A stretch of 18,117 bases of DNA from a virus. The position numbers were made by a program, and so were the translations under genes. Location of the stretch: the IMG/VR virus record IMGVR_UViG_3300045988_142898, positions 1 through 18,117 of that record; one strand, given 5' to 3'. How positions within the stretch are numbered: position 1 is the first letter of the stretch; each line of letters begins with the position of its first letter. The notes under the pieces were generated by a model, which made no database searches, had not been told where the DNA came from, and was given only the letters and a program-made list of their open reading frames with translations. Positions 1 through 18,117 of this stretch are shown piece after piece.

Positions 1-112
1 AAACTTCGTAAGGGGGCAGAATCTTAGAATTTTCCCAGTTTCTTAGAAAGTGACGCATTGTGTAGTTACTCGAGGCTAACATTTGAAAAGTTGGCACGGT
101 TCTTGCTAGGGG
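1..112. repeat. Left inverted terminal repeat (112 bp); presumed origin of protein-primed replication
   Basis: Bases 1-112 are the exact reverse complement of 18006-18117. Identity ends at 113 (a, versus c from the complement of 18005). The terminus begins 5'-AAA. Confidence 0.95.
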
Positions 113-131
113 AATAGCTGAAAATAAATAC

Positions 132-160
132 TTGACTTTTGGTGGTATATGTGTTATAAT
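132..160 (+). promoter_or_regulatory. Sigma-A-type promoter P1 (rightward)
   Basis: TTGACT (132-137), 17-nt spacer, TATAAT (155-160), with an extended -10 TG at 152-153. It lies 20 bp inside the left ITR boundary. Confidence 0.7.
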
Positions 161-179
161 GAAAGGTTAAGCATCTATT

Positions 180-197
180 ACTTTAGCAAATTAAAGC
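180..197. promoter_or_regulatory. Operator-like palindrome ACTTTA-N6-TAAAGC (copy 1 of 4)
   Basis: ACTTTA gcaaat TAAAGC, followed by further TAAAGT half-sites at 200-205 and 211-216. It lies between P1 and P2. Confidence 0.4.
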
Positions 198-240
198 ATT
201 AAAGTATGAATAAAGTTCATATATCTATGACTTGGATATA

Positions 241-270
241 TTGGAAAAAACCTGTTTTGCATGATATAAT
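241..270 (+). promoter_or_regulatory. Sigma-A-type promoter P2 (rightward)
   Basis: TTGGAA (241-246), 18-nt spacer, TATAAT (265-270), with an extended -10 TG at 262-263. Confidence 0.55.
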
Positions 271-297
271 AAAATAAAAAAGAAAGGATTAAATTAT

Positions 298-408
298 ATG
301 AAAATTATTAGAAGAGAATTTCCTTATTCGGTTTCGGATAAAGCGTTTTTGATACTGATGATGTTTTGTAAATTGCAAATATACGGGCTTTATAGTTCGT
401 ATTGCTGA
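298..408 (+). CDS. Small hypothetical ORF (36 aa), possibly frameshifted
   Basis: ATG at 298 is preceded by GAAAGGA; the product is MKIIRREFPYSVSDKAFLILMMFCKLQIYGLYSSYC. It falls below the ORF-track length cut-off. A second frame is open from 362 to 472 (see findings). Confidence 0.3.
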   Translation: MKIIRREFPYSVSDKAFLILMMFCKLQIYGLYSSYC

Positions 409-486
409 TGACAACTATTGTAATTGGCATTATGAATATAAAGATATAGATGGTAATATTTATTACAGTTAAAAGGAGAAAATAAA

Positions 487-747
487 ATGAAAAATTTAAT
501 GAAGTCTTATAACAATATTTTAGCTGAAGCTGTTAAGTGTGATTTAGAAGGCAATCATAGAGATGCTACATACCTTTTCGGTGAAGCTCATGGAATGCTT
601 CATATGGCGTATATAATGTACGATACTATAGGAAGCGAAACAGTGGCGAAAATGTCACGTGCTAGCGAATTAGCTTATGATATAGTTATGGGTGAAGTAG
701 CAGACGAACAAGAGTCTATCTGGATTCTTGAGAATAATATGGCATAA
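487..747 (+). CDS. Hypothetical small protein (86 aa), left-arm gene
   Basis: ORF with a strong SD (AAAGGAG) 8 nt upstream of the ATG and a TAA stop. I recognise no family. Confidence 0.75.
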   Translation: MKNLMKSYNNILAEAVKCDLEGNHRDATYLFGEAHGMLHMAYIMYDTIGSETVAKMSRASELAYDIVMGEVADEQESIWILENNMA

Positions 748-761
748 GGAGAATATTTAAA

Positions 762-1016
762 ATGAAAACATATAGAATTGAAGGCAAAATTATTCACTCT
801 TATAGATTGCGTAATAGTGTGAATGGTAATCCACGCTATTATTTCATATTATTGACTGATGGCACTACGCGCGAATTCAAAACACGTTCTGACACTGCGG
901 TTGGCTATAAATTTAAGCTATGGAACTATTATGAGGTAGTCGTTGACTATCATATAACAAGGACTGGAAACTTTATGTGTGACGATATTGCATATGGAAC
1001 TTATAAGGGGGTTTAA
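762..1016 (+). CDS. Hypothetical small protein (84 aa)
   Basis: ORF with SD AAGGAG upstream of the ATG, tightly packed after the previous gene. Confidence 0.75.
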   Translation: MKTYRIEGKIIHSYRLRNSVNGNPRYYFILLTDGTTREFKTRSDTAVGYKFKLWNYYEVVVDYHITRTGNFMCDDIAYGTYKGV

Positions 1017-1018
1017 AT

Positions 1019-1282
1019 ATGAAAAGGACATTAATGGGAAAATATAATATTATTGGGATATATACAATATGTAGCACAAAGGAGCTTTTTGTCTTATCCT
1101 GGGATTTAGCAAAATACTGGGAAGAAAAAAAAGACAATGATGCAATAGCACTTTGCTGGAATGGAAAGTTGTATTTTAGACAGCTTTATTATAGAAAAGA
1201 TGGCTTCTGTTTTAAGTTCTTTAATCATATAATTTATTTAGAAGAAATTTTGGCTTGTAATGAGGTCATAAATTTTGAATAG
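1019..1282 (+). CDS. Hypothetical small protein (87 aa)
   Basis: ORF with SD AAGGGGG upstream. Its C-terminal motif F-x-F-x-N-x-x-IYLEEI resembles that of the 1483-1668 product. Confidence 0.7.
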   Translation: MKRTLMGKYNIIGIYTICSTKELFVLSWDLAKYWEEKKDNDAIALCWNGKLYFRQLYYRKDGFCFKFFNHIIYLEEILACNEVINFE

Positions 1283-1469
1283 TCGTGAGTGGGCTATTGC
1301 AGTGCTTTACACGCTGGGCACTGCAATGGAAGCCCTATTTATTGCAGGCGTGTGTGTAGCCGAAAGTGATATAGCCGTTATTTGGCTTTTACTGGCGGTT
1401 GTATGGGGTATCGTGATATTATCGTCACTATTTAAGGGTAGTAATGATGACGACATACAGGAGTATTAA
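1275..1469 (+). CDS. Small membrane protein (64 aa, two hydrophobic segments)
   Basis: TTG start at 1275 with TGAGGT 7 nt upstream; it overlaps the previous stop by 8 nt. Hydrophobic stretches are AIAVLYTLGTAMEALFIAGVCV and VIWLLLAVVWGIVILSSLF. Confidence 0.55.
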   Translation: MNSREWAIAVLYTLGTAMEALFIAGVCVAESDIAVIWLLLAVVWGIVILSSLFKGSNDDDIQEY

Positions 1470-1482
1470 TGAGGAAATGAGA

Positions 1483-1668
1483 ATGAAATTAGAGTTAATT
1501 GATATGAGACAGGGAATTATTGTTTTCAGGGATACTGAACAATTTTGTTCTAAGTTTAGAAAGGTCTTTACTGTAAAAGGTCGAGATTACTTTATATACA
1601 AGAATCTTAGAATATATATTGATGAATTCATTCCACAACGGGACGGTTCGTTATGGTTTATTCTATAA
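1483..1668 (+). CDS. Hypothetical small protein (61 aa)
   Basis: The tracked ORF starts at 1444, but the ATG at 1483 has GAGGA 7 nt upstream and follows the stop at 1469. The C-terminal motif is YFIYKNLRIYIDEF. Confidence 0.65.
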   Translation: MKLELIDMRQGIIVFRDTEQFCSKFRKVFTVKGRDYFIYKNLRIYIDEFIPQRDGSLWFIL

Positions 1669-1671
1669 TTA

Positions 1672-1697
1672 AAGAGGGCGAGCAATCGCCCTTTTAG
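1672..1697 (+). terminator. Rho-independent terminator of the rightward arm
   Basis: Stem AGGGCGA (1675-1681) pairs with TCGCCCT (1686-1692) around a GCAA tetraloop, followed by TTTT. It lies immediately after the last plus-strand ORF. Confidence 0.8.
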
Positions 1698-1710
1698 CAC
1701 ATCAGCTGGT

Positions 1711-1730
1711 CACTTTAGCGTAGTAAAGTG
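1711..1730. promoter_or_regulatory. Operator-like palindrome ACTTTA-N6-TAAAGT (copy 2 of 4)
   Basis: cACTTTA gcgtag TAAAGTg, preceded by CAGCtGGTC, which recurs before copy 3. Confidence 0.4.
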
Positions 1731-1784
1731 TTAAAGTATTACAACTGCATAGTGTTACTGTACTACTCACATAGGACAGCAGGT

Positions 1785-1804
1785 CACTTTACTAAAGTAA
1801 AGTA
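1785..1804. promoter_or_regulatory. Operator-like palindrome ACTTTA-N6-TAAAGT (copy 3 of 4)
   Basis: cACTTTA ctaaag TAAAGTa, preceded by CAGCaGGTC. Its centre lies 74 bp from copy 2. Confidence 0.4.
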
Positions 1805-1829
1805 TTAACGTAGTAAACCACTAAACCGC

Positions 1830-1895
1830 TTAAAATAAGAATACAGTCCTATTACAGCACTCAATTCCAAGCACCCGACAGTCTGTATCCTTATT
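1830..1895 (-). terminator. Long AU-rich hairpin plus U-run: minus-strand terminator or small RNA
   Basis: 1834-1848 pairs with 1881-1895 (15 positions). On the minus-strand RNA the single A.C becomes a G.U wobble, giving 13 contiguous pairs, and UUUU follows. The loop is 32 nt. Confidence 0.35.
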
Positions 1896-1925
1896 CAAAA
1901 TATAGGGGTGGGTTAATTTATCGCT

Positions 1926-1956
1926 AAAATACGCCAGAGGGCTTATCTGAGCCCTC
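1926..1956 (-). terminator. Possible terminator hairpin just after the last leftward gene
   Basis: GAGGGCT (1937-1943) pairs with AGCCCTC (1950-1956) around a 6-nt loop. The U-run (1926-1929) lies 7 nt from the stem, so the arrangement is not canonical. Confidence 0.3.
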
Positions 1957-1969
1957 AGAGCGTCAGAGC

Positions 1970-3313
1970 CTATAAGTCAAAGGCACTGCAAATGCTCATA
2001 GGCATCCAGACATTGCAATAAGCGGTTGCGCTGTTGCAATTAATTGTTTTAAATTTACTTGCGGAAGAACCGTCTACTTCTTTGTGATAGACCTGTATCT
2101 TCCATCCCTCTGCAAATCTGATGAACCCGTTGATTGTGAAATAATTGTTCTCTTTATCCCGGCCGAAGAGCGTACAAACAAAGTCTGTAAGTGGCGGTGT
2201 AGTCCAGCCCTCACCAACTTTGAGATTTTTCGGATAAGTAGCAATAGTAACAGGAACATTGGAAATAGCGAGACGAAACCGCCCGTCCAACATGACATTT
2301 GTGTTACCGTCAGAAAATGTGCTTCTCAAAGAAAGATAATTCTTGTTATTATCGTTTGTACTGTCCACTGTACTAGCCATCTCAGAGGAGCTAAAGTTAT
2401 AAAGACTATACTCAATGGTAATATTAGGTTCAGAGCCTAAAATAACACCTGCCATAGTCTGTGCAAGAGCATCCTCACCGTCATTGTTTGGATGAATACC
2501 ATCAGAGGAAAAATACATATAGTCATGGAGTGTAAATGCCGTTGAGGTAATGATTTTCATTCCAGAGGTACGACAGCTTCTCAGATTAGAGCATTCAGTT
2601 CTTAACTGATTTCTTACAGAGCTAGACCTAGACCAACCAATGAAAGCGTAGGTAATATCAGCATAAGGATACAGCTTACGGCATCTGCTAGAAAAAGCGT
2701 CAATTGCCGTCTTTAAATCGGCTTTTGTCTGGTCACGGTCATTCATACCGCCACCAATCAACACCAGAGAAACGTTATTTCTCTCTGCTTCTGTCATTTC
2801 ATTACTGGCTTCATTCAGTAAGTCGATAAATCTTTTTCCTGTTGATGCACTAACATGGGAAAAGCCTACACCACCCGAGTATTTAATCTTGAATGTGCAA
2901 TATGGCATTGAACTTGCCACTTTATCAGCCCAACCAGTTACATTACCGTCTGGCGTGTAGCCCTCTGCATAGCTGTCTCCAATGATAACGACACTTTTTG
3001 CTGTTCTGGTGCTGTTAAATTCCTGTCTCAGAGCTGATAATAACATACCATTATCATCTATATTCTTCTGTAAGTTAGTATCAGCGGTTTTTCTGTCTCT
3101 TACTTCATTAGTAATTGCTGTTTGCAAACTGTTGTCTGTATACTGTCTATCTTCCTTTTCTTTGTCGATAGCTTTTTGAAGAGTTGTATCTGCATCCGTT
3201 CTAGCCTGTGTTTCGTCAGCAATACTTTTTTTAATATCTGTATCGTCATATCGAGGCACATAAACATCCGTGTTACCAATACGAACAAAATCAAATTCTT
3301 TTCTATCTGCCAT
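1970..3313 (-). CDS. Tail fibre/spike protein with SGNH (GDSL) esterase domain (447 aa)
   Basis: SD GGAGG lies upstream. SGNH blocks are present: VVIIGDSYAEG (block I), GGGMNDR (block III) and DGIHPN (block V). The N-terminus has three tandem ~17-aa repeats (E..R...D..LQ.AI). A C-terminal ~150-aa region is predicted to be beta-rich. Confidence 0.85.
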   Translation of the reverse strand: MADRKEFDFVRIGNTDVYVPRYDDTDIKKSIADETQARTDADTTLQKAIDKEKEDRQYTDNSLQTAITNEVRDRKTADTNLQKNIDDNGMLLSALRQEFNSTRTAKSVVIIGDSYAEGYTPDGNVTGWADKVASSMPYCTFKIKYSGGVGFSHVSASTGKRFIDLLNEASNEMTEAERNNVSLVLIGGGMNDRDQTKADLKTAIDAFSSRCRKLYPYADITYAFIGWSRSSSVRNQLRTECSNLRSCRTSGMKIITSTAFTLHDYMYFSSDGIHPNNDGEDALAQTMAGVILGSEPNITIEYSLYNFSSSEMASTVDSTNDNNKNYLSLRSTFSDGNTNVMLDGRFRLAISNVPVTIATYPKNLKVGEGWTTPPLTDFVCTLFGRDKENNYFTINGFIRFAEGWKIQVYHKEVDGSSASKFKTINCNSATAYCNVWMPMSICSAFDL

Positions 3314-3829
3314 TTATGAGACCTCCACTTTTACTGTAACAACATTTGTATAATCAACACGCATCCTGTTATTAACTCTCAGCCTGTACTGGTAGTTGTT
3401 TCTATCAGTTGTAGCTACAAGAGTTAATTTATAAGTCTTAGCACCTTTTTCAGTACAGTCAAACCATGTTGTGCCACTGTCTGTACTATACTGCCATTGA
3501 TAAGCCGTTGCACCTGCAACAAAAGCCGATAAATCAACTGTTTTTGCTTCTTCATTTACAACTATATTCTCTGGCTCACTTAAAATAATTAAAGACTGGT
3601 CAACAATTAATGCACGTTTATCTTCATCATAAGTCAGAGAGACAATCAAGTTGCTAATATAGCTTTGTAAGATCTTATATACAAGGTCAGGCACATTATC
3701 AGCATTATCAATCAGTTCATTGACTTTTTCATATAAGCACTGTAAATTGTTCTGCAATGAAAGAGCATCATTATAAACGATAGGAAGAACAGCACTAAAT
3801 GGCCATATTAAATATAACTCATTTTTCAT
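3314..3829 (-). CDS. Tail fibre-associated protein with C-terminal Ig-like domain (171 aa)
   Basis: SD GTGAGGTGA lies upstream. The N-terminal motif (NNLQCLYEKVNELIDN) and the C-terminal AYQWQYSTDSGTTWFD domain are paralogous to the 4514-5059 product. Confidence 0.85.
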   Translation of the reverse strand: MKNELYLIWPFSAVLPIVYNDALSLQNNLQCLYEKVNELIDNADNVPDLVYKILQSYISNLIVSLTYDEDKRALIVDQSLIILSEPENIVVNEEAKTVDLSAFVAGATAYQWQYSTDSGTTWFDCTEKGAKTYKLTLVATTDRNNYQYRLRVNNRMRVDYTNVVTVKVEVS

Positions 3830-3841
3830 TTTATCACCTCA

Positions 3842-4213
3842 CTAACTTCTATTAACAAATATTGTTGCAGTATCGTTTATTTTATCACCTATTTTACAAG
3901 CAATATAGAACTTATCTCCGCCATTTACACCATAGCCATCTGAGTGGATAGCACTGTCATCATAAAGGTTTATAGTGATAATGTTATAACTTTCACCGTA
4001 TACTACATATACTGTCCAGTTTGTTTTATCATCTGAGACTAACCATATAACATCATTGTTTAATGATTTATTTATTGAAAGTGCTAAATCAACAAGTATA
4101 TTCTTTTTATACATTTCATAATATGAATACCACTTAATCATATTAGCTGTACTATCCCAATTATTGTTTGCAACACCGTTAAATGTTGCTGAACCACAAT
4201 CAAAATCAATCAT
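3842..4213 (-). CDS. C-terminal receptor-binding-like segment (tracked as a 123-aa ORF); probably not an independent gene
   Basis: The frame is open and protein-like, but no SD precedes ATG 4213. It is in frame with 4514-5059 across TAG 4514-4516 and TGA 4280-4282. Confidence 0.5.
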   Translation of the reverse strand: MIDFDCGSATFNGVANNNWDSTANMIKWYSYYEMYKKNILVDLALSINKSLNNDVIWLVSDDKTNWTVYVVYGESYNIITINLYDDSAIHSDGYGVNGGDKFYIACKIGDKINDTATIFVNRS

Positions 4214-4282
4214 ATGGACAGTAGTTGTTATAATGTTTGAGACAATAGTGCTATTATCAGTATTATTTGTGCAAGTAAATCA

Positions 4283-4513
4283 CCACTGTACACTCTTAGT
4301 TGTACCTACTTCACCTGTACCAATACTAATACCATTAGTCTTTGTGCCTTTATCAATGTAGTAGTATGGATAAATATTTTTAGTGCTGTATTTGGCTATC
4401 AACCCATTCACCACCAAGATTAAACTGCCATTTTGATTGCTCATAGGGAAAGAGCTTGTTGTATACGATAAACCATTGTTTTCGTATAAGTCAACATAAT
4501 CATCATGACCATA
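4283..4513 (-). other. 77 stop-free in-frame codons between a TAG and a TGA (untracked coding-like segment)
   Basis: My manual translation is YGHDDYVDLYENNGLSYTTSSFPMSNQNGSLILVVNGLIAKYSTKNIYPYYYIDKGTKTNGISIGTGEVGTTKSVQW. The internal ATG at 4444 has no SD. Confidence 0.4.
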
Positions 4514-5059
4514 CTATTCCTGTGTTATTGTTACTTCTGGTTTAGTGTATTCAATAACAATACCTTCTGTATAATAAGTATACTTATCATTCTGTAACTT
4601 GCATCTGAACTCTTTTTTATCACCGCTGTTATAAAATGTAACAGGCACTCTGCAATTTGCTCTATTAGAACCATCTGCTTCTAAGTCAACAAACAACCCA
4701 TTATCATTCTTATATTGCCACTGATAAAAAGTAACATCGCCCTCAACATTACTTAACCCTACTTCAATGTTTTTGACAGGCGTATAAATAGGTGATTCTG
4801 GCTTAATCAAATCACATCTGATAGGATTTTCAAAAGCAATGCACTTTAATTCCTCACAATATCCACCCTGTAATTTCATATGGCTAGCATAAACATCTAA
4901 CAACTTGTCAACTACTTCTTTGGCGTTTGTATCATCACCAATCAGTTGGTTGATTTTAAATGTTAACTTATTCATGCTTTCAAGTGGGGTGATATTTTCA
5001 TCATAGATAGTTGGTGCAAGTGGCCTATTACCAATAGGGTTAAAATTATTCTTCTCCAT
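4514..5059 (-). CDS. Tail fibre protein, N-terminal anchor plus Ig-like domain (181 aa)
   Basis: The tracked ORF starts at 5098, but ATG 5059 has GGGGGTG 5-6 nt upstream. The product starts MEKNNFNPIG, carries the FYQWQYKNDNGLFVD Ig-like motif and ends at TAG. Confidence 0.8.
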   Translation of the reverse strand: MEKNNFNPIGNRPLAPTIYDENITPLESMNKLTFKINQLIGDDTNAKEVVDKLLDVYASHMKLQGGYCEELKCIAFENPIRCDLIKPESPIYTPVKNIEVGLSNVEGDVTFYQWQYKNDNGLFVDLEADGSNRANCRVPVTFYNSGDKKEFRCKLQNDKYTYYTEGIVIEYTKPEVTITQE

Positions 5060-5768
5060 CAAAGCACCCCCAGTCCCACACCTGCATAAACAAGTCACTT
5101 AGTTCACTAATAACCATACGATCAATATTCTTTAACTTTTCAGCATATTCATTTATCATATATGCATAAGTCATACCACTACGTTTGCCTATGATATGCT
5201 GTACATAGTCTTCTGTCGTATTAAAATTACTACTCGATTTAAGTGCATTAGTATTTTTATTAGTGTTTGTACTATCTGAAATATCAGCACTAGATAAATA
5301 TCTGTCACTTTTAATACCTTCCAAACCACCTTGAGGTGTATTGCTGTGTCTATTGATATCCTGTCCACTATATTCATTGTTACTGTTACCACTTGAATTA
5401 GCACTGTTATCACCTTTGCTTTTTCTGTTGTGGTCAATAGTCACATCTGTATCACTAAGAATATCATACTCTTTATTAAATGCTTTATATAATTTGTTAT
5501 AATACGGCATGATAACAGAAAGTTTAGCGTCAAGTCTTAACTGAAACAGGCCAAACGTTTCTGAACCAATCTCTCTGGTATAATAATGCTTTAAAATCTT
5601 CTTTGCAAGTATAGAGCGGTATTCGGGAGTAAATGTTACAAATGATGGTGGAAATATCTTATCCCAACTTTTGTCAATAACATCATCAATCGACATATAC
5701 CCCTTGCCACGCTCATAGCCTGCAAGTGATTCACATATATATCTGATTTGTGTTGTATAGCTACTCAT
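5046..5768 (-). CDS. Lower collar protein (phi29 gp11-like, 240 aa)
   Basis: It lies directly after the portal gene. The N-terminal region (YYTREIGSETFGLF...MPYYNKLY) matches my recollection of lower-collar proteins of small podophages. There is a central S/N-rich low-complexity stretch, and SD AAGAGG lies upstream. Confidence 0.75.
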   Translation of the reverse strand: MSSYTTQIRYICESLAGYERGKGYMSIDDVIDKSWDKIFPPSFVTFTPEYRSILAKKILKHYYTREIGSETFGLFQLRLDAKLSVIMPYYNKLYKAFNKEYDILSDTDVTIDHNRKSKGDNSANSSGNSNNEYSGQDINRHSNTPQGGLEGIKSDRYLSSADISDSTNTNKNTNALKSSSNFNTTEDYVQHIIGKRSGMTYAYMINEYAEKLKNIDRMVISELSDLFMQVWDWGCFDGEE

Positions 5769-5771
5769 ACA

Positions 5772-6680
5772 TTAAAACCTCTTAATCATAGATGTTGCCA
5801 AAGATTCATCTTTCAAATCTTGAAAAGCATCGTCTCCATCTTCTACTTCTTTGTTTGGTTCGTCACCATCATCAAAGAACCATCTAACATTTAAACCTAA
5901 AATGTCTTTAATCTGTTCCGTAGCATAGTCTCTAGCCATGGTTCTTGAACGCCTGTTTGCAAGAGAATCAGCATTACTAGATTTTACTTCACTTGTAATC
6001 ATTCGTTCTTTTTTCTGAGCAATGACACTTGTAATACCAAGCATTGAATTGCCCTGATTGTATAACCTCTGCTGTGTTTCAAGTAAGTCCAGTGCAACAA
6101 ATGGTGCATTTAACTGAATAGCCTGAATGTCATCAGTATTGAACTTTTTAGATACTGGTATATATGGCTCATCAGCATCAACTTTTGCAATCATGTTCTT
6201 CATTGATAACTGTGAGTTTTCATTACACGCGACAACAACTGGTGTTTTCTGTGCTGTACAGTTAACATCAATCGTCCCATCTAACCTAGTAAGTCTGTAT
6301 GCCAATTCTATGAAAGATTGATAGTTGTTGATTCTTAGGTAATTGTCCCATATAATAACAAACTGACCCTTTTCAAGAACTTTGTTGTAATTTGTCCACG
6401 GATTCCATACAGTAATTCTTGTTGGATTGCCATAAGAGTCAAATACGCCCATGCTTAAATACTGCATACAGGCATACTCTTCTGCATCTTCATCATAGAA
6501 AAAAGCTACAGAACCAAGTTCAAAAAGTTTAAGAGCTAACCAACGTGCATCGACTTCAACTGGTAGACCTTCAACTCTGTATGAAGCGATAGCATTATTC
6601 GCAAATTTGAATAACCATTTATTATATTCAACTCCTTCTTTGTAAATCTTCTGAAAGAATCGTCTTTTCTGTCTGCTCAC
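5772..6680 (-). CDS. Portal / upper collar connector (phi29 gp10-like, 302 aa)
   Basis: GTG start with SD GAGGTGA. NCTAQKTPVVVACNENSQLSMKNM...APFV...QKKERMITSEVKSSN parallels phi29 gp10 [24 protein letters not shown]...APYV...EKKERMVTDEVSSN. The length is close to gp10 (309 aa). Confidence 0.92.
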   Translation of the reverse strand: MSRQKRRFFQKIYKEGVEYNKWLFKFANNAIASYRVEGLPVEVDARWLALKLFELGSVAFFYDEDAEEYACMQYLSMGVFDSYGNPTRITVWNPWTNYNKVLEKGQFVIIWDNYLRINNYQSFIELAYRLTRLDGTIDVNCTAQKTPVVVACNENSQLSMKNMIAKVDADEPYIPVSKKFNTDDIQAIQLNAPFVALDLLETQQRLYNQGNSMLGITSVIAQKKERMITSEVKSSNADSLANRRSRTMARDYATEQIKDILGLNVRWFFDDGDEPNKEVEDGDDAFQDLKDESLATSMIKRF

Positions 6681-6692
6681 TCTATCACCTCA

Positions 6693-8276
6693 TTATATTT
6701 TATTATTTGCAGAATAGTTGTGAAACGTTGTTTTCCAGAACGTAACACCACTTTCAATGACACTTTTAATAAGCATTTCAGCTTCAACAGGTATCTTTCC
6801 GGTAAGGGCTACATTCTTACATTTAATGTAGTTCCATGACGGACGACCTTCTATCTGTGGTCTTTTCACTCTGTTAACCTTATAACCATACATGTCAAAG
6901 AACTGGTCAATTGTTCTCGCATATTCAGCTTTAATCATTTTTACTTGACATCTTACGTCTTTCAACTGACTAGACCATAAAAGGCTGCCATTACTTGCAC
7001 CAGAAAGTCTGCTTGTATCGTGCGTATCTTTTGAGTGCTGTGCAAGTGAATCAAGAATTCCTACACCAGAATTTGTTATTGCACCTATATAGCCACCTTG
7101 TGCAAACCCACCAACAGCATTATTAACACCGCTTGTAATTCTACTACTGTATTTAGCTAAAGCACCGAGTGTTAAACCTAAGTCTGTAGAACCTTGTGGT
7201 AACTTTTCGGTTATTTGTGTAAAACCATAACTTGCAATCTCAGCTTGATATGCATCATATAAGAAAGAACCTTTTTCGCCATAGTTAAGGGTAAACCCTT
7301 TAGTGTAATCGGTGGTCGAAATTCTCTTATAGTGTCTTGGTGATATTAGTACCTGTGGTTGTGCTGACTTGTTACCTCTGATAGTTAATTCTGGCTTATT
7401 ATCGCTAAATAATTCTGGATGTAAAACCATATTATCGCCTGTTGGTGCATAGACTAAATAGTCACAATAAGGTGAACAAAACATTTTATTGTTATGTGGT
7501 TTATATCCATAAAAATTATCTGGAAATGTTGGCAGCTCTTTATATTTAACAAGAGACTCATCATCTGCTGACGGTGAAAGTGCTTTTGGAATGGTAAATA
7601 CCTGTAATATTGTATTGCTATATCCTGCCGTTATAATGTTTTGAAGAAACTGTAACAAATCATCTGGGTTTTCAGTATATCCTAACTTACTGCCTTGAAA
7701 AACTCTCCCAAGCGTTGAACCGCTAAACCATGTAGGCTGATTCTCAATAGGCTGTAACTGTGCATCACTGATAGCTATTTCGCAACCATAAATAATCTTA
7801 TAACTAAAATCAGTTAACAGTGTCTCTTTAGCAATATTAAGTTCCCCATACTCTAACCCCTCTGGTATAGTATGCGCCCCGACTGTATCATCTAGCACAT
7901 GTTCTCTTTCAACAAAACATTCCCCGACCTCGCAGTCCATCCACCACGTCTGCCATAAGTCAATAGTATAATGGACTTCTGCTGTTCGGTTATTTTCATA
8001 ACGTACTTCACTGATAAATGCATAAAACCATCTATCACTGAAAGCTGAGTTCTGAAACATCATGTAGTTAGCTGAGTAGATATCATCCGCCCACGCTTCA
8101 ATATTGACAACTCCGTCACGAACATAGGTGCATCTGTCATATGTCTTAATTCTATGGTCTAACATGTAGGACTGCTGTTCAGCCCTACTGTTAAACCATT
8201 TGATATGATTATAGTCACGGTCACATTCAACACCAGATAAAATGTAAATAATTGAATCTGGAATGATGTACGCCAT
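6693..8276 (-). CDS. Tail knob / distal tube protein (phi29 gp9-like, 527 aa)
   Basis: SD AGGAG lies upstream. The N-terminal YSANYMMFQNSAFSDRWFYAFISEVRY parallels phi29 gp9 YSASYIMFQNADYGNKWFYAFVTELEF. Confidence 0.85.
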   Translation of the reverse strand: MAYIIPDSIIYILSGVECDRDYNHIKWFNSRAEQQSYMLDHRIKTYDRCTYVRDGVVNIEAWADDIYSANYMMFQNSAFSDRWFYAFISEVRYENNRTAEVHYTIDLWQTWWMDCEVGECFVEREHVLDDTVGAHTIPEGLEYGELNIAKETLLTDFSYKIIYGCEIAISDAQLQPIENQPTWFSGSTLGRVFQGSKLGYTENPDDLLQFLQNIITAGYSNTILQVFTIPKALSPSADDESLVKYKELPTFPDNFYGYKPHNNKMFCSPYCDYLVYAPTGDNMVLHPELFSDNKPELTIRGNKSAQPQVLISPRHYKRISTTDYTKGFTLNYGEKGSFLYDAYQAEIASYGFTQITEKLPQGSTDLGLTLGALAKYSSRITSGVNNAVGGFAQGGYIGAITNSGVGILDSLAQHSKDTHDTSRLSGASNGSLLWSSQLKDVRCQVKMIKAEYARTIDQFFDMYGYKVNRVKRPQIEGRPSWNYIKCKNVALTGKIPVEAEMLIKSVIESGVTFWKTTFHNYSANNKI

Positions 8277-8284
8277 ATTAGCTC

Positions 8285-9736
8285 CTAACTAGCTTCATAT
8301 TTACCAACATTAATAGTAATAAATTTACTAATATTTGTACCCTTAACTGTGGCTTTTACAACGATTTTGCCATAATAGTTTTCTTTTTTTTCAATACTTT
8401 TACCTGTAATATATCCATTACTATGAACCACAGCACTATTTGTATTATCTGAATAAAGTGTAAAAATTAAATCTTTTATACCACCTGTTACAGTATTAAC
8501 TGTGCCTGTAACTATAGTAGAAAAATTTGTACCAACAGGTGGTACTGTGCCATATAAAACAGAAATTGATGTTTCTTTAAAATTTATAGTTGTATTATTT
8601 TCAGTCTGTTTTTCAACTAAATTATTAGGAATAACCGCTACTGCATTTGCAAATGGACTAACAGCATAAGTCTGCCACATATGCAAGAAGTAATTATGGT
8701 CAAGTGTGTTGGCAACAGGCATATCACGCATTTCAAATACATTATCATAAATCTGAACAAAATCTTCGTCAATAATGACGCCTGCGACCTTATCGAGAAA
8801 TGCCATGTCGTCAGCACTAGGCTCTTTATAAGTTGGGTCATTTGCAAAAGCTTTGTTAAGTCTTGTAATGTCAAGATGACCAAGGCCGTCAATCAAAATA
8901 CGTCTGTTCAGATAATCTGCATATGGCAACTGGAAAGCAGATGCTAAAACATTGGTATCAATATTAGCATCATAATCAGTATTAATTAAGATAACTTTCT
9001 TGTCAGAATCAGTAAATGTTGTTACACCTGCAATGTTGTAATCAGTAGACATAAACTGAAAGTCGTTTGATACTTTACGCATCTGAGTAGCACAGAGTTT
9101 ATATTTATCAGCACTTGTATCATCAAATCTGTAGTAAGCAAGCTTACCATTTAAAATATGCTGACCGATGAGATATTTTGTAATATTAAATTCGTCATAA
9201 GCGGCCGCTGTATAAACAGACTGGATAATACCGCTGATTAACTCATCCATGCCAGACCACGACTTAAATGCTGATTTAAGCATTGCCCTGTTAACTGTGA
9301 CTGGATAAGTAAGCTGTGAGTTCATGATGTAAAATGTAGTTCTTACATCTGGTTCGTATCTCTTAAACAGATTTGTTGCGGTATCCGCTCCACTTCCTGC
9401 AATCTCGCCGTACTGGTATACTTTTGCAATGTTAACAAAAATATCCTCTACCGTCTCACCTACATCAATCACACCTTTTTTCAGTGTTGCAAGTGGGTTC
9501 GTGTACAGACGGCTTGCGATTCTTGCAAAAGCAATCCTGTTAACAAGAGTTGAAAGAAACTCATTTTCAAGTGCAGGGTTATTCATGATGATAGCCCCGA
9601 TTCCTCTAAGGGAATCACTATCTGCTGTTACATACGGGACGTAGTCTTTGTAGTAACTTGAAGCTGAATTCTTTACAGCATTGATAACATCCGCACTAAT
9701 ATTTGTATTTGTTGCAATTCTCGGTTTTGTAGGCAT
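8285..9736 (-). CDS. Major capsid protein (phi29 gp8-like, 483 aa) with C-terminal Ig-like (BIG2-type) domain
   Basis: DVINAVKNS...YKDYVPYVTA...FLSTLVNRIA and HNYFLHMWQTYAVSPFANAVAV parallel the gp8 motifs. The C-terminal ~90 aa are beta-rich. The start overlaps the scaffold stop (TAATG). Confidence 0.93.
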   Translation of the reverse strand: MPTKPRIATNTNISADVINAVKNSASSYYKDYVPYVTADSDSLRGIGAIIMNNPALENEFLSTLVNRIAFARIASRLYTNPLATLKKGVIDVGETVEDIFVNIAKVYQYGEIAGSGADTATNLFKRYEPDVRTTFYIMNSQLTYPVTVNRAMLKSAFKSWSGMDELISGIIQSVYTAAAYDEFNITKYLIGQHILNGKLAYYRFDDTSADKYKLCATQMRKVSNDFQFMSTDYNIAGVTTFTDSDKKVILINTDYDANIDTNVLASAFQLPYADYLNRRILIDGLGHLDITRLNKAFANDPTYKEPSADDMAFLDKVAGVIIDEDFVQIYDNVFEMRDMPVANTLDHNYFLHMWQTYAVSPFANAVAVIPNNLVEKQTENNTTINFKETSISVLYGTVPPVGTNFSTIVTGTVNTVTGGIKDLIFTLYSDNTNSAVVHSNGYITGKSIEKKENYYGKIVVKATVKGTNISKFITINVGKYEAS

Positions 9737-10029
9737 TATTTACCCTCACTTTCATATAATAAATCGTTGAGGTTAAGGCTTTCAAGTCTTTCCTCTTCGT
9801 CAATAGGATCTTCCTGTTTTGGTTCTGGTGTTGGCGGTACAACTGCTTTTCCTTCTTTGAAACGTTCTGTATACTTCTTACGCCATTCAGCATCATTATC
9901 TTCATACCTCTGTTTCCAGTTTTCCTCATCAACACCTTCATTGTCAATAGTTTCTAACAAAGCGATTGCTTCATCATCAGTCCTATCACCCAAAAATTTA
10001 GTGATAGCATCTCTTGTAGCCTGTAACAT
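9736..10029 (-). CDS. Scaffolding protein (phi29 gp7-like, 97 aa, acidic)
   Basis: The tracked ORF starts at 10083, but ATG 10029 has AGAGGTGG 7 nt upstream. The product is highly acidic and predicted helical, about the size of phi29 gp7, and lies immediately upstream of the capsid gene. Confidence 0.7.
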   Translation of the reverse strand: MLQATRDAITKFLGDRTDDEAIALLETIDNEGVDEENWKQRYEDNDAEWRKKYTERFKEGKAVVPPTPEPKQEDPIDEEERLESLNLNDLLYESEGK

Positions 10030-10055
10030 ATTGAGTCCACCTCTTTTCTTATTAA

Positions 10056-11150
10056 CTAACGTCTTAAACAAGGATACATCCATATCGGCATCCTTGTTCT
10101 GATTCCTTTACCTGTCGGCAATGTTGGGCTGAAGCCTTGTAATAGTGTAAAATAATATTGTGCATACTTTGCCCGGTCTTCCAGTGTTGCTGACGGGTCT
10201 GATGGCCTTTCGTAACAATAGACGAAACACTTTGCCATATATCCTACTTCATCTGTTGCAATTGCAAAAGCGTCCATTGTCTGATACCTTCTATATTCCT
10301 GCGGAACACTTGAAAAGTTTGGATACCATTCAGTAGGATTGTTATTTCTTTCATCATTTAATCTCTGGCACTGGCAGTTACCATTTGCATCTAAATCAGT
10401 CTGCCATGTTGGACAATTCTGATTTAAGTAAGGGATAATAGTATCAACAGCAGGAGTCCACTGGACAAGTCCGTAACCTCTTTCATCTACTGCTACACCC
10501 TGTTCGTAAAGATCAGCACTGATAAATGACTCTATCGTCATGTTGCCGAGCATGGCGCAAATTGCGTTAATACTCCATCCTAAAGGAAGCAGAGCGTTCA
10601 CTACACAATACGCATTGTTGATAGATTTCTCATTGATATACTCTTGCCCGTACCCTGTGATTGACTGCCAGTGTAAGTCACTGGGAAAAGTGGGTGTGCC
10701 TGTGTCAACGTTCGGATAGATAAATCCTTGTAAATAGCCATTCATCCATGACGGAACATAACCATTAATTTTCTTACTCTTTTCAGTCCAGAAGTATTTG
10801 CCGGAACTCCATCCACTGTTGCTTGTAACAATGCCATCAGATGTTATCTGTTCAACTACAGCAACATGTCCTGCACCACCATTGTTATAGCCATAACAGG
10901 CAATAGCACCTAACTTTGGTTCACTTCCTTTTGCATAACCTCTTGTACGGCTGTACCAATTGGTTGCATTACTAGTGGAAAGACCAGATGGATAGACTCC
11001 GTTAATCTCATAGAATCTGCCCCAAGCATACCAAGTACAGTTGCCACCTGTCTGTTGCGGACCAAGGTTACTCTGATAAAAAATGTTGTCAGAATAGTAA
11101 TATTTACTGCCCCTCATACCATCTGTATTCAGTCTAGGTATAAAAGCCAT
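10056..11150 (-). CDS. Peptidoglycan hydrolase: N-terminal CHAP plus C-terminal phage-tail-lysozyme-like domain (364 aa)
   Basis: The CHAP Cys motif is GGNCTWYAWGRF and the His motif GHVAVVEQ. The C-terminal motifs MLGNMTIES...GYGLVQWT are typical of phage tail lysozyme domains. Confidence 0.9.
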   Translation of the reverse strand: MAFIPRLNTDGMRGSKYYYSDNIFYQSNLGPQQTGGNCTWYAWGRFYEINGVYPSGLSTSNATNWYSRTRGYAKGSEPKLGAIACYGYNNGGAGHVAVVEQITSDGIVTSNSGWSSGKYFWTEKSKKINGYVPSWMNGYLQGFIYPNVDTGTPTFPSDLHWQSITGYGQEYINEKSINNAYCVVNALLPLGWSINAICAMLGNMTIESFISADLYEQGVAVDERGYGLVQWTPAVDTIIPYLNQNCPTWQTDLDANGNCQCQRLNDERNNNPTEWYPNFSSVPQEYRRYQTMDAFAIATDEVGYMAKCFVYCYERPSDPSATLEDRAKYAQYYFTLLQGFSPTLPTGKGIRTRMPIWMYPCLRR

Positions 11151-11410
11151 TAGCGATCACCACCTAAAAGACAAGCCCACATTTTAGAACCACATGAAGA
11201 GTCTTGCTTGCCTATAACTGTGTTACCATAGGCATTTTGGATTTTCTGAAATTGGTTGATGGCGTAGACAAGGTTATCACCACAGTGGCCGTCAATAGCA
11301 AGCGGTTTACCATTCTTTCCCAAAATGCCAATTGCTCTCAAAACAGCCTGTAATACATAAACATCCTGTCCAGTACTGCCTCTTTTAACCGTTTTCACAC
11401 TTATCACCAT
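11150..11410 (-). CDS. Stand-alone peptidoglycan-binding (PG_binding_1-like) protein (82-86 aa)
   Basis: KRGSTGQDVYVLQAVLRAIGI...IDGHCGDNLVYAINQFQ fits the PG_binding_1 pattern. The stop overlaps the next start (TAATG). An alternative GTG start at 11398 has better SD spacing. Confidence 0.8.
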   Translation of the reverse strand: MVISVKTVKRGSTGQDVYVLQAVLRAIGILGKNGKPLAIDGHCGDNLVYAINQFQKIQNAYGNTVIGKQDSSCGSKMWACLLGGDR

Positions 11411-11627
11411 CCTTGCTCAGAACATCGCACAAATGCTGAATAACAAGTGTATTATTGTTCAATGCCTGTGTGACCTCAGACATTTCATTTTTGTGCTGTT
11501 CGTTAAGTTTAGCGATGTCTTCCCTGTTTCTGTCTGTGGAGTATTTAATATACCACCCCATACAGACAGCGCATACAATAGGAAAACCAACTGTCCCGAC
11601 AGCCTGCATCAAAGCGTTAACATCCAT
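11385..11627 (-). CDS. Holin candidate (BhlA/UviB-like; one N-terminal TM plus charged coiled tail, 80 aa)
   Basis: The tracked ORF uses TTG 11696; ATG 11627 has AGGA 5 nt upstream. The TM segment is AVGTVGFPIVCAVCMGWYI, followed by the charged KYSTDRNREDIAKLNEQHKNEM. It lies directly upstream of the lysin genes. Confidence 0.6.
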   Translation of the reverse strand: MDVNALMQAVGTVGFPIVCAVCMGWYIKYSTDRNREDIAKLNEQHKNEMSEVTQALNNNTLVIQHLCDVLSKDGDKCENG

Positions 11628-11704
11628 AAGCTTCCTTTCTGAGTCCACCTTTTTTGTTGTATCGTAGAATGAAGAATAACTTATAACAGAGGTCAATCCT
11701 TTCT

Positions 11705-11798
11705 AAAAATTTAAAATAGAGCCAGTCGTTTTAAGTGGACTCTGATATCCTGCATCGGCATTTTCCAGCCTTTCAGATTGATGCAAACAACTAGCTCT
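11705..11798 (-). ncRNA. Candidate ~94-nt structured RNA (pRNA-like or antitermination leader)
   Basis: It starts about 7 nt downstream of a consensus -10. The 5' end AUAGAGCUAGU (11800-11790) pairs with ACUGGCUCUAU (11726-11716) in 11 pairs including a G.U wobble, which would be a C.A mismatch on the other strand. An inner helix pairs UGCAUC with GAUGCA, and the RNA ends in UUUAAAUUUUU. Confidence 0.4.
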
Positions 11799-11804
11799 AT
11801 TGTT

Positions 11805-11833
11805 ATTATAATTCAATTATGAAATTTTGTCAA
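11805..11833 (-). promoter_or_regulatory. Consensus sigma-A promoter (leftward) upstream of the lysis and structural genes
   Basis: On the minus strand: TTGACA (11833-11828), exactly 17 nt of spacer, then TATAAT (11810-11805). Confidence 0.75.
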
Positions 11834-11845
11834 GTATATATGAAA

Positions 11846-12907
11846 TTAAGTTAACAAGCCTAATTTATCAATGGCATTAAGGAATCTGTATTTGCACGAG
11901 TAGGTTTCATAGTAGATGTATCCCAGTGCATCCCATTCACCATAAATACTGTACTTCATCTTAAAAGCTTTCTTACTGTCTTTGTTTCCGTCGTAATATT
12001 CCTCAAACTCACAATATTTATGCGTGCTTACATACAAGAAATTTGATCTAGACTTTGATAAATAAATATAGATTTTACCGAACTGACATACAGCAATTAA
12101 ATCTTTCGGATTCCCATACTTTCTCAATATGTGCGCACCATCATTATATGAAAACTCATTACTATTAGCCATCTTTGCAAACTCTGACTCGTTACCAATA
12201 GCCTTAAATAATGCTGTTTTCTTTCTCATTTCAGAAATAGGTGACTTCATGATATTAAGAAGTAGTATACCTCTATCTTCCAAAAACCTTACTTCCTGCC
12301 CTTTTCTTTGCATTTCATCATAAATGTCAACTAGATTGAATGTGTCAAGAACAGCATTATAAATATTATTTGAGTTTGCCATCATCCACATACGTAGTGG
12401 TGGCCGACCTAATACTTCTCTGTTACCTGAAACAGTAACATACATATTTGTAACGGCATCGCCCTCATTTTTAATTCGGTTGACATGGTTTTCTGGAATA
12501 AACTCATCGTAGATAATGTCTGTAATTGTGCCACCACCAAAACCACGATATTTACTTACAGCCTTTAACGAAACTGCAATTCCGATATCTTCATAAACTG
12601 GCTTTTCTTCCTCAGTCAATCCAACTATGCGAACTATTCTGGAAGCATTTCTCTCTTTTACTATATGAATATCTTCTCCCATATCCTTATTTAGCTGTGC
12701 AAACGGATTGTACTTCTCAATAGAACACAAGTCTATTTCGTCTTGTGTTCGCCTAACAAGCATAGGTGTCCACTTTTCCTCAATGCATCGTTTGAATACA
12801 CCATAGGTTTTACCTACCTGTCTTGCACCGACCATTACGATGAATGTAGGCTTAAAACCCAGTATATAATTAAAATTTAACCATCCATCTTTATCGTATA
12901 AGCTCAT
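11846..12907 (-). CDS. DNA encapsidation ATPase (phi29 gp16-like, 353 aa)
   Basis: Walker A is VGARQVGKTY (phi29 IGARGIGKSY) and Walker B is IIYDEFIPE (phi29 IVFDEFIRE). MMANSNNIYNAV parallels CLSNAVSVVNPY. SD GAAAGGTGG lies upstream. Confidence 0.93.
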   Translation of the reverse strand: MSLYDKDGWLNFNYILGFKPTFIVMVGARQVGKTYGVFKRCIEEKWTPMLVRRTQDEIDLCSIEKYNPFAQLNKDMGEDIHIVKERNASRIVRIVGLTEEEKPVYEDIGIAVSLKAVSKYRGFGGGTITDIIYDEFIPENHVNRIKNEGDAVTNMYVTVSGNREVLGRPPLRMWMMANSNNIYNAVLDTFNLVDIYDEMQRKGQEVRFLEDRGILLLNIMKSPISEMRKKTALFKAIGNESEFAKMANSNEFSYNDGAHILRKYGNPKDLIAVCQFGKIYIYLSKSRSNFLYVSTHKYCEFEEYYDGNKDSKKAFKMKYSIYGEWDALGYIYYETYSCKYRFLNAIDKLGLLT

Positions 12908-12920
12908 AAAACCACCTTTC

Positions 12921-12958
12921 TAAAATAGAAGAACCACCCAATAAATAGGTGGCTCTTC
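12921..12958 (-). terminator. Rho-independent terminator after the SSB-like gene
   Basis: Minus-strand GAAGAGCCACC pairs with GGUGGUUCUUC (11 pairs, one G.U that is A.C on the plus strand) around a 9-nt loop, followed by UAUUUUA. Confidence 0.65.
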
Positions 12959-12986
12959 CGTCATATATTAAAGGAGAAACAATGAG

Positions 12987-13316
12987 CTACGCTAATCTTG
13001 CATAGACGAACTGGCGTCCTGCTTTTGAAACGTTGCTGTCTTTAACAATTACGAAATCTTCTTCACAATCAGTAAACATATCAATGATTTCAAGATAATC
13101 ATGCCTAAATACACTACTATTTGTACCATAATACTCTTCATCTGTACCCTGTACGGCCAGAATCTCTACTTCTTTACCGTCCTGTTTTTCATCAACATAG
13201 TTGATGAAATTCTGTGTAAGTTCAAAACCATCTGGCAAGTCTTTCACGCTATGCGCATTTTTGACCGCCTTAAACTGCTCAACCTTTGAATCAATATTTG
13301 TTCTTAAAACTCTCAT
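12987..13316 (-). CDS. ssDNA-binding protein candidate (phi29 p5-like, 109 aa)
   Basis: The tracked ORF starts at 13382; ATG 13316 has AAAGGTGGA 7 nt upstream. KDLPDGFEL, the acidic middle region and VIVKDSNVSKAGRQFVYARL resemble my recollection of phi29 p5 (KNLPDGTII ... VKVVQGTSSKGNVFFSLQL). The gene has its own promoter and terminator. Confidence 0.5.
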   Translation of the reverse strand: MRVLRTNIDSKVEQFKAVKNAHSVKDLPDGFELTQNFINYVDEKQDGKEVEILAVQGTDEEYYGTNSSVFRHDYLEIIDMFTDCEEDFVIVKDSNVSKAGRQFVYARLA

Positions 13317-13361
13317 TCTCTTGTCCACCTTTTCAATTGTCTTAGTATTTACTACACTATT

Positions 13362-13390
13362 ATAATAACATATACTTATCACTATGTCAA
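13362..13390 (-). promoter_or_regulatory. Strong sigma-A-type promoter (leftward) between the polymerase and SSB-like genes
   Basis: On the minus strand: TTGACA (13390-13385), 17-nt spacer, TATTAT (13367-13362), preceded by TG (extended -10). An A-run lies upstream of the -35. Confidence 0.7.
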
Positions 13391-13400
13391 CAGTTTTTTA

Positions 13401-15575
13401 TTAAACAGTTTCATAATCTTCTACATACTTACCCTGTACAAACTCAACAACCTTTGCAAATCTATCTGTAATATCCAACTGATAAGTTGTCTTTAACATT
13501 GCAACATTGCTATAAATATTAAAACTTCCTTGTGGTGTCGTCACTCTTTTGACACTTTCACAATCGTTATAAACAAGTCGCTTCTTGCCAGTTTCTTCAC
13601 CGAACAAAAATCCCGTACGGAAATTATCGGCTGTACCCATTATTTTTGAACCCTGTTTCTTTGGTACTCCTGCTATTGTTATTTCAAACTTATCGGCTAT
13701 CTGCTGGCAATACTTCTTTGCGCCTAAGGTCACAAATACATCAGCGTTATCTTCCATATCAATAATGCCTAAATACTTGTCAATTCCTTTTTTCGTAGTC
13801 GCATAGTTCTTGACATAATCTTTATCACTAGGATTATAGCTAGCCAAAAGTCTTTCGTTATACTCCTTAATTGCTTCTGTGTATCTTTCTGGATGTAAGA
13901 AAAAACATGAATCTGTATCACAATAAACAACGTCATGGGGATTAAATAAATCTATCATAGATTGTAAAGCAACACGGCCTAGCATAGCTGTATAACTGCC
14001 CCACTGATAAGCAAGAAATGTTGTTCTTTTTGAATAGTATTCTTCCAACTGTTCTTGTATTGTTGTCTCTGTTGTCTGTTCTTCAAGAAGTCCAGTTTTA
14101 GGATTGAAAACGATCATATCACGAACTGGGTCTGTATAGGTCATTCCAAATATACCATTTACACAATTCTTTGACTTCATATATTCATATTCAGCACCCG
14201 CAACCCCTTTTAACTCTGTCTTCTTTTCATAGTAGTTGAATACAGATTCTCGTAATGACTTAGGCAAAAAGCCCTTCATTGAGATAAATGCATCATAACT
14301 TTCAATAGCATCAAAGTCGTATTGAGCAATAAAACAATTGATAAACTCAGCATCATAAAAAGCTACTTCAATAGTGCCTTTGAAATTTGTTATACGCCCA
14401 TTATCATAACCCAAATCTGTACATGCCCCGAATTGCTTAAAACATCTCGATAATGAAAGATATGGTATCGGAACATACTTACCTTTAATTAATCGCGGAT
14501 TAAGAATTTTAAATCTACTGATAATAACATAGGTATTAGCGATCTCTTTATACAGCTTAAAATCAAATACGCCATTTTTCATAAAGTTGATAGGCTGAAA
14601 AGTAAACATGGGATATGTGTTGTTGCATATCATCTGAAATGGATAACTTGAAATGAAATCACCATGACCAAGATTTTTCAATTTAAGCCCTACATATTCC
14701 CTGTTCGCATGTGTGTTTCCGCCTGCCTTTAAGTCTAAGAATATCTCATACAATTTTGTGTCGAGTGCTGTACGTCTTATAACATCTTTCGTAAACTGTC
14801 TGTTATGCTTACTCAGCATTACATCTCTTACAGCATGGCGAACAATAGAAGTTGAAGTTGGCCTGTTATCTTTAACTGTAAAGTTGTTGGCTTTCATGAA
14901 TCCCTGTAAGCCATCTGAAAGAGCTAGTACATCCAATGCCGAATATAAAAGTGTATTATCATCTAATTCAGTAAATGAGTCACGATAAAGGTCATAGTCC
15001 ATTATTTCTTTTTCTTTAACATAGAATGCACTATAATCCTGTGTGAACTTCTCAAGGTTCATATTTGTCAACCTGTATGAACATCGAAATTCTATATTTG
15101 ATTCTGTCCGGAAAGATATAATTTTACGTTTTTCTGTAGCAAAAACTGTATCCGGTACAACATCTATCCAATCTTTTATAAATTGCCACTCGTAAGATAG
15201 GTTATGAACATAAAAGACTAATCTATATTTATCAGTTTCAAAAATATGTCGGACTAGCTGAAAAAACTCTTTGACCTCAGTTTCTAGTCGAAACATGAAT
15301 ACTGTACCAAGCAAATTAAACTGATAAAGATAAGTAAAGCCTATAGGCTCATCAGACAGATTCCATCTTGTATGTTCTAATATTGTTGTTGTCTCTGTAT
15401 CAAATGCACTAGGGTAAGAATAGAAATATTCATCTGGGTACTTTCTGTGCTTCTGTACCTCTATATCTTTCTTATAATCAATATTGGTTTTAATATCAGC
15501 AAGAATAGAGGACTTTTTACAGTCCTCTAAATCATATATTTTTATTGTTTTTCCTTTATATATGACCTCTTGCAT
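13401..15575 (-). CDS. Protein-primed family-B DNA polymerase (phi29 gp2-like, 724 aa)
   Basis: Motifs present: ExoI FDTETT, ExoII HNLSYEWQF, ExoIII YSALDV, motif A DFISSYP, motif B KSKNCVNGIFG, motif C YCDTDS and KxY GAKKY. Confidence 0.97.
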   Translation of the reverse strand: MQEVIYKGKTIKIYDLEDCKKSSILADIKTNIDYKKDIEVQKHRKYPDEYFYSYPSAFDTETTTILEHTRWNLSDEPIGFTYLYQFNLLGTVFMFRLETEVKEFFQLVRHIFETDKYRLVFYVHNLSYEWQFIKDWIDVVPDTVFATEKRKIISFRTESNIEFRCSYRLTNMNLEKFTQDYSAFYVKEKEIMDYDLYRDSFTELDDNTLLYSALDVLALSDGLQGFMKANNFTVKDNRPTSTSIVRHAVRDVMLSKHNRQFTKDVIRRTALDTKLYEIFLDLKAGGNTHANREYVGLKLKNLGHGDFISSYPFQMICNNTYPMFTFQPINFMKNGVFDFKLYKEIANTYVIISRFKILNPRLIKGKYVPIPYLSLSRCFKQFGACTDLGYDNGRITNFKGTIEVAFYDAEFINCFIAQYDFDAIESYDAFISMKGFLPKSLRESVFNYYEKKTELKGVAGAEYEYMKSKNCVNGIFGMTYTDPVRDMIVFNPKTGLLEEQTTETTIQEQLEEYYSKRTTFLAYQWGSYTAMLGRVALQSMIDLFNPHDVVYCDTDSCFFLHPERYTEAIKEYNERLLASYNPSDKDYVKNYATTKKGIDKYLGIIDMEDNADVFVTLGAKKYCQQIADKFEITIAGVPKKQGSKIMGTADNFRTGFLFGEETGKKRLVYNDCESVKRVTTPQGSFNIYSNVAMLKTTYQLDITDRFAKVVEFVQGKYVEDYETV

Positions 15576-15585
15576 AACTTATACC

Positions 15586-16233
15586 TCATTCTTCTTTAAA
15601 AGAATCTCTGATAATCTGTGAAAATGTTCTGCTATCACCTTTTGCTAATGCACCAGAGCTTTTCAAAGCTAATTTTTGATTTGCCAAAAATACAGCCAAT
15701 GTTGTTTCGTCACCACTTTTGAACTCTCTCCACATATCCTGCACTGTCTTTTTTCGTTCTTCCTGTTCTGCACTAGTAAGCTTATAGGCCGAAAAGAACT
15801 CCGCTAATTCAAGGTAGTTATATTCGGATGCATTCATCTTTAACGTATCATAAATATAATCAAAAAATCCTGCAAGCTCTGCTTTTTCTTCTTCATCCAA
15901 TACTGCCAGACCAGTGTTTTTAGCTAGATTCTCTATTGCTCTCTGTTTCGCTGATTTATATGCACTTATTGATGCATATTTAGACTGTCCAAACCCCTGT
16001 AATTGTGCATATCTTGCACGAGCTTCATTAACAGTTTTGGCTTTACTTCTTGAAAAAACAGGTTTGCTAACTTCTGCTTTGTTATATTCGTAAATCTTCA
16101 ATGATGCATATGGATTGAACTTGTAAAACTCTTTGACACGTTGATTATAACGTTTTGCCAGTCTATCTATAATCTCATTTGCTTCTCGCAATGATAGTTT
16201 TGAAAAATCTTCTGGCGATAAGTCCAGATTCAT
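15586..16233 (-). CDS. Terminal protein candidate (215 aa; 224 aa if it starts at GTG 16260)
   Basis: It lies immediately upstream of the polymerase, as in phi29 (gene 3 then gene 2). It is predicted helical, basic at the N-terminus and acidic at the C-terminus, and of similar size to phi29 TP. The tracked start 16332 overlaps the upstream membrane ORF. GTG 16260 has GGAGGGA 6-7 nt upstream and a TAGTG stop-start overlap. Confidence 0.55.
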   Translation of the reverse strand: MNLDLSPEDFSKLSLREANEIIDRLAKRYNQRVKEFYKFNPYASLKIYEYNKAEVSKPVFSRSKAKTVNEARARYAQLQGFGQSKYASISAYKSAKQRAIENLAKNTGLAVLDEEEKAELAGFFDYIYDTLKMNASEYNYLELAEFFSAYKLTSAEQEERKKTVQDMWREFKSGDETTLAVFLANQKLALKSSGALAKGDSRTFSQIIRDSFKEE

Positions 16234-16259
16234 TTTCTTTCGGAATCCACCTTTTCGCA

Positions 16260-16445
16260 CTAGAACTCCCTCCATAAAAATATAACAAAACATATTGCTA
16301 ATAGTACTAAGTCTATTGTAGAAACACAACAACCTAATATCACTACTATACCTGTTATATCAAAGTAGTCTAACATAACACCCATAGCTATTAAACCCAG
16401 ACCCAAGAGTATAGCAGTAACTGACGATTTGAATAATAAACCCAT
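16260..16445 (-). CDS. Small membrane protein (61 aa, two TM segments)
   Basis: SD AGAGGTGA lies 4 nt upstream. Hydrophobic stretches are AILLGLGLIAMGVML and IVVILGCCVSTIDLVLLAICFVIFL. Confidence 0.65.
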   Translation of the reverse strand: MGLLFKSSVTAILLGLGLIAMGVMLDYFDITGIVVILGCCVSTIDLVLLAICFVIFLWREF

Positions 16446-16449
16446 GATA

Positions 16450-16932
16450 TCACCTCTGTAATATTGACTTAAACGTGCTTTTTGCTACGGGAATTCTTTC
16501 GAAGCACTGTTGTTCAAAATTATCTGTAAGAACTAAATATTGTGTATCAGTAATATAGCCAAGTTCCTGCAACATTTTAGCGGCACCACATTTTTCGTTA
16601 TAGTTCACATACATTTTATAAAAGTATTCTGCTAAACATTCAATGTCTGCTTTACCTAATATTTTATATTTGCCGTACTGTTCATTAATTTGCATTTTTA
16701 CCTGTCTATCATAATAATCACGCTTTGCTTTAAAATCGAACAAATCACGGGCTTCTTCATCTTTTGAGGGACACCAATTATTAAACTCTAGCATTTCTAT
16801 CTTAGACCAGATATAACCAATGAGAAAACACCTTTTTGCTGGTGTTATAAATTTATCATTCCATCTTATATTAACAATCCTAATGTCAGACATCATTCTC
16901 TTATGTAATTTATTGTAATCACGTTTTTTCAT
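16450..16932 (-). CDS. Hypothetical early protein (160 aa)
   Basis: SD AAGGAG lies 7 nt upstream, and the start overlaps the previous stop (TAATG). I recognise no family. Confidence 0.75.
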   Translation of the reverse strand: MKKRDYNKLHKRMMSDIRIVNIRWNDKFITPAKRCFLIGYIWSKIEMLEFNNWCPSKDEEARDLFDFKAKRDYYDRQVKMQINEQYGKYKILGKADIECLAEYFYKMYVNYNEKCGAAKMLQELGYITDTQYLVLTDNFEQQCFERIPVAKSTFKSILQR

Positions 16933-17120
16933 TATAATTCTCCTTTTCTAAACAAATCAAATACATAGCCAACCATAGTCCATTGACTCTCTATTGTTCC
17001 TTCAAAATCATCAGCGACTTCAAAGAAGTCATTTAATAGATTCTTAATATCATCAGTTGTTTTAACTTTTGATAACTTTCTTCTTAACATGCTAATTAGT
17101 ATTTCTTCTATGCTCTTCAT
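16932..17120 (-). CDS. Hypothetical early protein (62 aa, acidic)
   Basis: SD AAGGTGG lies 7 nt upstream, and the start overlaps the upstream ORF stop (ATGA). Confidence 0.7.
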   Translation of the reverse strand: MKSIEEILISMLRRKLSKVKTTDDIKNLLNDFFEVADDFEGTIESQWTMVGYVFDLFRKGEL

Positions 17121-17290
17121 TCAACTACCACCTTCCCATCCATATAAACAAACACTTTCTTAACTGGATAAGGTTTACTCATCTTATAAAAGTAGTACTC
17201 ATATCTTTGAAGCGAGTCTTTCCAGTAGGATTCTTTTACTATCACTGTTTCACTTCTATAGATTGTATTTCTTAAGTAGTTACTAGTCAT
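17117..17290 (-). CDS. Untracked hypothetical early protein (57 aa)
   Basis: My manual translation is MTSNYLRNTIYRSETVIVKESYWKDSLQRYEYYFYKMSKPYPVKKVFVYMDGKVVVE. It exactly fills the 17121-17282 gap. Its start overlaps the upstream stop, and its stop overlaps the downstream start (ATGA). Confidence 0.6.
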   Translation of the reverse strand: MTSNYLRNTIYRSETVIVKESYWKDSLQRYEYYFYKMSKPYPVKKVFVYMDGKVVVE

Positions 17291-17483
17291 AGGACATACC
17301 TTTTCTTTCTGGATTTATCTTATTACAGGTTTCTTCCCACTCCCGAATGAATCGGTCTATATTGCCGTATAGGTTGAACTTTCTAAAGGCTGAAAGTTCG
17401 TCTTTCGTCCATTCAGAAGTTTTAATGCATCTTAACTCTGAATAAGGTCTACATTTAAAAGGTTGACATATTACTGTGTTCAT
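17283..17483 (-). CDS. Hypothetical early protein (66 aa)
   Basis: SD TGAGGTGG lies 7 nt upstream, with an ATGA overlap onto the previous gene. Confidence 0.7.
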   Translation of the reverse strand: MNTVICQPFKCRPYSELRCIKTSEWTKDELSAFRKFNLYGNIDRFIREWEETCNKINPERKGMSYD

Positions 17484-17803
17484 TCTGTTACCACCTCATT
17501 ATCAAAACCGTAATAATCAAAACTCATTTCAAATAGTTTACATGCAAACAGTTGTTTGTCTCCTCTGATTGTTTCAAGAACTATCAACATTTCAGAAGGC
17601 GCTAAATCAGCTTCTACTCTTTCTGTTGTAGTAAGTTCATTAAATGCATAACTGTAGGTTATAGAACATATGTTTGCTAAAGGATATATGTATTCCTCTT
17701 TACTGTTTTCCTTGTTATGAAGATATAATATATCTCTACAGGCTAAACATTTGCCGTCTTGTAAGTTGGGGTATTGGTCAGATATCCATTTCTTAATTTT
17801 CAT
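17480..17803 (-). CDS. Hypothetical early protein (107 aa), first gene of the leftward arm
   Basis: SD GAAAGGAG lies 7-8 nt upstream. The product contains a CxxC pair (CLACRD). Confidence 0.75.
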   Translation of the reverse strand: MKIKKWISDQYPNLQDGKCLACRDILYLHNKENSKEEYIYPLANICSITYSYAFNELTTTERVEADLAPSEMLIVLETIRGDKQLFACKLFEMSFDYYGFDNEVVTE

Positions 17804-17826
17804 GTTATCACTCCTTTCATGCTCTT

Positions 17827-17855
17827 ATTGTAACGCAATCTTACGGAATAGTAAA
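17827..17855 (-). promoter_or_regulatory. Candidate right-end early promoter (leftward)
   Basis: On the minus strand: TTTACT (17855-17850), 17 nt, TACAAT (17832-17827). Two alternatives exist: TTGACA (17962-17957) with a poor -10 (TATCAG) after 16 nt, and TATACA-17-TATAAC further downstream. Confidence 0.35.
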
Positions 17856-17942
17856 ATGAATTTTTGGAATAGTTGACGAACATATGTTTGTTATAGCTGA
17901 TATAGAACACACTGTATACTTACCGTTCGGTATACTGATACT

Positions 17943-17959
17943 ACACCCCTGTGGGGTGT
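17943..17959. repeat. GC-rich perfect palindrome ACACCCC-tgt-GGGGTGT
   Basis: A 7-bp stem with a 3-nt loop. One arm overlaps the minus-strand TTGACA hexamer at 17957-17962. Confidence 0.6.
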
Positions 17960-17981
17960 CAAACTGGCAACATACTTCAAT

Positions 17982-17999
17982 ACTTTACTCTAATAAAGT
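17982..17999. promoter_or_regulatory. Operator-like palindrome ACTTTA-N6-TAAAGT (copy 4 of 4)
   Basis: ACTTTA ctctaa TAAAGT, lying 6 bp inside the right ITR boundary. Confidence 0.4.
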
Positions 18000-18005
18000 G
18001 ATAAG

Positions 18006-18117
18006 CCCCTAGCAAGAACCGTGCCAACTTTTCAAATGTTAGCCTCGAGTAACTACACAATGCGTCACTTTCTAAGAAACTGGGAAAATTCTAAGATTCT
18101 GCCCCCTTACGAAGTTT
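18006..18117. repeat. Right inverted terminal repeat (112 bp)
   Basis: Exact reverse complement of 1-112. Confidence 0.95.

Follow-up and report, generated by a model that had tools for sequence, protein, structure and literature searches.

The window, that is, the whole stretch of DNA analyzed here, is 18,117 bp long, linear, 35.5% G+C and bounded by perfect 112-bp ITRs: it is the complete genome of a phi29-like, protein-primed podovirus. Its gene set comprises PolB (724 aa), an SSB-like protein, an encapsidation ATPase, a CHAP/lysozyme tail hydrolase, a scaffold, the major capsid protein, a gp9-like tail knob, the connector and the lower collar. Past the structural genes the minus strand carries three appendage-type genes. 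Pfam matches in the window are to Caud_tail_N and phi29_gp9_C; Phage_connector, Podovirus_Gp16, Phi29_MCP and Phi29_Phage_SSB are annotated on colinear relatives and on an identical scaffold (L080). A scan against Rfam, including the phi29 pRNA, returned nothing at gathering thresholds.

The sequence comes from a human metagenome of the Human Microbiome Project (HMP; ENA ERZ28576433, SAMN00036881). Seven to eight database records contain the exact 181-aa and 123-aa products discussed below, all of them repeat deposits of this one HMP genome (L080 matches it at 100%). In the NCBI third-party deposit 'MAG TPA: Bacteriophage sp.' the two products appear as the hypothetical proteins DAX30683.1 and DAX30685.1. 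The closest cultured phages are human-gut Clostridium symbiosum podophages, which share 44% capsid-protein identity and make gut Lachnospiraceae/Clostridia candidate hosts; the capsid protein is the only one to find cultured relatives, and these are distant.

The interrupted frame

The appendage cluster, including the three pieces into which its first gene is divided, is arranged as follows.

4517 to 5059, minus strand: piece A, the 5′ part, 181 aa; shares 14 nt with the lower-collar gene and has an SD-like GGGGGTG upstream
4283 to 4513, minus strand: piece B, 77 codons; residues 183–259 of the intact protein, second beta domain; without a connected start codon
3845 to 4279, minus strand: piece C, 145 codons; third beta domain (residues 261–338) fused to the last (∼447–517)
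3314 to 3829, minus strand: intact 171-aa paralogue, with the same anchor and a single Ig-like domain; matches the 181-aa product by BLASTP at E = 1e-10
1970 to 3313, minus strand: intact 447-aa SGNH/GDSL-esterase fiber-like protein, the next gene of the appendage cluster; Pfam Lipase_GDSL

The first-pass annotation had described a single minus-strand frame of 406 codons extending from ATG 5059 to TAG 3844-3842, and translation bears this out: 181 sense codons are followed by TAG (4516-4514, codon 182), 77 sense codons, TGA (4282-4280, codon 260) and 145 sense codons before the terminal TAG at 3844-3842. The list of ORFs for the region contains only 4514-5098/5059, 4280-4444 (54 aa) and 3842-4213 (123 aa). 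That a 77-codon open run is unlikely to arise by chance, as had been argued, also holds (P ∼2e-3 given the base composition of the strand); for the 145-codon run P is ∼1e-5. Among stop-free runs in antisense frames 1.6% reach 77 codons and 0.1% reach 145. It is homology to relatives, described below, that settles the status of pieces B and C as coding-derived sequence.

Neither ATG 4444 nor ATG 4213 is preceded by an SD-like motif, in agreement with the earlier reading, and such a motif stands ahead of most genes in this genome. Two other potential starts, GTG 4411 (with GGTG directly abutting, spacing 0) and TTG 4402 (with a weak GGTG 9 nt upstream), fall within a stretch that is frameshifted. 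Comparison with homologues identifies both ATG 4213 and ATG 4444 as conserved internal Met codons of the ancestral gene.

Related genes and the lesions of the window

With the adjacent lower-collar protein as probe, 79 related loci were recovered from IMG/VR. The close relatives are nine IMG/VR genomes (L001–L008 and L010, 91–97% collar identity) and three Logan contigs (L081–L083), 12 genomes altogether. In the nine IMG/VR relatives one ORF without interruption, colinear and in the same frame, spans the region corresponding to A, B and C and encodes 517–519 aa; the exception in length is L002, in which a separate in-frame deletion of 208 codons leaves an ORF of 309–311 aa. The Logan contigs, which are the closest (88% aa identity), carry an intact gene of 517 aa. 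Searched against proteins, the concatenated sequence matched 98 clusters: the complete homologues (∼107) are all 508–531 aa and uninterrupted, and the only shorter ones, of 331 and 388 aa, are both partial sequences. The 181-aa product is the only short one among the members listed for its 90% cluster, and the 123-aa product is a singleton cluster among 15 billion proteins. No cultured relative of the fiber region was found among the INPHARED phages, either by megablast of the region or by tblastn of pieces B and C.

Each piece finds its counterpart in the intact gene. Piece A shares 87–92% aa identity with residues 1–181 of the intact homologues. Piece B shares 42–75% by tblastn, colinear and in the same frame, and ∼95% nucleotide identity with L081 and L083. 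Piece C aligns by tblastn as two blocks (query residues 1–78 and 75–145) that lie ∼325 nt apart in the relatives. The alignment of homologues that the first-pass annotation had proposed therefore finds sense codons at the positions of both stops: Tyr at codon 182 in 12 of 12 relatives and Arg at codon 260 in all 10 that retain it. Three genuinely separate genes, the outcome named there as counting against a single interrupted gene, are not what the homologues show; they show one continuous ORF. Against this background the window carries five lesions.

4514 to 4516, minus strand: lesion 1, TAG at codon 182 in place of a Tyr codon (TAT/TAC); one third-position substitution
4431 to 4434, minus strand: lesion 2, loss of 1 nt from an A-run, CAAAAATGG to CAAAATGG; from a nucleotide alignment with 7 relatives
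4391 to 4393, minus strand: lesion 3, gain of 1 nt in an A-run, AGCCAATAC to AGCCAAATAC; compensates for lesion 2 and lies 52 nt downstream of it in the alignment
4280 to 4282, minus strand: lesion 4, Arg codon 260 (AGA/CGA/CGT) replaced by TGA; one first-position substitution from AGA or CGA
4046/4045 (junction), minus strand: lesion 5, 324-nt (108-codon) in-frame deletion; one Ig-like module gone

The surroundings of both stops are closely matched in the relatives. At codon 182 the window reads GAA TAG TAT GGT CAT, whereas L010, L081 and L083 read GAA TAT TAT GGT CAT, and the codon is TAT or TAC in the nine IMG/VR relatives and in L081–L083. At codon 260 the window reads CAG TGG TGA TTT ACT, whereas L004–L007, L081 and L083 read CAG TGG AGA TTT ACT; the codon is CGA in L008 and CGT in L010. 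Judged from this alignment, the stops are private, derived, single-base changes of sense codons, since TAG is one substitution from TAT or TAC, and TGA one from AGA or CGA. The single match to the stop alleles among JGI metagenomes (L084) is an unrelated GC-rich contig, a chance match to the degenerate pattern.

An indel pair lies between the two stops. Codons 210–223, which lie between lesions 2 and 3, read NGSLILVVNGLIAK in the window and KWQFKLSDEWVDSQ in the family: the −1/+1 pair scrambles 14 residues, with the consequence that W211 and W219, both invariant in 54 aligned homologues, are lost. The shifted peptide was found in no homologue among 113 proteins. The middle piece had been described as absent from the ORF list, which it is, and as ordinary protein sequence, which holds only in part: ∼14 of its 77 codons (210–223) are out of the ancestral frame. 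The junction of lesion 5 falls between short direct repeats (AAT GAT GTT ATA ... TGG TTA) that start two successive Ig-like modules, whose strands begin at residues 338 and 450 in an AlphaFold2 model. Because the repeats begin successive modules, exactly one module is lost, in frame.

All five lesions, which fall within ∼1.2 kb, are downstream of codon 181 and none is found in the 181-aa stub. When compared with L083, the 12 other genes align over their entire length, stop-free and in a single frame. Taken together, the indels leave the overall frame unchanged, and the 222 codons contain no additional stop. A frame kept in this way, without extra stops, is compatible with very recent inactivation; it is also expected if the frame still mattered.

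The intact protein, its neighbors and the stub

An AlphaFold2 model of an intact homologue (P0002; 54 sequences) has a mean pLDDT of 81: the first ∼80 residues are helical and of low confidence, and are followed by five confident beta-sandwich domains. A Foldseek search with this model returned tandem Ig/FN3 arrays, among them Ig-domain proteins of phages, Hoc-like proteins and annotated tail fibers. The intact protein of ∼517 aa thus models as a helical N-terminal anchor plus five Ig/FN3-like beta-sandwich domains in a bead-like array. Neither pieces A, B and C nor the intact homologue has a match in Pfam or PHROGs, and no receptor-binding or enzymatic domain is recognizable in the intact protein by Pfam, PHROGs, the model or the fold search. 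The label 'receptor-binding' for the gene product is therefore an assumption, although the position of the gene makes such a role plausible. On the predicted structure, the domains resemble accessory adhesion-type Ig-like modules more closely than a dedicated receptor-binding head.

As befits a phi29-like collar appendage, the gene directly follows that for the lower collar in a genome that also has PolB, ITRs, a connector and a gp9-like knob. The N-terminal module heads proteins of 81–1,067 aa encoded directly after the collar gene in 57 related loci. Its presence both in these proteins and in the 171-aa protein points to a collar-attachment module. The gene for the phi29 pre-neck appendage gp12 occupies the same place, immediately after the lower-collar (gp11-like) gene and past the connector and the gp9-like knob, and a module common to proteins at this position is consistent with a collar anchor. 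The appendage formed by gp12 is a beta-helix tailspike with an autochaperone. No similarity to gp12 was found in sequence or in fold: there is no Pfam or PHROG match and the fold search gives Ig/FN3 arrays only.

Both neighbors in the appendage cluster are well conserved. The 171-aa paralogue is 92–94% conserved in the relatives, and its Ig-like region matches tail and head proteins in PHROGs. The 447-aa protein is 82–91% conserved and matches Lipase_GDSL at 27.9 bits (cutoff 23.6 bits); this SGNH esterase is a candidate for the host-recognition function that would permit loss of the Ig-array.

According to the layout of the P0002 model, the 181-aa stub retains the anchor (∼1–80) and the complete first Ig-like domain. 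An anchor with a small domain also occurs naturally: in the 171-aa paralogue, in a stand-alone orthologue of ∼199 aa in L009 and in proteins of 126–129 aa at other loci. Substitutions specific to the window are mostly synonymous in piece A (N:S = 6:10, omega ∼0.14), which suggests, on these sequence counts, that the stub is still under purifying selection. For pieces B and C together N:S is 12:5 (omega ∼0.54), a value not statistically separable from those of intact lineages, in which omega on small counts ranges from 0.06 to 2.07 (L010 0.24; L083 9N:1S).

Explanations for the interruption

We consider it very probable that the region represents a single appendage gene, lying immediately after the lower-collar gene, whose copy in this genome has been disrupted by mutation. 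Its orthologues are intact, the disabling changes are derived and lineage-specific, and multiple such lesions are confined to the affected part, as in a pseudogene. The first-pass annotation had offered three explanations, of which two fit the data. A recently inactivated fiber gene agrees with private stops and with a protein that is continuous in every relative; nonsense variants fixed in the sequenced population agree with the finding that each stop arose, in this genome alone, from a sense codon by one base change. The remaining one, programmed or suppressor-dependent readthrough to give nested fibers of 181, 259 and 405 aa, is not supported: the stops are unconserved, there is no tRNA gene and the extension is scrambled by a frameshift. 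Since the stops are private and the gene is unbroken in every relative, it is best viewed as an ordinary decaying gene and not as a case of programmed readthrough.

The five lesions would have arisen in this lineage as follows (the order is one that we infer): Tyr182 became TAG, the −1/+1 pair altered 14 residues in domain 2, Arg260 became TGA, and domain 4 was removed by a repeat-mediated in-frame deletion. Translation would halt at TAG 4516-4514 to give a 181-aa stub consisting of the anchor and the first Ig-like domain, and the 666 nt downstream (3845-4513) would be an untranslated, decaying remnant. Changes such as the −1/+1 pair and the 324-nt deletion, which are private to this genome as well, typically appear once selection on a gene has been lifted. 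Because the stub has the architecture of the 171-aa paralogue, it probably still assembles on the collar. The distal Ig-like domains appear to be accessory, and at least one gut phage population in nature seems able to do without them; with these domains accessory, and with the 171-aa paralogue and the 447-aa SGNH esterase intact, the phage would remain viable.

Functional readthrough, leaky or dependent on a host suppressor, would yield mostly the 181-aa product together with a little 259-aa and 405-aa fiber. The reading frame is indeed the same on either side of the stops, the indel pair and the deletion, and sub-stoichiometric addition of Ig/FN3-like domains by recoding is known in phages, for example in SPP1 gp17.1* (PMC6316719). 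However, neither stop is conserved in ∼110 homologues, whether in the DNA of the 12 relatives or among the ∼107 complete proteins, and the extension is not an intact, maintained one: the extended product would carry a scrambled domain 2 from which two invariant Trp residues are gone. Stimulatory context is also lacking. Although the 80 nt after TAG fold somewhat better than shuffled sequences (z = −2.35), relatives that encode Tyr here have the same sequence, which means that the fold does not depend on the stop; after TGA no structure is seen (z = −0.45). No tRNA gene, and hence no phage suppressor tRNA, is present in the genome, and the yield of two serial readthrough events would be the product of two small probabilities. 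Both stops in the window are followed by U. A U after the stop is a strong termination context in E. coli, from which the host of this phage may differ. Each of TAA, TAG and TGA serves as the terminator of ordinary genes here (TAG ∼8 and TGA ∼5 of the predicted genes). Taken together, these observations make functional readthrough highly improbable. The comparison with the Qbeta A1 protein is instructive: there, as here, an in-frame stop lies between a short, abundant product and a C-terminal extension. The A1 protein arises by UGA readthrough, its stop is conserved and its extension is essential and intact. Here, in contrast, there are two stops in series, private to one genome, and the extension has suffered damage. 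Recoding across the genome (code 4, code 15 or similar) was considered separately and rejected: normal genes terminate at all three stops, and the other genes are intact under table 11.

The interruption could also be an artefact of sequencing, assembly or consensus, in which errors or minority variants entered the consensus of a gene that is really intact, possibly one domain shorter. Every record derives from a single HMP sample, two lesions alter the length of A-runs (a classic type of error on some platforms), and searches of IMG/VR and JGI metagenomes turned up no other carrier of either stop allele. Yet with five lesions in 1.2 kb and none in 12 other genes, errors would need to cluster in this one gene. 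At least two assemblies (18,117 and 17,893 bp), albeit from the same sample, are identical over the 6.5 kb compared; the affected A-runs are short (2–5 nt); and two base substitutions are atypical as consensus errors at a coverage that assembled a complete genome with both ITRs. An artefact is on this evidence unlikely. Still harder to credit, indeed barely credible, is an arrangement of three small genes (181, 54–77 and 123–145 aa), each translated independently. Gene callers do annotate the 123-aa ORF from ATG 4213 (DAX30685.1), but the homologues have one continuous ORF and the isolated 123-aa product has no companion in its cluster. Internal initiation was rejected because ATG 4213 and ATG 4444 lack SD motifs and correspond to conserved internal Met codons. 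Finally, loss of the distal Ig-like domains may have been adaptive, with an anchor-plus-one-domain stub that alters adsorption and with trace readthrough that could persist. We regard this as very unlikely. If it were so, the stub might mean less adhesion to mucus, decoy glycans or non-host surfaces, or might expose the SGNH-esterase fiber, and variation in domain number (the 324-nt deletion here and the 208-codon deletion of L002) would represent recurrent tuning in gut phi29-like phages.

Mutational disruption of an accessory fiber gene is the explanation that we prefer. Its closest analogue is the side tail fiber gene (stf) of lambda PaPa, which, according to Hendrix & Duda (1992) as cited in PMC12617516, is frameshifted in that strain and intact in Ur-lambda, the fiber being non-essential for plaques. 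In both cases an accessory fiber gene that is intact in the ancestor or relatives has been split into leftover ORFs by disabling mutation. The lambda gene, however, carries one frameshift from laboratory stocks, whereas here two nonsense changes, an indel pair and a domain deletion are found in a wild gut phage; moreover, the present gene specifies an Ig-domain array on a phi29-like podovirus, and its dispensability is deduced.

The Ig-like and FN3 domains of other phages (Fraser et al. 2006; T4 Hoc; SPP1 gp17.1*) are likewise tandem, virion-exposed beta-sandwiches. They are often non-essential and are thought to mediate weak adhesion; the FN3 C-terminus of SPP1 gp17.1*, for example, is non-essential (PMC6316719). 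In SPP1 and some others a conserved programmed frameshift adds the domain, whereas the interruption described here is mutational and not conserved. Distal domains that can be dispensed with would fit the view of phage Ig-like domains as accessory adhesion modules. The result is mainly a negative one: a candidate for nested fibers produced by double readthrough is, in all probability, a broken gene. For annotation it implies that DAX30683.1 and DAX30685.1 should become one disrupted appendage gene. It also points to modular variation in the length of this gene by way of repeat-mediated, domain-precise deletions.

Variation in the distal part of the appendage gene

Comparison of the appendage protein among close relatives shows where its divergence lies. 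The anchor module and the first domain are each 87–92% identical in amino acids to their counterparts in these relatives, and the genes that flank the appendage gene are 92–97% identical; the second domain (window 4283–4513, piece B), aligned against residues 183–259 of the close relatives, retains only 42–75% amino acid identity. Judged from these alignments, the second domain of the appendage protein is a local hypervariable domain. Neither a reverse transcriptase nor a DGR is present in these genomes.

The number of domains also differs. A related locus, L002 (IMG/VR UViG_3300045988_130293), carries a deletion in the same gene:

L002:6710–7639, appendage gene with an in-frame deletion of ∼208 codons

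The L002 reading frame that remains encodes 309–311 aa and is otherwise intact. Because this deletion and the 108-codon deletion of the window are independent events in the same appendage gene, the data suggest that domain number varies recurrently.

A further arrangement is seen in L009 (IMG/VR UViG_3300012662_000058), a locus more distant from the window (69% identity in the lower-collar protein):

L009:6710–8549, anchor and first Ig domain, followed by an unrelated ORF

Here the anchor and first Ig domain form a gene of their own (∼199 aa), and the place of the Ig-array is taken by an unrelated ORF of 415–436 aa in a different frame, which begins probably at ATG 7302 with an 8-nt overlap with the upstream stop. 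This ORF lacks the anchor module and has a weak match in Pfam to polysaccharide deacetylase (E = 0.0085). In L009 the distal module may have been exchanged as a cassette, and the ∼199-aa anchor protein possibly serves as an adaptor.

Start of the appendage gene

Some gene callers place the start at an upstream GTG at 5098 (window 5046–5098, minus strand), which gives rise to 531-aa homologues with the N-terminus MTCLCKCGTGGAL. ATG 5059 is the more likely start, given the G-rich motif upstream of it and the 14-nt overlap with the collar gene.

Esterase, capsid and genome ends

window 1970–3313, minus strand, third gene of the appendage cluster (447 aa; Pfam Lipase_GDSL above cutoff)
window 8285–9736, minus strand, major capsid protein (483 aa)
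window 1–112 and 18006–18117, perfect terminal inverted repeats of 112 bp
window 11846–12907, phi29-like packaging ATPase

The 447-aa protein, 78–91% conserved in relatives, has an N-terminus that resembles a coiled coil, together with an SGNH/GDSL esterase domain; it is likely a glycan-deacetylating host-recognition protein.

An Rfam scan of the entire window (including 1–500 and 17800–18117) returned zero matches at the gathering threshold, the family of the phi29 packaging RNA (pRNA) included; a pRNA, if the genome encodes one, would be a divergent form. Since the terminal inverted repeats are perfect, the contig constitutes a complete protein-primed linear genome; the repeat ends are 96–97% conserved in the related contigs L001 and L081.

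Cultured relatives align to the capsid protein over residues 1 to ∼365 only. The C-terminal ∼110 residues form an extra module beyond the matched part, possibly an Ig-like decoration domain by analogy with phi29 gp8.

Follow-up and report, generated by a model that had tools for sequence, protein, structure and literature searches.

A strand-specific, covarying RNA at the head of the late transcript of phi29-like gut phages, a candidate compact packaging RNA

Introduction

Packaging RNA (pRNA) is described as the only identified natural RNA that multimerises via intermolecular pairing of identical molecules; known pRNAs form two to five kissing pairs, and a core of ∼75 nt folds and self-associates alone (PMC4201828). 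Their sequences are ∼12% alike while the structure is kept, and the CCA-type bulge of helix A is needed for phi29 packaging (PMC5066667). The phi29 ATPase's C-terminal domain is without contact to the portal, the link being made by pRNA (PMC7672431), and the RKR residues of the phi29 portal are needed for pRNA binding (PMC12084888). Because pRNA makes the ATPase-portal link in phi29, relatives with a gp16-type ATPase are expected to need such an RNA. The phi29 molecule is trimmed from 174 to 120 nt (PMC11476376), and in GA-1 an operon lies downstream of the pRNA gene (PMC6266182). New pRNAs were accepted in 2025 on the criteria that the paired loops covary and that the same genome encodes homologues of gp16 and gp10; the pRNAs accepted in that year are all from Bacillus or Cytobacillus phages (PMC12670572). 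For Cp-1 a putative, unconfirmed pRNA has been proposed, on which a covariance model failed (PMC6266182).

The pRNA is the least understood component of the best-studied viral packaging motor, and the question arises whether the many other phi29-like phages use an RNA too. We describe an RNA element at the start of the late transcript in a phi29-like phage genome and in distant relatives of it. In the literature searched, this element is not described and pRNA is reported only from Bacillus and Cytobacillus phages (PMC11476376, PMC12670572), the Cp-1 proposal apart; Rfam 15 holds no family for the element.

Results

Genome Context and Presumed Protein Partners

The window, that is the whole stretch of viral DNA analysed (18,117 nt, IMGVR_UViG_3300045988_142898), is a complete linear phi29-like genome with perfect 112-bp inverted terminal repeats, and its products include a type-B polymerase of the protein-primed kind, a capsid protein of phi29 type and a knob of gp9 type. 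Its nearest cultured relatives infect Amedibacillus and Clostridium innocuum. Along the minus strand the early genes come first, followed by the polymerase, an SSB-like ORF, a strong terminator and the ATPase gene; next are the promoter and RNA described below, and after them the genes for holin, lysin, scaffold, capsid and knob, then those for portal and tail. Many of the small early proteins have no assigned function. The genes that matter most for the RNA are listed here:

11846..12907, minus strand: gp16-type DNA-packaging ATPase (PF05894, E = 6e-9), the presumed RNA partner
11385..11627, minus strand: holin gene (phrog_4898), at the head of the late operon, whose transcription passes through the RNA
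5772..6680, minus strand: gp10-type portal, or connector (PF05352, E = 5e-38), the presumed docking partner

The window ATPase is 23% identical to encapsidation ATPases of Bacillus phi29-like phages (E = 2e-6), and that of the relative CI130P1 is 32% identical to phi29 gp16. The portal of the window has a basic N-terminus, MSRQKRR, which aligns with MARKR of phi29 (R3K4R5), and the CI130P1 portal starts with MSSKRRK. We considered a basic portal N-terminus as a general marker and rejected it: it was found in the window's family and CI130P1 and is missing in most others, the portals of families B, L094, L095, L096, L097 and L161 having N-termini that are not basic.

Promoter and Predicted Fold of the RNA

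The first-pass annotation of this DNA had placed a perfect TTGACA-17-TATAAT promoter, followed by a short RNA with paired ends, between the ATPase and holin genes. The promoter (11833-11805, minus strand) is indeed the sole 12/12 match among the 86 promoter-like sites in the window. The gap of 149 bp assigned to it had to be redrawn; the true intergenic space reaches the holin ATG at 11627-11625, and we rejected the TTG at 11696 as the start of a longer holin because relatives L010 and L011 do not keep it in frame with the ATG. A further promoter was sought in the stretch from the RNA to the holin gene, where a conserved TTGACC lies at ∼11694-11689 but lacks an acceptable -10. Transcription is predicted to start at ∼11800-11798, 5-7 nt past the -10 hexamer, which is the first base of helix A. 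The RNA, running from 11800 to ∼11706, is predicted to fold into a 16-bp end-pairing helix, a three-way junction and a U-rich tail, with the following features in transcript order:

11828..11833, minus strand: -35 hexamer TTGACA, sigma-70-type consensus, kept in relatives
11805..11810, minus strand: -10 hexamer TATAAT, with a 17-nt spacer from the -35
11785..11800, minus strand: helix A 5' arm AUAGAGCUAGUUGUUU, 16 pairs with 11731-11716
11780..11784, minus strand: helix C 5' arm GCAUC; U11785 can give a sixth pair
11771..11779, minus strand: 5'-side internal loop AAUCUGAAA, 9 nt, called the CE loop, in which UCUGA (11777-11773) complements the D loop
11757..11770, minus strand: helix E GGC/GCC with loop UGGAAAAU, from fold and family alignment
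11752..11756, minus strand: helix C 3' arm GAUGC, directly after helix E, without a 3'-side bulge
11737..11750, minus strand: hairpin D GGAU/GUCC with loop AUCAGA, in which UCAGA (11745-11741) complements the CE loop
11732..11736, minus strand: single-stranded junction strand ACUUA from D to A', 5 nt
11716..11731, minus strand: helix A 3' arm AAACGACUGGCUCUAU, from fold and family alignment
11705..11715, minus strand: U-rich tail UUUAAAUUUUU, likely a partial intrinsic terminator or the 3' end

The minimum free energy of the minus-strand RNA 11800-11700 was -32.8 kcal/mol (z = -4.4), and none of 200 dinucleotide shuffles was as stable; the plus strand of the same region folded more weakly (-21.8 kcal/mol, z = -2.1). 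All base-level details initially proposed for the RNA were borne out in this analysis, one alternative hairpin excepted. The helix of 11 pairs AUAGAGCUAGU/ACUGGCUCUAU with one G.U is present and extends to 16 bp, in which two G.U pairs make the helix strand-specific; the inner helix UGCAUC/GAUGCA is part of the fold, and the 3'-terminal tail lies at 11715-11705 as described. The alternative hairpin AGAGUC/GGCUCU, in which the 3' arm would pair internally, was not supported: helix A changes in relatives L025 and L011 and AGAGUC does not, so that this pairing is weakened. A simple terminator scan of the window left helix A and UUUAAAUUUUU unlisted, because the 'loop' between the two arms is a branched domain.

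Conservation and Strand Specificity Within Family A

The sample for the window's own family (family A) consisted of nine near-identical relatives from one metagenome and two more at 81-84% ATPase identity, and both promoter and RNA are kept across them. In an alignment of 10 family A sequences, 98.8% of the cells were paired and eight pairs carried two-sided changes, a result equalled by 0 of 500 shuffles; in a control with the pairing partners slid by 1-3 columns, pairing fell to 29-48%. Compensatory changes fall in several helices. Three pairs of helix A have two-sided changes within the family (GAAGC/GCUUC is found in L025 and L011), helix C reads GCAAC/GUUGC in L019 and L024 where the window has GCAUC/GAUGC (a double change from U-A to A-U), and helix E varies from GGC/GCC to GGU/ACC and UGC/GCA. 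The family A covariance model gave 112 bits on the minus strand versus 22 bits on the plus strand, in agreement with the strand specificity first claimed from the G.U wobble, and it found one copy per genome. A model built on family A alone (R1) reached other families through helix A only and was uninformative.

The Same Element in Distant Phage Families

We searched for the element further afield with an ATPase alignment against IMG/VR, by tblastn against GenBank phages, and with a motif from the E hairpin against IMG/VR. These searches gave about 15 families, whose ATPases are just 28-39% identical to that of the window. In nearly all of them TTGACA-17-TATAxT is followed immediately by an RNA of 70-90 nt with an identical order of elements, and the distance from the -10 to helix A is 5-7 nt in 9 of 10 families. 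Most families share a GGAA-type motif in the E loop (CGGAA, GGAA, CAGAA, CCGAA). The junction strand between D and A' is mostly 4-6 nt long in the parsed families (range 0-6; 1 nt in MT835998/L095) and is purine- or A-rich where it exists. The cultured Amedibacillus phage AD70P3 carries the element on the minus strand of OP172639, at 6365-6290.

A descriptor search of our own, which is blind to the loop-loop pairing, placed the element as the top match in scanned regions or whole genomes in every case except L092 (irregular), L097 (a false positive in a coding repeat) and CI130P1 (a weak candidate). In the window, where 36 kb of two-strand sequence were scanned, the element scored 65 and the runner-up 50, and in 10 of 11 families its score was above that of all 150 dinucleotide shuffles. 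The very high score at L097 3990-3911 was rejected as a GC-rich coding repeat (GPGP), and it exposes a weakness of the descriptor. In the CI130P1 candidate the long bulged helix A is doubtful, part of it being a DNA inverted repeat that spans the promoter.

An Infernal model built from family B alone gave six other families as top-scoring, each at the same genomic position. The resulting alignment A8, which is model-fitted and hence biased toward the structure, had 94.7% of cells paired and double changes at 20 of 21 pairs, with 0 of 500 shuffles equal, and all four helices covary across families in it. Compensatory changes, the evidence that the first-pass annotation had suggested looking for in related genomes, are found both within and across families. 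A second-generation multi-family model (R3) recovered family A' at E = 0.018 and gave weak hits in L096 and L092; it did not detect the window's family A, AD70P3, CI130P1/CI55P1/CI461P3, phi29 pRNA, phiCPV4, CPS1, SOCP and CS229P1. Descriptor scans near the ATPase gene or late promoter of the isolates phiCPV4, CPS1, SOCP and CS229P1 gave nothing convincing. These are cultured phi29-like phages from other lineages; phiCPV4 and CPS1 infect C. perfringens, and SOCP is Cp-1-like. Architecture, promoter geometry and the position before an orthologous holin are the only ties between family A and the other families.

Complementary Loops

In the window, UCUGA of the CE loop is the exact complement of UCAGA in the D loop, a key feature that the first-pass annotation had overlooked. 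The two loops change together in relatives: the 84% relative (L024) has UCCAA/UUGGA and the 81% relative (L025) has UCUC/GAGA, and double changes occur at two of the five kissing pairs in family A. The kissing pair of family B shows a one-sided change from G.U to A-U. Across the ∼15 families, CE loop and D loop are complementary over 3-8 bp; further matched CE/D pairs are GGACA/UGUCC, GGUUA/UAACC, AAUCA/UGAUU, ACGC/GCGU, GCUA/UAGC, GACCA/UGGUC and AAAAGGAA/UUCCUUUU. A permutation test with 14 families gave a mean of 4.36 bp for matched loops versus 2.57 bp for mismatched ones, and 0 of 100,000 permutations reached the observed value (p<1e-5).

The abutment of C and D, together with the long D-A' strand of most families, suggests by general junction rules that hairpin D points away from the C-E arm. 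If the general rules for three-way junctions apply here, such an orientation would favour an intermolecular kiss.

Position at the Start of the Late Operon

Orthologous holins lie downstream of the RNA in families A', L094, L095 and L097, and over all families the first downstream gene varies: some have a holin there, others a peptidase or a protein without known function. MT835998 carries the element at 1044-1126, where it precedes the late operon with its holin; the ATPase gene of that genome is on the opposite strand, at a distance of 8 kb. We concluded that the conserved neighbour of the element is the late operon start with its holin, not the ATPase gene, and the proximity to the ATPase gene that had been offered as an argument for a packaging role was therefore dropped.

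A U tract follows helix A in families A, B, L092, L095 and L098. It is missing in about half of the families, among them A', C, L161 and L091; in these four the RNA continues directly into a ribosome-binding site (RBS), which in L161 begins 3 nt past helix A. RNA without a U tract would stay part of the mRNA unless it is processed. We also found complementarity between the RNA and the segment before the RBS, which in the window involves the following features:

11641..11649, minus strand: leader segment GGUGGACUC just 5' of the holin RBS, 8 Watson-Crick pairs with GAGUCCAC
11742-11735, minus strand: GAGUCCAC, made up of the D-loop end, the helix D 3' arm and the junction

This leader complementarity reaches 8 bp in family B (p = 0.008) and 9 bp in L095 (p = 0.0045), with p ∼0.08 in the window; the combined p is 0.04, and it is absent in half of the families. 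Read-through may be under control in this phage, since a strong, covarying intrinsic terminator directly precedes the ATPase gene. Among the scanned proteins, including the small early ones, no Q-, N- or other anti-terminator family was recognised (PHROG, Pfam).

Discussion

A Candidate Packaging RNA

The fold is real, strand-specific, stable and covarying, and it has a fixed genomic setting. Whatever its role, the element represents an RNA class that is new, strongly covarying and widespread among the phi29-like phages of the gut.

As to that role, we lean, by a modest measure, towards a gene for a small structured RNA of the pRNA type, divergent and compact, that forms the first element of the late transcript. 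The pRNA analogue put forward in the first-pass annotation gains strong support from the covarying loops and the helix order of phi29, alongside the gp16 and gp10 genes, and loses the argument from ATPase adjacency. Chance convergence on the full pRNA architecture within the one phage group known to use pRNA seems unlikely. The wider proposition, that compact prohead RNAs of ∼70-90 nt are widespread in phi29-like phages of gut Firmicutes and form a second, deeply divergent lineage, seems to us evenly balanced.

Under the packaging-RNA reading, host RNA polymerase would start at the sigma-70 promoter, and the first bases transcribed would be the 5' arm of helix A. The RNA would fold as a three-way junction, with the C-CE loop-E arm, the arm of hairpin D, and helix A closing the ends. 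The U-rich tract past helix A would stop some polymerases and release an RNA of ∼85-95 nt, and the remaining polymerases would read on into the operon of holin, lysin, capsid and portal. Where a family lacks the terminator, release of the RNA would require trimming from the 5' end of the late mRNA. If each late mRNA yielded one RNA, the 5-6 copies required by a prohead would be covered. By analogy with phi29, UCUGA of one copy may pair with UCAGA of the neighbouring copy and so form a ring on the portal vertex of the prohead, from which helix A may project outward as a dock for the gp16-type ATPase, itself without a portal-binding nuclease domain. Ring formation, prohead binding and a role of the RNA in packaging are all carried over from phi29 in this scheme.

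Alternative Explanations

The alternative that survives best is a cis-acting 5' leader of the late operon that folds on the nascent transcript, with the kiss as an intramolecular tertiary contact; we regard it as unlikely, if well worth keeping in mind. Such a leader could act in put-like or factor-dependent anti-termination, in attenuation at helix A and the U tract, in shielding the 5' end against RNase J or RNase Y, or in translation control of the first late gene by leader pairing. The constant location of the element between a strong promoter and the first late gene, even in MT835998, fits this well, as do the several families in which the RBS comes right after helix A with no terminator. 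A helix flush with the 5' end is the expected look of a 5' stabiliser, the strong terminator upstream of the ATPase gene indicates that control of read-through may matter, and the segment before the RBS is complementary to the RNA in family B, L095 and the window (the combined p = 0.04 given above). That complementarity is however missing in half of the families, and the downstream gene differs between families. A stabiliser or attenuator needs no three-way junction, no covarying kiss and no conserved GGAA-type loop, and a closing helix of 9-17 bp is too stable for a ligand-controlled switch. The geometry of the junction, judged from general rules, should disfavour an intramolecular kiss, and no Rfam leader or riboswitch family matches.

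We consider it improbable that the RNA is a functionless short terminated transcript as in lambda PR'-6S-tR', where a phage anti-terminator would be needed for the late genes, an alternative also raised in the first-pass annotation. The likeness is that a constitutive promoter stands before the late operon and drives a short RNA whose end is a helix with a U tract: consensus promoter, stable helix and U tract precede the late operon in the window and about half of the families, a further terminator stands before the ATPase gene, and there are many small early proteins without assigned function. The contrast with lambda is that the internal fold is strongly selected here and about half of the families have no terminator; the fold is kept in A', C, L091 and L161 despite the missing U tract, and selection on internal structure and loop-loop pairing is unexpected of a by-product RNA. 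Neither a Q-like gene or protein nor a Q-binding element was identified, and the scanned proteins gave no recognised anti-terminator family. The lambda comparison accounts for just part of the data, the U tract being present in about half of the families, and it leaves the conserved three-way junction and kissing loops unexplained.

It is hardly credible that the structure arose by chance, or that it is the early operon's ordinary terminator or an inverted repeat acting at the DNA level. In most genomes it does come after the last early gene, and U residues follow it in the window; yet the promoter sits between the ATPase stop codon and the structure, the G.U pairs and the asymmetry of 112 versus 22 bits point to RNA, the helices covary across families with 28-39% identical ATPases, and the descriptor beats all 150 dinucleotide shuffles in 10 of 11 families.

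Significance

If the packaging-RNA reading is right, the essentials of a pRNA would be the kissing loops, the three-way junction and the end-closing helix, and the bulges of helix A and the U-rich junction would be dispensable. The families would then offer RNA nanotechnology dozens of naturally occurring variants of the kissing loops and the junction, and the origin of the motor's RNA component would become testable, with cultured representatives such as Amedibacillus phage AD70P3 on hand. Should the element be a cis leader instead, it would still be a new covarying RNA class that controls late genes in gut phages.

Comparison With Known Systems

No curated Rfam covariance model of any kind matched at E<=10 in the window or in the 161 nt around the element, and the related genomes scanned with Rfam were likewise without a hit. 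HK022 put and EAR resemble the element as promoter-proximal structured RNAs that head a long phage operon and may act on the polymerase. However, HK022 put consists of two stem-loops, unlike the end-closed three-way junction with kissing loops seen here, and RNAs of the put/EAR type gave no sequence or Rfam match to the element. The purine riboswitch and the type I/III hammerheads likewise combine a closing helix with two arms that touch through a tertiary contact; they differ in the junction, which here is nearly without unpaired bases except for one strand. A hammerhead or riboswitch reading was rejected, the core CUGANGA...GAAA being missing from the junction, helix A too long and stable, and an Rfam match lacking.

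The closest described system is the pRNA of phi29. Rfam RF00044 run on phi29 gave 145 bits and supplied the reference structure: helix A, helix C (5+4 bp), a 9-nt 5'-side loop carrying AACC and helix E (4 bp), then on the return side no unpaired bases, UUU, hairpin D (loop UGGUU) and helix A'. The same model gave no match at E<=10 in the whole window, in the 161 nt around the element, or in L096, L098 and L099. A second copy of the element was not found anywhere in the window genome, nor was another pRNA candidate; the first-pass annotation had already noted that no pRNA gene lies at the ends of this genome, where phi29 has its own.

Several features set the two RNAs apart. The phi29 pRNA is larger (117-174 nt versus ∼70-90 nt here), and its helix A is longer and has the CCA-type bulge, whereas helix A is continuous in the window and most families and is 6-9 bp long in some. 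Unpaired UUU separates C and D in phi29; here most families have 0-1 nt at that point and the single strand is found between D and A'. The GGAA-type motif of the E loop is a feature of the RNA described here, unlike phi29 pRNA, and the hosts are gut Firmicutes (Erysipelotrichales and relatives of Clostridia) as opposed to Bacillus for phi29. The head of the late transcript is an unusual place for a pRNA, yet it is compatible with one, given the operon downstream of the GA-1 gene and the trimming of the phi29 molecule.

The likeness extends over the whole architecture. The order of elements is identical (A, C, a 5'-side 9-nt loop, E, D, A'); helix A joins the 5' end to the 3' end, the helices meet at a three-way junction, and one arm is a simple hairpin. 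In both RNAs the loop is one-sided, neither having a 3'-side bulge, and pairs with the D loop, and the Watson-Crick complementarity of the loops covaries (over 3-8 bases here). Both start at helix A from a strong promoter of their own, A1 in phi29, the start being a predicted one here. Each is present in a single copy per genome, diverges fast in sequence and keeps its structure, and each is carried by a genome with protein-primed replication, a gp16-type ATPase and a gp10-type portal.

Genome ends and the promoter-RNA unit

The window carries perfect inverted terminal repeats of 112 bp whose first bases are AAA (1-112 and 18006-18117), which marks it as a complete genome of the linear, protein-primed kind. 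In three close relatives (L015, L020, and L022, which are L001, L006, and L008), an insertion of ~240 nt with a small ORF separates the stop of the packaging ATPase gene from the late promoter (insertion region about 3560-3810). The promoter and the pRNA-like RNA are intact 3' of this insertion, so the promoter plus RNA unit behaves as a separate module. A GGAA-type motif is found in the E loop of the RNA in most families (window 11760-11767; variants CGGAA, GGAA, CAGAA, CCGAA, and UGGAAAAU), which otherwise have no common sequence. Retention of the motif amid unrelated sequences suggests that the E loop makes a conserved contact, either to a protein or to a receptor in RNA.

Leader between the RNA and the first late gene

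The leader at 11641-11649 of the window is complementary to the RNA at 11735-11742 (minus strand), that is, to the 3' arm of hairpin D and the junction strand. The complementary segment adjoins the 5' side of the ribosome-binding site of the first late gene, and such a segment is also present in the divergent RNA-bearing families B, L095, and L096. Unlike in the window, the target in these three is the E-hairpin region: family B and L095 use the 5' strand of helix E together with the E loop, and L096 uses the end of the CE loop together with the 5' strand of helix E. The complementarity reaches significance in family B and L095 only. Another segment of the same leader is conserved:

11685-11703, minus strand: AGAAAGGAUUGACCUCUG, immediately 3' of the U tract, kept even in relatives at 81-84%

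This segment has neither a usable -10 hexamer nor a conserved reading frame. It is similar to the ribosome-binding-site context of the ATPase gene (UUUUAGAAAGGUGG).

Terminator ahead of the ATPase gene and other structures in relatives

The ATPase gene is itself preceded by a termination signal:

about 12950-12915, minus strand: strong intrinsic terminator, flanked by the SSB-like ORF (12987-13382) on one side and the start of the ATPase gene on the other

It consists of the stem-loop GGAAGAGCCACCUA-UUUAU-UGGGUGGUUCUUC followed by UAUUUU (z = -5.8), and its stem covaries in L010 and L011, two relatives from the window's family. Downstream of this terminator the ATPase gene lacks its own promoter, and its expression therefore seems to depend on read-through.

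In the divergent family L091, the stretch that separates the ATPase gene from the pRNA-like element (about 3400-3640) has an extra promoter, followed by a different structured RNA with a clean terminator at its end (GGCAGACC...GGUCUGCUUUUU). L096 carries a near-perfect long inverted repeat at 3818-3913 (GGCAGCGCCGAUGUGU...ACACAUCGGCGCUGCC), and model R1, a covariance model built on the window's own family only, scores both of its strands.

Comparison with cultured phages

In two cultured phages of the phi29-like type, Clostridium perfringens phage CPS1 (L103, 3470-3575) and phage CS229P1 (L105, 2370-2477), a consensus promoter precedes the late genes but the leader is unstructured; the RNA is thus not universal at the late-promoter position. 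It is also absent from the late promoter of the C. innocuum phages L099 (Clostridium phage CI130P1), L100, and L106. In these phages the gap of 150 nt upstream of the ATPase gene contains a TTTACA-17-TATAAT promoter, spanned by a 13-bp DNA inverted repeat, and a weaker candidate RNA that was detected by no model:

L099, about 10000-10100, minus strand: weaker candidate of the same architecture, in the gap upstream of the ATPase gene; also in L100 and L106

The candidate kissing pair is ACCA/UGGU, extended to UACCA/UGGUA in CI55P1, and is followed by a U run.
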